Shown here one piece after another: positions 1 to 64,000 of a stretch of DNA of 64,000 nucleotides. Numbering within the stretch: position 1 is the first letter of the stretch; each line of letters begins with the position of its first letter. The position numbers and the translations under genes were made by a program. Under the pieces are notes generated by a model. The model was not told where the DNA came from, did no database searches, and worked only from the letters and a program-made list of their open reading frames with translations. Origin of the DNA: Thermoanaerobaculaceae bacterium (lineage in GTDB: Bacteria; Acidobacteriota; Thermoanaerobaculia; Multivoradales; UBA5704); NCBI GenBank assembly GCA_963785165.1, contig CAWAUI010000004.1:192074-256073 (forward strand), read 5' to 3'.

Positions 1-254
1 GCAGCTTCATGGACTACCTGGTGCCCACCTCCATGGAGACCCCGAGCTGGGAGACCGACAAGACGGTGACCCCCTCGCCGCACCATCCCATCGGGGCCAA
101 GGGAGTCGGCGAGTCGGCCACGGTAGGCGCCCCGCCCGCCATCGTCAACGCCGTCGTGGACGCCCTGGCCCACCTCGGCGTGCGGCACATCGAGATCCCG
201 ATGACTCCGGAGAGGGTGTGGAACATTCTCAGGGAGAAGGGGGTGGCGGAGTGA
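1..254 (+). CDS. Molybdenum hydroxylase large subunit (CoxL/XdhB-type, molybdopterin-binding), C-terminal fragment; gene starts upstream of the window
   Basis: ORF open to the window edge. The tail ...HHPIGAKGVGESATVGAPPAIVNAVVDALAHLG... is the conserved C-terminus of CO-dehydrogenase/xanthine-dehydrogenase large subunits. Confidence 0.75.
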   Translation, partial: SFMDYLVPTSMETPSWETDKTVTPSPHHPIGAKGVGESATVGAPPAIVNAVVDALAHLGVRHIEIPMTPERVWNILREKGVAE

Positions 255-514
255 TCGATCCGATCGTTGAAGAGGTCCGTAGGGTGCGTGAAGCCTACGC
301 GGCCAGGTTCAACTACGACTTGGAGGCGATTTTTCAGGATCTCAAGCGGCAGGAACGAGAGAGCGGTCGAACCTTTGTCTCGTTCCCGCCGCGGCGGATC
401 AGCAAGCTGGCAGATGCGGTCAACGTCGCGTTGCGGGAGAGCTCCAGCAACTTCTTTACGGCCTGTTCGCCGTCCTCCCGGCGGGCGTGCCGTAGTCCGT
501 TCCCTCCTCGATGA
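251..514 (+). CDS. Small hypothetical protein
   Basis: GTG at 251 overlaps the upstream stop (GTGA). 87-codon ORF (VIDPIVEEVRRVREAYAARFNYDLEAIFQDLKRQ...) with no motif I recognise. Confidence 0.3.
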   Translation: MIDPIVEEVRRVREAYAARFNYDLEAIFQDLKRQERESGRTFVSFPPRRISKLADAVNVALRESSSNFFTACSPSSRRACRSPFPPR

Positions 515-595
515 CCGGCAGAGTGAGAGCGAGCTTGCGCCTCGGCGAAGGTGGTGACGCCGGGAGAGTCCTGGGGTGGGTGGGGTAGAGGGTCC

Positions 596-922
596 TTACT
601 CACAGGCACACGCAATCGCCAGAGCCTGGCAGACCTCCAGCATTTTTGCGCGACTCACAGTCCCGACGAAGGTCCTCAGCGCCTTCTGGTCGACCGTGAA
701 GAGATTGCAGAGATTGACACAAGATGTCTGCTTGAGCCCCTCCGCAACCCCCAGCCCCACTTCGGTGGAAGAGCCGCGGAGCGTTGACGTGATCGCGGCA
801 ACGGTAACGGTATGAAGCAGGGGGATCAACGAGGGGCGACTGAGGACCAGAACGGGGCGCCGCTTGTCTGGACGGGTCAGCTCAAGCAGCCAGATCTCTC
901 CGCGGTTCAATCGCTCGGCCAT
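596..922 (-). CDS. mazF: Type II toxin, PemK/MazF-family endoribonuclease
   Basis: 108 aa. GEIWLLELTRPDKRRPVLVLS ... CVNLCNLFTVD is the PemK/MazF pattern. Overlaps the upstream RHH antitoxin gene by 16 nt. Confidence 0.8.
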   Translation of the reverse strand: MAERLNRGEIWLLELTRPDKRRPVLVLSRPSLIPLLHTVTVAAITSTLRGSSTEVGLGVAEGLKQTSCVNLCNLFTVDQKALRTFVGTVSRAKMLEVCQALAIACACE

Positions 923-1149
923 GATTGGAGACTCATGAGCTCCTCAATCTCTTCGAGCAGACTGTCAGCTTCGCCCCCGTACGCTTGGGCCAGCCGCGCC
1001 TCAATTTCCCGCCGTTCCTTGGCCTTGAGGTAGAGCTGCACGGCGGAACGGATGAAAGCCGATCTCCCCTTCTCGCGCGCTTCGGGGTCCGCGTCGATTT
1101 GACCGAGCAGGTCGGAGTCCATGGAGATCTGAATGGGGTGCGCAGCCAT
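907..1149 (-). CDS. Ribbon-helix-helix (CopG/MazE-like) antitoxin
   Basis: 80 aa. RHH-like segment (RSAFIRSAVQLYLKAKER). Translationally overlapped with the mazF-like gene. Confidence 0.7.
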   Translation of the reverse strand: MAAHPIQISMDSDLLGQIDADPEAREKGRSAFIRSAVQLYLKAKERREIEARLAQAYGGEADSLLEEIEELMSLQSWPSD

Positions 1150-1322
1150 AGTGAGAGATTACAACAAGGTTCTTGTTGGGTCCATGGGGGGCCGCTCCTG
1201 TTCCCCCAGGCAAGCCCCCCCTGTAACCTTTCCCCCATCCTCAACGTAAGAGGTCCGAAGGCAGTTGACGGACTCGACGACATCGACCTCGAATCGGGGT
1301 CGTTCCAGGAAAGAAGGACCTT

Positions 1323-2540
1323 ATGCGTAAGAGGACATGGGTGATTACTGGTTCCGCGGTGGCGCTGCTGGCCGGCAGTCTCGTGGTCGCCCGCGCCACC
1401 ACGAAGTCCGCCCCCGACGATATTGAATCGCCGTTCCGCCTCGGCACGGTTCAGGCCGAGGATCTCCAGGTCAGCGTCCGCGAGGTGGGGGTCGTGGACC
1501 CCGTGATCAAGGCGGACGTCAAGTCTTCCGTGTCGGGCCGGGTGCTGGGCCTGCGGGTGCGCGAGGGGGACGTGGTGCGGACCGGGCAGGTTCTGGCCGA
1601 GGTGGAGCCCGACGTCAACCAGGCGCAGTCGCTCTCCGACGTCAAGTCCGCCGTCACCCAGGCCGACCTCAAGCTGCGGGACGCCGAGCGCGAGCTGACG
1701 GCGCAGACGGCACTGTACGAGAACGGCCTCATTCCCCGGGAGACGATGCGCAACTATCAGACCTCCCGCGACCTGGCCGCCGAGTCTTTGGCTGCCGCCA
1801 AGTCCCGCTATCAGATCGTGGAGCACCATGGCATTCCGATCTCCGGCGCTTCGGTGACCCAGAACGCGCGGGTGACGTCCCCTATGTCCGGCGTCGTCAT
1901 CACCAAGGGCGTGGAGCTGGGCGAGACGGTGACCTCCGGCGTCTCCTCGTTCAACGAGGGGACGGTGATGTTCACCGTGGCCGATTTGAAGTCGCTCATC
2001 ATCCGCGTCAACCTGAACGAGGTGGACATCGCCAAGGTGCGCGTGGGCCAGCCGGTGCGTGTCACGCTCGACGCCTATCCCCAGAAGGTCTTCGAGGGCA
2101 AGGTGCATTTCGTGGCCCCGGCCGCCAAGGTGGTGGAGAAGATCAAGGTGTTCGAGATCGAAGTGGCGCTCGACAAGCTCGACGAGTCGTTCCGCACGGG
2201 CATGAGCGCCAACGTCGAGATCCTCGGCGAACGGCGGGCGAGCGCGCTGTCGATCCCCCTCGAAGCCCTTCAGCGGCGTGAGGGCAAGACCGTGGTCTAC
2301 CGTCTGAAGCGCAACCTGCCCACCGAGGAGATCGACGAGGCGCGCGAGGCTCTGGAAGGCCGCAGCAAGTTCGTCTGGCTCTCCGAGAATTGGAAAGATT
2401 ATTTCGAGCCGGTCCCCGTGAACGCCGGGGTCGCCACCCTGGAGCGGGTCGAGATCATGACCGGCCTGCGTCCGGGCGATGAGGTGGCGCTCGAAGACGT
2501 GACGCGCAAGAAGGTCGAGAAGGACGACGAGAACAACTAG
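1323..2540 (+). CDS. Efflux periplasmic adaptor subunit (HlyD/MacA family)
   Basis: 405 aa. N-terminal membrane anchor, lipoyl-like hairpin (VSGRVLGLRVREGDVVRTGQVLAEVEP) and a coiled-coil segment. First gene of an adaptor-ATPase-permease-permease operon. Confidence 0.85.
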   Translation: MRKRTWVITGSAVALLAGSLVVARATTKSAPDDIESPFRLGTVQAEDLQVSVREVGVVDPVIKADVKSSVSGRVLGLRVREGDVVRTGQVLAEVEPDVNQAQSLSDVKSAVTQADLKLRDAERELTAQTALYENGLIPRETMRNYQTSRDLAAESLAAAKSRYQIVEHHGIPISGASVTQNARVTSPMSGVVITKGVELGETVTSGVSSFNEGTVMFTVADLKSLIIRVNLNEVDIAKVRVGQPVRVTLDAYPQKVFEGKVHFVAPAAKVVEKIKVFEIEVALDKLDESFRTGMSANVEILGERRASALSIPLEALQRREGKTVVYRLKRNLPTEEIDEAREALEGRSKFVWLSENWKDYFEPVPVNAGVATLERVEIMTGLRPGDEVALEDVTRKKVEKDDENN

Positions 2541-2573
2541 CGAGCCCGCTGGAAAAGAAGCGGAGAACCAGCC

Positions 2574-3260
2574 ATGCGAATCATCGAAACCAGGGGCCTC
2601 GACAAGGTCTACGGCACGGGGGGCAACGCGGTCCATGCCCTGCGCGGCGTCGATCTGAGCGTCGAGCGCGGCGAGCTCGTGGCCTTGATCGGCCCTTCGG
2701 GCTCCGGCAAGAGCACGCTGATGTCCATCCTCGGCTGCCTCGACGTGCCGACCGGCGGCACCTACGCGCTCGACGGCCTCCAGGTCGAAAAGCTTTCGGG
2801 CGCCGACCTGGCGGCCATCCGCAACGAAAAGATCGGGTTCGTCTTCCAGCAGTACAACCTGCTGCCCAAGGCGACCATTCTGAGAAACGTCGAGCTGCCC
2901 ATGCTCTACGCCGGCGTGTCCCGCAAGGAGCGCCGGCAGCGGGCCCTCGAATTGCTCGAGCGGGTGGGCATTCCCGACAAGGCCAACACCCTGCCCGGCG
3001 CGCTCTCCGGCGGCCAGCGCCAGCGGGTGGCCATCGCCCGTGCCCTCGCCAACCGGCCGGCCCTGCTGCTCGCCGACGAGCCCACGGGCGCCCTCGACTC
3101 GAAGACCGGCCAGGAGGTGCTCGGCCTGTTCCGCGAGCTGCACGCCCAGGGGAACACCGTGCTGCTGGTGACCCATGACCCGGCCGTCGCCGCCCTGGCG
3201 GAGCGCCGCGTGGAGATGCGCGACGGCCTCCTCTACCTGGAAGAGGAGATGGCGGCATGA
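2574..3260 (+). CDS. ABC transporter ATP-binding protein (MacB/LolD-type)
   Basis: Walker [10 protein letters not shown], signature [15 protein letters not shown], Walker [14 protein letters not shown]-loop VTHD. Confidence 0.92.
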
Positions 3261-4511
3261 GCTCCAGCGGCGCCTTCCGCGAGCGGCTGCTCGAAGCCTG
3301 GATCGAGCTGCGGAGCAACCCCGGCCGCTCCGTCCTCCAGGCCCTGGGAGTCATGCTGGGCGTCGCGTCCGTGCTCGGCGGCTTCTCGATTTCCGACAGC
3401 CAGCGGCGCCAGTCCGACCGCCTGTTCGACCGCATCGGCGGCATCGACAAGGTCAACATCCTGCCCAGCGACACCGCCTGGCAGGGCACGCCGAGCGCCC
3501 TGCGGAACGCCAATCTCGGGCTTCGGCTGGACGACGCCGTCGGAGGTGGCAGCATGGCCTCCGCCAAGGGTGTCAACGCCACCAGCGTGCTGCGGGAGGC
3601 CCGGGTGCGGGTCCGTTCGGAGTTCGCCGATCAGGAGCGCGAGGTCTCCGGCATCGGTGCCGACTATTCGGCCATGAACGGCTACGAGATCGAGCAGGGG
3701 CGTGGCTTCTCGGCTCACGACTTCTCGGCCGGCGCTCCGGTCGCCGTGCTGGGCTCCCAGGCGGCGAGCGTCTTCTTCCCCACGGGCGACATCGTGGGCA
3801 AGCCCATCCGCATCGGCGACGTGCCGGTGACCGTGATCGGTGTCTACAGCGAGAAAACCTTTCGGTTCCGCGAGGGGCAGCAGAACATGTTCGCCTGGCG
3901 CAACCGCATCGTGGCCGTGCCTTCCCTCCTGGTGGCCGCGCGCATGGAGGGCGACGACTACCACCGCCTGGACCGCGTCACCTTCCGCATTCCGGATCTC
4001 GAATCCATGGCGGACTTCACCAAGGAGCTCTCTTCGCTGGTGGCCACCAACCACCGGCTTCAGGAAGACTTCCGCATCGACGACGTCTACAAGCGCATGG
4101 AGCGGCGGCGGAGCCAGGGGGACGTCTACAACATCGTCTTCATGCTTTCCGGCATCCTTGCCCTCATCGGCGGCGGCATGGTCAACGTCAACATCCAGCT
4201 CGCCTCGCTCAAGGAGCGGGTGCGCGAGGTGGGCGTCAAAATGGCCATCGGCGCCTCCGGCCGCGAGATCTTCAAATCGTTCATGACCGAGGCGCTGCTG
4301 CTCACCTTGCTGGGCGCCGCCGCGGGTTATGTGATCGGTATCGCCTTCGCCTGGGTGATCACCAAGTCGATCGGCGTGCCCATGGCGATCGCACCCCTGA
4401 GCTTTATCTGGGCCACGGGCTCTGGCCGTCGTCTTCGGCTTCCTGTTCGCCCTCTACCCGGCCGCCAAGGCCAGCCGGCAGTCGCCGATGGAGGCGCTGC
4501 GCTATGAATGA
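3257..4511 (+). CDS. ABC transporter permease (MacB/FtsX family), apparent frameshift near 4410-4420
   Basis: Start overlaps the ATPase stop. MacB periplasmic-core and FtsX regions present. The conserved C-terminus LAVVFGFLFALYPAAKASRQSPMEALRYE* lies in a different frame and ends at 4511. Confidence 0.8.
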
Positions 4512-5836
4512 CACCGCGATTGACACCGCGATCTTGACCCCGTCTCCCATGGCGTCGACCCCTGCGGTGACCACGGCGGGAATCCCGCGCCGCCGCCGCA
4601 GCCTGGGCAATCGCCTCTCCCTGGTCTGGGAGGTCGTCACCGGCGGTCTGATCGAATTGTGGGCGCACAAGCTGCGCTCGCTGCTCACCCTGACACTCCT
4701 CATGCTCGGCGTCTTCGCCCTGGTGGTGATGACCTCCGTGCTCGACGGCGTCAAGGACAAGGTTTCCACCGGTTTCGCCGGCATGAGCTGGGACGGCACG
4801 CTCGTCCTCGTCCCCCGCCCGCCCAAGACCTCCGAGCAGCAGAAGCGCTTCGCCATGAGCACCGGCCTGCGCTACGAAGACCTTGTGCGCATCGCGGCTC
4901 CGCACCCTCAGGTGCTTGGGATTCTCCCCCCGCGCGACCCGGCGGAGCGTGGTCCAGGTCTCCGGCGGCGCCGAGCAGATCTACGTCACCGGCGTCACCT
5001 CCGAGTACTCGTACCTCATGGACCGCCCCGTGGGCCTCGGCCGCGGCATCACCGAGGACGACCAGCGCCGCCACTCGGCGGTGGCCGTGGTGGGCGCCAC
5101 CCTCGCCTCCAAGCTCTTCGGCGGCAGCGACCCCGTGGGGCGCGACTTGGTGATCGAGGGCGTGCCGTACCGCATCGTGGGAGTGCTGGCCGGCGGGCAG
5201 ATCTTCAACGAAGAGCTGTGGCAGGACTCCAATGGCGTGCTCCTGCCGCTCGAAACCTACATGGACCGGCTGGACGCGGACCATCAGCTCACCCTGGTCA
5301 CCGTGAAGCTCAAGTCCACCCGCGATCTGGACGAGGTCTCCGCCGCCATGCTCGCCCGCGCCCGGCAGGCCCATCACGGCATCGAGGACGTGGAGGTGAA
5401 GGATCTGGACGCCGAGCTTGCGCGTGCCTACCAGGACTTCGACAGCCAGATGCACGGCTGGAGCGTGGTGCTTCTCAGCCTCGCCGGCACGGTGCTCCTG
5501 GTGGGCGGCGTGGGCGTGTTGTCCGTGATGCTGATCTCCTTCTCCGACCGGCGCTACGAGATCGGCCTGCGCAAGGCGATCGGCGCCAACGACGGCCAGA
5601 TCCTCACCCAGTTCCTGCTCGAAGCCGTGGTCCTGGCCGCCATCGGAGCCTCGATCGGCACCCTGGCCGGCAGCGCCCTCTGCCGCGCCCTTTCCGACAA
5701 GTTCCCCTGGGGCCTGGTGGTCAACCCCTACGGCCTCGCCGCCGCCTGGATGATCGCTCTCCTCCTCGCCGTCACCTTCGGCCTTTACCCGGCGATCCGG
5801 GCGGCCCGGCTGTCGCCGATGGAGGCGATGCGGTAG
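4504..5836 (+). CDS. Second ABC transporter permease (MacB/FtsX family), apparent frameshift at the C6 run near 4925-4930
   Basis: ATG 4504 overlaps the upstream stop. The N-terminal part (…LIELWAHKLRSLLTLTLLMLGVFALVV…) continues in ORF 4883..5836, which ends FGLYPAIRAARLSPMEAMR*. Confidence 0.8.
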
Positions 5837-5888
5837 GGGAGAGCGCTGCGTGGTATCATGGCGAACCTTTAAATAAGGAGGTTCGCCC

Positions 5889-6110
5889 ATGAAGACCGTC
5901 GCAAAGCTCTGCCTGGTGATCTCGATCGTCAGCAGCACCCTGTTCCTGGTTCCTCAGGGAGAGGCCGTGGTCAACTGTTGTGCGTCCTGTGGGTTCCAAA
6001 CGCAGGGATGCATCAAGCGATGTGGTCTGAATCTAGGCTGCCGGGCGAATTGCGAGGCCCAATACGACTCGTGCGCCGCGGCCTGCGCGCTGCAGGGACA
6101 GTACTGTTGA
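5889..6110 (+). CDS. Secreted cysteine-rich mini-protein (4 x CX3C)
   Basis: Strong SD (AAGGAGG) 6 nt upstream. Sec-type signal peptide MKTVAKLCLVISIVSSTLFLVPQGEA. The 47-aa mature part has 10 Cys arranged as CCASC / CIKRC / CRANC / CAAAC plus a C-terminal C. Locally lower GC. Confidence 0.6.
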   Translation: MKTVAKLCLVISIVSSTLFLVPQGEAVVNCCASCGFQTQGCIKRCGLNLGCRANCEAQYDSCAAACALQGQYC

Positions 6111-6175
6111 GCGCACGCCGCAGGAGGCGATCCTGGTGGGATCACGGCCTGTAGCACGTCTGCTACGCTGATGGT

Positions 6176-6433
6176 ATGAAGACGATCGCCCAGCGCGAGC
6201 TCAGGAACCATAGCGGCGAGATCCTGCGGCAGGTCGAGTCCGGAGAGCAGTTCACGATCACCGTCGAGGGCCGTCCGGTGGCCGTGCTCGGTCCCTATCA
6301 GAAGCGCCAGTGGGTTCCGAGGGAAGAGCTTCTGAAGATCCTCAGGGTGCAACCTCCGGATCCCTCCCTCCTCGAAGACATTAAGGGGATGGGCGGGACC
6401 GTGGGTGAGCTGGATGACCCATGGGAGAGGTGA
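6176..6433 (+). CDS. Type II antitoxin, Phd/YefM family
   Basis: 85 aa. MKTIAQRELRNHSGEILRQVESGEQFTITVEGRPVAVLGP is the Phd/YefM N-terminal pattern. Confidence 0.8.
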   Translation: MKTIAQRELRNHSGEILRQVESGEQFTITVEGRPVAVLGPYQKRQWVPREELLKILRVQPPDPSLLEDIKGMGGTVGELDDPWER

Positions 6434-6513
6434 GCCGAGGTCTGCTCGATACCTCGGTGCTCATCGCTCGGCAGGACGCCGCTGATGTCGCGCCGTCGCT
6501 TCCTCAGGTTTGA
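6430..6513 (+). pseudogene. Truncated VapC (PIN-domain) toxin stub
   Basis: GTG overlaps the antitoxin stop (GTGA). It encodes only VSRGLLDTSVLIARQDAADVAPSLPQV*, i.e. the first PIN acidic motif (LLDTSVLI), and then stops. Confidence 0.55.
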
Positions 6514-6589
6514 CCCCAAGAACCGGATAGAGCCTCCTCTCCATACCGCCTAATCTCCTTCTGAACGCAGGCTCCAGGAGGAGAGACTC

Positions 6590-7501
6590 ATGACCACCAA
6601 CATCGCACACCCGCCGGGACGGCTCGTCGACGTCGGCGACACCCAGCTCTGGATCGAGACCGAGGGGACGGGAGAGCCCCTCCTGCTGCTCGCGGGAGGA
6701 CCGGCCAGCTCGCATCTCGTCTTCCATCCCTACTTCTCAGAGTTGAACGACCATCAGGTGATCTACGTCGATTACCGAGGGCGCGGACGGTCGGCGCCCG
6801 TCGCGGACCCTTCGGACGTGACGTTCATCGGAGACGTGGCGGACATCGCCGCCCTCATCCGTGCGCTCGGGTTCGGGGCCGTCAACGTCTACGGCTTCTC
6901 CTACGGCGGCATGGTGGCCATGGCGCTCGCGCTCGATCATCCGGAGCTGGTCAAGCGCCTGATCCTCGCCAACACCCTGCACAGCCCGGAGATGTGGCAG
7001 AAGAACCACGAGAACATCAATCGCGAGATCGAGATGCAATATCCCGAGGTCTGGGAGAGGATCCTGGCCCTCCGCGCCGAGGGCGTGCGCTCGACCGATC
7101 CGCGCGTCCAGGACCTCTACCGCGTCCACTCGAAGCTCATCCGCTTCTACAATCCGGACAACGCCGCCAGGCTCCTGTCCGAGCCGGGGTCGAAGAACGG
7201 GGAGCTCTGTCCCGTGTTCGTGGGCGACGACGTCGAGTTCTTCATCGGCGGCGAGGTCGCGAAGCTGCCTGATTTCAGGCCCCGCCTCAAGGAGCTGAGG
7301 ATGCCGGTCCTGATCCTCGCCGGCCGCTACGACCGCGCGCTCTGCCCGAAGTATCAATGGGATTTCAAACGCTTCGCTCCCCAGGCGGAATTCGTCTGGA
7401 TGGAGCGAAGCGGCACCTTCTCCCACATCGAGGAGCCGGACGAAGTCTTCGCGCTCGTGCGGCGGTTCCTGGCCGGTGCTACGGGTTGGGATCGCAGTTG
7501 A
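6590..7501 (+). CDS. Alpha/beta hydrolase (proline-iminopeptidase-like)
   Basis: 303 aa. Nucleophile elbow GFSYGG. SD AGGAGGAG upstream. Confidence 0.8.
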   Translation: MTTNIAHPPGRLVDVGDTQLWIETEGTGEPLLLLAGGPASSHLVFHPYFSELNDHQVIYVDYRGRGRSAPVADPSDVTFIGDVADIAALIRALGFGAVNVYGFSYGGMVAMALALDHPELVKRLILANTLHSPEMWQKNHENINREIEMQYPEVWERILALRAEGVRSTDPRVQDLYRVHSKLIRFYNPDNAARLLSEPGSKNGELCPVFVGDDVEFFIGGEVAKLPDFRPRLKELRMPVLILAGRYDRALCPKYQWDFKRFAPQAEFVWMERSGTFSHIEEPDEVFALVRRFLAGATGWDRS

Positions 7502-7793
7502 GCAGGCACTGGTACCGCATGTAACCGTCGATCTTCCACTTGCCGTCCGGCGCCATGTAGCAGCTCGTCGTATAGACCACCTCCGAGAAGCAGGTCTCGC
7601 AAGGGACGACCGCGACCAGCTTGAGGTAGAGCTTGTTCTTGGCGTCCGTGCAGGTCACGCCCTTGGCCCAGTCCGCGGCGGTCTGATGGACCGTGGGGAC
7701 GCAGTAGCAAGCCACCGCGGTTTTGGGGGTCGCCAGGACCAGGGACATGGACAGGGCTGCCAGGGCGAGGGCGAGCACAGCGATTCTCTTCAT
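7479..7793 (-). CDS. Secreted cysteine-rich hypothetical protein
   Basis: ATG at 7793 preceded by AAGGAGG. Signal peptide MKRIAVLALALAALSMSLVLA. 8 Cys in the mature ~80 aa. The 3' end overlaps the convergent hydrolase gene by 23 nt. Confidence 0.6.
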   Translation of the reverse strand: MKRIAVLALALAALSMSLVLATPKTAVACYCVPTVHQTAADWAKGVTCTDAKNKLYLKLVAVVPCETCFSEVVYTTSCYMAPDGKWKIDGYMRYQCLLNCDPNP

Positions 7794-7857
7794 GGGGGCC
7801 TCCTTTGAGCCGACGACACCGCCGATCCGGTGTAGCGTCGCTTTCCTAACCCTCAAG

Positions 7858-8007
7858 GTGCGGAGAGGGGGTTCCGGAGAGCCGGCTGCTCCCTGCTGGT
7901 ACGTCTGCTCCTACGGTGCTACCGAGTACTGTTACTATGGGGATTATTGCGTCCCCCACTGCTGCCGCTACGACGACTGGGAGTGCCTCAACCCCTGCGC
8001 GCCGTAG
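7858..8007 (+). CDS. Candidate 49-aa Cys/Tyr/Trp-rich peptide (no signal peptide; may be a gene remnant)
   Basis: GTG 7858. VRRGGSGEPAAPCWYVCSYGATEYCYYGDYCVPHCCRYDDWECLNPCAP*. Strong G/C preference at third codon positions through the Cys-rich part supports coding. Only a weak SD. Confidence 0.35.
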   Translation: MRRGGSGEPAAPCWYVCSYGATEYCYYGDYCVPHCCRYDDWECLNPCAP

Positions 8008-8235
8008 AGGGACGGTGGCCGCACCGTCCACCGCTTCCGCGGCAGCACCCTCGGCGAGACCTTGCAGGAGCTGAGAGTCCGCCACCTCTGCGCAGGCTTG
8101 GCCGAGCCTGGGAGGTCCCTTACCGACCTCGCTCTGGACGCCGGCTTCGCCGACCAGAGCCACTGCACCCGGGTCTTCAAGCAGCGCACCGGCATGACCC
8201 CCGGGGCCTTCCGAGCGGCCCTGGGGGCGTCGTAA
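8008..8235 (+). pseudogene. AraC-family regulator remnant (C-terminal HTH only)
   Basis: No start codon. The frame reads ...LGETLQELRVRHLCAGLAEPGRSLTDLALDAGFADQSHCTRVFKQRTGMTPGAFRAALGAS*, which is the second AraC HTH with its GF.DQS..(S/T)R.FK...G..P..(F/Y)R signature. The N-terminal two-thirds of the gene is absent. Confidence 0.65.
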
Positions 8236-8254
8236 ACCCTGAGATCGGCTGTCG

Positions 8255-8490
8255 AAGCATTCATTTCGGGTCCTGAGGCGTTCATTTCGGATCTGGAATC
8301 CACTGGATTCCAGAGTCGAAGCCACTGATTTCAGTCTGGAATTCACTGGATTTTACTTCGGAATCCAGTGGATTCTGACTTCAAGCACAATGCTTCTGCG
8401 GAAGAACGAGTAGATTCGAAATTGGAAATGAACCATTCCGGCCAGAATCCACTGGATTCCAGATTCTAATTCATTGAATCCAAGGATTGA
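8255..8490. repeat. Array of palindromic GGAATCCA(C/G)TGGATTCC motifs in a low-GC non-coding stretch
   Basis: CTGGAATCCACTGGATTCCAG at 8293-8313 (10-nt arms, 1-nt centre). Related copies lie near 8337-8353, 8360-8375 and 8444-8462, with a degenerate half-site pair near 8476-8489. There is also a direct repeat TTCATTTCGG x2 (8260-8290). Confidence 0.8.
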
Positions 8491-8852
8491 GAAGAGCTCT
8501 GCGAAAGTGGAATAGAGAGATTTGGGGTCTGGACAGAATGCCTGGCTCTGCCATATTCTAATTCGGCGGGACCAAATAAGAGAAGACGCCAAGGAAATGA
8601 CTGGAAGGATCTCGCCCGTCCGGTGCTGGATTGCCGGAGCTGGGCTCATTGACAATTGATACGAGTACCCGGGAGGCCGCTTGGGGCGGCAGCCTCCCGG
8701 CCCCACCTATTCTGGCCGAGGGGGCCGAGGGGGTGGCCCTCGGCCTGTCGATCCTTGGCGCGTCAGGGTGGCAGGACCGTCCCAGGATCGTGGTGACAAC
8801 AGGCACACAGAAGCGTAGCATCCTGCCAACTGCCTGAAGAAAGGTGAGCCCA

Positions 8853-9023
8853 ATGCCGAAGATCGATGCCTACGAAGAAGAAATTCTAAGTGCCTACGCG
8901 GAGGGGAAGCTCAAATCGGTTGTCACTAAGGAGGAACTTGCCAAGTTCAAGGAGACTGCTCATGCAACGCTGTCAGGTACCGAAGACGACCGTCCCTCTG
9001 TCATTCCCAGGTCGAATAGTTAA
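8853..9023 (+). CDS. Possible truncated CopG/BrnA-like antitoxin (N-terminal part only)
   Basis: 56 aa, MPKIDAYEEEILSAYAEGKLKSVVTKEELAKFKETAHATL.... It resembles the N-terminal half of a small antitoxin family (DxYExEIL..(Y/F)E.G.LKSV) but lacks the C-terminal RHH part. No partner toxin gene seen. Confidence 0.3.
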   Translation: MPKIDAYEEEILSAYAEGKLKSVVTKEELAKFKETAHATLSGTEDDRPSVIPRSNS

Positions 9024-9084
9024 TCCACATTTATGTGCCTTGGTACGCACCCTCTGCTTGCGTGAGTCATAGGAGACAGAACAC

Positions 9085-9612
9085 GTGTCTACGCCTTTCA
9101 TACTAATAGAAGACCATGAGAGTTGGATTAAGCGTGCGTGTAGAAAGTACGGGCACACTCGCGAGTACTGGCGGGAACTTATTCGCCGCCAGCTCGGGGC
9201 CTGCGCATTCTCCCAGGCGCCTCTGTTCTTCAACACCGCATATGGCACTCCCGTCAAGGGAGGGCCCAGCCAGCATCCTCTATATGCCGTAGTGGATCAC
9301 TGCGCGCCAGGCTCAGACGAGTATGGCCATGAGATCGTGTGCAACGACCTCAACGATATTAAGGGCCATTTGCCGTACGCCTGCTTTCAGGCGCTTCGCA
9401 GGACAGACGCGTGGAGACAGTTCATGCTTCGTTGGCGGCAACAGGCCCAGAGAAATCCGGACCGCGCAGCTCTCGGAGCATTGCGCCGGGCGGGCGCCCT
9501 AGATCTAGCGGATTCGGAAGGTTCCCTGGAACCCCGGCCTGACGAACAAAACGGAGTAAGCAGGCCGGCAGGGATGCCGGCGCTCCCAGGGGGCGCTACG
9601 CCAATCCTGTAG
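9085..9612 (+). CDS. Hypothetical protein with an HNH-like nuclease motif
   Basis: 175 aa. AVVDHCAPGSDEYGHEIVCNDLNDIKGHL fits the DH...N...CN..K HNH pattern. The N-terminal half lies in low-GC DNA. Confidence 0.4.
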   Translation: MSTPFILIEDHESWIKRACRKYGHTREYWRELIRRQLGACAFSQAPLFFNTAYGTPVKGGPSQHPLYAVVDHCAPGSDEYGHEIVCNDLNDIKGHLPYACFQALRRTDAWRQFMLRWRQQAQRNPDRAALGALRRAGALDLADSEGSLEPRPDEQNGVSRPAGMPALPGGATPIL

Positions 9613-9787
9613 GCCAACCCAAACCACCAACCCTGCGGTCCCGCCAGGGACCACCGTCGGTAGCCAGGGATTTCAATCCCTGGCGAGGGGACTACCATCC
9701 CCAATCTGGAAGCCCTTTGTCGATTTCAGGCTCCCCCGAACGACTACTAGACGATACAGTCGTTCAACGACGCTAAAGGAGCCAACG

Positions 9788-10177
9788 ATGAAATACCTAT
9801 GCCTGGCCTACGGTGCAGAAGAGAAGATGAATGCGTTGTCCAAAGAGGAAATGGATTCCCTCATCGGCAAATGCCGGACGTACGATCAGGAGCTTCAGAA
9901 GTCTGGCCACTTGGTCTCAGGGATGAGCCTCGGTTGGGGATCCACGATCCTGCGGCTGCGCAACGGCAAGCTCTCCGTGACGGATGGCCCCTATTCGGAG
10001 ACCAAGGAAGTGGTGGGTGGGCTGGTCGTGATCGAGGCGCGGGATCTGAACGAAGCGATTCAGGTGGCTTCGCTCCATCCGGCGGCACGGATGGGGGAGG
10101 ACATCGGGTGGGGGATCGAGCTGCGGCCCATCGAGGAGTTTCCGATCTGCAAGCCGAAGCCGGCGGACGCGGAGTAA
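9788..10177 (+). CDS. YciI (YCII/DGPF) family protein
   Basis: 129 aa. MKYLCLAYG...DGPYSETKEVVGGLVVIEARDLNEAIQVAS is typical of the YCII domain. Immediately upstream of the sigma-factor gene, which is a frequent pairing. Confidence 0.8.
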   Translation: MKYLCLAYGAEEKMNALSKEEMDSLIGKCRTYDQELQKSGHLVSGMSLGWGSTILRLRNGKLSVTDGPYSETKEVVGGLVVIEARDLNEAIQVASLHPAARMGEDIGWGIELRPIEEFPICKPKPADAE

Positions 10178-10181
10178 GCGG

Positions 10182-11444
10182 ATGGGTGAGGCTGCGGCTG
10201 TTCGCGAGGTGGTGGAGGAGGTCTACCGCTCCGAGTCGCGCCGCGTCCTCGCCACTCTGATCCGCCTCCTGGGTGACTTCGATCTCGCCGAGGAGGCGCT
10301 GCATGACGCGTTCGCGGCGGCCCTGGAGAGGTGGCCACGAGAGGGGCCGCCCGCCAAGCCCCGGGCGTGGCTCGTGTCGACGGGCCGGTTCAAGGCCATC
10401 GACACCCTGCGCCGGCGTTCCCGGTTCGATGCCTCGATGGCGGAGCTGGCCGAGCGTGTCGATGCGGCCCGGGCGGCGGAGGACGCCATGGTGTGGGATG
10501 GGGAGGGCTTGGAGGACGACCGGCTGCGGCTGATCTTCACGTGCTGCCATCCCGTGCTGCCGCCGGACGCGCAGGTGGCCTTGACGTTGCGCCAGGTCTG
10601 CGGCCTCACGACGGAGGAGATCGCGCGTGCCTTCCTCGCGCCTCCCTCGACGGTGGCCCAGCGGATCGTACGCGCCAAGGCGAAGATCCGCGAGGCGCGC
10701 ATCCCCTATCAGGTGCCCTCGGTCGCCGAGCTGCCGGACCGGCTGGACGCCGTGCTCCACGTGATCTATCTCGTTTTCAACGAAGGGTACTCCGCGTCCT
10801 CGGGGGAGTCACTGACGCGGGCCGATCTCTCGGCCGAGGCGATCCGCCTGGGGCGGCTGCTGGTGGAGCTGCTGCCGGAGCCCGAAGCCTTGGGACTGCT
10901 GGGATTGATGTTGCTTCAGGAGTCGCGCCGTGCCGCGCGCACCTCACCGGCGGGGGAGCTGGTTTTGCTGGACGATCAGGACCGTTCGCTCTGGAACCGC
11001 GAGCAGATCGCGGAGGGTGCGGCGCTGGTGGAACGGGCGCTTCGGTCCCGCCGGTTCGGCCCCTACACGCTTCAGGGTGCGATCGCGGCGGTGCACGCCG
11101 AGGCGCCGGATGCCGCCTCGACGGACTGGGCCCAGATCGTGGGGCTGCACGACGTGCTGGCGCGGGCGGATCCGTCGCCAATCGTCGAGCTGAACCGCGC
11201 CGTGGCGGTGGCCATGCGGGATGGTCCTTCAGAGGGGCTCGCCCTCGTCGAAGCCATTCTGGAGCGTGGCGACTTGGCGGACTATCACCTGGCGCACGCG
11301 GCACGGGCGGATCTGTGTCGGCGGTTGGGGAGAACGGCGGAGGCCCGCTCTTCGTACGAGCGGGCCTTGAGTCTGGTGAAGCAGGAGACGGAACGGCGCT
11401 TTCTCGAGCGGCGTCTGGCTCAGTTGGGGGTGACGATCGGGTAG
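10182..11444 (+). CDS. ECF-type RNA polymerase sigma factor with a long C-terminal extension
   Basis: 420 aa. Region 2 (DAFAAALERWPREGPPAKPRAWL), region 4 HTH (LTLRQVCGLTTEEIARAFLAPPSTVAQRIVRAKAKI), then a ~230-aa helical C-terminal domain. Confidence 0.85.
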   Translation: MGEAAAVREVVEEVYRSESRRVLATLIRLLGDFDLAEEALHDAFAAALERWPREGPPAKPRAWLVSTGRFKAIDTLRRRSRFDASMAELAERVDAARAAEDAMVWDGEGLEDDRLRLIFTCCHPVLPPDAQVALTLRQVCGLTTEEIARAFLAPPSTVAQRIVRAKAKIREARIPYQVPSVAELPDRLDAVLHVIYLVFNEGYSASSGESLTRADLSAEAIRLGRLLVELLPEPEALGLLGLMLLQESRRAARTSPAGELVLLDDQDRSLWNREQIAEGAALVERALRSRRFGPYTLQGAIAAVHAEAPDAASTDWAQIVGLHDVLARADPSPIVELNRAVAVAMRDGPSEGLALVEAILERGDLADYHLAHAARADLCRRLGRTAEARSSYERALSLVKQETERRFLERRLAQLGVTIG

Positions 11445-12199
11445 ACGGCGCCGGAGTCGGCCTGAAGGGTCACGCCCTCGGGGATCTGGTTGATCACGAG
11501 CCGGGCCGTGGCGTCGGCGTTATGGTCGCCGCTGAGGTTGATCTTGTAGGACGTCTTGGTCATGACCCGCAGCTTGGCGTCGACGCTGAGCTTGGAGCCG
11601 ACGGTGGTGTTGAGCACGAGCTGAGGAGCCACGGCGCTCGTATCGCCGTAGATGTAACTCGTGGACCAGCGCGACCGTGCCGTGCCGGCGCCGATCTGAA
11701 GGGTCATCTCGATATAGCCGCTATAAGTACCGGTCCGGTCCCACCGGTTGATGGTCACGTCATTGCCGAAGACGATCGTGACCGGCGTGCCGGCCGGCAG
11801 GATGTCGGACTTGACGGTCAGCCGGTCGCGGAAATAGGCGTAGGCGTATCCGTAGGGCTCCGACGCGTTGGGGACGTTGGTGCCGCTCACGACGTGCGCG
11901 TGGCTGCTCGCCGTGGCGTGGAGCTCCGCCTGCTGGGCCTCGGAGCTCGCGGCGACGTCAGCGTACAGGGAGGCGTAGCCCGGAGCCGACATGGTGACGC
12001 CCTGCGGGTCGGACAGCGTGTCGGCGTAGGTGCCGCCGGGCAGCCACCCGGAGTCATCGGTGTAGGTGCCGGTGTAGCCGAGCGTCTGAGAGGTCGACTG
12101 CACGCCGTAGTAGTAGGTCTGAGCCTGGGCGGGCGCGGTGGCGAAACCAAGGGTGGTGAGAGTCAGAGCGGCGGCCAGGACGGTGTTTCGGGTGAACAT
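11420..12199 (-). CDS. Secreted hypothetical protein (Tyr/Thr/Ser-rich, probably beta-rich)
   Basis: Signal peptide MFTRNTVLAAALTLTTLGFATAPAQA. No recognisable domain. Confidence 0.55.
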   Translation of the reverse strand: MFTRNTVLAAALTLTTLGFATAPAQAQTYYYGVQSTSQTLGYTGTYTDDSGWLPGGTYADTLSDPQGVTMSAPGYASLYADVAASSEAQQAELHATASSHAHVVSGTNVPNASEPYGYAYAYFRDRLTVKSDILPAGTPVTIVFGNDVTINRWDRTGTYSGYIEMTLQIGAGTARSRWSTSYIYGDTSAVAPQLVLNTTVGSKLSVDAKLRVMTKTSYKINLSGDHNADATARLVINQIPEGVTLQADSGAVYPIVTPN

Positions 12200-12344
12200 T
12201 TAGCGAATCTCCTCGCAAGTGATCTCGCTCGTGGAGCGAAAGGATTCAAGTTTTTTCAGGATCGGCCGGCGCCTTCCGCGCCAGCCTGCCTTAAGAACGA
12301 ATCCGCGAGCCGATTCCCTCACCCGCATTCAGGATCGTGAAAAG

Positions 12345-12371
12345 GGGCTGCCCGGCGACACCGGGCAGCCC
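12345..12371 (-). terminator. Rho-independent terminator of the haloperoxidase-like gene
   Basis: GGGCTGCCCGG-cgaca-CCGGGCAGCCC, 23 nt past the stop at 12394. On the minus strand it is followed by TTTTCAC. Confidence 0.6.
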
Positions 12372-12393
12372 AAGCTGAGGACGGTTTCTCTCT

Positions 12394-14119
12394 TTAAATT
12401 TCGATCGCGGTGCCGCTGAAGCTGGTGAAGCGGAAGCTTCCGCCTTCGTTGAACGTGGTCTTGTGCTCCTTCAGCAGGGCGATGGCGATCGCCTCGCCCA
12501 GCATGAGGGAGTTAAAGCCGTCGCTCCTCCAGTGCACGCCGGCGATGTTGCGGCCGGTGGCCACGTTGGAGGCCAGCTTGTTGAGCTCGCCGCCGACCGT
12601 GAGGCGAGCGATGGTGGGCACCGGCACCAGCTCCGTGCCGTCCTGGTTGGGCACGACCGGGTTGGGGATGGGGAAGGTTTCGTCGAACAGCGCCTTGAGG
12701 ATGGTGACGCACGCGCCCGCGACGGTGGCGTGGCCGGCGCCGTAGGCGGGATGCGTCGGCGAGCCCTCGGGGAAGGTCTGGGGCAACAGGAAGGCGCCGG
12801 TCAGCTCCTTGGTCCCCCTCAGGGCCAGCGAATTCAGCACGTCGGCATGGAGCGGGTACTGCCTCCAGCCGTTCTTGTGGACGTGGATGCGGCCGCCGAA
12901 CGCCTCTGGCCGCAGCCGGCGATGGACGAACCACTTCTGGAACCAGACGGTCTTCAGGGCTCGGGTGGCGACCTCGCAGAGCAGGGTCTTGAAGAAGGGC
13001 CCGCCCCAGGTGCCGAAGCCGTCCTGCGTCCGGGAGCTGAGGTACGGGTTGCCCGGGTTCGCCGGGCAGCCGATGCCGCCGCCGGTGAAGGGATCCGAGG
13101 GATCGGGCGGAGTGCCGAGGATCAGGCAGGCGTTGAAGTAGGCCTGGAACAGGACGTCGACGTGCACCCACTGCCCGAGGTCGCGGCCGTTGCGGATGTA
13201 GCGGAGAGTGGAGTCGAACCTCTGGGTGCCGATCACGTTCCCCCGCTGCACCTCCAGCCACTCATTGAAGTTTGTCATGTGATCGCTGCCGGCCTGGAGA
13301 GTGCGCATGCGCCGCAGCACCAGCTCGGCGCCGAAAGGCGTGTTTTTGAGCATGAACTGGGAGATGTAGGGGCCGTCGAGCGTGCCGGGCAGCTTGTCAC
13401 GGAACAGGGTCTGCGCCGTGACCTGGCCGTTGATCTTGGGGCCGCGGAAGTCCGAGAGGCGGGAGAAGCTCCGCGACCGCCGCCTGGGCGATGGTGTTGC
13501 TGGCGTAGCTCGTGAAGGGCACGTCCCGCAGCAGGTACATCCAATACAGCTCCACGGCCTCGCCGGCCTCCTCGGCGCTCGCGAAGGCCGGGGCCACCGG
13601 GAACTTGAATTGATGAGGGTCGAGACCCTCGGTGTCGAAGGCCAGGCCGGCCTGGGGATTGGTGAGCTTGCGCGCCCCTCCCAGAATGATGTTCTCGAAG
13701 TCGGCCGGATGGCCGGTGCTCAATGCGAAGAGCAGACCATTGTAGGCAGCGGGGTCCACCTCGCCGAATTGGTTATGGGGAAGCCCTTTCGAGTAGTTGC
13801 CGATACGGCTGGGGTAGAGAGTTTCGTCGCCGTTGCAGGGGTGCCGGGAGGGGATGCCGGCCGCCGCCATTCTGTTGGCGGCTTCGATGCGAAGCTCATA
13901 GGCGGCCTTCAGGCGCGGATCGCCGATCAAGGGACCGACCTCGGCGGCGGCGGCCTGGCTGCCGGAGCTCACCAGCGGCTCGAGGCCCGTGGCGCCCACC
14001 GTCATGGCGGCGGCGAGGCTTCCCACGCCACCGAGGAACTTGCGCCGGCTCAGGGCCGTGGCATTCTGCGTTTCGTTTTCAGTGGCCTCTTCCAGACGTA
14101 CATTTTCAGGAGTAAACAT
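12394..14119 (-). CDS. TAT-exported PAP2-superfamily / vanadium-haloperoxidase-like protein, apparent frameshift near 13360-13460
   Basis: Twin-arginine signal SRRKFLGGVGSLAAAMTV. PAP2/haloperoxidase motifs PTHPAYGAGHATVAGA and AGVHWRSD. The N- and C-terminal halves are ORFs 13397..14224 and 12394..13353. Confidence 0.75.
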
Positions 14120-14652
14120 GGACACACAACTCCTCTTTGAGAATAGGTTCTTCAACCTTCCGTTACGGCGTACATCCTGGGCAGCGGCCGCTGCTTCCCT
14201 GCTTGGGCTCAAGGACGAATCCATCTCGTCCCTGCTTCCGTAATATGGGGTGTAGCAACGAACGAAAGCGGGACAATCGAAGTAAAGATTTTTTTGCGGC
14301 TGGTTTTTATACCTTCCTTGGTTTTACTGAAGGTGAAATCGTTGCGGAACAGCGCTCGCCCGGAGTGTGTGACAGGCTGTGAATGCCCGCGGGGGCGAGG
14401 TTTATTCAGGGGCTTGATTCCTGGAGGAGGTTTGTAACTCAATTGTAACAATCCATTTATGATCCGCCCGGTGCGGGATTGGCGCGATCGTTCTCCGGCT
14501 CGCGGTGTGATGAATCGCGGGCGTCGCCGGACCCTCGCGTGGCGATCCGTGCGCCTCGCGGAGAGGAAATAACGTTTCTATTGAAGGGGGGGAGTCTGTG
14601 CGGTGGGTGAGGCGGGGACGCCCGAGCGCCCCCGCCTTTCTGGCTGTAACGG

Positions 14653-17600
14653 CTACTGCTGAGTGATCTTCACGTCGTCGATCCCCGCTTCCACCAGGCT
14701 GGCCGTAGAGGCGTCCGCGGCCTCGATGAGGATGCGGACGGTCTGGCCGGCGAAGGCGTTGAGGCTGATCGGCGTGGTGGTCGCCCAGGCCGCGTCGTCG
14801 TCGTTGGCGGCGTTCAGCTCCTGGAAGACCTGCGTCGTGGTGGAGCCGACGATGCTCACCCGCAGGAAGTCGGCGGACGAGGAGTTGGTGCCGTGCGCCA
14901 TGTAGTAGGCGAACGTCAGGTTGAGCGTGCCGGTCGCAGGCAGGGTGATGGCAGGCGACTGGATCCGGGTCACGCCGCCGTCGATGTCATGATCGCCCGC
15001 CGCGGCTCCCGCCAGAGGGCCGGTGACCAGGTCGGTGGTGGCGCTGAAGGCGGCGATCTGCTTGGGGCCGCTGGAGTTGGTGGCCTGCGGGACGGCGCGC
15101 TCCCAGAGGCCCGTGGTCGCCGTGTCCGTGCCATTGGGGTTACGGGTCCAGCCCTGGTCGGTGGTGAAGTCGTCGAAGAAGACGGTCACCGGGCCCGGAC
15201 CTGACACGGTGAGCGAAATGCCGGAGGTGCGGGTCAGCGAGCCGCCCACGCCCTGGGCCTGAATGCTGTAGGTGCCGGGGGTGGTCGAGCCCGCCACGGA
15301 GACCGTCAGCGTGCTGGCGGCGGTGCCGTTGGCCGGCGGCGTCACCGAAGCCGGCGCGAAGGCGCAGGAGGCGCCCGCGGGCAGGCCGGTGCAGGAGAGG
15401 GCTACGGCGCTGTTGAAGCCGTTCACGGAGGTCACCGTGCAGGTGCTGGTGGCCGTACCGCCCTGGGCGGCGGAAAGGCTCGCCGGGCTGCAGGAGAGGG
15501 TGAAGTCCGGCGTCACCGAGGCCGCCGGGGTGACGGTCAGGCAGTTGCTCACCGGGCCGTGGCAGGAGGCGTTCGAGCCCACGGCCACCACGTTGTAGTA
15601 GTAGTTGCGGCCGTTGGCCACCTGCGTGTCGGTGAAGGTGGTGCCGGTGATGTCCGCGATCCGGGTCTTGCCGAAGTCGCAGCCGGCGTGCCCCTCGGTG
15701 CGGAACACCCAGTACCGGGTAGCGCCCGCCACGGTGTTCCACGACAGCCCGGCCTGGTAGTCGCCCGCGGTGCCGGCGAGCGTCGCCGCCCCGGTGGGAC
15801 CGGCGGCGCAGCCGCTGTTGACCGGCGTCGGCGTGGCGCAGGCGATGCCGTGGCGGTTGAAGGCGTTGAAGATGGCCGTCATGTGCGGCGTGCCGTCGTT
15901 CAGGTTGCCGTTGTCGTCGTCCGCCGTCAGCCACTGCATGTAGCCGTTGGTCGCGCCGCAGCCGCTGGCCGAGGAGCCGCAGGTGCAGGAGTGCCAGGAG
16001 CCGATGTTGCCGCTGCCCAGGTAGAAGATGCGGTTGGCCGACGATGAAGGCCGATCTGGCTGTCGAGGTTGAAGGGAGCGCCGCGCAGGTCGCGCGCCAC
16101 GAGGTCCCAGGCCGCCTGGCGCGACGGGCGCCGCCGCGCAGTGCACCTGGCGGCCGCAGGGGCCGGAGCCGGTGAGGCAGGAGGTGCAGACGAAGCCGAG
16201 CGGCGTGTCGGGGGTGTTGGGGTTGTGCTTGGCCCAGTCGGCGTCGCGCACGCCCGAGCAGTCGGTGTCGCAGTGGGTCGCGCCCTGCTGCGCCTCGTTG
16301 GCGTTGAAGCCGGTGCCGTCGACGGTCTGGCCGCAGCCCTTGTCGCTGGTCGAGAAGAAGCCGTGGCCGACGCAGGAGGCCTGCAGGCGGTAGATGGCCG
16401 CGATGTCGGCGTAGCCCTTCGCTCGAGTTGGAGAGCGCGCCGGCGGCGTCGTTGTCGTCCAGGCCGTGGCCCCATTCGTGGTCGAACACGCCGGCGATCT
16501 CACCGGTGTTGCGGCAGCCGCCGCCGGAGCGGTAGAAGTTGATCGAGCTGCCGTTCCAGAAGGCGTTGCAGGTGTTGTTGAGGTTGACGTTGGTGGTCAG
16601 CCGCGCTTGCAGCCAGGTGTTGGTGGGCAGCCAGCCGCGGGCCATGCTCGGCGAGCTTGTTGACCTCGTAGAACGCCGTGCGCGAGGCCGACGGTGTTGC
16701 CGGCGCCGCCGCCGCCCGGTGGTGCAGTCGTGCTGGGCGTTGGTGCCGCCGAGGCTGATCGAGCCGGTGGTCGAGCTGTTGCTGACCGCGCCGCAGGAGT
16801 CGACGATGTCGACGTAGCGGCCGGTCAGCGTGGTCGTCGTCGTGCCGCTCGTCCAGTTGAAGATGCCGGCGCTGTTGGTGAAGTTGTTGGGCGAGGCGAG
16901 GCCGGTGTCGGCGAACGGCATCGGCCAGCCGCTCTGCATGGTGCCGCAGGTGCCGTTGGTCGGGCAGATCTCCGGTGCTGGTGACGGGTAGACGCCGCCG
17001 GTGACCTGGTGGTTGACGTAGTGGTTGACGTCCTGGAAGGCGAGCACCTCGCCGCTGTGGGCGTCGACGATGACCTCCCAGCTCGCGTCCTCGGGCGCCC
17101 GGCGGAAGACGAAGGTCCAGACCAGGCGGTGGCTGTAGCCGTTGCCGATCGCGTCCACGGAACCCGCGAGGTATCCCTGCGGGCTGACGGGGATGATCTC
17201 GAGGGCGGGCTGGCGCACGATCTGGTCGAGCGCCGAGCTGCCGCCGGCGTAGTCGAAGCCGAGCGACAGGGCCTCTGGCGGCGTCCACGGTGGGCTTGGT
17301 GTTCAGCCCCTTGACGTCGCCCCAGGTCTCGGTGCCGATCACCACCAGGTTGCCGTTGTTGAGCGAGGCGGCCAGGCGGCCGTAGCGGACCGGGATGCCG
17401 TTGTAGGTCTGCGGGAATGCTCACCTGCCAGAGTTTGGGGGCTGACGTCGGACGGAACGGACGGCGCCGAGCTGCGCCGGGTCGATCTTCAACACGTCCA
17501 CGTGCTGGAGCACCCAGGCGAGCACCGCCTCGCTGACCGTCAGCGAATCGACCTTTTCAACCGTGCGGCCAAGCTTCGCGGACAGGTCCGCGAGCTGCAC

Positions 17601-17975
17601 CCGGTTGCCGAGGCCGCGGCCGGGGATGAGGGGAACGGAGTCGATGAGGCTGGTGACCGCTCCGGAGCGCGGGTCGATGAAGACGCGCGGGAGGGCGTCG
17701 CCGGGCTTGAGGGCCTTTTCGCGCGCCGCGAAGTAGCTCTCCCAGGCCCCGCCGTTCGGGAGGCTGCCGAGGATCTCCTCGATGGGAACGTGCGAGCTGC
17801 TGATGTACAGCTCCGGCTTGAAGAACTCCTTCTGCTGGAGATAGGAGCCCTGGTCCTTGGGCTCCAGGCCCCAGGCAGGACTTCCGGGAAGACCGGCGAG
17901 ACCGCCGGCCATGACCAGCAAGGCTGCGATCAGCCCGGGCCACCCGCGAAAACGGCGAGACTTCAGTGACTCCAT
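14653..17975 (-). CDS. Large secreted zinc metalloprotease (HExxH) with propeptide, FN3/Ig-like modules and a C-terminal beta-sandwich; 8 or more apparent frameshifts
   Basis: Signal peptide at 17975. Propeptide-like N-terminal region. Catalytic GVFDHEWGHGLDD. FN3-like segment (YQAGLSWNTVAGATRYWVFRTEG). Conserved sequence continues across ORFs 17421..17975, 16500..17345, 15140..17218, 15927..16475 and 14653..16503. Confidence 0.75.
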
Positions 17976-18137
17976 AAGCCACCTCCTCTGGATTCGCCCC
18001 CGGCTCCTGGCCGGGAGGATTGAATGCTGGCGCGGGCTCGTATCAGAGGCGGTACGCGAGGAGGGATTGCAGGAGGTGTGAGAAGCCTCTAAAAGATGGG
18101 GTGCCGTTGGCTCTGGAAGCGTGACAAGTGGGGACGG

Positions 18138-20981
18138 CTAGGATCGGCGCAGCAGGACACTGATCTGCTGGATGAGCGCTTCGCCGGCCGCGATCCAGGT
18201 GCCCACCTCGACGGCTGTCGCCCCCAGGAGGATCTCAGACCCGTCGCGCAGAGTGCGGACGAGCGGGAGATGAGTTGGCAGGTAGGCCTCGATCCAGGCG
18301 TTGGGGAGTTGCAAGGATTCCGGCGGGTTGAATCCGTCCATCGCTGCCCTGGCTTGGAGGCTGAGCTCGACGCCTTCGCGCAAGGAGGGGAGGGCCTCGA
18401 CAGGGAAACCGCCTCCGGAAAGCACCGCCGCCATTTTGATCTTCCGCTCGGAGCGTCCCAGGAGGTCTCGCGCTTCGGCGAGACGCCGTTCCCGCACGGC
18501 ATCTCTTTCCTGATCGAGGAGGGGATCGAGGGCGGTGGAACGGTGCAGGCGACGGCCGCCGGAAGTGAATTGGAGCACTCCCATTTGGACCAAGCGCTCG
18601 ATGGCTTGGAATGCCGCACGGTCAATCAACTCCAACGCCGGTGCGGGTCCGGTGAGGTGATTCTGCAAGGCCGTTTCGAGGGCCATCCGGTCAGCACTGC
18701 CCTCCACGACGGCGAGGAGGGTCTCTCGGCCGTCCAGAGCCGTGCACACTTCGAGCTCCAGCAGGCGATCCCCCAGGACGGGGAGCAAGGCGCTGGCGAG
18801 GGGATCGGTGGACACGGTTGGGGATTGGGCCTCGGCACCTGTCAGGGGGGCGGCTTTAGAGGCGGTGAGGCCGGTCAAGGCTTCGAGCCTCTGCATGAGG
18901 GCCTTGCGGCCGGAGGGGAGAGGCAGGTTGGAGAGGTCGCCCCGGAGGTCGAGGACGCTGTCGGCGAGGGCCTGCTTGCCGGCGAGGACCGAGATCATCC
19001 GGTGCTCGATGCTGTCTTCGGTCACGAGATGGAGCACCCGGACGGGCCGCGTCTGGTGCTTGCGCCAGGCACGGGCGATCCGTTGCTCCAGGCGTGCCGG
19101 GTTCCACGGCAGGTCGAGGTTGATCACCACGCTTGCGGCCTGGAGGTTCAGCCCCACGCTGCCGGAATCGGTGGAGAGGAAGAGGCGGCAGCCGGGGTCT
19201 TCCTTGAAGCGGCGGATCTCGCCGCGGCGCTTCATGGTGGGCACGGAGCCGGTATGCCAGGCGAAGCCGGCCTCCATCTCCTGGACGGCTTCGCGGACCA
19301 GCTCCAGCATCCGCTCCCATTCCGAGAAGACCAGGATCTTGGTGCCGGGCTCGGCCAGAGTTTCTGCGAGGATCTCCTTGAGCTCGGCGAGCTTGGGACA
19401 GACCCGGCATTCCGAATCGAGGATGTAGGGGGTGTCGCAGATCATCCGCATGCAGGAGAGCCAGCGCTGGAGCTGGTCCATCTCGTCAGGGGTCAGGGGC
19501 CGCCGCTGTGCCTGGGCGATGAGCTGGGCGACCTTTCTCTCGTAATCGGCGTAGCGGGCGAGCTGCTCGGTCTCCATGGGGACGAAGTAGTGCTTGTCCG
19601 TGCGGCCGGGGAGCTGCCCCTCGACCTCGTCCTTGCGGCGGCGCAGGAGGACCGGCGCCACACGGCGGTGGAGCTCGCCGAGGTTCTTGTAACCGGCGGC
19701 CCGTCCGCGCTCGTCGAGCTCGTAGAAGTCGCGGTTGAAACGGAAGAGTGGGCCGAGCAGGCCTGGGTCGAGGAACTGGACGATGGAGTAGAGCTCGTCA
19801 ATGCGGTTCTCAATGGGCGTGCCGGTGAGGACGAAGGCATAGGGGCTGCGCAGGCGCTTGACGGCCCGGGCCGTCTGGCTCTGCCAGTTCTTGATCCGCT
19901 GCGCCTCGTCGAGGATGATCACGTCCGGGGCGAGGCGCTGCTGTACGTCGTCGCCATCATAGAGAATCTGCTCGTAGTTCATGACGTAGAAGAAGGCCCC
20001 GGGACCCTCTCCCCCTTGATATTGGCGCAGGCGCTGTGCGCGGGGACCGAAGATGAGGCGCACCGGCAGGTCGGTGAAGCGGGCGATCTGCTCCTCCCAC
20101 TCGCCCTTGAGCGACGCCGGGCAGACGATCAGGACGCGCTCGACGCCGCGCAGCTTCTGGAGCAGGGCGCAGGCCGCGATGGCCTGGACGGTCTTGCCGA
20201 GGCCCATCTCATCCGCCAGCAGAGCCCGCTCGGTGAAAGCCAGATGCAGCATGCCCTCGCGCTGGTACGGGTAGAGGGGGAGCTTGACCACGTCCAGGGT
20301 CTCGCGACCGGCTTCGACATCGGTCAGGAAGCGCTCGCGGGCAGCCGTCCGGGCCGCCCGGCGGCTCTCTTCTTCCACCCACGGCAGGAGATGGCGGGAG
20401 AGCCGGATCGTCCCGCGGGTCCGCGCCGGTGCGGCGGTGAGGGCTCGGGCCAGGTCCGGCAGGCGGTTCAAGGGATTGCCGCGCAACGAGCCGTCCGAGG
20501 CGAAGAAGCGCTCCACCAGGGCGAAGGCCGCCGAGCGGCGGGCTCCCGCTGGCCACTGAGCCCTCACCTCGGGGTGTTCGCCGTCGCGGCGGAGGAAGAC
20601 CTCGATCCGCTCGCTCTCCTTCTTTGACGTTTTCCCCGGCCGGCTCCGGGCCAATACGGCCTCGACATGCTTGCAGGTGCCGAGGCCGTTCACTTGATAA
20701 TCCGGGCATCCGCAGGAGTTGTCGCGGCGGGAGAGGGAACGGATCTCCACCTCGTAAGCTCCTCCGGTCTCCGAACCCACGCGGAACGTCCCGAAGACAG
20801 GATGGGCGGGCTCGGTCGCCTCAACCGTGAGGGGCTCGGTGGCGGCCCGCTGCCGGCGGCGCTCGATCTCCTCCTCGTCAGTGGTCCGCCAACCCTGGAT
20901 CTTGAGCGGACGGGTGGCTGGTTTCTTTGCCTTGCCGGCGCTGCTCCGTAGCGGCTTGGGGTCGGTAAATGCCTGGCTCAT
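18138..20981 (-). CDS. SNF2-family helicase with N-terminal SWIM zinc finger
   Basis: 947 aa, intact. SWIM CGCPDYQVNGLGTCKHVEAVL; motif I DEMGLGKT; motif II ILDEAQRIKN; helicase-C (GSVGLNLQAASVVINLDLPWNPARLEQRIARAWR); ~300-aa C-terminal region of unknown function. Confidence 0.9.
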   Translation of the reverse strand: MSQAFTDPKPLRSSAGKAKKPATRPLKIQGWRTTDEEEIERRRQRAATEPLTVEATEPAHPVFGTFRVGSETGGAYEVEIRSLSRRDNSCGCPDYQVNGLGTCKHVEAVLARSRPGKTSKKESERIEVFLRRDGEHPEVRAQWPAGARRSAAFALVERFFASDGSLRGNPLNRLPDLARALTAAPARTRGTIRLSRHLLPWVEEESRRAARTAARERFLTDVEAGRETLDVVKLPLYPYQREGMLHLAFTERALLADEMGLGKTVQAIAACALLQKLRGVERVLIVCPASLKGEWEEQIARFTDLPVRLIFGPRAQRLRQYQGGEGPGAFFYVMNYEQILYDGDDVQQRLAPDVIILDEAQRIKNWQSQTARAVKRLRSPYAFVLTGTPIENRIDELYSIVQFLDPGLLGPLFRFNRDFYELDERGRAAGYKNLGELHRRVAPVLLRRRKDEVEGQLPGRTDKHYFVPMETEQLARYADYERKVAQLIAQAQRRPLTPDEMDQLQRWLSCMRMICDTPYILDSECRVCPKLAELKEILAETLAEPGTKILVFSEWERMLELVREAVQEMEAGFAWHTGSVPTMKRRGEIRRFKEDPGCRLFLSTDSGSVGLNLQAASVVINLDLPWNPARLEQRIARAWRKHQTRPVRVLHLVTEDSIEHRMISVLAGKQALADSVLDLRGDLSNLPLPSGRKALMQRLEALTGLTASKAAPLTGAEAQSPTVSTDPLASALLPVLGDRLLELEVCTALDGRETLLAVVEGSADRMALETALQNHLTGPAPALELIDRAAFQAIERLVQMGVLQFTSGGRRLHRSTALDPLLDQERDAVRERRLAEARDLLGRSERKIKMAAVLSGGGFPVEALPSLREGVELSLQARAAMDGFNPPESLQLPNAWIEAYLPTHLPLVRTLRDGSEILLGATAVEVGTWIAAGEALIQQISVLLRRS

Positions 20982-21080
20982 CGGGGGAGATGCTATACGA
21001 TCCCCCGTTGCCGCGACAAATAGTGGTGAAGAGATGTGGGCTGAGTTTCTTGCGGGGCTCTTCGTTCTGCCTTTCGAGAT

Positions 21081-21662
21081 CTACGAGTGCACTTTCTCGC
21101 CCCGGTTGAGCATGCCGATGAACTTCTCGATCCGCCGTGCCCGGGTCTCCGGCTTCTTGGCTTCCTCGATCCGGTAGAGCACGGCGTACCGGTTGGCGCT
21201 GTCGAGCGTGGCGAAGAACGCCGCCGCCTCGGGGTTCCGGTCGAGCTCCGCCTGGAGATCGTGGGGCACCGACGCCTTGCTCTGGGAGGCATAGGCCCGC
21301 TCCCATCGGCCGTCCCCCTGGGCCTTCTCAATCTCCGCGAGACCCGCGGGTTTCATGCGGCCGGCCTCGATCAGCGCCAGCGCTTTCTCCCGGTTCACCT
21401 TGGACCAGGCGCTCCGCGGGCCGCGCGGGGTGAACCTCTGAAGCCAGAACTGCTCGTCGAGCGCACCTTTCTGCCCGTCGATCCAGCCGTAGCAGAGAGC
21501 GTCTTCCAAAGCCTCCGCATAGTTGACGGTGGCTGTTTCCGATCCCTTTTTGGCGATCTTGAGCCAGAGGCCCTTGGACGTATCGTGATTCTTGGCGAGC
21601 CATTCCTCCCATTTTTTTGGGGATGGAAAGGAGAGGATGGGCAGGCCCTGCTTGGTGTCCAT
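21081..21662 (-). CDS. YdeI/OmpD-associated family protein
   Basis: 193 aa. ...WLKIAKKGS...YAEALEDALCYGWIDGQK...RYAVLYRIEEAKKPETRARRIEKFIGML is typical of this family. Confidence 0.75.
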   Translation of the reverse strand: MDTKQGLPILSFPSPKKWEEWLAKNHDTSKGLWLKIAKKGSETATVNYAEALEDALCYGWIDGQKGALDEQFWLQRFTPRGPRSAWSKVNREKALALIEAGRMKPAGLAEIEKAQGDGRWERAYASQSKASVPHDLQAELDRNPEAAAFFATLDSANRYAVLYRIEEAKKPETRARRIEKFIGMLNRGEKVHS

Positions 21663-21678
21663 GAAGACCTCGTGGAGC

Positions 21679-22137
21679 CTAAAGATCGTCGTCGCAGGCT
21701 TCTGGATGCGCGGCCAGCCAGCTCTGAATCGCGATCAGGATCTCTTCCACGTCACCTCGCTTGCCGACGAGGATGCTGTAGAGCTCAGGCGGAAGGACCT
21801 GGTCGTAAAAGTGCACCATCCGATTCCGGTAGCGCGCCATCAGCCGCAGCTTGGCACCGCTTTCCGGAGACAGGATGCCCTGAGCCGCCAGCGCATCGGC
21901 AACGGCGGCGTAGTCGGGCACGACCTTGCCGAAACCCTTGGCCAAGACGTGGCGGCCGAGGTCGAGCAAGCCTTCCAGAGACCGCCGGAGAAAAGACTCA
22001 CCGGCCGCCACCATCCGCACGTCCGCGGCGAACTCGGCTTCAGATCCGAGGGGTAGGGTCTGGATGGCGGCCAGCATTTCGCGGATGAGCTCCGCCTTGG
22101 CCGTCACGCTTCTGAGACGGATTTTGTTGGGGCTCAT
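21679..22137 (-). CDS. hepT: HepT (DUF86, HEPN-domain) toxin of a type VII TA pair
   Basis: Start MSPNKIR at 22137 overlaps the mntA stop (ATGA). HEPN Rx4-6H motif RNRMVH. Confidence 0.8.
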   Translation of the reverse strand: MSPNKIRLRSVTAKAELIREMLAAIQTLPLGSEAEFAADVRMVAAGESFLRRSLEGLLDLGRHVLAKGFGKVVPDYAAVADALAAQGILSPESGAKLRLMARYRNRMVHFYDQVLPPELYSILVGKRGDVEEILIAIQSWLAAHPEACDDDL

Positions 22138-22544
22138 GGCTGGAGGAGCCGGCGGCGGCGTTCCCGTTCGAAAGGCGCGAGGTCGCCGGCACGGCGCATC
22201 ACATAGAGATCGAAATCGTCGCAACGGTCTTCGTCGGTACAGAAGACGCGCTCGCCACGAATGATGTCGAGAGCGAGAAACGCGCTGGCCCGCCCTGCGT
22301 CGACCAGATCGACCTTGGCCCCGAGCCGCTTTTCCAGATTGTCTTCAAGAAGCAGGACATCTTCCAAAGTCTGGTTCTGGTGGAAGAGGACGGCAACGTC
22401 GACGTCGGAATCTTCTGTTTCCTGGTGGCGTGCCCGTGAGCCGAAAAGGTAGAGCGCCAGAATACGGGGGTCACCGGCTCCGACGGCTCGAATCTCCCGT
22501 TCGATTTCGGTCTTGGTTGGGGTCGCTGCCGTGGCGCCTTCCAT
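22134..22544 (-). CDS. mntA: MntA minimal nucleotidyltransferase antitoxin
   Basis: 136 aa. GSRARHQETEDSDVDVAVLF is the nucleotidyltransferase GS...DxD signature. Confidence 0.8.
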   Translation of the reverse strand: MEGATAATPTKTEIEREIRAVGAGDPRILALYLFGSRARHQETEDSDVDVAVLFHQNQTLEDVLLLEDNLEKRLGAKVDLVDAGRASAFLALDIIRGERVFCTDEDRCDDFDLYVMRRAGDLAPFERERRRRLLQP

Positions 22545-22643
22545 ACGATTAGCCTAGCACCAGTCAGAGATGGGGTGCCGCCGCCCCCTCCAGGGCTCCT
22601 CCCCGCCCGTGGGATTGCTGGGAAGGAGGCGCGTGGGGGGATT

Positions 22644-22886
22644 CCATACACATTTTTTCCGCCGCGGGGTGTATGGCGGCGAAAACCGGAGGGTGGGCGG
22701 GAGCCGCCGACCGGTCGGCGGCAAAGCACGACCGGTCGTGCGCGGAGGCCGTACACACGGCGGCGGAAAAATTGTGTACCGCGGCAGCCGCGCGGGGTGC
22801 GGTGGCTCGTGCCGTACACATTTTCGCCCGCAACGGGTGTACGGCGGCGGAATCCTTACACCCGTTGCGGGCGAAAATGTGTACGG
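22644..22886. repeat. Four hairpin-capable ~33-38-bp units arranged as two inverted pairs
   Basis: U1 22644-22676 CCATACACA-T6CCGCCGCGGGG-TGTATGG. U2 22749-22782 is approximately the reverse complement of U1. U3 (22812-22841) and U4 (22857-22886) form a perfect 30-bp inverted repeat, CCGTACACATTTTCGCCCGCAACGGGTGTA / TACACCCGTTGCGGGCGAAAATGTGTACGG, with a 15-nt spacer. Confidence 0.85.
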
Positions 22887-23007
22887 CGGCCTGGTCGCCG
22901 CCGCCTTCGGCATCAAGGTCTCCGTGGTCTCGGGAGGCCTCCTCTGCGTCGTGGGGTCCTCTGCGCCCTCCTCCTGCCGCGCTTCGTGGCCTACGACGCG
23001 CGGGCGA

Positions 23008-23127
23008 CCTCACCCTCCGGCTCCCTCTCCTGAAGGAGAGGGAGGGAAAAACAAACTTGACCAACTCAAAGCCCCTCTCCTTTAGGAGAGGGGTTGGGGT
23101 GAGGTCGCAGGCTGGGGGAGGTGAGGG
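23008..23127. repeat. Two REP-like hairpins (CCCTCTCC...GGAGAGGG with GGGTGAGG tail) in inverted orientation
   Basis: CCTCACCC...CCCTCTCC-tgaa-GGAGAGGG (23008-23042) and CCCCTCTCC-ttta-GGAGAGGGG-TTGGGGTGAGG (23072-23104), followed by a second GGTGAGGG at 23120-23127. Confidence 0.75.
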
Positions 23128-23245
23128 TTTCGGCTCGCAGGCTTCGTTTTGTCTCAGTACTGCTCAGCTAAGCACCCTCTGGATTGAGGGCTCTGTCGAT
23201 CACGCCCGCAGACAACACGTTCGCAGCACCGCGGAGGAGGCAAGC

Positions 23246-25307
23246 ATGCACATCCAGAAGCTGGACCCTGAGAAATTCTTCGAGGCCTATGGCATCCAGA
23301 TCCAACTGGTCTATCCCTGGGAAGGGGTGGTCGAGCCGCCGTTCGGAGCGGCCTGGTCCGTGGTCGAGCCGGGAGGGGAGACCAAGCATCATGCCCATCA
23401 GGAAGGAGAGACCTTCTTCTTTCTCAAGGGGCAAGGGCGGGTCAGCATCGGGGGCGACACCCGGGACGTGACGGCGGGGGACGTCGTCTTCCAGCCTCCG
23501 TTTCACGAGCACACCCTGGTCAACACCTCCGAGACCGAGGATCTTTTCTTCCTCTCCTGCTGGTGGGAAGACCTGAAGCTGTGGACCGGCGCCAAGGAGG
23601 GTGAAGCCAGGCCGGCCAAGCGCCCCGCGCGCACCATGGTCTGCGCCGCGCCCCCCACGGCCAACGGCGACCTCCACGTGGGGCACCTCTCCGGTCCCTA
23701 CGTGGCGGGCGACGTCCACACCCGCTACCTGCGCCTGCGGGGCGTGGACGCCCGCTACATCTTCGGCACGGACGACAACTGGAGCTACGTGGTGACCAAC
23801 GGCGTCCGCCTGGGATTGGGACCCCAGGACGCCGCCGACAAGGTGGCGGGGGAGATCGAGGCCACCTTGAAGGCCGCCGGCGTGGAGATGGACGAGCTCG
23901 TCCGCCCCAACACCTCGCCCCACCACGTCCGCATGACCCAGGAATTCTTCCGGCGCCTCTACGACGGCGGGCACCTGGTGGCCCGCGAGGTGGCCTCGCC
24001 CTGGTGCGACACCTGCGACCGCTACCTCTACGAGGCCTACATCCGCGGGCGCTGCCCCCACTGCGGTGCCCCCTCCGGCGGCTGCATCTGCGAGGACTGC
24101 GGCCGTCCCAACGACTGCGCGGACCTGCTGGACGCCGTCTGTACCCAGTGCGGCCAGGCGCCCTCGCGGCGTACCTTCACGCGCCTCTTCCTCCCTCTCG
24201 CCCGCTGGGAAAACGAGCTGCGCGAATTCCACCGCGCGACCCCCATGGACACCAATCTGCGCACCCTCTGCGAGCAGATCCTGGCCCTGGGCCTGCCGGA
24301 GATGACGGTGACCCACGTCACCGACTGGGGGATCCCGGTGCCCGTCGAAGGCTTCGAGAACCAGCGCATCTCCGTCCTCTGCGAGCTGGCGCCCATGTAC
24401 TTCGCCTACGCTCAGCATTTGGGGGACTGGGAGGCCTGGTTCAAGGCGGACGACGCCGAGATGGTCCACTTCATCGGCTTCGACAACGCCTTCCACTACG
24501 CCATCTTTCTGCCCGCCATGTACATGGCTTACGGCCAGGGCGTCAAGCAGGCCTCGGCCTTCGTCAGCAACCAGTTCTACCGGCTGGACGACCTCAAGTT
24601 CTCCACCAGCCGGCTCCATGCCATCTGGGGGCGCGAGCTGCTGGCCGACGTCTCCCCGGACGTCGCCCGCTTCTATCTCGCCTACACCCGGCCGGAAGTG
24701 GAAAGCACGAGCTTCACCCTCGCCGAATTCGCCGGCACCTGCGACAAGGAGCTGGGCGGAAACTGGCAATCCTGGCTCTCGGCCCTGGGAGACAAGATCC
24801 GCCGCGATTTCGGCGGCAAAGTCCCCGCCACCGGCGACTGGACGGACGCCCAGCGCCGCTTCTACCACCGCCTGGAGACCCTCCTCGCCGAGGCCGCGGA
24901 AGCCTACGAGGCTCCCACCTTCTGCCTGCAAAAGGCGTCGAGAGTGCTCTGTGAGATGGTGCGCGAAGCGCGCTTCTTCGGCAAGTCGCAGGAAGGCTGG
25001 CGCCGAGTCCCCACCCGTTCCGAAGAACGCCGCACCGTGGCCGCCCTGGAGCTGCCTGGCCGCCAAGCTCCTGGCGATCACGGCCTCGCCCATCCTCCCC
25101 AATTTCGCCGCCCAGCTCTGGAAAGGGCTCGGTTACGACACCCCGGTCACCGGCGAGCGCTGGGAAGAGACCCCCACCTGGGTCCCTGCCGGGCAGGCGA
25201 TCGGCACTCTGGGGGGGCCGTACTTCCAGAACGTGGGGGAGGCCCTGCGGCGCTCCGGCAAGCTGGCTGCGCCGAAGGCCGCGGCGGAGGAGCTGGTGAG
25301 CGTGTAG
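23246..25307 (+). CDS. Cupin domain fused to a methionyl-tRNA-synthetase-like class I aminoacyl-tRNA synthetase, apparent frameshift near 25050
   Basis: SD GGAGGAGG. Residues 1-~115 form a cupin barrel (GETKHHAHQEGETFFFLKGQGRVSIGGDTRDVTAGDVVFQPPFHEH). Then the HIGH region PPTANGDLHVGHLSGPY, a MetRS Zn knuckle CPHCG...CEDCG...CTQCG, and the KMSKS variant KFSTSR. The C-terminus continues in ORF 24618..25307. Confidence 0.75.
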
Positions 25308-25553
25308 CACAAGGGGGTGTCGATCGTGCTGTTCCTGGGGCTGTGCGTGTACGTGTGGCGGGGGTCGGTGAAAAGGGCGAAGGCGTAGAAGGAGGAGAAG
25401 CGGGCCTTTCGCGGGCCGGACGTCTTCTGGGTGGGAGGCATCGATCCGTACCGGAAGCGCGAGGCGTGGATCGCCCACGACGGAGAAGCGGCGCCAGACG
25501 TCCCACAGGCGGGGCGGCAGGGCCCCGTCAAAGTCGTGCTTCGGTCATCTCCG

Positions 25554-27532
25554 CTACATCCGCCGGACATGCGCAACGGCCTGGGGAGTACGGCCCAGCT
25601 TCCGGGCGATTTCGTCGTCCGGAGCCGTCCCGACGAGGGCGAAGCTCTTCGGGTGTCCACCTCCGTTTCTCCTGAAAGGGTGGAATTCCATGCCGCCTGC
25701 GCTTCTTGTTCACGACGCTCTCCGCGATCCCGAGCTCGCGCGCGATCCGGCGATCGGGCTCCCGCCCGAGGCGGGCGACGAAGCTCGGGAGTCCAGCGCC
25801 GGGGCCGTTCGATACCAAGCTTCTCGCGCAGAACGCGAATGGTCGTGGGAGACAGGCCCGTCCTCCGCTTCACCTCTTTGCTCTTCTCGTGCAGCAACTC
25901 GATGAGAGCGGGAGTTGGAACTATGGCCCCGTACCTGCCCCCCGGGCGGATGCCGAGCGCGGCGCGCTTGCGCTGGACGCTGCTCACCGAAAATCCGGCG
26001 CGGCGCGCCAGCTCGCGGTCGGTGACCTTGCCCAGGAGCGCGAGCAACGCCTCGGTCCACTGGTAAACAGGGCGCGGCGGCCGGGACGCGGCAATCCCGA
26101 GTTGCTTCCGTTTCGTCGACACCGTGGCCTTGCGGATCCCGAGCTCCTCGGCGACCTCCGCATCCGACATCGTTCCGAGCAACGCGAGCTCCTGGGGCGT
26201 CCACTCGTCAGCTCCTGCATAGCGTCGTTTCGGATGGAACGGCGGGATCCCGAGGAGCTGTCGCTTGTAGCGGACGCTGGAGCCGTGGATGCCCAACTTT
26301 TTGGCGACGACCGTATCGCTGGCGGTGCCAAGACGCCGGATCATCTTTGGGGTCCATTCGATCGGCTCGACGGGCGGCCGGAAGGCTCTGATCCCGCGCC
26401 GCTTCCGTTCCCTGGCGACCGCCTCTGCCGAAATCCCGGCGAGGCTTGCGATCTCGCGGTCGGGGAGCTTGCCCAGCCGGGCGACAAGCTTCTGGGGCCA
26501 CCGGAACCGCTCCTTCACCGGAGCGCGCTTGACGGCCATGCGCGGTTTCCCGCGGCGAGCCCGGCGGAACGCTGGAATGCCCAGGGACTTCCGCTTTTTG
26601 CGGATCACATTTTCCGAGACCCCGAAACGGTTCGCGATGCTCCGGTCGGTTTCCTGACCGAGGCGGGCAAGGAGCTTGGGGCTCCAGCGGCGGCGCAAGT
26701 CGATACCCTGTTTCCGGCGCAGATCGGCGATCGTCTTGTGGCTGAGACCGGTCAGTCGCTGGACCTCGATGGCCGGCCGGTGGAGCAGCTCGATCAGCTC
26801 CGGCGTCGCAACCACCGCCCCGGCGGGAACCACGCTGGGGATGCCGAGCCGAGACCGCTTCGCTCTGACGGTGTTGCCAGAAATGCTGAAGTGCTCCGCC
26901 ACCTGCGAGTCAGGGACCTCGCCCAGGAGCACGACCATCTCCTCCGTCCATTCGATCGGGAGCGTCGGCGGCTTGAAGGAAGGAATCTTCAGGACCTGGC
27001 GTTTCAACACGGCAGAGGCGACACTGATCCCGAGCTGTTCGGCGACCTTTCGGTCGGGCATGGTGCCGAGCAGAGCCAGGTCTTCCGGCTCCCAGGGAAT
27101 GGCCGACTCGACGGCACAGGAGGGCGGTGGGGCATACGGAGGAAGCCCGAGGAGCTCGCGCTTGCGCCGGATGGTGGTCCGGGAGAGCCCCAGCTCCCGG
27201 CCGACCACGCCATCGCTTTCCTCCCCGATCAGGGAGATCATCTCCGGTGTCCATTCGACGGGACCGCGCGGCGGCCGAAATGACTCGATTCCGCGCCGCC
27301 GACGTTCTCTGGTCACCGTCCCGGAGCTGATGCCGGCCCGCCGTGCGAGCTTTTCGTCGGAGACCTTCCCGAGCAGGGACGCCAGCTCGTCCGTCCACGA
27401 AACCATGGCCCGGGTCGAACGCATCGTGGACGCCGGGACGCGCTCGACGGGCAGCGGTGGCGCGACGGAGCGGCGCTTCAGTGGCCGAGTTTTTTTCGGC
27501 GGGCGAGACATCGGGTGCAGATCGTATCGCAT
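25554..27532 (-). CDS. Highly basic protein of 13 tandem W-anchored HTH-like modules, two apparent frameshifts (near 25800 and near 25640)
   Basis: Module consensus WTPEx(L/M)xLLGxxxDxx(V/I)AxxLG(I/L)SxxxVxxKRxxLGIPxF, repeated 13 times. Joined from ORFs 25133..27532 and 25528..25818 plus a third frame that ends ...ALVGTAPDDEIARKLGRTPQAVAHVRRM* at 25554. Confidence 0.7.
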
Positions 27533-27588
27533 CTGGGCGCTGCAGCAATTCCCGCGAAAAGAAGCAAAAAACGCCCTTTGATCTCTCT

Positions 27589-27645
27589 CCCCTCTCCCCG
27601 GTGAGGGGGGAAGGGAGGGGGCGGGAGAGGGGCCGGGGGTGAGGG
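27589..27645. repeat. REP-like hairpin element (CCCCTCTCCCC ... GGGAGAGGGG + CCGGGGGTGAGGG)
   Basis: Lies between the pepT stop and the start of the repeat-protein gene. Same family as the copies at 47659, 52544 and 23008-23127. Confidence 0.75.
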
Positions 27646-27655
27646 TTCGGAGGCT

Positions 27656-28897
27656 CTACGCCCGCTCCTCCCAAACCTTCGCGATCTCCACGATCACTTC
27701 CACGGCCTTCTCCATGTCCTGGGCGGAAACCCATTCCAACCGGGAGTGGAAATTCTGCTCGCCCGCGAAGACGTTGGGCGTGGGCAGGTTCATGAAGCTC
27801 AGCTTGGAGCCGTCCGTGCCGCCGCGGATGGGCTTCTCGATGGGCGTCAGGCCAACCCGGCGGAGGGCTTCGCGGGCGCACTCCATCACGTTCGGGTGAT
27901 GGTCCAGGATCTCCCGCATGTTGCGGTAGCTCTCCTCGATCTTGATCTCCAGGGTGGCGCCCGGCCAGCCGGCCACGGTCTCGCGGGCGAGCTTCTCCAG
28001 GAAATCTTCCTTCACCTTGAGCTCTGCCGTCTTGAAATCACGGATCAGCACCTTGACCGAAGTCCGCTCCACGCTCGCGTTGACCACGTAGGGATGGACG
28101 TACCCTTCGTAACCGTCGGTCGTCTCGGGCGACATGTCCTTGGGCAGGCGGTTGATGAAATCGGCGGCGATCTTGATCGAATTGATCATCGAGCCCTTGG
28201 CGTAGCCGGGATGGGTGTTGTGCCCCTGGAAGGTCAGCGTCACGGCGTCGGCCGAAAAGCTTTCGTATTCGATCTCGCCGCGGGCGCCGCCGTCCATGGT
28301 GTAGGCGTACTTGGCGCCGAACTTCTCCACGTCGAAGAACTTGGTGCCGGTGCCCACTTCCTCGTCGGGCGTGAAGCCGATGCGGATCGTGCCGTGGGGG
28401 ATCTCGGGGTGCGCCAGCAGGTACTCGGCCGCGGCCACGATCTCGGCCACGCCGGACTTGTTGTCCGCGCCCAGGAGGGTGGTGCCCGAAGCCGTGATGA
28501 TGTCGTCGCCCATCCGCTCCTTGAGGTAGGGGATCTCCGAGGGGCGCAGCACGGCCGTGGGGTCGTCCGGCAGCACGAGATCCTGCCCCTGGTAATTCCT
28601 GTGGATGATGGGCTTGACCCCCTCGCCGCTCATCTCGGGCGAGGTGTCCACGTGGGCGATGAAGCCGATGACGGGGATGCCGTCCTTCTTGGAGGTGGCC
28701 GGGATGGTGGCCATGACGTAGCCATGCTCGTCGAGCGCGGCGTCGGCGATCCCCAGGGCCTTCAGCTCCTCGACCAGGTGGCGCGAGAGGTCGAGCTGCT
28801 TGGCGGTGCTGGGATAGGTGTCGGACGTCTCGGTGGACTGGGTGTCGAACGTCACGTAGCGCAGGAAGCGCTCAACGACGGAAGAGGGTTCGGTCAC
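27656..28897 (-). CDS. pepT: Peptidase T (tripeptide aminopeptidase, M20B)
   Basis: GTG 28897 preceded by GAGGAGG. VERFLRYVTFDTQS..., IGFIAHVDTSPE, GADNKSG, TPDEEVG. The upstream part of the 512-aa ORF is probably not translated. Confidence 0.88.
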   Translation of the reverse strand: MTEPSSVVERFLRYVTFDTQSTETSDTYPSTAKQLDLSRHLVEELKALGIADAALDEHGYVMATIPATSKKDGIPVIGFIAHVDTSPEMSGEGVKPIIHRNYQGQDLVLPDDPTAVLRPSEIPYLKERMGDDIITASGTTLLGADNKSGVAEIVAAAEYLLAHPEIPHGTIRIGFTPDEEVGTGTKFFDVEKFGAKYAYTMDGGARGEIEYESFSADAVTLTFQGHNTHPGYAKGSMINSIKIAADFINRLPKDMSPETTDGYEGYVHPYVVNASVERTSVKVLIRDFKTAELKVKEDFLEKLARETVAGWPGATLEIKIEESYRNMREILDHHPNVMECAREALRRVGLTPIEKPIRGGTDGSKLSFMNLPTPNVFAGEQNFHSRLEWVSAQDMEKAVEVIVEIAKVWEERA

Positions 28898-29000
28898 GGG
28901 GGGCCTCCTCGGGAACGGGCAGCCGTCAGCGGTGCGGGGAAAGGCTAGCACGGATGCGCTAGACTCTTTCCGCGGGCTCTCCTTCCGCAGGCCCCTCGCC

Positions 29001-30057
29001 ATGATCCGACGACTCCTCCTGCCGCTCCTCTTCCTGGTCCTGGCCGCCGGCACTTCGGCCGATCTCCGCACCGCCCGGGCGGCTCTCCAGCGCAATCCCC
29101 CGGAATTCGCCTGGGACCTCTTCCTGGAGCTGAATTCGCCGCTTGCCGGGCCGGGACCCAGGACGTGGGAGGCCACCTTCCGGCAGACCAGCACGATCTA
29201 CCTTCCCGAAGGCCGGAAACCCGTGCCGTGGGGTGCCGAGCAGGGTCCATGCGGGCCGGGCGTTCACGACCTCGACTCCGCGGTGCAGGTGGACGGCTTC
29301 AAGCTCCTCGACAAGTGGGGCGAGCCGGTCCGCTACCAGATCCTCATGAACGAGCCCGCGTTCGATTACCTGGTGGACCGGGACCTCTACAGCGTGAACG
29401 GCCAGGAAAAGGCCGCGGCCTCGACTCTTCCGGTCAGCTTTCCGCAGAGCGCCTCCGAGCTCAAGGCGTCGTGGATCTGGATCGGCCAGGACGCGGCGAA
29501 ACGCCAGGCGCTGGCGGGGAAATACCTCATCGCCGACGCGTGCCATCAGGTTTTCGATGGCAAGGGCCGGCCCGCCGGCTGGAAGAAAGGCGCCGCCGCG
29601 CTCGCCGGTCTCCACGTTTCGAACAAGCTCGTGCCCACCTGGGTCTGGATCACGTTCGAGAACGTCTACAACGATCAATTCACGAAAGCGAAGCTCGAAC
29701 TGCCGATCGCCGCGCCGGTGCAGGCGGCCAACCAGATCTACCAGCAACGTCTGCAGGGGATCGGCTCCGTGCTCGCCAACTACCAGCTCATCGGCGTCCA
29801 GACGGCCTACACCGAGCCGGGCTTCCTGGGGGACCAGACGCCGTCGCTGCTCGCCAACTCCACGATGGAGACGCGCTTCCAGTCCCAATCCTCCTGCGTC
29901 ACCTGCCACGGCACGGCCGCGATCCATCCCGGACGGGCGCTACTTCGCCGCCGGAACCCCCGTGGGAGCCCCGCTCGACCTGCATGGTAAAGGTTTCGTC
30001 CCCCTGGACTTCGTCTGGTCGATGAAGCGGGCGTCGCGGACGGTTCAGGCAAGATAG
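29001..30057 (+). CDS. Secreted hypothetical protein with a single CxxCH motif, apparent frameshift near 29925-29935
   Basis: Signal peptide MIRRLLLPLLFLVLAAGTSA. SSCVTCHGTAAIHP contains CxxCH. The C-terminus DGRYFAAGTPVGAPLDLHGKGFVPLDFVWSMKRA... continues in the frame that ends at 30057. Confidence 0.55.
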
Positions 30058-30179
30058 ACACACATGCACCTGTGGTACCCTTCCCGTACTTCCTGTTATC
30101 GAAGCTGGAGCCTGATGGCTGCATCCTGGCGGAGGTTCTCCGTAGCCCCCCGGACAAGGCCGACGAGGGGGAGATCGAG

Positions 30180-31986
30180 ATGGCGGAGGCGGTTCTGAGA
30201 AGCATTCGTTGCCGGTGGACGGGTCTGGCGGCCGGCGCGGTGATGGTGTTGATGGCGGCTGTTCCGGGGTGGGCCCAGGCGCCGGGGGGAACGCCGACGC
30301 CGGTGCCCGCGGATTCGGACTTCGACGTGGTGCAGGTGGACCTCGAGGGGCAACTCTTCAACCGGGTCCTGCCGTTCGACGTGCCGTTCATCCTCACGGG
30401 CATGGTGCCCTCGGGCGTCACCCGCTTGCAGATCCGGTGCTGGGAGCTGCCTCCCGACCAGGCCAAGAGCAGCGGCCTGCCTCCGACGGCCACGGGACGC
30501 GGCCTTGCGAACGGCGCCGGAAAGCGTCTGCTGGCCCGAGGGGGCGCCCCTGGAGTGGCGCAATACCATTGATCCCGCGGCGGCCAACCCCACGTTCCGC
30601 GTGCTGGTGCCGCGCCTCGACGCTGAAAAGTTTTATCAGTTCCGGTTCAGCTTCGAGAAGAAGGTCACGCCGGCGGACGCCCAGGCTTTCGCCGCGGAGG
30701 TCCAGAAGGTGGTGAACGGCGACCTCTGGGGGGATCCGGACGCCACGGCCGACCTGCCGCTCTCCGGCGATCTCACGGGGGACCATTTGGCGGCGATCCG
30801 CGCGAACCTCATCCAGTCACTCCAGGACATCACGGGAGCCGACCAGGTGACGGAGCCCGGGTCGATGCTCAATCCGGATACTCCTTTCGATTCGGTCCGG
30901 GATGCGTTCAACGGGCTGCTCCGGCCCGTCCGCAACGCCCAGGGGCAGATCAACGACGCGGCGGAGGACTATCAGGACGAGATCGCGGACCTGAATCCCC
31001 TGCTGGCCGAGCTCCGGGCCGACCCCACCCTGCAGAAATTCGCCTCGGCCCTCGCGGCCCGGGCGGCGGCCGATCCCAGCCTCCAGGACCGTGCCGAGGA
31101 GGTGTCCGCCGCGCTGGCCGTGGGGGACGCGCCGGTGCTGTTCCGGAAGGACCGCCAGAGTCCCGCCGCGCTCGCGGGCTTCGTCCAGCAGAGCGCGCCC
31201 TACTACGCGGATGCCACGGCCAAAATGGACAAGCTCCAGGATCTTCTGGCCAACAAGTTGGTGGAGGCCGACGGCTCGCCCCGCCCCGCGGTGCAGCCCC
31301 TGGTGGCGGCCGGCCAGCTCACGGCGGACGACCTCGCCCGGCTGGCGGCCCTGGGCCAGCCCACGCAGCCGGTGGGGAGCGCGAGCCGGGCGCTGGCGCG
31401 GGTGGGGCTGCTCCTGAGCGACCGCCTCACCACCCTGCTCAACAACCGCACCACCGCCGTGGCCGCCCTGGCCGCGGCGTACCGCACGCAGACGGAAGGG
31501 ATTGCCGTCATCGCCGGCTCCTCGACGGGCAACTTCCAGACCCAGAGCCGGAACTACATCAGCGCGGACACGGGCATCGTCTGCACCCCCGAGCTGAGCG
31601 AGTGCAACACCTACGCGGGCACCAACATCTACTTCCGGCCGATCAACAAGGACGCTCCCCTGAACCAGTTCGGAGGCTTTTTCCAGACGCTCAGCCGGCG
31701 GCTTTCGGCCACGCTCGGTTTGACGGTCCAAGGGGTCGGGGACGACAAGACCCGCGACGACCTGTTCAACAACCAATCCCTGCTGCTGGGCCTGGGCGCG
31801 CGGATGACGACCTCGGTGCGGCTGACGGCGGGGGGCTTGCTGTTCAAGAAGCGCGACCCCAACCCCCTGGTGACGGACGAAAAATTGACGACGACGTATT
31901 TCCTGTCGGTTTCTTTTGACATTGATGTCGTACCATCGCTTCAAGGGATCGGCAGCCTGTTCAAGTCGGCCCTGCCGGGCCAGTGA
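30180..31986 (+). CDS. Secreted hypothetical ~600-aa protein (N-terminal beta region, Ala-rich helical middle, beta-rich C-terminus), apparent frameshift near 30500
   Basis: Signal-like N-terminus ...TGLAAGAVMVLMAAVPGWAQA. Joined from ORFs 30072..30572 and 30505..31986. No recognisable domain. Confidence 0.55.
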
Positions 31987-32006
31987 GGCGTGGGAGGAGC
32001 CTTAAG

Positions 32007-32360
32007 ATGGCGATCGTGATCGATGAGAATCTGACGGCGTCCCCGGCGAAGACGGGGATGCCCAGCGGGCCCATCACGCTGCGGCAGACGCTTCATTCCG
32101 ATCTCGGCAACGAGACGGTGAACGTCACCTACACGCTCGACGGGCGCCACAACATCTTTTTCCAGACGGCGCAGGGGCAGGTCAAGCAGATCCAGATCAA
32201 CGGCCTGAAGATTCCCGGCAGCTCGATCGAACGGTCGGACACCGTGGCCTTGGTGGAAGTGGGAGATTCCGACGTCGGGCAGATGGTCATCAAACAGCAG
32301 ATCCGCGGTGAGAACACCACCCGTGACAGTGTAACGATCGCCGTTGTGGGTTTAAGCTGA
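32007..32360 (+). CDS. Small hypothetical protein (117 aa, no signal peptide)
   Basis: ATG 32007 preceded by GGGAGGAG, 20 nt after the upstream stop. No recognisable motif. Confidence 0.5.
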   Translation: MAIVIDENLTASPAKTGMPSGPITLRQTLHSDLGNETVNVTYTLDGRHNIFFQTAQGQVKQIQINGLKIPGSSIERSDTVALVEVGDSDVGQMVIKQQIRGENTTRDSVTIAVVGLS

Positions 32361-32379
32361 GAAGATCGCTGAGAAGATC

Positions 32380-33415
32380 ATGAAAGACCGCCGTTCCCTT
32401 GTTGTCCTTGCCGCCGTCCTGGTTCTTGCGCTGAGTGCCTGCTACGACAAGTCGGATTATTCGCCGACCGCGGCGCAGGTGGACCGCATCGTGGTCCTGA
32501 GCGCGGAGAACGGCGCCACGAGCCTGCCGGCGGACGGCTTTTCGCGCCTCCGCCTGGTGGCCCGGCTGGTGGGCGACCCGGACTTCGCCAAGCGCACGGT
32601 GGTGTTCTCGGCGTCGAGCGGCACGCTCGTGGGGGGCACGCCGGTCACCAACTGCACCGGTTGCGTGATGGTGCCGGCGGACGGCAGCGGGCAGGCGACC
32701 GTCGACCTCGTCAGCTCGCAGCAGGTGGGCACGGCGGTGGTCCGTGCCTGGCCCGCGGACGCGCCGGGCATCACGGCCTCGTTGCCGATTGCCTTCGGAG
32801 CGGCCCAGCCGGACCAGACGATCCAATTCGTGAGCGCTCCGGACCGCGCGCCCGCGGACGGCGCCACGATCTCGACGTTTACGGTGGGGGTGTCGCCGTC
32901 CCTCCCGGCGGGGTCGCGCCAGGTGACGTTCCAGACCACGGCCGGCACGTTCGCGCCCTCCGGCACCTCGGTCCAGGTGCCCGCGGATGGCGGAGGCAGG
33001 GCCTCGGCGGACCTGGTGAGCCCGCGCCAGATCACCTCGGCCCGCGTCACGGCCACCGTGAACGGTGTGACCCGCGAAGCCTCCATCCGCTTCGAGCGGG
33101 CCTTGCCGAACGTCATCACCGCGGCCGTGGACATGCCGATCGCCACGGCCGCCGTCAGCACCAAGATCCACGTCACCGCGACCCTGCTGCGCAACGTGGG
33201 GATGGTGACCGACGGCACGGTGGTGACCTTCCGGGCCACCAAGGCGGACGGCACCACCGTGGGAATCTTCACCAACGTCACGACCTCCAGCCAACGGCAC
33301 GGCCTCGGCCGACTTCCTGCCCAACACGACCGAGGCCGGCACCTTGACGATCACCGTCGGCGCCCAGGACACCGGCGTCCGGGGTACCGTTCAGTTGGTG
33401 CTGACGGAGAGCTGA
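32380..33415 (+). CDS. Lipoprotein with repeated bacterial Ig-like (Big_1/invasin-type) modules, apparent frameshift near 33290
   Basis: Lipobox LALSAC. Three or four repeats of the pattern ...ADG.S...V.A...D..G.PV....V.F..T.G.... The C-terminus ...ADFLPNTTEAGTLTITVGAQDTGVRGTVQLVLTES* lies in another frame. Confidence 0.6.
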
Positions 33416-33442
33416 GCCGGGTCTTTACTTCACTTCACTCCT

Positions 33443-33844
33443 TCACTCCAGCTTGGGATTTCCGGTCGCCCGGGCCACGCTCCAGGGCCCCGCGCCCCTT
33501 GCGGCGATGTAGAGGAACGCGAAGCAGTACAGCACGGCGGTCTCACCATGGTTCTCGATGGGCCAGAACCCACCCTTCATGAAATGCACCATGAAGTAGG
33601 CCACCGCCATGGTGCCGCTGGCGAGGAACGCGGCCCAGCTCGTGAGCAGCCCGATCATCACCAGAATCCCGCAGGTGAATTCGATGAGGCCCGCGAGGCC
33701 CGCGAGAGAGGCGAGCGGGGGCTGCCCCTCGGCTCCGAGGACGCCGAAGAGTTTCTGCATTCCGTGACAGCTGAAGAGGAGACCGATGACGATGCGGAAG
33801 ATGGCGTAGATCCGGTCCGCGTGACGGCCAAGAATTGCGTACAT
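33443..33844 (-). CDS. DoxX family membrane protein
   Basis: Start MYAILG at 33844 after GGGAGG. RIVIGLLFSCHGMQKLFG... is the DoxX pattern. Four hydrophobic segments. Confidence 0.8.
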   Translation of the reverse strand: MYAILGRHADRIYAIFRIVIGLLFSCHGMQKLFGVLGAEGQPPLASLAGLAGLIEFTCGILVMIGLLTSWAAFLASGTMAVAYFMVHFMKGGFWPIENHGETAVLYCFAFLYIAARGAGPWSVARATGNPKLE

Positions 33845-33902
33845 GGCACCTCCCTTGAAAGGGCTGCATTCTGAGACCCCGGTCATCCTATCAAGTACCG
33901 TT

Positions 33903-34520
33903 TCAGAGCGGGAGAATGCTATGACTCGAAGTGGAATTGAGGCAGGAAACTACGTTCTCCTTCGGCTTTCGGCTCAAAAGAGCTGAAAACTGTGAGCGGT
34001 CCAGTCCGTAGACGAGATACTCCACTCCCGCCACCCTGGCGGTACCTTCCAGGCTTTCACCGAGCCGCTCGGCAACCCGGATGGACGCTGCGTTGACCGG
34101 CCTGATCAGGCTGATGACGTGCCCCTGGCTCAGCTCATTGAACGCGTAAGACAAGGCCGCCCTCGCGCCTTCCGTTGCATACCCCCGCCCCCACCGGCTG
34201 CGCACCAGTGCCCAGGCCAGCTCGAAGCCGGGCCATCCCTCCGGGCACGAAAACCCGATCCTGCCGACGAATTCTCCGGTAACCCGGTCCTCAACGGCCC
34301 AGGTACCCACGCCGCAGAGCAGCCAGTGCCCCATGAGAAAGGCCAGGTGCCGCCAGGATCTTCCCTGGTCCCATACCGCACCATCGCCAATATAGCGCTG
34401 CACTTCCGGGTCCGCATTCAGCGCGGCATAGTCAGCGAGATCACTCTTGTGAAAAGGCCGCAACCGCAGCCGTTCCGTCTCCAGGGTCGGGATGTCGAGC
34501 CCAGCCATAGAATGGGTCAT
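33903..34520 (-). CDS. GNAT family N-acetyltransferase (RimJ/RimL-like)
   Basis: 205 aa. LRLRPFHKSDLADYAALNADPEV...WGRGYATEGARAAL is typical of the GNAT family. Confidence 0.8.
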   Translation of the reverse strand: MTHSMAGLDIPTLETERLRLRPFHKSDLADYAALNADPEVQRYIGDGAVWDQGRSWRHLAFLMGHWLLCGVGTWAVEDRVTGEFVGRIGFSCPEGWPGFELAWALVRSRWGRGYATEGARAALSYAFNELSQGHVISLIRPVNAASIRVAERLGESLEGTARVAGVEYLVYGLDRSQFSALLSRKPKENVVSCLNSTSSHSILPL

Positions 34521-34694
34521 GCCGGTCCTCCTTGAACCCAGGATGGCAAAGGGGACAAACTGCGAAGGGAGAATTTTTTCGACTTGGGTAGCACGGTAAC
34601 ACCCAAGCCCTCAACCTCCCGGAAAGGCAGTGATCCATGGGCGTATTTCTATGGTTGGCTCAGTCTCTCACGGGAGCTCTTCGCAGGGGGCACG

Positions 34695-34778
34695 TGGGAC
34701 CCGAACGGCTCTGAAGCTGGAGGTGTATGGGACCCGAACGGCTCTGACCTAGGGAGCACGTGGGACCCAAACGGGTAG
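34695..34778. repeat. Tandem repeat, about 2.5 copies of a 33-bp unit containing TGGGACCCGAACGGCTCTGA
   Basis: Unit starts at 34695, 34728 and 34761. Lies in the 350-bp divergent region between the GNAT gene (-) and the 34873 gene (+). Confidence 0.85.
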
Positions 34779-34872
34779 GGGATTCGGAGCCACGGCATAG
34801 GGGTGGGGAAGAGGGAAACAGTTCTCTCTTCCTCTCTTTTGTTGCTGTATACTTGCGACTCGGAGCTTCCTG

Positions 34873-36234
34873 ATGGGAAGACATATTTCAAAAGACGAAA
34901 TCAGGCGTGTCTTTTCCTATGAATCCACCGCGGTCGAGGTCAACGATGCCGCGGCCCACATAATCGATTGCCCGAGTTGTTGGGCACTTGCCTCGGAAGT
35001 CATCGCATCCCTCAAGACAACCGATGACTTGGTGCCGAGGAAGAGAGGGCGCCCACCCGAGGGGCGGTGCAGAGATGTAAGAGACGCACTCATTTTCCTC
35101 ATGGAAACCCGGGAGCAAAAGAGTATCGGATGGCTCCGGGCCAAGGGGTGGTGGGCTGAGCTAAAGCAGTTGAATCCAAAGGAGCAAGCCAGCAAGGTCA
35201 ATTCGGTTGCGGCCGTTCATCAACGGGATGTCGTTGAGACGATCCTTCGGGAGGCCAAGCTCGCTTGTGGGCGAGATCCTTATTCAGCTGAACATCTGGC
35301 GATGACCGCGCACAGGCTGATCGAGCATCTGCCGGGCGGCGAGTTTCCAACTCATGTTAAAGATGGCCTTCGACTGTCCGCCATGACGGTGGTAGCGAAC
35401 TGCCGCCGCTTGGCGGGTGATTGGACAGGCTCGGCCTCCGCTATCAGCTGCGCGAAGGGTTACCTTTTCGCGGGGAAGATTGAGCCTGGCGCAGAAGCCT
35501 ACCTGCTCTCGGTGCACGCTTCTCTTGTGGGTGATACGGGCCGTCTGGAGGACGCCGTGCTTCTTGTGAGCAGGGCTGCCGACATCTACAGGAATGCCCG
35601 TGACTTCAAAGGGCTGGCAACCATGAGGATCCAGGCGGCAGGAGCCCTTCAGGCCGCCAGTAAGCCGAGTGAAGCCATTTTGATGGCCGAGGATGCTCTG
35701 GCCCTGTTGACGCCCGATTGCATCCGGCTGGAGATGCTGGCCAGGAGCATCATCACGGAGAGCATGGTGGCGCTCGGCAGGCTCCCGGAAGCTTTGAAGA
35801 GTTACGAGGCCACCCAGCTTCTCTATGATGAGGTCGGCGACGAATTGACGTTCTTGAAAGCAGAGTACCTGGAGGCCAAGCTTCTTGACGCGTTGGGTTA
35901 TGCCCGTGAATCCGAGAAGCTCTTCCGGAGTGCCATTCACGGAGTGACTGAAATGGAGATCTACCGGCTTTCCATCCTCTGGAGGTTTGAGTTCTTCGCG
36001 TCCCTGTTCAAACGGAATGCCCTTGGCAAGGCGGCTCGGCTCTGTCAGGAAGGGATCGACCTGCTTCAGATGACGGACCGGGTCCACACCCAGATGTGCC
36101 AGGTCTGGCGAGACCTGCTCGCTGCCGTCGAAGCGAAAGCGTTGGTGGAAGATCACCTGGCGGAGATGAGAGAATACTTGGTGCGCCACTGGGCCCTGCC
36201 CGCTCTCCGGGCGCCGTTGTTTGGGGGGGAATGA
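34873..36234 (+). CDS. Hypothetical regulator-like protein (N-terminal Cys/His zinc-finger-like motif, TPR-like helical repeats)
   Basis: 453 aa, intact. AAHIIDCPSCWALASEV resembles a zf-HC2-type motif. The remainder is helical-repeat-like. Lower GC than its neighbours. Confidence 0.5.
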   Translation: MGRHISKDEIRRVFSYESTAVEVNDAAAHIIDCPSCWALASEVIASLKTTDDLVPRKRGRPPEGRCRDVRDALIFLMETREQKSIGWLRAKGWWAELKQLNPKEQASKVNSVAAVHQRDVVETILREAKLACGRDPYSAEHLAMTAHRLIEHLPGGEFPTHVKDGLRLSAMTVVANCRRLAGDWTGSASAISCAKGYLFAGKIEPGAEAYLLSVHASLVGDTGRLEDAVLLVSRAADIYRNARDFKGLATMRIQAAGALQAASKPSEAILMAEDALALLTPDCIRLEMLARSIITESMVALGRLPEALKSYEATQLLYDEVGDELTFLKAEYLEAKLLDALGYARESEKLFRSAIHGVTEMEIYRLSILWRFEFFASLFKRNALGKAARLCQEGIDLLQMTDRVHTQMCQVWRDLLAAVEAKALVEDHLAEMREYLVRHWALPALRAPLFGGE

Positions 36235-36305
36235 AAGGGAGCCGAGTGGAGGTTGCGCCCCCTTTCCGCTTTTGAAGTGGGCGCTCTTCTCAAGGAGGTG
36301 ATCTG

Positions 36306-37874
36306 ATGCACAAAGCAATTTCGGCGTCAGTAATAGCCATGCTGTTGGCGATCCTTGGCTCGGACAGCGTCCACGGGGAAACTCCGCCTCCGCTCCTGAA
36401 GCTCGACCCGGCCACGCGGTTGCAGCGCCAGGCCTTGGACCGCGAATCGGTAACGGTCTATCGCTCAGGGCTCGCGCGTCTCGTGGACTTCACGCATTCG
36501 CGCTCCGACCTGTTCCCGCCCGCCAAGTTGCGCACTCCTCGGCTGTTGCAGGAGGGCGATCGCGAGGCGGTGCGCAGCACCTGGAAGTCCCTGTTGGACT
36601 ATTACCTCGCTCTCGACTCGCTGGCGCGCTACCACGCCAACGCGTACGCCTTGGCCGGCTCGCGGAATCTGGCACCTTCGTTCCACGTCTCACGCGGTGC
36701 CTTCCTTGCCCAGTACCGGTTCGCGCTGGATTTCATCGAACGCACGGAGAACGATCGCAAGCTGGCCATCCTGCTCAACGATCCCGTGCCGGAGCTTGGG
36801 CTTCCGGCCGGCACCTACGATCAATTCAAATTTCGTTATCTGAACGTAGCGGCCGCTTCCCAATTCGCGGCCTATGGCGCCGCCTCTCGCCTGTTGCCAG
36901 CCCCGTCGGACCAGAACCTTGCGCGAGGGATGGCCGAGGACACGGCCCGCATCTGGAAAGCGGGGAAGGGGAGAGGCGAAGCGCTCACCGCGGCCAATGC
37001 CGTGAACGTCGTCAAGAAGCTCGGCGGCCGGCTGTCTTTCCCCGTTCAGACCGGAATCTCGGAATGGATGGGGGACACCAAAGTCCGCCGCCAGAACCTC
37101 GCCCTCATTTCCCCCGAACAGATCGCGGCGATCCGTCCGCGTCTCCAGCCTGGAGACATCCTGTTGCAGCGGCGTGAGTGGTACATGTCCAACGTAGGGC
37201 TGCCAGGATTCTGGAGCCACGCCGCCCTCTACGTGGGCACGCCCGAAGAGCGGCGCGGCCTCTCCGGCGATCCGCAGGTTCGCCGCTGGATCGTCAGCCA
37301 GGGGGAGCCCAGCGGAGACTTCGAGAAACTCTTGCAACGCCGGTACCCCAAGGCTTATGCGCTCGCCATCAAGCCGCAGGAACATGGGCATCTTCCGCGC
37401 GTGCTGGAAGCGATCAGCGAAGGCGTCGTCTTCACGACCCTGGAGCACTCCGCCGCCGCGGATTCCATGGTGGTGCTGCGCCCACGCCTCCAGCCGGTGG
37501 AGAAGGCCCAGGCACTCCTCCGCGCCGTGCGCTACATGGGCCGTCCGTACGACTTCAATTTCGATTTCCAGACCGACTCCACACTGGTCTGCACCGAGCT
37601 CGTCTACAAGGCGTATGAGCCCGCTCCCGGCTTCCACGGAATCCACTTCAATCCGGAAGAAGTCATGGGCCGCACCGCCATCCCGGCGAACTCCATCGCC
37701 CGCCAGTTCGACGAGGAGCCCGGCAAGCAACTGGAGATGGTGCTGTTCCTCGACGGCCAGGAGAAGCGCGGCACCGCCGTGGAAGCCGGTGTCGCGGAAT
37801 TCCGGAAGAGTTGGAAGAGGCCGAAGTGGCACGTGCTGGTGCAGGCCCAAGAGGAGACCCAGGGAGGTCCGTAG
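36306..37874 (+). CDS. Secreted YiiX-like permuted papain-fold (NlpC/P60-clan) protein
   Basis: Signal peptide MHKAISASVIAMLLAILGSDSVHG. GFWSHAALYVG (His) and DSTLVCTELVYKAY (Cys) occur in permuted order. Confidence 0.6.
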   Translation: MHKAISASVIAMLLAILGSDSVHGETPPPLLKLDPATRLQRQALDRESVTVYRSGLARLVDFTHSRSDLFPPAKLRTPRLLQEGDREAVRSTWKSLLDYYLALDSLARYHANAYALAGSRNLAPSFHVSRGAFLAQYRFALDFIERTENDRKLAILLNDPVPELGLPAGTYDQFKFRYLNVAAASQFAAYGAASRLLPAPSDQNLARGMAEDTARIWKAGKGRGEALTAANAVNVVKKLGGRLSFPVQTGISEWMGDTKVRRQNLALISPEQIAAIRPRLQPGDILLQRREWYMSNVGLPGFWSHAALYVGTPEERRGLSGDPQVRRWIVSQGEPSGDFEKLLQRRYPKAYALAIKPQEHGHLPRVLEAISEGVVFTTLEHSAAADSMVVLRPRLQPVEKAQALLRAVRYMGRPYDFNFDFQTDSTLVCTELVYKAYEPAPGFHGIHFNPEEVMGRTAIPANSIARQFDEEPGKQLEMVLFLDGQEKRGTAVEAGVAEFRKSWKRPKWHVLVQAQEETQGGP

Positions 37875-38029
37875 GACCATTGGCTCGGTGCGTCCTACTT
37901 GACTGGGGCGCCCCCTCCTAACCTCCCCCTGGCCAACCTTCCCCCTCCCAGGGGGAGGAACCTACAGCCCGAACCGTCGCGTACGAGATTCAGGTCAGTC
38001 TTGCCTCGACAGACCTCTCTGGGAGGCTT

Positions 38030-40044
38030 CTACACCCGCGCCCGGATCGGCAGCACCACCATCGGCACGCCCACCCACTGGAGCCGGTTCTGGATGATCT
38101 TCGAGGTTTCGTTGTGGAGGAAGCCGTAGAAGAAGCGTTCGCGGCGGAAGACCAGCTTGCCCGTGAAGATGGTCGCCTTGGGGTAGATCTTCGCGATCTG
38201 CTGGCAGAGGCCTCCGAGGCGACGGTGACGACCTCGATCCCGACGTGCCAGACGCAGTCGGCCGCGAGGCCCATCCGGCGGGCGACGTCGACGTACTTGT
38301 CCAGGTCTGCCCGGGTGCTCTGCTGGAGCGCCTCGATCTCCTCCTTCCCCTTGAAGGTGCCGGAGTCGACCACGGCGACCGAGACGAAGATCACCTGTTT
38401 GTAGAGGCCCGGGAAGTATCGCAGGATCGACAGCAGGGTATGGATCCCGAAGCCGCTGTAGGAGCTGACCAGCAGCACGGCGGTGGGAGCCTTGGGATCC
38501 AGGCTCCTGGGCAAGGCCTCGCCGGTCTGGGGCAAGGTGTCGAGAATGTCGTCGAGCTGCCTCAGGCCTTCCTTGGAGCGCCGGTAGTGGCCGTGGATGG
38601 CGTAGCAGAGCGCCACGAAGAGGGAGGTGAGCACCACCGTCACCCACCCGCCGTGGGTGAAGCGCTCGAACACGGTGAGCCCCAGGATGCCCACGCAGAG
38701 CACCAGCGCCACGCCGTGGATGGCGAGGTGCCGGCGCCGCTTCGGCTCTTTCTTCCGGTCCTTCCAGAAGCGGGTCATGCCGAGCTGGGAGAGCGAGAAG
38801 GTGAGGAACACGTTGATCGAGTACATGTAGACCAGCGTCTGGATGCTGCCCCGGGTGTAGGCCAGCATGGCGAGGGCCGCGAGCCCCATCAGCAAGACAC
38901 CGTTCTGCATGGAGAGCTGCTCGGAGAGGGAGGCGAAGCGGTGGGGTAGGTAGGAGTCCACCGCCATGTTGGCCATCACCCGGGGGCCGTCGATGAAGCC
39001 GGCCTGGGCCGCCACCACCAGCAGCAGCCCCTCCGAGACCAGGGTGACCAGCACCAGCCAGTAGCCCACGGGCAGGGTGCCCAGGTGCCAGGCGCCGAAC
39101 ACCCGTTCGGAGAGGATGGCGTTCATGGTCTTGCCCGGCGTGTGCTGGACGTTGAGCAGCAGGTAGCCGATGAGGATGCCGGCCGCCGTCACGGCCAGGG
39201 AGACCGCCATGTAGAGCATGGTCCGCTTGCCCGTGGCCACCCGCGGCTCGCGCATGATCTGGAGGCCGTTCGAGACCGCCTCGATCCCCGTGTAGGTGCC
39301 GCCGCCCAGGGCGTAGGCGCGGAGCGTCAGCAGCAGCATGCCGCCCAGCCCGAGGGTCGAGAGCCCTGAGGTGAAGCCCTGGTGGAGACGGCTGGAGACG
39401 GCGGGGATGTCATCCACGTGCTGGAAGACGGCCCAGCCGATGAGCAGGGCATGGGTGGCGAGGAAGACCAGGAAGACGGGCACCAAGGCCTGGACCGACT
39501 CCTTGACCCCCCGCAGATTGAGCGCGATCAGCAGGGCGATGGCCGCGAACTCCATCGGCAGCTTCCAGACGGCCATATGCGGGGGAAGGAAGCTGAAGAT
39601 GGCGTTGCCGCTGCCGGCGATGGAGACGGTGATGGTGAGGATGTAGTCCACCACCAGCGCGCAGCCGGAAACCACGCCGACGCGGGGGCCGAGCAGGTGG
39701 GAGGCCACCACGTAGCCGCCGCCGCCGGTGGGGAACTGCTCGATGATGCTGGTGTAGGAGGCCGAGATGATGAGCACGGTCACCGCCGTGGCCAACGCCA
39801 GGGCCCCGGCCAGGTAGGTGTGCTCCCCCAGGGCCAGGAACGCCTCCTCCGGGCCATAGGCGGAAGACGACAGGCCGTCCGCCCCCAGGCCGACCCAGGC
39901 CAGGAAGGCGATGAGCGACATCTTGTGGAGGTGCGAGACGTCCGACGGGTCCCGGGGAGCCCCCAGGAGGGTCCTCCGGATTCGCTGGGTGAGCCCCTCG
40001 TTCTGTGATTGAGGCTCCTGCGAGCCGATTCCAATTCCGGTCAT
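38030..40044 (-). CDS. APC-superfamily permease with a cytoplasmic C-terminal domain, apparent frameshift near 38215
   Basis: ...SLIAFLAWVGLGADGLSSSAYGPEEAF...FPTGGGGYVVAS.... The C-terminus ...LCQQIAKIYPKATIFTGKLVFRRERFFYGFLHNETSKIIQNRLQWVGVPMVVLPIRARV* is in ORF 38030..38647. Confidence 0.8.
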
Positions 40045-40126
40045 CTCTGAAGCTGGGCCTCCTGGCTCGACGGTATCCCGAGCCAGGCATCGCTTTCCAG
40101 GTGGAGGATGAATCTTTAGAGATTCT

Positions 40127-40312
40127 TTAGGCCTGTCCTATCCTACTTTGCCGAAATCCCGCCTGCCGGGGTGGCTCACTCTGTGCGCTTTTCGCCGCAG
40201 GATTGAAGTGAGGGATGAAGCCCGGAGCCGTTCTCTCCTCGCCGCGATCTTCATAAATTCTTTCGATCTCCTTCCGGACTTCTTTGCTTTCCTGCGGCGA
40301 GACTGAGGCCAT
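40127..40312 (-). CDS. Possible 61-aa charged small ORF upstream of the APC permease
   Basis: MASVSPQESKEVRKEIERIYEDRGEERTAPGFIPHF.... It is the tail of a spurious 634-aa antisense ORF. Same strand as the permease and 82 nt upstream of it. Weak SD. Confidence 0.2.
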   Translation of the reverse strand: MASVSPQESKEVRKEIERIYEDRGEERTAPGFIPHFNPAAKSAQSEPPRQAGFRQSRIGQA

Positions 40313-40345
40313 CAGGGGACGCCATCCCCGAAGAGGAGCGCGGTC

Positions 40346-42211
40346 ATGGACAGCCATCACAGTCATCGCAGCGATCAGAAACCGGGCCGGCAGGGAGGCC
40401 TCGGCCTCAGGACCAAGCTCGTCCTGGGCTTCGTGGGCCTGCTCGCGATCCTGATCGCGGTAGGCGTCGAGAGCATCACCCTGCTCGACGATCTCGGCGG
40501 CTCGATCGACGTCATATTGCGTGAGAACTATAAGAGCGTCATCGCCTGCGGACAGATGAAGGAAGCGCTCGAGCGGATGGACAGCGGCGCCCTCTTCGCC
40601 CTGGCGGGTGAGGAGGCACAGGGGCGCGCCCTCGTTGAGGAGCACCGCCCCCGGTTCGACGAGGCCCTGAAGACGGAGCTCGGCAACGTCACCCTGCCGG
40701 GCGAAGGGGAGCGGGCTCAGCGGCTGAGCCAGCTTTTCTCGGCCTTCGTGCCGGTCCTCAACCAGGTCCTCGATCCGGCCCTTCCCCTGGAGGCGCGGCG
40801 CGGCCTCTACTTCCAGCAGCTCTATCCCACCTTCCGGCAGATCAAGGGCACGGCCGGCGAGATCCTGGAGATGAACCAGCGCAACATGGTGGAGGCCAAG
40901 GACCGCGCCCGTGAGACCGCCAACGGCGCCACGCGCCGCATGGCCCTGCTGCTCCTCGCCGGCACGGCCTTCGCCGGCCTGTGCGTGTTCTTCCTCACCC
41001 GCGCCATCCTGGTGCCGCTGGAGCGGCTGACCTGGGCGGCGGGGGAGATCGAGAACGGCAACCTGGACCTCGCCGTCCCCGTCACCTCCGGGGACGAGAT
41101 GGGGCAGCTCGCCACCGCCTTCAACTCCATGGCCGGGGGGCTCAAGGAGCTGCGGGAGACCGAGCAGGGGCACCTGCTGCGCGTCCGGAACGTCCTGCAA
41201 TCCGCTCTCGACCAGCTTCCCGAAGCCCTTGCCATCTTCAGTCTCGACCGGCGCGTGGAGCTGGCCAACCAGGCCGCCGTGGAGCTCGGGCTGCGCCCGG
41301 GTGAGCCCGTCCCGGAGCGGCATGCCGGGTGGCTCAGCCCCCTGCTGGACCGGATCGGGTCCGGACGCGGCGTGTCCCCGGGAGCTTCGGAAGCTCCGTT
41401 CCGGGTTTCCGCCGAGGGCGGCGAGCGCATGTTCCTGCCGCATGGCAAGACCTTCCTCGATGGCCAGGGACACCCGGACGCCCTGGTGCTCATCCTGGAA
41501 GACGTCACCGGCCGCCACCGCGGGCGGGAGGTGCGCGCCGGCCTTCTCGCCAACGCGGCCCGCGACCTCGAAAGGGCGTTGGTTCCTCTCCGCTCGGCCC
41601 TGGAGTCGCTGGAGGCGGAGCGCATCGGCCCTCTGACCCCCCGCCAGAAACAGCGGCTCGAGGAGGTGCGCGCCGAGACCGGGCATGCCGCCGAGGTCGC
41701 CGCCAACCTCCTGGCCATGGCGGGCCTGGAGGAGAGCCGCGAGCAGCTCCGCCCGGAGGCGGTCACGCCCGGCGACCTGCTGGCTCCCGCTCTGCGCGAG
41801 ACCGCGCGGGGGTGCCAGGAAAAGGGCGTGCGGCTGGTGACGGACGCGGACCCCGAAGCGCCGCGCGTGCTCGCCGACCGTGAACGGGCCGGGCTGGTGC
41901 TCACGTCCCTCCTCCGCAACGCCTGCGCCCACACCCCGGCCGGCGGCTCGGTGACCGTGAAGGCCGACCCCTGGGAAGGCCGGGTCCGTTTCACCGTCTC
42001 CGACACCGGCGAGGGGATTCCGTCCGCTCATCTCGAACGGATCTTCGAGCCCTTCTACCAGGTGCCGGGAACCCAGGACCAGGGAGGCGTGGGGCTTGGC
42101 CTCCCGATCTCCCGGGACATCGTGCGGTCACACGGTGGCGAGATTCACGTCGACAGCGAAGAAGGCCGCGGGACGACCGTGTGGTTCACCCTCCCGGCGG
42201 CCGTGGATTGA
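40346..42211 (+). CDS. Membrane sensor histidine-kinase-like protein (4HB/HAMP/PAS-like/DHp/HATPase) with a non-canonical H-box
   Basis: 621 aa, intact. HAMP (GDEMGQLATAFNSMAGGLKEL). N, G1, F and G2 boxes present (LLRNACAHTP, DTGEGI, IFEPFYQ, GGVGLGLPISR). The H-box position reads LLANAARDLERALVPL instead of FLANVSHELRTPL. Confidence 0.8.
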   Translation: MDSHHSHRSDQKPGRQGGLGLRTKLVLGFVGLLAILIAVGVESITLLDDLGGSIDVILRENYKSVIACGQMKEALERMDSGALFALAGEEAQGRALVEEHRPRFDEALKTELGNVTLPGEGERAQRLSQLFSAFVPVLNQVLDPALPLEARRGLYFQQLYPTFRQIKGTAGEILEMNQRNMVEAKDRARETANGATRRMALLLLAGTAFAGLCVFFLTRAILVPLERLTWAAGEIENGNLDLAVPVTSGDEMGQLATAFNSMAGGLKELRETEQGHLLRVRNVLQSALDQLPEALAIFSLDRRVELANQAAVELGLRPGEPVPERHAGWLSPLLDRIGSGRGVSPGASEAPFRVSAEGGERMFLPHGKTFLDGQGHPDALVLILEDVTGRHRGREVRAGLLANAARDLERALVPLRSALESLEAERIGPLTPRQKQRLEEVRAETGHAAEVAANLLAMAGLEESREQLRPEAVTPGDLLAPALRETARGCQEKGVRLVTDADPEAPRVLADRERAGLVLTSLLRNACAHTPAGGSVTVKADPWEGRVRFTVSDTGEGIPSAHLERIFEPFYQVPGTQDQGGVGLGLPISRDIVRSHGGEIHVDSEEGRGTTVWFTLPAAVD

Positions 42212-42239
42212 CCGAAAAAGGAAAGGAATTCGTACCGAT

Positions 42240-43058
42240 ATGCGAAACGAAATCACTCTGACGCCCAAGCATAGGGTCTGGGCGCTGATCTTCTTGGTCG
42301 TGGCCGCGTTGTCGGCCGGTGCCGCCCGGGGGCAGGAGTCGCCGATCGTCACCGACCGGCCCGGCCTTCTGTTCAGCAGCCTCACCGTGGGCCCGGGCGT
42401 GTTCCAGACCGAGCTCGGCCTGCCGTCGGTGACGCTGATCGAGGACGGAGAGAGCGAATTCCGGGCCACCAGCGCCGTGGCGCTCTTCCGCTACGGCATC
42501 GGCGACGACTTCGAGCTGCGCCTCGGCGGTCCCCTGTATACGGAGATCCGCAGCGAATTCGGCCGGTTCAGCAATACCGAGAGCGGCTACGGCGACCTCG
42601 AGGTGGGAGCCAAGTGGCACCTCCTCGACAACCAGGGCGGCCGGCCATCGTTCGCCCTGATCCCGTCCGTGATCCTGCCCACCGGTGAGGAGGGCTTCTC
42701 CGCCGAAGACCCGATTTATCAGGTGAACGCCATGGCCGAGTGGACGCTGGCCAACGGCTGGGGGATCGGCGCCCTGGCGGGTTATCTGAACGGCCCCGAC
42801 GGAGATGACCGCTATGGACAGGAGACCTTCGGGCTCGTGGCCGGCCGCTCGTTGCCGTCGCCTGCTTGGAGCGCCTACGGCGAGGCCGTAGTCGTGACGA
42901 GCAACGCCGGGGACGGCAGCACCGACGCCCCCTACCTGGGTGCAGGGATCAAGTACCTGGCGACGAACGACTTCCAGCTCGACCTCAGCTTCGACCGCGG
43001 GTTGAGCGACGACGCGGCGGACTGGTTGTTGGGCTTCGGCCTGGCGGCCCGGTTCTAA
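42240..43058 (+). CDS. Outer-membrane beta-barrel channel (MetA-pathway/transporter-type OMP)
   Basis: Signal peptide ...LIFLVVAALSAGAARG. Alternating beta-strand pattern. C-terminal ...LGFGLAARF ends in Phe as in OMPs. Directly upstream of kdpF. Confidence 0.65.
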   Translation: MRNEITLTPKHRVWALIFLVVAALSAGAARGQESPIVTDRPGLLFSSLTVGPGVFQTELGLPSVTLIEDGESEFRATSAVALFRYGIGDDFELRLGGPLYTEIRSEFGRFSNTESGYGDLEVGAKWHLLDNQGGRPSFALIPSVILPTGEEGFSAEDPIYQVNAMAEWTLANGWGIGALAGYLNGPDGDDRYGQETFGLVAGRSLPSPAWSAYGEAVVVTSNAGDGSTDAPYLGAGIKYLATNDFQLDLSFDRGLSDDAADWLLGFGLAARF

Positions 43059-43070
43059 GGAGAGATCGAA

Positions 43071-43175
43071 ATGGACATCGCCTTCCTCATCCTGGTTCTC
43101 GTCTTCTTCCTGGCTTCCTGGGGCTTCGTGCGGCTGTGCTCCGGCCTGGAGCCGGTCAAGGAGGAAAAGAAATGA
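43071..43175 (+). CDS. 34-aa hydrophobic mini-protein, translationally coupled to kdpF
   Basis: SD AAGGAGAG. MDIAFLILVLVFFLASWGFVRLCSGLEPVKEEKK*. Its stop overlaps the kdpF ATG (ATGA). Confidence 0.45.
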   Translation: MDIAFLILVLVFFLASWGFVRLCSGLEPVKEEKK

Positions 43176-43261
43176 ACGGTCTCTACATTCTGGGCCTCGT
43201 GGTGACGCTCTTGCTGACCGTCTACCTGTTCGTGGCCCTGCTCAAACCGGAGCGCTTCTGA
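43172..43261 (+). CDS. kdpF: K+-transporting ATPase subunit F
   Basis: 29 aa, MNGLYILGLVVTLLLTVYLFVALLKPERF*. Its stop overlaps the kdpA ATG. Confidence 0.85.
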   Translation: MNGLYILGLVVTLLLTVYLFVALLKPERF

Positions 43262-45019
43262 TGACTACCAACGGTCTTCTTCAGATCGCTCTCTACGTCC
43301 TCGTCCTGCTGGCCCTCGCCAAGCCGCTCGGCGCCTACATGGCCCGGGTGTACGAGGGGAAGCCGTTCGGTCTCGACCGCGTCCTCGGACCGTTCGAGCG
43401 GCTGATCTACCGCCTGACCGGCGTCCGCCCCGAGGAGGAGATGGACTGGAAGGTCTATGCCCTCTCCCTGCTCCTGTTCAGCCTCGTGAGCGTGCTTTTC
43501 GTCTACGCCCTGCAGCGGCTCCAGGCGCTTGCTGCCGCTGGAACCCCCAGTCGCTCGGCGCGGTGACTCCGGACTCCTCGTTCAACACCGCCGTCTAGCT
43601 TCGCCAGCAACACCAACTGGCAGGGGTACGGCGGCGAGACGACGATGAGCTACCTGACGCAGATGGTGGGGCTCACCGTGCAGAACTTCGTCTCGGCGGC
43701 GGCCGGCATGGCCGTCCTCGTGGCCCTCATCCGCGGCCTCGTGCGCCGCGAGCACGAAGACGATCGGCAACTTCTGGGTGGACCTGACCCGGACCACGCT
43801 CTACATCCTGCTGCCGCTGTCTCTGGTCCTGGCGCTCGTTCTCGTGTCGCAGGGCGTGGTGCAGACGTTCGCGGAATACCGTGCGGTGCCCCTCGCCGAG
43901 GCCACGGTGGACGCCGATGGCAAGGCGGTCACCGAGCAGATTCTGGCTCTCGGGCCGGCGGCTTCGCAGGTCGCCATCAAACAGCTCGGCACCAACGGCG
44001 GCGGCTTCTTCAACGTCAACTCCGCCCATCCGTTCGAGAACCCCACGCCGCTGTCGAACTTCCTGGAAATGCTGTCGATCCTCCTGATCCCGGCGGCCCT
44101 CTGCTACACCTTCGGCCGCATGGTCGGGCGATACCCGCCAGGGCTGGGCCCTGCTCGCCGCCATGACGCTCGTCCTGCTGCCGCTCCTCTTCCTCTGCTA
44201 CGGCGCCGAGCAGGCGGGGCAATCCGGCCTTCGGCCGGCTCGGGCGTGGACCAGCAGGCGAGCGACCGCTCCAGCCGGGCGGCAACATGGAAGGCAAGGA
44301 GGTGCGCTTCGGCATCGCCAACTCGGCCCTCTGGGCGGCGGCGACGACGGCGGCCTCCAACGGCTCGGTCAACTCCATGCACGACTCCTACACGCCGCTC
44401 GGCGGGCTCGTGCCGCTCTTCCTCATGCAGTTCAGCGAGGTGATCTTCGGCGGCGTCGGCTCGGGGCTCTACGGCATGCTGGTCTTCGTCATCGTCTCCG
44501 TCTTCATCGCCGGCCTCATGGTCGGCCGCACGCCGGAGTACCTGGGCAAGAAGATCGAGGCCTACGAGATGAAGATGGCCTCCCTGGTGGTTCTCATCAT
44601 GCCGCTCGCCGTGCTGGGGTTCACCGCCCTCGCCGTGGTCGTCGAGGCCGGGACGAAGACGATCTGCGAACCCGGGCGCGCATGGCTTCTCCGAGGTGCT
44701 CTACGCCTTCACGTCCCAGGGAACAACAACGGCAGCGCCTTCGCGGGCCTGGGCGCCAACAATCCCTTCTACAACACCACGCGGCGGCCTCGCCATGCTC
44801 TTCGCGCGCTTCTGGCTGGCCATTCCGGCCCTGGCGATCGCCGGCTCGCTGGCGAACAAGAAGCAGGTGCCGGCCGGCCCGGGGACGCTGCCCACCCACA
44901 CACCGCTGTTCGTCGTCTTCCTGATCGGCGTGGTCGTGCTGGTCGGGGCGCTGACCTTCTTCCCGGCCCTGGCCCTCGGCCCCATCGTCGAGCACCTCCA
45001 GATGCTGGCCGCCGGCTAG
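43261..45019 (+). CDS. kdpA: K+-transporting ATPase subunit A, 8 or more apparent frameshifts
   Basis: Conserved KdpA sequence (…[56 protein letters not shown]… [21 protein letters not shown] … [12 protein letters not shown] …) is recoverable only by hopping among ORFs 43261, 43645, 43778, 44287, 44696 and unlisted frames. Confidence 0.9.
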
Positions 45020-45025
45020 GAAAGG

Positions 45026-47108
45026 ATGACTGACATGTCCAGGAAAAAGACGTCCCTGTTCGATCCCAGGATCCTCCGCCAGGCGGCGGTCGACTCCTTC
45101 CGCAAGCTTCGACCCGCGCCTCATGGTGCGCAACCCCGTGATGTTCGTGGTCTACGTGGGGAGCTTCCTCACCACGGGCCTCTGGGTCCAGGCGCTCGTC
45201 GGGCCAGGGCGAGGCGCCGGCCGGGTTCATCCTGGCCGTGGCCCTCTGGCTCTGGTTCACCGTGCTCTTCGCCAACTTCGCCGAAGCCATGGCCGAGGGG
45301 CGGGGCAAGGCCCAGGCGGCGGCGCTCCGCAAGACCCGCAAGACCGCCGTGGCGAAGAAGCTGGCCGAGCCTCGGCGCGACGCGCCCCAGACCCAGGCCT
45401 CCTCGGCCGACCTCCGCAAGGGGGACGTGGTCCTGGTCGAAGCCGGGGACACCATTCCCGGCGACGGCGAGGTGCGTCGAAGGGGCGGCCTCGGTCAACG
45501 AGGCCGCCGTCACCGGCGAGAGCGCGCCGGTGATCCGCGAGAGCGGCGGCGACCGCAGCTCCGTGACCGGCGGCACCCAGGTGCTCTCGGACTGGCTGAT
45601 CGTCCGCATCACCGCCAACCCGGGCGAGACCTTCCTCGACCGCATGATCTCCCTGGTCGAGGGCGCCAAGCGGCAGAAGACGCCCAACGAGATCGCCCTG
45701 TCGATCCTGCTCGCCGCCCTGACGCTCGTCTTCCTCATGGCCACCGTCACCCTGCTGCCGTTCTCCCTCTACAGCGTTCACGCGGCGGGGATCGGGACGC
45801 CGGTGACCGTCACGGTGCTCGTGGCGCTCCTGGTCTGCCTGATCCCCACCACCATCGGCGGGCTGCTTTCGGCCATCGGCATCGCGGGCATGGACCGCAT
45901 GATCCAGGCGAACGTCATCGCCATGTCGGGCCGGGCCGTGGAGGCGGCGGGCGACGTGGACGTGCTGCTGCTCGACAAGACGGGCACCATCACCCTCGGC
46001 AACCGGCAGGCCACCGAGCTTCTGCCGGCCGAAGGGGTGGGCGGAGGCCGCACTTCGCCGACGCGGCCCAGCTCTCCTCCCTGGCCGACGAGACCCCCGA
46101 GGGGCGGAGCATCGTGGTGCTCGCCAAGGAGAAGTACCAGATCCGCGAGCGGGACATCCAAGCCCTGGGCGCCCACTTCGTGCCGTTCACCGCCCAGACG
46201 CGGATGAGCGGCGTGGACCTCAACGGCCGCAAGATCCGCAAGGGAGCGGCCGACGCCGTGGAGGCGTTCGTCCAGGCCCTGGGCGGGGCCTTCCCGGCCG
46301 ATGTCCGCACCAAGGTCGAGACCATCGCCAAGACCGGCGGCACGCCGCTCGTGGTGGCCGAGGACGGGCGGGTGCTGGGGGTGATCCACCTGAAGGACAT
46401 CGTCAAGGGCGGCATCCGCGAGCGCTTCGGCGAGCTGCGGGCGATGGGGATCAAGACGGTGATGATCACCGGCGACAACCCGCTGACCGCCGCCGCCATC
46501 GCCGCCGAGGCCGGGGTGGACGACTTCCTGGCGCAGGCGACGCCCGAGACCAAGCTCAAGCTGATCCGCGACTACCAGGCGGGCGGCCGGCTGGTGGCCA
46601 TGACCGGCGACGGCACCAACGACGCCCCGGCGCTCGCCCAGGCGGACGTGGCGGTGGCCATGAACTCCGGCACCCAGGCGGCCAAGGAGGCGGCCAACCT
46701 GGTGGACCTGGACTCGAATCCCGACCAAGCTGATCGAGATCGTGGAGATCGGCAAGCAGCTCCTGATCACCCGGGGCACGCTCACCACCTTCTCCATCGC
46801 CAACGACGTGGCCAAGTACTTCGCCATCATCCCCGCGGCCTTCGCCACCACCTACCCGGTGCTCGACCGCCTCAACCTGATGGGGCTCGCGAGCCCGGCA
46901 GAGCGCCATCCTCTCGGCCGTCATCTTCAACGCCCTCATCATCATCGTCCTCATCCCGCTGGCGCTGCGGGGCGTCAAGTTCCGCCGCCATTCGGCCTCG
47001 CGCCTGCTGCGCGACAACCTGCTGATCTACGGCCTGGGAGGCGTGATCGTTCCCTTCATCGGGATCAAGCTGATCGACCTCCTTCTCCAGGGCCTGGGAC
47101 TGGTGTAA
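45026..47108 (+). CDS. kdpB: K+-transporting P-type ATPase subunit B, about 6 apparent frameshifts
   Basis: DKTGTIT phosphorylation site, [31 protein letters not shown]. Sequence continues across ORFs 45026, 45123, 45238 and 46742 and a final frame ending at 47108. Confidence 0.9.
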
Positions 47109-47110
47109 CC

Positions 47111-47714
47111 ATGAGAGAGCCTGTAGCCATGAGACAACTGAAACCGGCAATCCTCATCTTCCTCGTCCTGACCGTGATCACCGGACTGGCCTATCCTCTC
47201 CTGGTGACCGGCATCGCCCAGGTGGTTTTCCCCCGGCAGGCCGAACGGCGACGCCTCGCTCATCGGCCAGCCGTTCAGCGGGCCGCGCTACTTCTGGAGC
47301 CGCCCCTCGGCCACCTCGCCGCCGTACAACGCGGCGGCGTCCTCGGGATCGAACCTGGGACCCACCAATCCCGCCCTGACCGACCGGATCAAGGCGGACG
47401 TGGAGCGGATCCAGGCGGCCCATCCCGGCAAAGGACCGGTGCCCGTGGATCTCGTCACCACGTCGGCCAGCGGCCTCGATCCCCACATCAGCCCGGCGGC
47501 GGCCCTGTATCAGGTGGAGCGGGTGGCCGCCGCGCGGGAGCTTGATCCGTCCGCAGTCCGTGGACTCGTCGACCGGCACACCGAAGGGCGCACCTTCGGG
47601 CTGCTCGGCGAGCCGCGGGTGAACGTCCTGAAATTGAATCTCGATCTCGACCGCCTTTCTCCCCCTCTCCCTGGCCGGGCGGGCGGAGGGCCGGGAGAGG
47701 GGGCCGGGGGGTGA
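47111..47714 (+). CDS. kdpC: K+-transporting ATPase subunit C, apparent frameshift near 47245; the 3' end reads through a REP element
   Basis: [35 protein letters not shown]... and ...[28 protein letters not shown].... The tail [19 protein letters not shown] is encoded by the REP copy at 47659-47717. Confidence 0.85.
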
Positions 47715-47717
47715 GGG
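47659..47717. repeat. REP-like hairpin element (CTCCCCCTCTCCC ... GGGAGAGGGGG + CCGGGGGGTGAGGG)
   Basis: Sits at the kdpC/kdpD junction. Same family as the copies at 27589, 52544 and 23008-23127. Confidence 0.75.
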
Positions 47718-47718
47718 C

Positions 47719-49651
47719 TTGAACGACCGTCCCGATCCCGACGCCCTGCTCGCCCTCGCCAACGCCGAGGAGGAGGCGGCGCGGCGCGGCAAGCTCAAGG
47801 TCTTCCTCGGCGCCACGGCCGGGGTGGGGAAGACCTTCGCCATGCTGGAGGCCGCCCGGGAGCTGAAGCGCCGGGGGACCGACGTGCTCGTGGGGGTCGT
47901 GGAAACCCACGGGCGCAAGGAGACCGAAGCCCTGCTCGAGGGTCTCCAGGTGCTGCCGCCCCAGGTGATCGAGCACAAGGGGATCCGCCTCCGGGAATTC
48001 GACCTCGACGCCGCCAAGGAACGCCGGCCGGCGGTGATCCTGGTCGACGAGCTGGCCCACACCAACGCCCCGGGCGTTCGTCATGCCAAGCGCTGGCAGG
48101 ACGTGGAGGAGCTGCTCGCGGCGGGGATCGACGTCTTCACGGCGGTCAACGTCCAGCACCTGGAGAGCCTGAACGACCTGGTGGGAAAGATCACGGGCGT
48201 GGCCGTCCGCGAGACCGTGCCCGACTCGATCCTGGAGCGGGCCGACCAGGTGGAGCTGGTGGACCTCCCGCCCGAGGAGCTGCTCAAGCGCCTCCAGGAG
48301 GGGAAGGTCTACGTGCCCGACCAGGCGGCGCGGGCGGTGGAGAGCTTCTTCCGCCCGGGCAATCTGATCGCCCTGCGCGAGCTCGCCCTGCGCAAGACCG
48401 CCGAGCGGGTGGAGGCCCAGATGCAGCGCTACCGCGAGCTGCACGGCGTGGCCGAGACCTGGCCGGTGGCCGAGCGCCTGCTGGTCGCCGTCAGCTCCGG
48501 CCCCACGGCGGCCAAGCTGGTGCGCGCCGCCCGGCGTTTGGCGGAGCGGCTGCGGGCCGAGTGGGTGGTCGTCTACGTGGAGACCCCCGCCGAGGTGCGC
48601 CTGCCGGAGAAGGAGAAGGACCGCGTCTGGCAGACCTTGCGGCTCGCCGAGAAGCTGGGCGCGCAGACGGCCACCCTCTCCGGCGAGCGGCCGGCCGAGG
48701 AGATCCTGCGCTATGCCCAGCGGCGCAACGTCTCGAAGATCGTGGTGGGCAAGCCCCTCCACTCCGCGCTGGAAGGACCTCCTCTTCGGCTCCGTGCGCG
48801 ACGAGCTGGTGCGGGGAAGCGCGGGGATCGACGTCTACGTCATCTCGGGCGACGCGGAAGGGGGGTGGGCCGTGCCGGAGCGGCGTGTGCCCAAGGGGAT
48901 CGACCGCCAAGGGTATGCCGTCGCCTTGGGGGTGACGGCCGCCGCGACCGGAATCTCGGCCCTGATCCACCCCCGGTTCGAAGAGGCCAACCTGGTCATG
49001 CTCTTCCTCCTCGGGGTGGTCGGGGTGGCCTCGCGCTACGGCCGGGGGCCGGCCATCCTCGCCTCCGTGCTCTCCGTGGCCGCCTTCGACTTCTTCTTCG
49101 TCAATCCGTACCTGACCTTCGCGGTTTCCGACACCGAGTACCTGGTGACCTTCCTGGTCATGCTCATCACGGCGCTCGTGATCTCCACCCTCACCGTGCG
49201 CCTGCGCCAGCAGGCCGAGGCCGCCCGGGTGCGGGAGGAGCGCACGGCGGCCCTCTACGCCATGAGCCGCGACCTGGCGGCGGCCAAGGACGACGAGGCG
49301 ATTCTCCACGCCGCGGCCCGGCACATCCAGTCCGTCTTCCTCTCCCAGGTGCTCCTCCTGCTGCCCGACGAGACCGGGCGCCTGGCCGAGCGGGCAGCCG
49401 AGACCGTCACCTTCCTCTTCGACACCCGCGAGCAGGCCGTGGCCCAGTGGGTCTTCGACCACGGGCAGATGGCCGGCAAGACCACGGACACCCTGCCGGC
49501 GGCCAAGGGGCTCTACCTGCCTCTGCGCACCTCGAGGGGGATCATGGGCGTCCTCGGCGTGCACCCGGCGGACCCGGGGCGGCTGGTGGTGCCGGAGCAG
49601 CTCCACCTGCTGGAGGTCTTCGCCAATCAGATCGCGTTGGCGGTGGAGTAG
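47719..49651 (+). CDS. kdpD: KdpD sensor lacking the histidine-kinase core (KdpD-N + Usp + membrane + GAF only), apparent frameshift near 48765
   Basis: KLKVFLGATAGVGKTFAML (KdpD N-terminal P-loop). Usp-like and 4-TM regions, then a GAF-like region ending ...LLEVFANQIALAVE*. The stop lies 21 nt before the convergent CoA-transferase gene, so there is no room for DHp/HATPase domains. Confidence 0.85.
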
Positions 49652-49672
49652 ACCTCGTGTTTCTCCGTCTCC

Positions 49673-50875
49673 CTAGCGCAGCAACGCCCGGATCTCCGAC
49701 CGGCTGAGCCCCGCCTCGCGGAGGACCGCCTCCGTGTGCTCGCCCAGGGCGGGGGCCGAGGAGGACGGGACGGCGCGCCGTCCGCCGAAGAGGAACGGCG
49801 CGGCGACGGTGGGGAGGACGCCGTAGGCGCCGGCGGGGAGGTCCATCACCTGCCCGCGCTCCCGGGCCTTGCCCAGGGCCTCGCCCACGGTGGCGGGCGG
49901 TCCCCCGGGCACGCGGTGGGCGCGGAGAGCCGCATCCCAGTGGGCCACGGGACGGGTGGCGAAGATTCCGCCGAGGAGGGCGTCGAGATCCTCCCGGTGG
50001 CGCACCCGGTCCGCGCTGGTGCGGAAACGGGGATCGTCCGCCAGCTCCGGCCGTTCGAGGGCCGCGCAAAAGCGGCGCCAGAGGTCCTGGCTTCCCACCC
50101 CCACCACGAACCAGCCGTCCGCGGCGAGGTAGGCCCCATAGGGAGAGAGATTGGGATGGGCGGAGCCCAGGCGCGCCGGCTGCCGACCGTCGGCGAACCA
50201 GGACTGGGCGGCGTAGGAGAGGAAGGACGTGCCCGCGTCGGCCATGGAGACCTCGACGCGGCTCCCCTTTCCCCTCGCGTCGCGCCGGCGCAGTGCGGCC
50301 AGCACGGCGGCGAGGCCGTAGAGGGCGGAGAGGACGTCCACGATGGCGACGCCCACCCGCACGGGTTCGCCCTCCTCGAAGCCGGTGAGCGACATGAGGC
50401 CCGACTCGGCCTGGAGCACCACGTCGTAGGCCGGGCGGTCCGCCTCGGGGCCGGCGGTGCCGTAGCTGGTGACCGTGCACTGCACGAGGCGGGGGAAGAG
50501 GCGGTCGAAGCGGCTCCTGCGGAACCCCAGCTTGCGCCATTCGGAGGGGAGGAAGTTCTCCACCAGCACGTCCGCCCCCGCCACCAGGCGCTCGAAGGCC
50601 GCCCGCGCCTCGGGGCGCTTCAGGTCCAGCGCCACGGACCGCTTGTTGCGGTTGGCGGAGACGAAGTAGGCGCTGGTTCTGGCGTCACCCTCGCCCACCC
50701 AGGGCGGCCCCCAGGCCCGCGTCTGATCCCCCGCGCCCGGCCGCTCGACCTTCACCACGTCCGCCCCCAGGTCCCCCAGCAGCATGGCGAGATACGGCCC
50801 GGCGAGGACGCGCGAGGCGTCCACGACGCGGACTCCGGCGAGGGGGCCTTTGCGATGAGGCCGGCGGGAGGGCAT
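49673..50875 (-). CDS. CaiB/BaiF family (class III) CoA-transferase
   Basis: 400 aa, intact. GVRVVDASRVLAGPYLAMLLGDLGADVVKVERP is typical of the family. Confidence 0.88.
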   Translation of the reverse strand: MPSRRPHRKGPLAGVRVVDASRVLAGPYLAMLLGDLGADVVKVERPGAGDQTRAWGPPWVGEGDARTSAYFVSANRNKRSVALDLKRPEARAAFERLVAGADVLVENFLPSEWRKLGFRRSRFDRLFPRLVQCTVTSYGTAGPEADRPAYDVVLQAESGLMSLTGFEEGEPVRVGVAIVDVLSALYGLAAVLAALRRRDARGKGSRVEVSMADAGTSFLSYAAQSWFADGRQPARLGSAHPNLSPYGAYLAADGWFVVGVGSQDLWRRFCAALERPELADDPRFRTSADRVRHREDLDALLGGIFATRPVAHWDAALRAHRVPGGPPATVGEALGKARERGQVMDLPAGAYGVLPTVAAPFLFGGRRAVPSSSAPALGEHTEAVLREAGLSRSEIRALLR

Positions 50876-51069
50876 GGCGGCGGGATGCTACCACTGCGGT
50901 TTCGCCCGATCTGCTCCCCGGCCGGGTGGCCCTCCGGCCTGCCCGGCCGTGTGAACCGGGGCCACCTGCGCAGGTGTGGAGAGGTTGGAGCCCCGGGGCT
51001 AGTCTCAATCCGGAGCCCGGAGACGGGTGGGGAGATTGGCAGAGGATTCCGGGCTCCAGGGAGGACACC

Positions 51070-51525
51070 ATGTTGGAGAAGATGAAGAAGGATCCGATGA
51101 TGTTGTTCGACGACCTGCGGGCCGATTTCGAGCAGCTCTGGGACAAGCCGTGGATGCCGCTCAGCTTCCGGCGCTTCCGGATGGACAAGAACACGCCCTG
51201 GATGCCCAAGATCGACATGTTCAAGAAGGACGGCGAGCTCGTCCTCAAGGCCGATCTGCCGGGCATGAAGAAGGAGGACGTCCAGGTGCTCTTCGAGGAC
51301 GGGAACCTGGTCCTCAAGGGTGAGCGCAAGGAGGAGATGGAGGTCAAGGAGAACGACTTCTATCGGGCCGAGTGCAGCTACGGCTCGTTCTACCGCACCC
51401 TGCCCCTCGCCTTCACGGTGGACCCGGCGAAGATCGTCGCCAGGTTCCTGGACGGTGTTCTCGAGGTCCGGGTGCCGATGCCGGTGGTGGAGGAGCCCAA
51501 GCCCACCCCGATCGCCATCAACTGA
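51070..51525 (+). CDS. Hsp20/alpha-crystallin family small heat-shock protein
   Basis: Start MLEKMKKD at 51070. Alpha-crystallin core PKIDMFKKDGELVLKADLPGMKKEDVQVLFEDGNLVLKGER...DGVLEVRVP. Confidence 0.88.
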   Translation: MLEKMKKDPMMLFDDLRADFEQLWDKPWMPLSFRRFRMDKNTPWMPKIDMFKKDGELVLKADLPGMKKEDVQVLFEDGNLVLKGERKEEMEVKENDFYRAECSYGSFYRTLPLAFTVDPAKIVARFLDGVLEVRVPMPVVEEPKPTPIAIN

Positions 51526-51587
51526 GGCCGGCCGGGGGGGCGAGCGATCGCCCCTCCGTACTCGTCTGGAGGCAAGGAGGGAGAGCC

Positions 51588-52541
51588 ATGGAAAGGAAGA
51601 TCAAGACCGTCGTCATCGGCACCTCTCTGACCGAGATGAGCGATCCGGTCGTGAGCGCCGGGCTCGCCGTGGCTCGGGCCGCGGGAGCGAAAGTCTTGCT
51701 GGTCCACGCGTTTCAGCTGCATGCCTCGATCGGCGGCGGCGCGCCCTACGTCCCGGACGTGTTCCTGGACGAGGCCGTGGCGGCGGAGCGGCATGCCATC
51801 GCGGACCGCCTGGAAGAGCAGGCGGATCGCCTGGGGATCCGGGAGGAGGAGACCGCCGGCCTGCGCATGGAGCTCGGTGCTCCCCACCGCGTCCTGGTCG
51901 AGGTGGCGGACGCGTCCAACGCGGACCTCGTGGTGGTGGGCTCGGCCGAGTCGCCCCGGCGGGCCAAGGTGTTCGGCTCCACGGCCGACCGGGTGGTGCG
52001 CAAGTCGCTGCGCCCCGTGCTGGTGGTGCGGGGGCGCTTCGAGATGCCGCCCGAGCGGGTGCTGCTGCCGGTGGACCTCTCGCCGGTCTCGGCGGAGGCC
52101 TTCCGCCGCGGCCTCGGCGTGCTCAGCCAGATCGCCCTGCCCACCCTGAGCCTGGAGGCTCTGTACGTGATTCCGGCTCTGGACCCGGGGCTGCTCGACG
52201 GCGGGCGCACCTCGGAGCAGAGCGAGGCGGCGGCGGCGCGGGAGCTCGGGCAGTTCGTGGCGCACAACACCTTCCTGAGCCCGCGCCGAGTCGAGACCCG
52301 GGTGGCCCGCGGCGAAGTGGAGGAGGTCATCCGCGAGCGGGGCGAGGAGTGGGGAGCCGATCTCATGGTGCTCGGCACGCACGGGCGCGGCGGCTTCGAG
52401 CGCTTCCTGCTCGGCAGCGTGGCCTCGGACGTGGTGCGCCGGGGCACCGTCAGCGTGCTGGTCATTCCTCCCGTGGTGCCGGCCGAGCAGGGGAAGACGG
52501 AGCGGGTCCTGGAGGCGGCCGCCGTGTTGGCGTTCGCTTGA
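51588..52541 (+). CDS. Tandem universal stress protein (UspA family)
   Basis: SD AAGGAGGGAG. Two Usp halves (…ADLVVVGS… and …GADLMVLGTHGRGGFERFLLGSVASDVVRRGTVSVLVI). Confidence 0.85.
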   Translation: MERKIKTVVIGTSLTEMSDPVVSAGLAVARAAGAKVLLVHAFQLHASIGGGAPYVPDVFLDEAVAAERHAIADRLEEQADRLGIREEETAGLRMELGAPHRVLVEVADASNADLVVVGSAESPRRAKVFGSTADRVVRKSLRPVLVVRGRFEMPPERVLLPVDLSPVSAEAFRRGLGVLSQIALPTLSLEALYVIPALDPGLLDGGRTSEQSEAAAARELGQFVAHNTFLSPRRVETRVARGEVEEVIRERGEEWGADLMVLGTHGRGGFERFLLGSVASDVVRRGTVSVLVIPPVVPAEQGKTERVLEAAAVLAFA

Positions 52542-52543
52542 CG

Positions 52544-52603
52544 CCCCTCTCTTCCCGGAAGGGTGGGTGGAGGGCCGGGAGAGAGGGGCCAGGGGAGTGA
52601 GGG
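52544..52603. repeat. REP-like hairpin element (CCCCTCTCTTCCCGG ... CCGGGAGAGAGGGG + CCAGGGGAGTGAGGG)
   Basis: Fills the convergent gap between the usp and response-regulator genes. Probably also acts as a bidirectional terminator. Confidence 0.7.
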
Positions 52604-52604
52604 C

Positions 52605-53255
52605 CTACGTCGGGGGCTCCACGAGCCGGTGCCGGATGGCGTAGCTGACCACTTGGGCCCGGTTGTGGAGGTGGAGCTTGTCGAGGATGTTCCGCACGTG
52701 GAACTTGATGGTGTTCTCGCTCACGCCGAGCTGCTTGGCGAGCTTGCGGTTGGAGGTGATGCCGTTGACCAGCAGCTCCAGAACCTCGCGCTCGCGCTCC
52801 GTCAGGGCGTCGGGGTCCTGTGGCAGGATCGGGGTCTGGGCCGGGCGGGCGAACTCCTGGAGGAGCTTGCGGGCGAGAGCCGGGGTGAGCGCCGGCTCGC
52901 CCCGGTTGACGCCGTCGAGCAGGGCGAAGAAGTCCTCGGACTCCAGGTTCTTGAGCAGGTAGCCCTGGGCGCCGGACTTGATGGCCTCGAAGAGCTTGGA
53001 GTCCTCGTCGGACGCCGTGAGCACGACGACCTTCACCTCCGGCTGGTCGGCGCTGATCAGCTTGGTGGCGGCGATGCCGTCCATTTCGGGCATGGAGAGG
53101 TCCATCAGGACGACGTCCGGCTTGAGCTTGCGCGCCAGCTCCACGGCCTCGCGCCCGTTTCTCGCCTCGCCGATCACCTCCAGGTCGTGCGCCTCCAGCA
53201 GGCTGCGGAGGCTGTCGCGGAAGAGGGCGTGGTCGTCGGCAATCAGGATCTTCAT
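52605..53255 (-). CDS. NarL/LuxR-family response regulator
   Basis: 216 aa. Receiver domain (KILIADDH...DVVLMDLSMP) and a LuxR HTH (LTEREREVLELLVNGITSNRKLAKQLGVSENTIKFHVRNIL). Confidence 0.92.
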   Translation of the reverse strand: MKILIADDHALFRDSLRSLLEAHDLEVIGEARNGREAVELARKLKPDVVLMDLSMPEMDGIAATKLISADQPEVKVVVLTASDEDSKLFEAIKSGAQGYLLKNLESEDFFALLDGVNRGEPALTPALARKLLQEFARPAQTPILPQDPDALTEREREVLELLVNGITSNRKLAKQLGVSENTIKFHVRNILDKLHLHNRAQVVSYAIRHRLVEPPT

Positions 53256-54713
53256 GGGGAGTCTCCTCGGTCCAGCTTCTCGGTCAAGGGGTTCTGCTTC
53301 GGCGTGGGGAGCTCGAAGGTGATCCGGGTGCCGGCTCCGGGGGAGGACTCCAGCACGAAGGTGCCGCCCAGGGTGCCGGCGCGTTCGCGCATGGTGGCCA
53401 GCCCGAAGCGGGGGAGCTCGGAGCGGCCGAGCTCTCCGGGGTGAAGCCGGCGCCGTCGTCCTTTACGGTCACCTGCAGCCGGTTGCCGCTCTGCTCCAAC
53501 ATCACGTCCACCCGGCGGGCGCCCGCGTGCTTGCGGATGTTGGTGAGCGACTCCTGCACGATGCGGAGCACCTGGAGCTGGCCGTTGGAGGTGAGCCGGG
53601 GCTCGCCGGTTACGACCAGGCGGCAGTCCACCCCGGTGTTGGCCTGCCAGGTGTCGACGTACTCCTGGAGCGCCTCCGCGACCGTGCACCCCGGGGCGGC
53701 GGCGCTGCGCAGGCCGATGATGGACTCGCGCACGTCGGCGTAGACCTCGCGGGCGGCGGCCGCGAGCTGGTCGAGGTGCTTCTCCGCCTCCTCGGTACGG
53801 CCGGTGTGCAGGTACTGCCGTACGGCCTGGGCCTTGGTGTTGACGTAGGCCAGCACCTGGGCGAGGCCGTCGTGCATCTCGTGGGCGATGCGCAGGCGCT
53901 CCTCGGTCACCGCCAGGCCGTTGAGGCGGACGTGGAGGTACGAATTGTCGATGGCGAGGGCGGCCTTGGTGGCGAAGCGTACCAGGCTCTCTTCATCGTC
54001 CCGGGTGAACTCGGCTCCCTCGGCCTTCTCCGTCAGGTAGAGGTTCCCCCGGAACGGGCTTTTGCACACGATGGGCACCGCCAGCAGGGTCCGCATAGGC
54101 GGGTGGTGGGCGGGAAAACCGGCCGAATGGGGGTGGCTCCGCAAATCCCCCAGGCGCAGCCGGTGCCCCGCGTTGAGCACCTCGCCGAGCACGCCGTGCC
54201 CCACGGGGGAGGACCGATGAGCGCCCGCTCCTCGTCGCTGATGCCCGACGTGATGAACGACTCGATGCGGTTCTGGTCGTTGATCACGGAGAGGGCGCCG
54301 TACTGGGCGTTGACCAGGTTGCAGGCGCGGTCCACGACCTTCTGGAGCACGGTGTCCAGGGCGAGCTCGCCGTAGATCCCCAGGGTGGCTTCATGGAGGG
54401 CGAGCAGCTCCCGGTTGCGCAGCTCCAGGCGCGCCTGCATCCGTTCCAGCACGCCGAACAGGGCGCCGAAGAAGAACAGGCAGCCGGTGAACACCGCGGC
54501 GCCCATCAGCAGCCGCCCCTCGATGGAAGGGAGATACGGGTAGAGCGCCCGCCGGACGGCTTCCAGGAGAAGGATGAAGACGAGGGCCGCGAGGACGGTG
54601 ATCCACTTCAGCCGCCGCAAGGTTATGGGGGAGGCGGGGTCTGGGGCCGGAAGCCCTGGAGGCTCGGAGATCTGGCATGTCTTCCAGAATCTTACTCTTA
54701 CTTGAGCCAACAC
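53252..54713 (-). CDS. GAF-domain sensor histidine kinase (HisKA_3/NarX type), two apparent frameshifts (near 54205 and near 53440)
   Basis: TM segments, GAF (…LVNAQYGALSVI…), H-box RIAHEMHDGLAQ, and HATPase (…ESLTNIRKHAGA… DDGAGF… GLATMRERAGTLGGTF). Its stop overlaps the response-regulator ATG (ATGA). Confidence 0.85.
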
Positions 54714-54722
54714 AGGCCCTTC

Positions 54723-54947
54723 TCAGCGTTTGTTGTTGCGCGAGGAGGGTCTGAGGGTGCTGATTCCCAGCAGGGCGTAGACCGGGCACCAGCCGAGGAG
54801 GCCCGTGGCCAGGGGGATCCACCCGAACACCTGCAAGGCGATCCGCCATACGCCGCCGGCCAGCCCGGCCCAGCCGGCGGCGAGCATCAAAATGCCGAGG
54901 AGGATTCGGAGGCAGCGGTCCAGAGAGGAGAGGTTGGCGTATTGCAT
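54723..54947 (-). CDS. DUF2892 (YgaP-like) small membrane protein
   Basis: Start MQYANLSSLDRCLRILLG at 54947. Two TM helices. The motif ...GWCPVYALLGIST is typical of DUF2892. Confidence 0.7.
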   Translation of the reverse strand: MQYANLSSLDRCLRILLGILMLAAGWAGLAGGVWRIALQVFGWIPLATGLLGWCPVYALLGISTLRPSSRNNKR

Positions 54948-55084
54948 GGCGGATCGACGAAGGATCCATGATTTCCGCGAACGGGGGTACGCCCCCAGGG
55001 GTGGCTGCAAGTCCCATCCTTTGGGATGGGGAATAGGTGCACCGCCGCCGTGGTAGACTTCCAGGCCTTCAAAGGTGACCCCGC

Positions 55085-55426
55085 ATGATCGTCGAGAAAC
55101 GCCATCTGGACGGCTTCACCCTCCTCAACGTGGAAGGGGTCATCAAGCTCGGCGAGAGCGCCCAGTTCTTCGCCCAGACCCTGGAGCGCACGCTCTCGGA
55201 CGACCGCGGCCACGTCATCGTCGACTTCTCCAAGATCAACTACATCGATTCGACCGGCATCGGCGAGCTCGTGGGCTACCTGGGCCGGTTCCGCAACTCC
55301 AAGCGCGAGCTGATCCTCGTCAACCCGTCCGAGCGCATCCGCAAGCTTTTGCAGGTCGCCCGCCTGGACGCGCTGTTTCCCACCTACGGCTCGGTGGAAG
55401 CGGCCGTGGCGGGGGAGCGCCCGTAG
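55085..55426 (+). CDS. STAS-domain anti-sigma-factor antagonist (SpoIIAA-like)
   Basis: 113 aa. VIVDFSKINYIDSTGIGELV carries the phosphorylatable Ser context DST. Confidence 0.8.
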   Translation: MIVEKRHLDGFTLLNVEGVIKLGESAQFFAQTLERTLSDDRGHVIVDFSKINYIDSTGIGELVGYLGRFRNSKRELILVNPSERIRKLLQVARLDALFPTYGSVEAAVAGERP

Positions 55427-55475
55427 CGAGGAGCGCCTCGAAGTGGACCGGGAGGAGGTAGACTAGGGTGCCACG

Positions 55476-56015
55476 ATGAAGCGATCCCTCGTCCTCCTTC
55501 TCATCCCCTTCCTGTTGGCCGGTTGCTCCCTTTTTCACCGGAAACGGGACCGCCCTCCCTACAAGAAGGTCACTCCGGCCATCGCCTACGAGATGATGCG
55601 GGACAACCCCGAGATGCTGGTCATCGACCTGCGCCCGGTGAAGGAGTACAACGGCGAGACCGGCCACGTCCGCCGGGCCGTGAGCATCCCTCTCAAGAGC
55701 CTGACCTTCAAGTTCCTCGAGCTCAAGTCCTTCCGTGAGGACACAGTCCTTGTCTATTGCCACAACGACGACTGTGGAGAAAAGGGTGTCGCGGTCCTTC
55801 TCGGCTTCGGCTTCGAGAACTTGGTCCTGATGGAGGGCGGGATCGACAAGTGGATCCGGGAGGAGTTCAAGACCGTGCTGCCCGCGGAGATCGCGGGCCG
55901 GCCGGCCTCGGCCCTGCCGGACGACGGCAAGGGGGCCATCATGCCCCTCCGCCCCGGCAAGCCTTCCAACGACATCACGGTCGAGCCGCCACCTCCCCCG
56001 CCGCTTTTGCCGTAG
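55476..56015 (+). CDS. Rhodanese-domain lipoprotein
   Basis: Lipobox LLAGC. LVIDLRPVKEYNGETGHVRRAVSIP... Active-site loop region VYCHNDDCGEKG. Confidence 0.7.
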   Translation: MKRSLVLLLIPFLLAGCSLFHRKRDRPPYKKVTPAIAYEMMRDNPEMLVIDLRPVKEYNGETGHVRRAVSIPLKSLTFKFLELKSFREDTVLVYCHNDDCGEKGVAVLLGFGFENLVLMEGGIDKWIREEFKTVLPAEIAGRPASALPDDGKGAIMPLRPGKPSNDITVEPPPPPPLLP

Positions 56016-56067
56016 AGACTGTAGATACCGAAGAACCCGAAAGATCAGGAAAGATCAGGGAGATCCC

Positions 56068-57507
56068 ATGACCGTTCATACCGAAATCTCGACCGCCGGC
56101 GCTCTGCGCGAGCTGAAGGACCTTCTGGGCGACCGCATCCTGCTGGACGGCGAGGTCCGTGCCCAATACCGCTCCGACTTCGGCCGCACCACCGACCGCC
56201 TGCCCGGCGCCGTGGCCCGCTGCGCCTCCGCCGAGGAGGTGGCCGAGGTGGTGCGCTTCTGCCGCGAGCGGAAGATCCCCTCGGCCGTCCGCGGCCAGGC
56301 CCACACCCAGAGCGGCCAGACCACCACCGAGGGCGGCCTGCTGCTCGACACCTCGGTCATGAACCAGATCTACGAGGTGAACGAGGCGGAAGAGACCGCC
56401 ACCTGCGGCGCCGGCGTCATCTGGCGCGACCTCGTCACCGCCACCCTGGAGAAGGGGATGGTCCCCCGGGTGCTCACCAACAACCTGGGCGTGCAGATCT
56501 CCGGCACCCTCTCCATGGCCGGCCTGGGGGTCGCCAGCTTCCGCTACGGCACCCAGGCGGACAACGCCGTCGAGCTCCAGGTGGTGACCGGCACGGGCGA
56601 CGTCGTGACCTGCTCGCGCGAGCAGAACCGCGACCTCTTCGACGTCGTCCGTTGCGGCCTCGGCCAGTTCGGCGTCATCACCCGCGCCAAGGTCCGGCTG
56701 CGCAAGTGCAAGAGCACCGTGCGCAAATATTACCTGGTCTACGACGACCTCGGCGCTCTCATGGAGGACGCCAGGAAGGTCATGGATCCCGGCAATCCGA
56801 CCTTCAACTCGCTGGAATCGTGGTGCACCCCCTGCCTCCAGGGGATCAAGAAGATCGGCGAGGGGATGGAGCTGGGCGAGGGGATGCAGACTTTCGCCCT
56901 CTGGCTCTACCCCTTCCACGTGACGGTCGATTTCGAGCCCGGCGAGGAGCCGGACGAGGCGGCGGTGCTCGCCGGCCTCACCCCGTACCGGCACGTCCAC
57001 ACCGAGGACTTCACCCAGTACGAGTTCGCCAACCGCATGGATCCCGTGTTCGAGCTCTGGCGGCGCAGCGGCTACTGGGACATGGCCCACCCGTGGATGG
57101 AGACGACCCTCCCTTGGGACACGGCGCGCGAGTTCATCGAGTCCGCTCTCGCCATCACCCCGCCCCAGGCCCTGGGACCGGGCGGCCACGTGCTCCTCTG
57201 GCCGGCGGCCACCCACACCTCGGACGTCCCCCTCTTCATGCACCCGGGCGGCGACTACGTCATGGGCTGGGGGATCCTGCCCGGCGTCCCCGCCCGCTTC
57301 CTGGACCGCGCGCTCGCCCAGCTCGACATGGCGAGCGAGCTGTCCATCGCCTACGGCGGCAAGCGCTATTTGTCGGGGTTCATCACCTTCGATACGGCGG
57401 AGAAGTGGGCCGCCCACTTCGGCGACCGCTGGCCCATGATCCTCGAAGCCAAGAAGAAGTTCGATCCCGACGGGATCATGGCTCCGGGGTTCATTCAGTA
57501 CGAATGA
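56068..57507 (+). CDS. FAD-binding oxidoreductase (FAD_binding_4; cytokinin-dehydrogenase-like C-terminal domain)
   Basis: 479 aa, intact. ...IPSAVRGQAHTQSGQ... and the C-terminal ...KKKFDPDGIMAPGF pattern. Confidence 0.75.
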   Translation: MTVHTEISTAGALRELKDLLGDRILLDGEVRAQYRSDFGRTTDRLPGAVARCASAEEVAEVVRFCRERKIPSAVRGQAHTQSGQTTTEGGLLLDTSVMNQIYEVNEAEETATCGAGVIWRDLVTATLEKGMVPRVLTNNLGVQISGTLSMAGLGVASFRYGTQADNAVELQVVTGTGDVVTCSREQNRDLFDVVRCGLGQFGVITRAKVRLRKCKSTVRKYYLVYDDLGALMEDARKVMDPGNPTFNSLESWCTPCLQGIKKIGEGMELGEGMQTFALWLYPFHVTVDFEPGEEPDEAAVLAGLTPYRHVHTEDFTQYEFANRMDPVFELWRRSGYWDMAHPWMETTLPWDTAREFIESALAITPPQALGPGGHVLLWPAATHTSDVPLFMHPGGDYVMGWGILPGVPARFLDRALAQLDMASELSIAYGGKRYLSGFITFDTAEKWAAHFGDRWPMILEAKKKFDPDGIMAPGFIQYE

Positions 57508-57606
57508 CGCCAAGGACAAAAAGGACGTCAAGGACGAACAAAGGACGCCGCGGAGAGGCGCGTGCCCGTCCTTGACGTCCTTGTCCGTCCTTTGTGTCTT
57601 TGGCGT
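57506..57606. terminator. Long imperfect palindrome built from AAGGACG units; probable bidirectional terminator
   Basis: Left arm ACGCCAAGGACAAAAAGGACGTCAAGGACGAACAAAGGACG and right arm CGTCCTTGACGTCCTTGTCCGTCCTTTGTGTCTTTGGCGT, between convergent genes. Confidence 0.55.
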
Positions 57607-57625
57607 TGGGCAGGGTGAGGGCCCC

Positions 57626-58603
57626 TTACCTGTACCGGATGTCCGTCACCTCGATCGCCTTGCCGCCGCAGCGCGAGCGGAGGCCGTCGCGGCCGACGAC
57701 CTGGGCGTGGCGGCCGTCCTGGAACCGGTTCAGGTCGCCCACGAGGTCGTAGTACTCGCCGCGGTCGCCGCGGATCACCGGGCAGTCACCGCTGTCGTCG
57801 AGACGGCCTTCGAGGACGATGGAGCGGCGGCCGTCCGGATCGTAGCCGTCGCGGTCGTACCGGTCGCGGTCATTGCGGTCGTAGCGGCCATCGCGGTCAC
57901 GGTCAGTGCCGTTGCGGTCGTACCGGCCGCCGTTGCGGCCATACCGTCCGCCGCTCCGGTCGTAGTACTCGCCGTCATAGCGCCGGTCGAAGAGCACCTG
58001 GCGGTGTCCGGTGTCGGCCCAGACCCGGTCGACGGTGGAGACCCGGAAGGCGGTGCCGCAGGACGTGTTGCTCTGGATACGGCCGGCGAGCAGGAGATGC
58101 TCACCCCGGCGCAGGTCGCCCGGGTTCCCCACCAGCGGGATCACCTGGCCGCTGTGATCGCGGACGATCACGCAGCCGTACTGCTGGTCGACGAAGGTGC
58201 CGTCGAGCTGAAAGACGGTGGAGCCGTACTTGGTGTACCGGCGGTTCCAGCCGTCCCAGGAGCGGCGGGCGCCGCGCTGCACGGGGACCGCCACCACCAC
58301 GGGCCGCTGGACCACGACCGTCCGCTGCACCGCCACGGGGCGCTGGACGACCACCGGGCGGACGACGGTCCGCTGCTGGACCACCACCCGCTTCTGCTTC
58401 TGCACCTTCACCTTCTCGACCTTGACCTTCTGGACCTTCACCTTCTGCTTGTCGTTGTGGTTCTTGTCCGCCTTGTCCGCCGCATGGGCCTTCCCATTCG
58501 CTGCCGGGGCGGCCATGCTCGCGGCGGGCAGGGCGAGCGCCGCGGAGAGGAGCAGGACGGGGATGAAGCCCTTCGCGAGATATCGGTTTGAATTGGTTTT
58601 CAT
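57626..58603 (-). CDS. Secreted low-complexity repeat protein with two copies of a small Cys-pair beta domain
   Basis: ATG 58603 after AGGAGG. Signal peptide. KVKVQKVKVEKVKVQKQK; (R/Q)(P/T)VVVQR x5; RYDRNG/RDRDG repeats. Duplicated domain G..(V/I)(V/L)..G.L.D...GC.VIR...G....LVG....G.....GR......CG.A..V. Confidence 0.6.
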   Translation of the reverse strand: MKTNSNRYLAKGFIPVLLLSAALALPAASMAAPAANGKAHAADKADKNHNDKQKVKVQKVKVEKVKVQKQKRVVVQQRTVVRPVVVQRPVAVQRTVVVQRPVVVAVPVQRGARRSWDGWNRRYTKYGSTVFQLDGTFVDQQYGCVIVRDHSGQVIPLVGNPGDLRRGEHLLLAGRIQSNTSCGTAFRVSTVDRVWADTGHRQVLFDRRYDGEYYDRSGGRYGRNGGRYDRNGTDRDRDGRYDRNDRDRYDRDGYDPDGRRSIVLEGRLDDSGDCPVIRGDRGEYYDLVGDLNRFQDGRHAQVVGRDGLRSRCGGKAIEVTDIRYR

Positions 58604-58827
58604 GGCTGTGCCTCCTGGCTGTCGGATCGGATTGAGGCCCGGTTGGCCTTTCTTCACTCGCCATCTCTTACTGCCAGATGCGTGCCATGCGCGATAACGG
58701 CTCGAAACAAAGGCGTTATCTGAGAAGCCCGGGCCGAGGGCCATAGAATCGTCCTCTCCAGGGGACGGATTCAGGAGACTCGGGCGCGAGAGCGCCGGCG
58801 TCCTCGATTCTGATAGCCTCCAAGGCC

Positions 58828-59682
58828 ATGACCGACGCCAACAAGAAGCTCATCCGCATCGCCCACAGTCCGGACTCGGACGATGCCTTCATGTTCTACG
58901 CCCTCACCCAGGGGATCCTCGACGTCGAGGGGCTGGAGATCAGCCACGTCCTGCAGGACATCGAGAGCCTCAATCAGGCGGCCTTCCAGGGCACCTACGA
59001 GATCACGGCCCTCTCCTTCCACGGCTACGCCCACCTGGCGGACCGCTACCAGATCATGCCCTCGGGCGCGAGCTTCGGAGACGGCTACGGCCCCGTCGTG
59101 GTCTCCCGCAATCCCTTGGGACGGGCGGACCTGCCGGGCCTCAAGGTGGTGATCCCCGGCGAGCTGACCACGGCCCACCTGGCTCTGCGCCTCTGGCAGC
59201 CGGCGGTGACCACGGAGATCGTCCCCTTCGACCGCATCCTGGACGTGGTGCAGAACGGCGAGGCGGACGCCGGCGTCGTCATCCACGAAGGGCAGCTCAC
59301 CTACGGCGACTTAGGGCTGCGCTGCGTGGTGGACCTGGGGGAGTGGTGGAAAGAGGACACCGGCCTCCCCCTGCCGCTCGGTTGCAACGGCATCCGGCGG
59401 GACATCGACGAGCCGCTCAAGCGGCGCCTCTGCCGCCTCCTCACCGAGAGCATCAACTACGGCCTCGACCACCGGGAGGAGGCTCTGGGCTACGCCGTGC
59501 GCTACGCCCGCGGCCTCGAGGACGACCCCGAGCGCTCCGACCGCTTCGTGGGCATGTACGTCAACGACTGGACGCGGGACTACGGCGAGGTGGGCCGCCG
59601 CGCCGTTCAGCTCCTTCTCGACCGCGGCCACGAGGCGGGCATCCTGCCGAAGCGGGTCCAAGCCGAGTTCATCGAGCCTTGA
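58828..59682 (+). CDS. MqnA/MqnD-family protein (futalosine-pathway menaquinone biosynthesis, periplasmic-binding-protein fold)
   Basis: 284 aa. IRIAHSPDSDDAFMFYAL... is typical of PF02621-type proteins. Confidence 0.65.
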   Translation: MTDANKKLIRIAHSPDSDDAFMFYALTQGILDVEGLEISHVLQDIESLNQAAFQGTYEITALSFHGYAHLADRYQIMPSGASFGDGYGPVVVSRNPLGRADLPGLKVVIPGELTTAHLALRLWQPAVTTEIVPFDRILDVVQNGEADAGVVIHEGQLTYGDLGLRCVVDLGEWWKEDTGLPLPLGCNGIRRDIDEPLKRRLCRLLTESINYGLDHREEALGYAVRYARGLEDDPERSDRFVGMYVNDWTRDYGEVGRRAVQLLLDRGHEAGILPKRVQAEFIEP

Positions 59683-60338
59683 AGCGTCCCGCCGCCCTCG
59701 TCTTCGATCTCGACGGGACGCTCATCGACTCCCGCCGCGACATCACCACCGCCATCAACCGCATGCGGGCGGACCTCTGCCTGCCGCCCCTGGCCCTGGA
59801 GCAGGTCGTGACGATGGTGGGGGAGGGCGTTCGCCTGCTCGTCGAGCGCGCCCTGGGCCCGGAATGCCCGCCGGAGCGGGTGGACCTGGCCCTGGAGCGC
59901 TATCTCGGTTACTACGGCGAGGTCTGTCTGGACGAGACCCGTCCCTACGCCGGAATCGAGGAGATGCTGGCGACGCTGGCCGGCACCTATCCCCTGGCCC
60001 TCCTGAGCAACAAGGGAGAGGCCTTCTCCCGCAAGATCCTGGACGGCCTGGGCCTCACCCACCACTTCCGCGAGATCCTGGGGGGAGACAGCCTTCCCAC
60101 CCGCAAGCCGGACCCCGCCGGTCTGAAAGCCGTGGCGGACCGCCTGGGAGTCCCCCTCCAAGACCTGATGCTGGTGGGAGATACCTGGGTGGACGCCGAG
60201 ACCGCCCGGAATGCCGGCTGCCCCTTCGCGCTCGTCGAATGGGGTTTTCCGCGTCCCCCCAAGCTGGATGACATCCGCGCCACCCTTCGTGCGTCCCGCG
60301 CCGAAGATTTGACGGCAGCGCTGAGCGCTCCCGCGTAA
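59679..60338 (+). CDS. HAD-superfamily hydrolase (phosphoglycolate-phosphatase-like)
   Basis: TTG 59679 overlaps the upstream stop. DxDGT motif VFDLDGTLIDS, LLSNK, VGDTWVD. Confidence 0.75.
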   Translation: MKRPAALVFDLDGTLIDSRRDITTAINRMRADLCLPPLALEQVVTMVGEGVRLLVERALGPECPPERVDLALERYLGYYGEVCLDETRPYAGIEEMLATLAGTYPLALLSNKGEAFSRKILDGLGLTHHFREILGGDSLPTRKPDPAGLKAVADRLGVPLQDLMLVGDTWVDAETARNAGCPFALVEWGFPRPPKLDDIRATLRASRAEDLTAALSAPA

Positions 60339-60469
60339 CCCGGCGGAATTCCCGCGGGTCTCCCCCCTCGCCCCGTCTGACCCGGCGGCGTTGCGCCGTC
60401 ACCCGGTATCGAATCCGCGCCTCCTGGCAGCGCCCGTGCGGTGCTCCCTCCGTTCCCGCGGGTCCGGCC

Positions 60470-60733
60470 CATACAATTTTACGAGTCCCCTATATAGCCG
60501 AGCGTCGTACCAGCGAGGGGAAGACACGCGGGAAGCTTCCCTGAAGGCTCTGCTATATAGTTTTGTGACTCCCCTATATGGCCCGGTGCCGCGTACAGAA
60601 TGGCCCGGTGCCGCGTACAGAAGGGGGAGAGGCGCGGATATATAGTTTTATTGCTCGGCCATATGGGGGCGGCCGCTACCCGTCTTCCCCGGTCACGCGG
60701 CTATATAGCCGAATCGTAAGGCTATATGGCCGC
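60470..60733. repeat. Array of four ~30-bp TATATAG-N13-14-CTATATGG units plus a perfect 22-bp tandem duplication
   Basis: Units near 60470-60499, 60553-60581, 60638-60668 and 60700-60731. TGGCCCGGTGCCGCGTACAGAA x2 at 60579-60622. Lies in a 440-bp convergent intergenic region. Locally AT-rich motifs in a GC-rich genome. Confidence 0.85.
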
Positions 60734-60782
60734 GAGGCTTGGCCCTGCGGGCTCAGGAACCAGATCCTTCGGGGCCATCCCC

Positions 60783-61654
60783 CTACTTCAGGTTCGCCTT
60801 CAGGAACGCCACCGTCTTCGGCCAGGCCTTCTGGGTGGCCTTGAGGTTCGCGCCCTCGCGGCCGTCCTGTGACGCAGGAAGCCGTGGCCGGCGCCGTCGT
60901 AGATGTTGGGCTCGTAGGTCTTCCCCAGCTTCTTCATCTCGGCCTCGGCCGGCGCGACGGTGGCGTTGACGCGGGCGTCGTCGCCGCCGTAGTGGCCGAG
61001 GACGGGGGCCTTGATCTTGGCGAGGTCGGCCGCTTCCGGCGAGGTGCCGTAGTAGACGACGGCGGCGTTCAGGCCGGGCTGGGTGGCGGCGTAGGCGAAG
61101 CTGCGGCCGCCGCCCCAGCAGAAGCCGATGGTGGCGGTCTTGCCGTTGGCGGCGGGGAGCTTGAGGGCGTAGTCGCGGACGGCGTTCAGGCGGGCCGTCG
61201 CGTCCTCGGGGGTGAGGGCGCGCACGAGCTTGGTCACGTCGTCGCGGCTCGCCGCGGAGTCGGTGCCGCCGCCGTTCGGTCCCGATCCCGGAGATCAGGT
61301 CGGGCGCCGACGGCGATGAAGCCGTCGTTGGCGAGCTGGTCGGCCGACGCCGCGGATCCAGTCCGAAAGGCCGTAGATCTCGTGGATGACGATGACGACG
61401 CCGGCCTTGTCCTTGCGCTCGGGATAGACGACCCAGGCCCGGATCGGGGTGCCGCCCGCGGGGGACTTGATGTCCACCCATTCGCCATGGCGGGGGGATT
61501 TCTCCAGCGCGCCCTTGGCCTCAGCCTCGCCGGGAGGGAGCTTCTCGTCGCGCAGGGCCGGGGCGGTGGCCGCCTTGGGAGCCTCGGCAGCAGGAGCTGC
61601 CGCGGGGGTCTGCGGGGTCATCAGGAGTGCGGTAAACAGGAGAGGTGCCCACAT
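60783..61654 (-). CDS. Dienelactone hydrolase family protein (secreted), 4 apparent frameshifts
   Basis: Signal peptide MWAPLLFTALLMT. VVIVIHEIYGLSDWIRGVADQLANDGFIAVAPDL, nucleophile region IGFCWGG, and ...GAGHGF.... Sequence continues across ORFs 61295..61654, 61234..61488, 60783..61481 and 60800..61237. Confidence 0.8.
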
Positions 61655-61746
61655 GTTCGGCCTCCAGGTAAGTTGTCCGCGCGGATTCTAATACGTCGCC
61701 CGGGCATTCCCGCTCAGGCTATCCTGTTGTCCCTGCGGGAACCGCC

Positions 61747-63602
61747 ATGTCAGACCAGCACGACCACCTCGCCCAACGCATCCGGGAGCTTCCCGACAAG
61801 CCCGGCATCTACATCTTCAAGGATGCGGCGGGGAAGGTGCTGTACGTCGGCAAGGCGAAGTCCTTGCGCAAGCGGGCGTCGTCCTACCTGACGCGGGACC
61901 ACGAGCCGAGGCTGGCTGCCATGGTGTTCGAGGCGGTGGACCTGGAGTTCGTGGTGACGGACTCGGAGTCCGAGGCGCTCCTGCTCGAAAACAACTGGAT
62001 CAAGCGGAAGCGCCCCCGGTACAACGTCTTGCTGCGGGACGACAAGACCTATCCCTATCTGAAGCTGACCCTTCAGGAGGAGTTCCCGCGGATCGCCTTC
62101 ACCCGGCGGATCCGCGACGACGGGGCGGAGTATTACGGCCCCTTCCTCCCCGGGGGGCTGGCCCGCAAGGCCATCAAGCTGGTCCAGAAGCTGTTCCAGA
62201 TCCGGGTCTGCCGGATCGAGATCGACGGCTCGCTGCCGCGCCCCTGCCTGTACTACGACATGCACCGCTGCCTCGGCCCCTGCTCCGCGGGGCTGACGAC
62301 CCAGGAGGCCTATGACGAGGCGGTGCGCCAGGCCCGGCTGTTCCTCTCGGGGCGGAACGACCAGCTCGTCAAGCAGCTCAAGAAGGAGATGGGGGAGGCC
62401 GCCGAGGAGATGGACTACGAGCGGGCGGCCCACATTCGCGACACCCTGCGGGAGGTGGAGGCGATCAGCCAGCGGCGCAAGCTGTCGTCGGTGGAGGATG
62501 AGGACCTGGACGTCTACGGCTTCCACATCTCCGGAGGCAACGCGGCCCTGGCGTCCCTCATCATGCGCGGCGGCCAGGTGCTGGACCGCCGGGAGCTGTT
62601 CTGGGAGCAGGTGGGGCAGATCACGCCGGAGCTTCTGCTCTCCGAGGTCTTGCCCCAGATCTACGACCGCACGACCTTCATCCCCAAGGAGGTCCACCTG
62701 CCGGTGGCGATCGAGGGCGAGGAGGCCCTGGCCGAGTGGCTGTGTGAGAAGAAGGGGGAGAAGGTCTACATCCGCATGCCCCACCGGGGTCCGAAGGCGG
62801 AGCGGGTGGCCCTCGCCATGCACAACGCCGAGCTCGCCCACAAGCGCCGCTTCCGCGGCGCTGAAAGTGGCTCCCGGGAGCCTCGGCGCTGGAGCGCCAC
62901 CTGGGGCTGGAGGAGCCGCCGCGGCGGATCGAGGGCTTCGACATCTCTCATTTTCAGGGGGGCGAGACGGTGGCCTCCATGGTGGTGTGGGAAGAGGGGC
63001 GGATGCGCAAGGGGGAGTACCGGAGCTTCAACATCAAGGACATCCGCCAGCCGGACGACTTCGCGTCCATGCACCAGGCGGTGGAGCGCCGCTACCGGCG
63101 GGTGCTGGAGGAGACCGGCGCCATGCCGGACCTGATCCTCATCGACGGCGGGCGCGGCCAGTTGAACGCGGCCCTGGCGGCGCTGGCGGAGCTGGGGGTG
63201 GAGGAGACGTCCATCGTCTCGCTGGCCAAGCGGGAGGAGGAGATCTACACGCCGGAGGCGCCCGTTCCCCTCCGGCTGGGGCGGGACGACGCCGGCCTGC
63301 GCCTCCTCCAGGAGATCCGCGACGAGTCGCACCGCTTCGCCGTCTCCCGTCACCGGGCCCGGCGGTCGGCGCGCACCCTCAAGAGCAAGCTGGACGAGCT
63401 GGCCGGGATCGGCCCCAGCCGCCGCAAGCTGCTGATCCAGACCTTCGGCAGCGTCCAGGGAGTCCGGGAGGCGAGCCTGGAGGCGATCCAGAAGGCGCTG
63501 GGGCCGGCGACGGGGCGGCGGATTTTCGCGCAGCTCCATGTGGAGGAGGGGGCTGGGGCGGACGGCCTTGATGTTACGATGACTCCATCGGAGACAGAAT
63601 GA
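61747..63602 (+). CDS. uvrC: Excinuclease ABC subunit C, apparent frameshift(s) near 62860-62960
   Basis: GIY-YIG domain (PGIYIFKDAAGKVLYVGKAKSLRKR), UVR domain, endonuclease domain (RIEGFDISHFQGGETVASMVVW) and C-terminal HhH. Confidence 0.92.
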
Positions 63603-63825
63603 ACCAGAATCATTCCTTGACCGGCATTATCGAGCGTGAAGGTGATGGCTACGTTGCCCTGTGTCCTGAGCTGGACGTCGCCAGCCAGGGCGACACGGTC
63701 GAGGAGGCGCGGCGCAATCTGGTGGAAGCCCTTGAGCTCTTTTCGAATGCGCTGATCCCTCAGAAGTCGAGGATCGGCTTCGCAACGAAGTCTTCGTCAC
63801 GAGGCTAGAGGTCAAGGTTGGGTAG
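63599..63825 (+). CDS. hicB: HicB-family antitoxin, apparent frameshift in the T-run near 63745
   Basis: LTGIIEREGDGYVALCPELDVASQGDTVEEARRNLVEALELF is the HicB/UPF0150 pattern. The frame-corrected tail reads ...ECADPSEVEDRLRNEVFVTRLEVKVG*. Confidence 0.7.
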
Positions 63826-64000
63826 ACTGCGCGTGCTTTCCGGTCGGGAGACCTGCCGGATTCTTGAACAGCATGGATTCAGTGAAGCTCGGCGGCGGGG
63901 GAGCCACGTCGTCATGCAGATGAGGACGGGAACTACGACGATCACCGTCCCCGTCCCCAATCATCCAGAGCTTCGAACCGGGACCTTGCTGTCGATCATC
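63818..64000 (+). CDS. hicA: HicA-family mRNA interferase toxin, 3'-truncated by the window edge
   Basis: TTG 63818 overlaps the hicB end. RVLSGRETCRILEQHGFSEARRRGSHVVMQ...TVPVPNHPELRTGTLLSII is the HicA pattern. Confidence 0.7.
   Translation, partial: MGRLRVLSGRETCRILEQHGFSEARRRGSHVVMQMRTGTTTITVPVPNHPELRTGTLLSII

Follow-up and report, generated by a model that had tools for sequence, protein, structure and literature searches.

The locus

The window, the whole 64-kb stretch of DNA that was analysed, carries on its minus strand a gene for a protein built from small tandem modules. As the preliminary description had it, the gene is flanked by a PepT-type M20 peptidase gene and a cupin-MetRS fusion gene. 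The surroundings are ordinary bacterial genes, with no phage or plasmid genes seen near the array gene, and no further copies of the module were found elsewhere in the window. In the gap between PepT and the array gene the fold z-score for an intrinsic terminator is -0.14, and a consensus scan listed no terminator-like site. The features are as follows.

25554..27532, minus strand: whole array gene, with the likely coding sequence running from the ATG at 27511 (MSRPPKK...) to the TAG at 25554-25556
27520..27533, minus strand: upstream motif GATGCGATACGATC; similarity to orthologue loci starts about here, and the wider contexts differ
27398..27511, minus strand: basic, Pro-rich N-terminal tail MSRPPKKTRPLKRR..., predicted to be disordered, conserved across the orthologue alignment
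26516..27397, minus strand: block A, modules 1-6, from profile and alignment
27254-27397, 27107-27253 and 26951-27094, minus strand: modules 1, 2 and 3, block A
26807-26950, 26687-26806 and 26516-26686, minus strand: modules 4, 5 (W-less) and 6, block A
26513..26563, minus strand: long basic inter-block linker RRARRGKPRMAVKRAPVK, AlphaFold2 (AF2) residues 324-340 with pLDDT below 50
25660..26500, minus strand: block B, modules 7-12, the duplicate of block A, from profile and alignment
26357-26500, 26207-26356 and 26060-26203, minus strand: modules 7, 8 and 9, block B
25916-26059, 25796-25915 and 25660-25795, minus strand: modules 10, 11 (W-less) and 12, block B
25557..25659, minus strand: module 13, terminal Myb-like type WTPEELALVGTAPDDEIARKLGRTPQAVAHVRRM, the counterpart of module 7 in 7-module homologues
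25781..25782, minus strand: frameshift 1, a doubled T that is single in relatives, GAGCT[T]CGTCGCC
25642..25643, minus strand: frameshift 2, a doubled T that is single in relatives, GAGCT[T]CGCCCTC

The module frame is covered by the open reading frame 25133..27532 down to about 25783, and the rest of the gene is read in two other frames (25528..25818 and 25554..25691). These three pieces had been proposed to form one gene, and their frames do join once a single T is removed at each of two sites. The repaired protein has 658 residues counted from the first ATG and 651 from the ATG at 27511; orthologue start codons match the latter, not the first. Counted from 27511, it has a pI of 11.4, with 133 lysines and arginines against 68 acidic residues (net charge about +65). 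The N-terminal tail is basic, as claimed for it, and residues 1-43 have an AF2 pLDDT below 50. The motif GATGCGATACGATC upstream of the start may be a promoter or operator.

Repeat elements are present in the window at 22644-22887 and 60461-60730. They had been suggested as possible targets of the array protein, as had RNA; nothing connects the elements to the protein, and no observation speaks for RNA as its target.

Frameshifts and intactness of the gene

Removing one T per site restores ...RRWTPELVARLG... and ...RRWTPEELALVG..., which match orthologues P0001-P0005. Both sites are read through in all five of these sequences, four of which are complete genes of 648-655 residues. Contig alignments with two related loci, L001 (93% nucleotide identity) and L003 (82%), contain exactly two single-base gaps, and these fall at the two frameshift sites. 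Beyond them, the array gene has no disabling changes. Similar isolated 1-nt insertions are found elsewhere in the window when it is compared with a related short-read (k141) contig, in the MacB/FtsX genes and in MetRS. The ratio dN/dS is 0.33 over the array gene and 0.18 for the 75 codons past frameshift 1. Since the shifts are 1-T insertions relative to relatives, resemble insertions in other genes and are followed by sequence under purifying selection, they are most likely assembly errors rather than biology. On this comparison of sequences, the gene is probably intact in the organism.

Two other accounts of the frameshifts were considered and set aside. Programmed frameshifting is ruled out by the orthologues, which run straight through both sites, and by the shifts themselves, which add instead of cancelling. 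Systematic miscalling at a GAGCTC methylation motif is ruled out by 48 intact GAGCTC sites in the window.

A third account takes the frameshifts as real and the gene as the decaying remnant of a mobile element, for instance a homing endonuclease minus its nuclease. The closest relative (L001/L002) is frameshifted too, at a C8 run, so the gene may be decaying in this clade. The gene broken at the C8 run is on record on three contigs, and two of these were read, one in an ENA assembly and one in a Logan assembly from another run. The genomic contexts of orthologues are also unrelated, and toxin-antitoxin, STAND-NTPase or integrase genes are often close by. Decay is nevertheless improbable, given the four intact orthologues, the low dN/dS overall and after frameshift 1, the comparable insertions in MacB/FtsX and MetRS, which point to assembly error, and the array gene's freedom from other damage.

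Modules and their duplication

Alignment and hmmsearch confirm the 13 tandem modules first described. Each is about 45 residues long, and they follow the basic tail in the order [1-6][1-6][7]. A tryptophan stands at the start of 11 of the 13, and there is one tryptophan per module. Modules 5 and 11 are indeed a W-less TPxLIELLH variant and share 60% identity.

The super-repeat of six modules is confirmed. In register, modules 1-6 align to modules 7-12 over 282 residues with one gap and 49% identity (E=7e-87), while the best out-of-register self-alignment reaches 34% identity (E=1e-24). The order of modules is kept in distant homologues: set against 7-module proteins, modules 1-6 and modules 7-12 each correspond mostly to modules 1-6, and module 13 mostly to module 7. 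The [1-6][1-6][7] order probably arose when six modules of the common 7-module form were duplicated as a block.

Fold of the module

Modelled alone, a single module has a pLDDT of 87.7 and helices at positions 3-8, 14-21 and 25-35. The AF2 model of the whole protein shows 13 separate three-helix units with pLDDT 80-90, joined by flexible linkers with pLDDT below 50. The pTM is 0.27. The superhelix that had been raised as a possible outcome is not predicted; the model resembles beads on a string.

The proposal that the modules are helix-turn-helix (HTH)-like has held up, through Pfam HTH-clan scores, the three predicted helices per module and HTH neighbours in Foldseek. For the whole protein, Pfam matches above curated cut-offs are HTH_23 (42.5 against a cut-off of 24.6 bits), HTH_AsnC, HTH_17, HTH_28, HTH_24 and Sigma70_r4_2. 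All Pfam matches are to generic HTH families, and single modules match weakly, at E of 0.01 or worse. The top Foldseek neighbours in the PDB (GerE, NarL, DosR, FapR, DeoR, Fis, RacA, Mos1, Reb1, Pax and DUX4) are all HTH DNA binders, none of them significant (best E=0.15-0.6). Taken with the models, these matches support the assignment of the modules as three-helix HTH units. Their resemblance to Myb/SANT and sigma-like domains, also noted in the preliminary description, is fair as a likeness.

Variation and selection in helix 3

Helix 3 follows the pattern S/T-x-x-T/V-V-x-x-K-R-x-x-L-G-I, in which R32 is invariant and K31 is present in most modules. The most variable columns of the module, 25, 26, 29, 30 and 33, map to the exposed side of this helix, on a fixed scaffold. 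Between orthologues, the exposed helix-3 positions are the least conserved, with an identity of 0.48-0.54 against about 0.78 overall. The scaffold of the modules is under purifying selection (dN/dS 0.13-0.16); the ratio is 0.5-0.7 for the five positions exposed on helix 3 and 0.6-1.05 where helix 2 begins.

Variable residues on a constant scaffold might be expected of a protein that reads one long, ordered DNA site with high sequence specificity, if each module type had its own subsite, much as in the arm with which a homing endonuclease binds DNA. The low conservation of the same positions and their dN/dS would be unusual for a conserved specific site. The orthologue loci hold no conserved partner gene, and no candidate target was found. 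The preserved order of module types across distant homologues and the relatives described below, both the phage homing endonucleases and the fusions to helicases and a Uma2 nuclease, favour such a reader, and it remains a rather unlikely reading overall. Roles proposed for it are a site-specific regulator, a target-site protector or a subunit that directs a nuclease or helicase acting in trans.

A large family of arrays

The array protein is not the isolated oddity that it had seemed. A search with the module profile found 14,091 protein clusters at E<=1e-3, and 1,575 at E<=1e-30, which places it in a very large unnamed family. The family's module has the pattern W..LLG..D..A..LG....V..KR..LGI, repeated in tandem. 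Among 199 family proteins inspected, the number of modules runs from 2 to 19, and 7 is the commonest. Members are found in Thermoanaerobaculia metagenome-assembled genomes (MAGs), in Pseudomonas megaplasmids and islands, and in phages. A second protein search, with a 48-residue module profile, returned six short matches, and a single-protein scan of GTDB genomes matched only one Thermoanaerobaculia MAG.

Some relatives are fused to other domains: SF2 helicases, a Uma2 nuclease, an RNA polymerase alpha-CTD-like domain, or SAP with sigma regions 3/4. The GIY-YIG domain PF01541 is present in phage relatives and in P0063. Against PADLOC models, no single stretch is significant; the whole sequence weakly matches a short HTH model, mad1, and a homing-endonuclease model.

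Among tandem DNA binders of the HTH or Myb type, forms with two to four units are well known. In the literature on multi-HTH, tandem-HTH or HTH-array proteins, no account of this poly-HTH family was found. Arrays of 7-19 units, widespread in bacteria, plasmids and phages, appear to lack an earlier description, a name and a Pfam model.

Proposed role

DNA binding by the array protein is suggested by its charge, by its fold neighbours and by the nuclease and helicase fusions of its relatives. No conserved partner gene exists in the orthologue neighbourhoods compared, in line with the earlier remark that the gene has no obvious partner. The gene probably stands alone and encodes a multivalent binder of duplex DNA with an architectural or regulatory role.

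In the predicted structure, a disordered basic tail precedes 13 HTH modules that fold independently and are joined by short Pro/Arg-rich linkers. Binding mode, footprint and cellular role are inferred as follows. Helix 3 of every module would lie in a major groove, and the basic linkers would track the DNA backbone; in that case, one molecule could occupy or bridge about 60-130 bp of duplex DNA. The base specificity of each module is probably modest. The protein has no catalytic domain; its probable role is to occupy, coat or organise DNA, like that reported for T5 D5. Two observations speak against simple coating and for the ordered reading of specific sequence: the module order kept in homologues, and the homing-endonuclease relatives.

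For the window alone the outcome is modest: one well-supported putative DNA-binding gene, which probable sequencing errors have interrupted in the assembly. The poly-HTH family is of wider interest, with thousands of clusters, enrichment on mobile elements and a unit common to homing endonucleases. Knowing the targets of its arrays would explain many "hypothetical proteins" of Pseudomonas megaplasmids and phages, and could yield a new modular DNA-binding scaffold. A bolder proposal, which we consider improbable, is that the family represents a naturally occurring modular scaffold for DNA recognition, with one module per short subsite, read through a few helix-3 residues, and 4-19 modules for long targets. 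In evolution, the scaffold has been joined to helicases and to nucleases of the GIY-YIG and Uma2 types, and it is also used by itself. If the proposal were true, zinc fingers and TALEs would be joined by a third programmable protein system.

Comparison with known systems

Myb/SANT repeats. The units of c-Myb (R1-R3) and Reb1 (PDB 5EYB) are tandem, Trp-anchored three-helix units of about 50 residues that place a helix in the major groove. Reb1 is the top Foldseek match of the whole model (E=0.15). Myb units have three regularly spaced tryptophans, whereas window modules have one, and Myb (PF00249) is absent from the best 25 of the 36 Pfam families matched by the window protein.

LuxR/GerE-type domains. 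The closest folds to a single module are GerE (1FSE), NarL (1JE8) and FapR (4A0X), with query-normalised TM scores of 0.4-0.6 that are not significant. Unlike the window array, domains of this type occur once per protein.

Sigma-54 RpoN box. The best solved-structure match (PDB 2O8K, 2AHQ; E=0.007) covers only 22 residues, helix 3 and a tail like ARRTVAKYRExLGIPSS. The box ends sigma-54 as a single copy, and the window protein lacks the remaining sigma-54 domains; no Sigma54 match is listed for it in Pfam or NCBIfam. This match, the relatives fused to sigma regions 3/4 or an alpha-CTD-like domain, and the effect of T5 D5 on late transcription would suit an array that is mainly a protein- or RNA-binding scaffold, such as an RNA polymerase or sigma-related adaptor. 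The RpoN box is an HTH that itself reads DNA, as in PDB 2O8K, the C-terminal domain of sigma-54 in complex with -24 promoter DNA. With the nuclease and helicase fusions of relatives also pointing to DNA, the adaptor is very improbable.

Phage T5 D5. Like the window protein, D5 consists of tandem HTH-like units without an enzyme domain. It has 255 residues and about four units, longer and more divergent than the window modules. D5 is an early protein of a lytic phage, whereas the window gene sits among ordinary bacterial genes. In the T5 record, D5 carries the annotation of a DNA-binding protein that replication and late transcription require; according to a preprint (PMC13405049), it is an HTH protein and sets off a retron. 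The window protein matches PHROG 323 ("transcriptional regulator, D5-like") in four stretches (E=3e-47, 162.7 bits), the best of them covering profile positions 94-233 of 319; T5 D5 matches the same profile at E=1e-71. A Vibrio phage D5 protein is also among the BFVD structural matches (E=1e-4). Compared directly with T5 D5, the module profile is marginal (4.3 bits in hmmsearch; E=0.01 over 29 columns in hhalign). The link to D5 rests on the heterogeneous PHROG profile and the one structural match.

Zinc-finger and TALE arrays. These arrays resemble the window protein only by analogy, as many small units in tandem whose variable residues sit on a constant scaffold. The folds are unrelated to the window module, which has no known recognition code.

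Phage GIY-YIG homing endonucleases. The window protein shares the modular unit of the C-terminal DNA-binding arm of these enzymes. The same module type is found in VPBG_00263 of Vibrio phage helene 12B3, in NVP1187O_128 of phage 1.187.O and in PHROG 7168. The Vibrio phage enzymes match the module HMM at E=1e-42 and 4e-40 and carry 4-5 modules behind an N-terminal GIY-YIG catalytic domain; their genes adjoin terminase genes. The window protein carries 13 modules and lacks a catalytic domain: PF01541 is absent from its best 25 of 36 Pfam families, and it has no NCBIfam nuclease match. Common to both is the tandem module of about 45 residues, W-x-x-E-x-x-x-L-L-G-T-x-x-D ... V-x-x-K/R-R-x-x-L-G-I-P-P-F/Y.

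Anatomy of the array

The helix-turn-helix (HTH) array protein consists of 13 modules of about 45 residues each, as delimited by an alignment of its own modules and by hmmsearch. The module consensus, WTPELxALLGxxxDxxVARxxGISxxxVxxKRxxLGI, leads into a Pro/Arg-rich linker. Arginine at module column 32 is invariant, and the tryptophan at column 1 is present in 11 of the 13. Modules 5 and 11 belong to a W-less variant (TPxLIELLH...GLSxxTI..LR.K.GI) and are 60% identical to each other.

Aligned in register, modules 1-6 and 7-12 are 49% identical over 282 residues with one gap (E=7e-87), against 34% for the best out-of-register alignment of the blocks. At the DNA level the two six-module blocks are about 64% identical. 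Relative to seven-module homologues, the order is [1-6][1-6][7], a mapping that is cleanest against the relative P0013. The preliminary description, which had proposed 13 modules, a distinct variant at modules 5 and 11 and a six-module duplication, was right in every structural detail. No further copy of the module is found elsewhere in the 64 kb window.

Gene model and frameshifts

The array is read in three frames:

27532 down to 25133, minus strand: open reading frame from an ATG, in the repeat frame to about 25783
25528..25818, minus strand: open reading frame with the repeat in a second frame
25554..25691, minus strand: open reading frame with the repeat in a third frame, ending at TAG 25554-25556
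25781-2 and 25642-3, minus strand: frameshift sites, each with exactly one extra T in the window

Both shifts fall in the string GAGCTTCG, and both single-T insertions are seen in gene alignments with two contigs carrying relatives, L001 (93% nucleotide identity) and L003 (82%). The sole further gap relative to L001 is an extra C in that contig's own C8 run. Dropping one T per site restores ...RRWTPELVARLG... and ...RRWTPEELALVG..., and the orthologues P0001-P0005 have the same residues. Since orthologues begin with MSRP.KK, which corresponds to the window ATG at 27511, the product is likely to be 651 aa long. The repaired protein has a pI of 11.4, with 133 Lys and Arg versus 68 Asp and Glu.

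The frameshifts are probably not real. Evidence for this is provided by the adjoining cupin-MetRS gene, which also shifts frame, about 25055 (GAGCTG[C]CTGG), and by the MacB/FtsX genes syntenic with L001 (window 1306-5839), where more isolated one-base window insertions occur at 4417 and 4917. All four window insertions relative to L001 duplicate a base beside them, the pattern expected of error-prone assembly. In addition, dN/dS against L001 is low, at 0.33 for the whole HTH gene and 0.18 over the 75 codons past the first frameshift. Four orthologues are intact, at 648-655 aa. The window appears to come from an indel-prone assembly, so that its other split reading frames need caution. Systematic error at GAGCTC sites was excluded, since the window retains 48 intact copies of that site.

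Isolated one-base insertions lie at 4417, 4917, about 25055, 25642-3 and 25781-2, and the MacB/FtsX, MetRS and HTH genes are broken by them. The one at about 25055 is deduced from the MetRS frame change; the others are seen against the related short-read (k141) contig.

A minor alternative to assembly error is that the gene is a pseudogene decaying in its clade. In its favour, the closest relative has a frameshift of its own, an extra C in the C8 run of the IPPF codons (L001 5446-5453, ENA ERZ27251438 k141_5804609; also on contig L002). This broken gene, 93% identical in nucleotides to that of the window, is recorded on three contigs, two of which were read: one from an ENA assembly and one from a Logan assembly of a different run. 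The C8 run may be a slippage-prone site or carry a genuine frameshift. For the window gene, assembly error remains the preferred explanation.

Genomic neighbourhood and probable mobility

Upstream of the HTH gene, on the same strand, lies an M20 (PepT-type) peptidase gene; the cupin-MetRS gene on the other flank is convergent. Further features of the window, and the segments shared with L001, are as follows:

18138-20981, minus strand: SNF2-family helicase gene, 947 aa, about 5 kb from the HTH gene
22644-22887: palindromic element cluster on CCGTACACA...TGTGTACGG, just upstream of the cupin-MetRS gene; one inverted-repeat pair with 34-nt arms, 97% complementary
23231-25307, plus strand: cupin domain fused N-terminally to class I methionyl-tRNA synthetase, frameshifted about 25055; an unusual architecture
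60461-60730: 37-nt unit in three copies at 84-85 nt spacing, with CTATATAG...CCATATGG-type ends
60578-60621: exact 22-nt tandem duplication
25550-27534, L001 4899-6882: HTH gene, 93% nucleotide identity
1306-5839, L001 10166-14622: MacB/RND flank, 82-86% nucleotide identity
27520-27533, minus strand (L001 about 4900-4921, L003 about 9980-10000): upstream motif GATG(C/T)GATA(A/C)GATC

The orthologues occupy neighbourhoods unrelated to one another, and no partner gene is conserved across those examined, in agreement with the earlier remark that the gene has no obvious partner. L001 shares the MacB cluster with the window, yet its HTH gene lies at another distance and in another orientation. The similar stretch extends from about 25 nt ahead of the start codon to a few bases past the stop. 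With its higher identity than the flank, its different position and these sharp edges, the gene behaves as a discrete unit, mobile or subject to exchange, and the comparison suggests that it was relocated or recently exchanged as a single gene. The upstream motif is kept 10-20 nt ahead of the start codon in three contexts that are otherwise unrelated, and could be a promoter element resembling a -10 box, with a very short leader.

In three orthologue contexts (P0001, P0003 on L003, and L001), MacB_PCD/FtsX permease genes lie a few kilobases away. Such permeases are very numerous in Acidobacteria, and their closeness may be a coincidence.

Fold of the module

Searched against Pfam, the whole protein scores 42.5 bits with HTH_23 (curated cut-off 24.6), and HTH_AsnC-type, HTH_17, HTH_28 and Sigma70_r4_2 are also above their cut-offs. 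These are generic HTH-clan matches with no strong individual stretch; Pfam has no dedicated family for the module and NCBIfam nothing specific. Among solved structures, the module profile matches best the sigma-54 RpoN-box domain (2O8K, E=0.007), with isestVrrkRrrlGIppfr of the module aligned to ARRTVAKYREMLGIPSSR.

AlphaFold2, given the repaired protein and a 30-sequence alignment, predicts 13 three-helix units at pLDDT 80-90, with linkers and residues 1-43 below 50 and a pTM of 0.27. A lone module, modelled from 111 aligned modules, reaches pLDDT 87.7, with helices at 3-8, 14-21 and 25-35. Foldseek finds no significant match in the PDB for the whole model or one module, and the top matches are all HTH DNA binders: GerE, NarL, DosR, FapR, DeoR, Fis, RacA and Mos1 for one module, and Reb1, sigma factors, Pax and DUX4 for the whole model (non-significant).

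The HTH-like nature of the module is thus supported by Pfam scores, predicted structure and Foldseek neighbours. The superhelix that had been envisaged is not: in the model, the protein is beads on a string, with separate units joined by flexible linkers.

Family size and domain fusions

A word-index search recovers 70 relatives. P0001-P0004 (648-655 aa, one from a Thermoanaerobaculia MAG) are 76-79% identical to the window protein and P0005 is 92% identical; remoter relatives reach 934 aa and 19 modules (Pseudomonas guariconensis). The Thermoanaerobaculia match makes an origin of the window in Acidobacteriota probable. A profile built from 111 diverse modules and scored on 1.84 billion representative proteins matches 14,091 clusters at E<=1e-3, of which 6,562 remain at E<=1e-10 and 1,575 at E<=1e-30. 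Among 199 family proteins inspected, the commonest module count is 7 (56 proteins); 6, 8 and 10 are also common, and at least 13 is rare. The array protein is no singleton; it belongs, as a long member, to a very large family. In the libraries searched, this poly-HTH family has neither a Pfam model nor a name, and the literature searches brought up no description of it.

The fusion partners seen in the family are all nucleic-acid related:

P0063: GIY-YIG nuclease
P0060, P0152: SF2 helicase
P0013: Uma2 nuclease
P0115: RNAP alpha-CTD-like domain
P0010: SAP and sigma regions 3/4

Relatives in phages and plasmids

In phage records, tblastn finds matches in Vibrio and Pseudoalteromonas phages. In phages helene 12B3 and 1.187.O the match is a homing endonuclease of 333-346 aa, in which 4-5 copies of the window-type module come after a GIY-YIG domain (module HMM 1e-42 and 4e-40). 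The endonuclease genes adjoin the gene for the terminase large subunit; in one of the two phages that terminase gene is in fragments.

Among plasmids, 98 records match, 88 of them from Pseudomonas and many several hundred kilobases long. Multiple matching sites per plasmid are frequent (15 in pQBR103, NC_009444.1, and 15 in a P. rhodesiae plasmid), which indicates paralogue expansion of module arrays on Pseudomonas megaplasmids. The annotation beneath these matches, where any exists, is almost always 'hypothetical protein'. The P. guariconensis gene sits in an island with integrase, HNH, PLD-like and HEPN genes. A 17-module relative lies on a 271-kb contig (L007, Logan SRR26894869_83) that looks like a jumbo phage or other large mobile element; nearly all neighbouring genes there are without a Pfam match. 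Dozens of small co-directional reading frames surround this gene.

Against PHROGs, the window protein strongly matches phrog_323, 'transcriptional regulator, D5-like' (3e-47), and more weakly DNA-binding and HNH or homing-endonuclease families. Phage T5 protein D5 falls in phrog_323 (1e-71); according to the annotation in the T5 record, D5 binds DNA and is needed for replication and late transcription. A recent preprint (PMC13405049) presents D5 as a retron-triggering HTH protein. In a BFVD structure search, 24 matches reach E<=1e-3; they are multi-HTH proteins of phages, with endonucleases and a D5 protein of a Vibrio phage among them. Because the module profile matches T5 D5 only marginally when compared directly, the link is one of profile and fold, not close homology. 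PADLOC models give nothing meaningful with the window protein.

Proposed mode of binding

Scaffold columns of the module, buried or conserved, are under purifying selection (dN/dS 0.13-0.16). Exposed helix-3 columns 25, 26, 29, 30 and 33 are relaxed (0.5-0.7), and the start of helix 2 gives 0.6-1.05. Helix 3 of each module would enter a major groove while K31/R32 and the basic linkers hold the backbone, so that one molecule could contact duplex DNA over many turns or tie segments together.

Between orthologues, conservation is lowest at the exposed helix-3 residues, and the protein carries a net charge of about +65. For these reasons the favoured reading is multivalent DNA binding of modest base specificity, with a putative architectural or regulatory role as reported for T5 D5. 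The main competing view is that the modules read a single long, specific DNA site in order, as in the homing-endonuclease relatives, and the conserved module order supports it. That the array serves as a protein or RNA scaffold is a lesser alternative.

Neither the fold nor the general activity is surprising; what makes a worthwhile experimental lead is how large and widespread the family is, together with its reuse as a targeting arm. Tandem HTH/Myb DNA binders are a known kind of protein, and so are the modular arms with which homing endonucleases bind DNA. The new element is a variant of these, arrays of 7-19 units standing alone.
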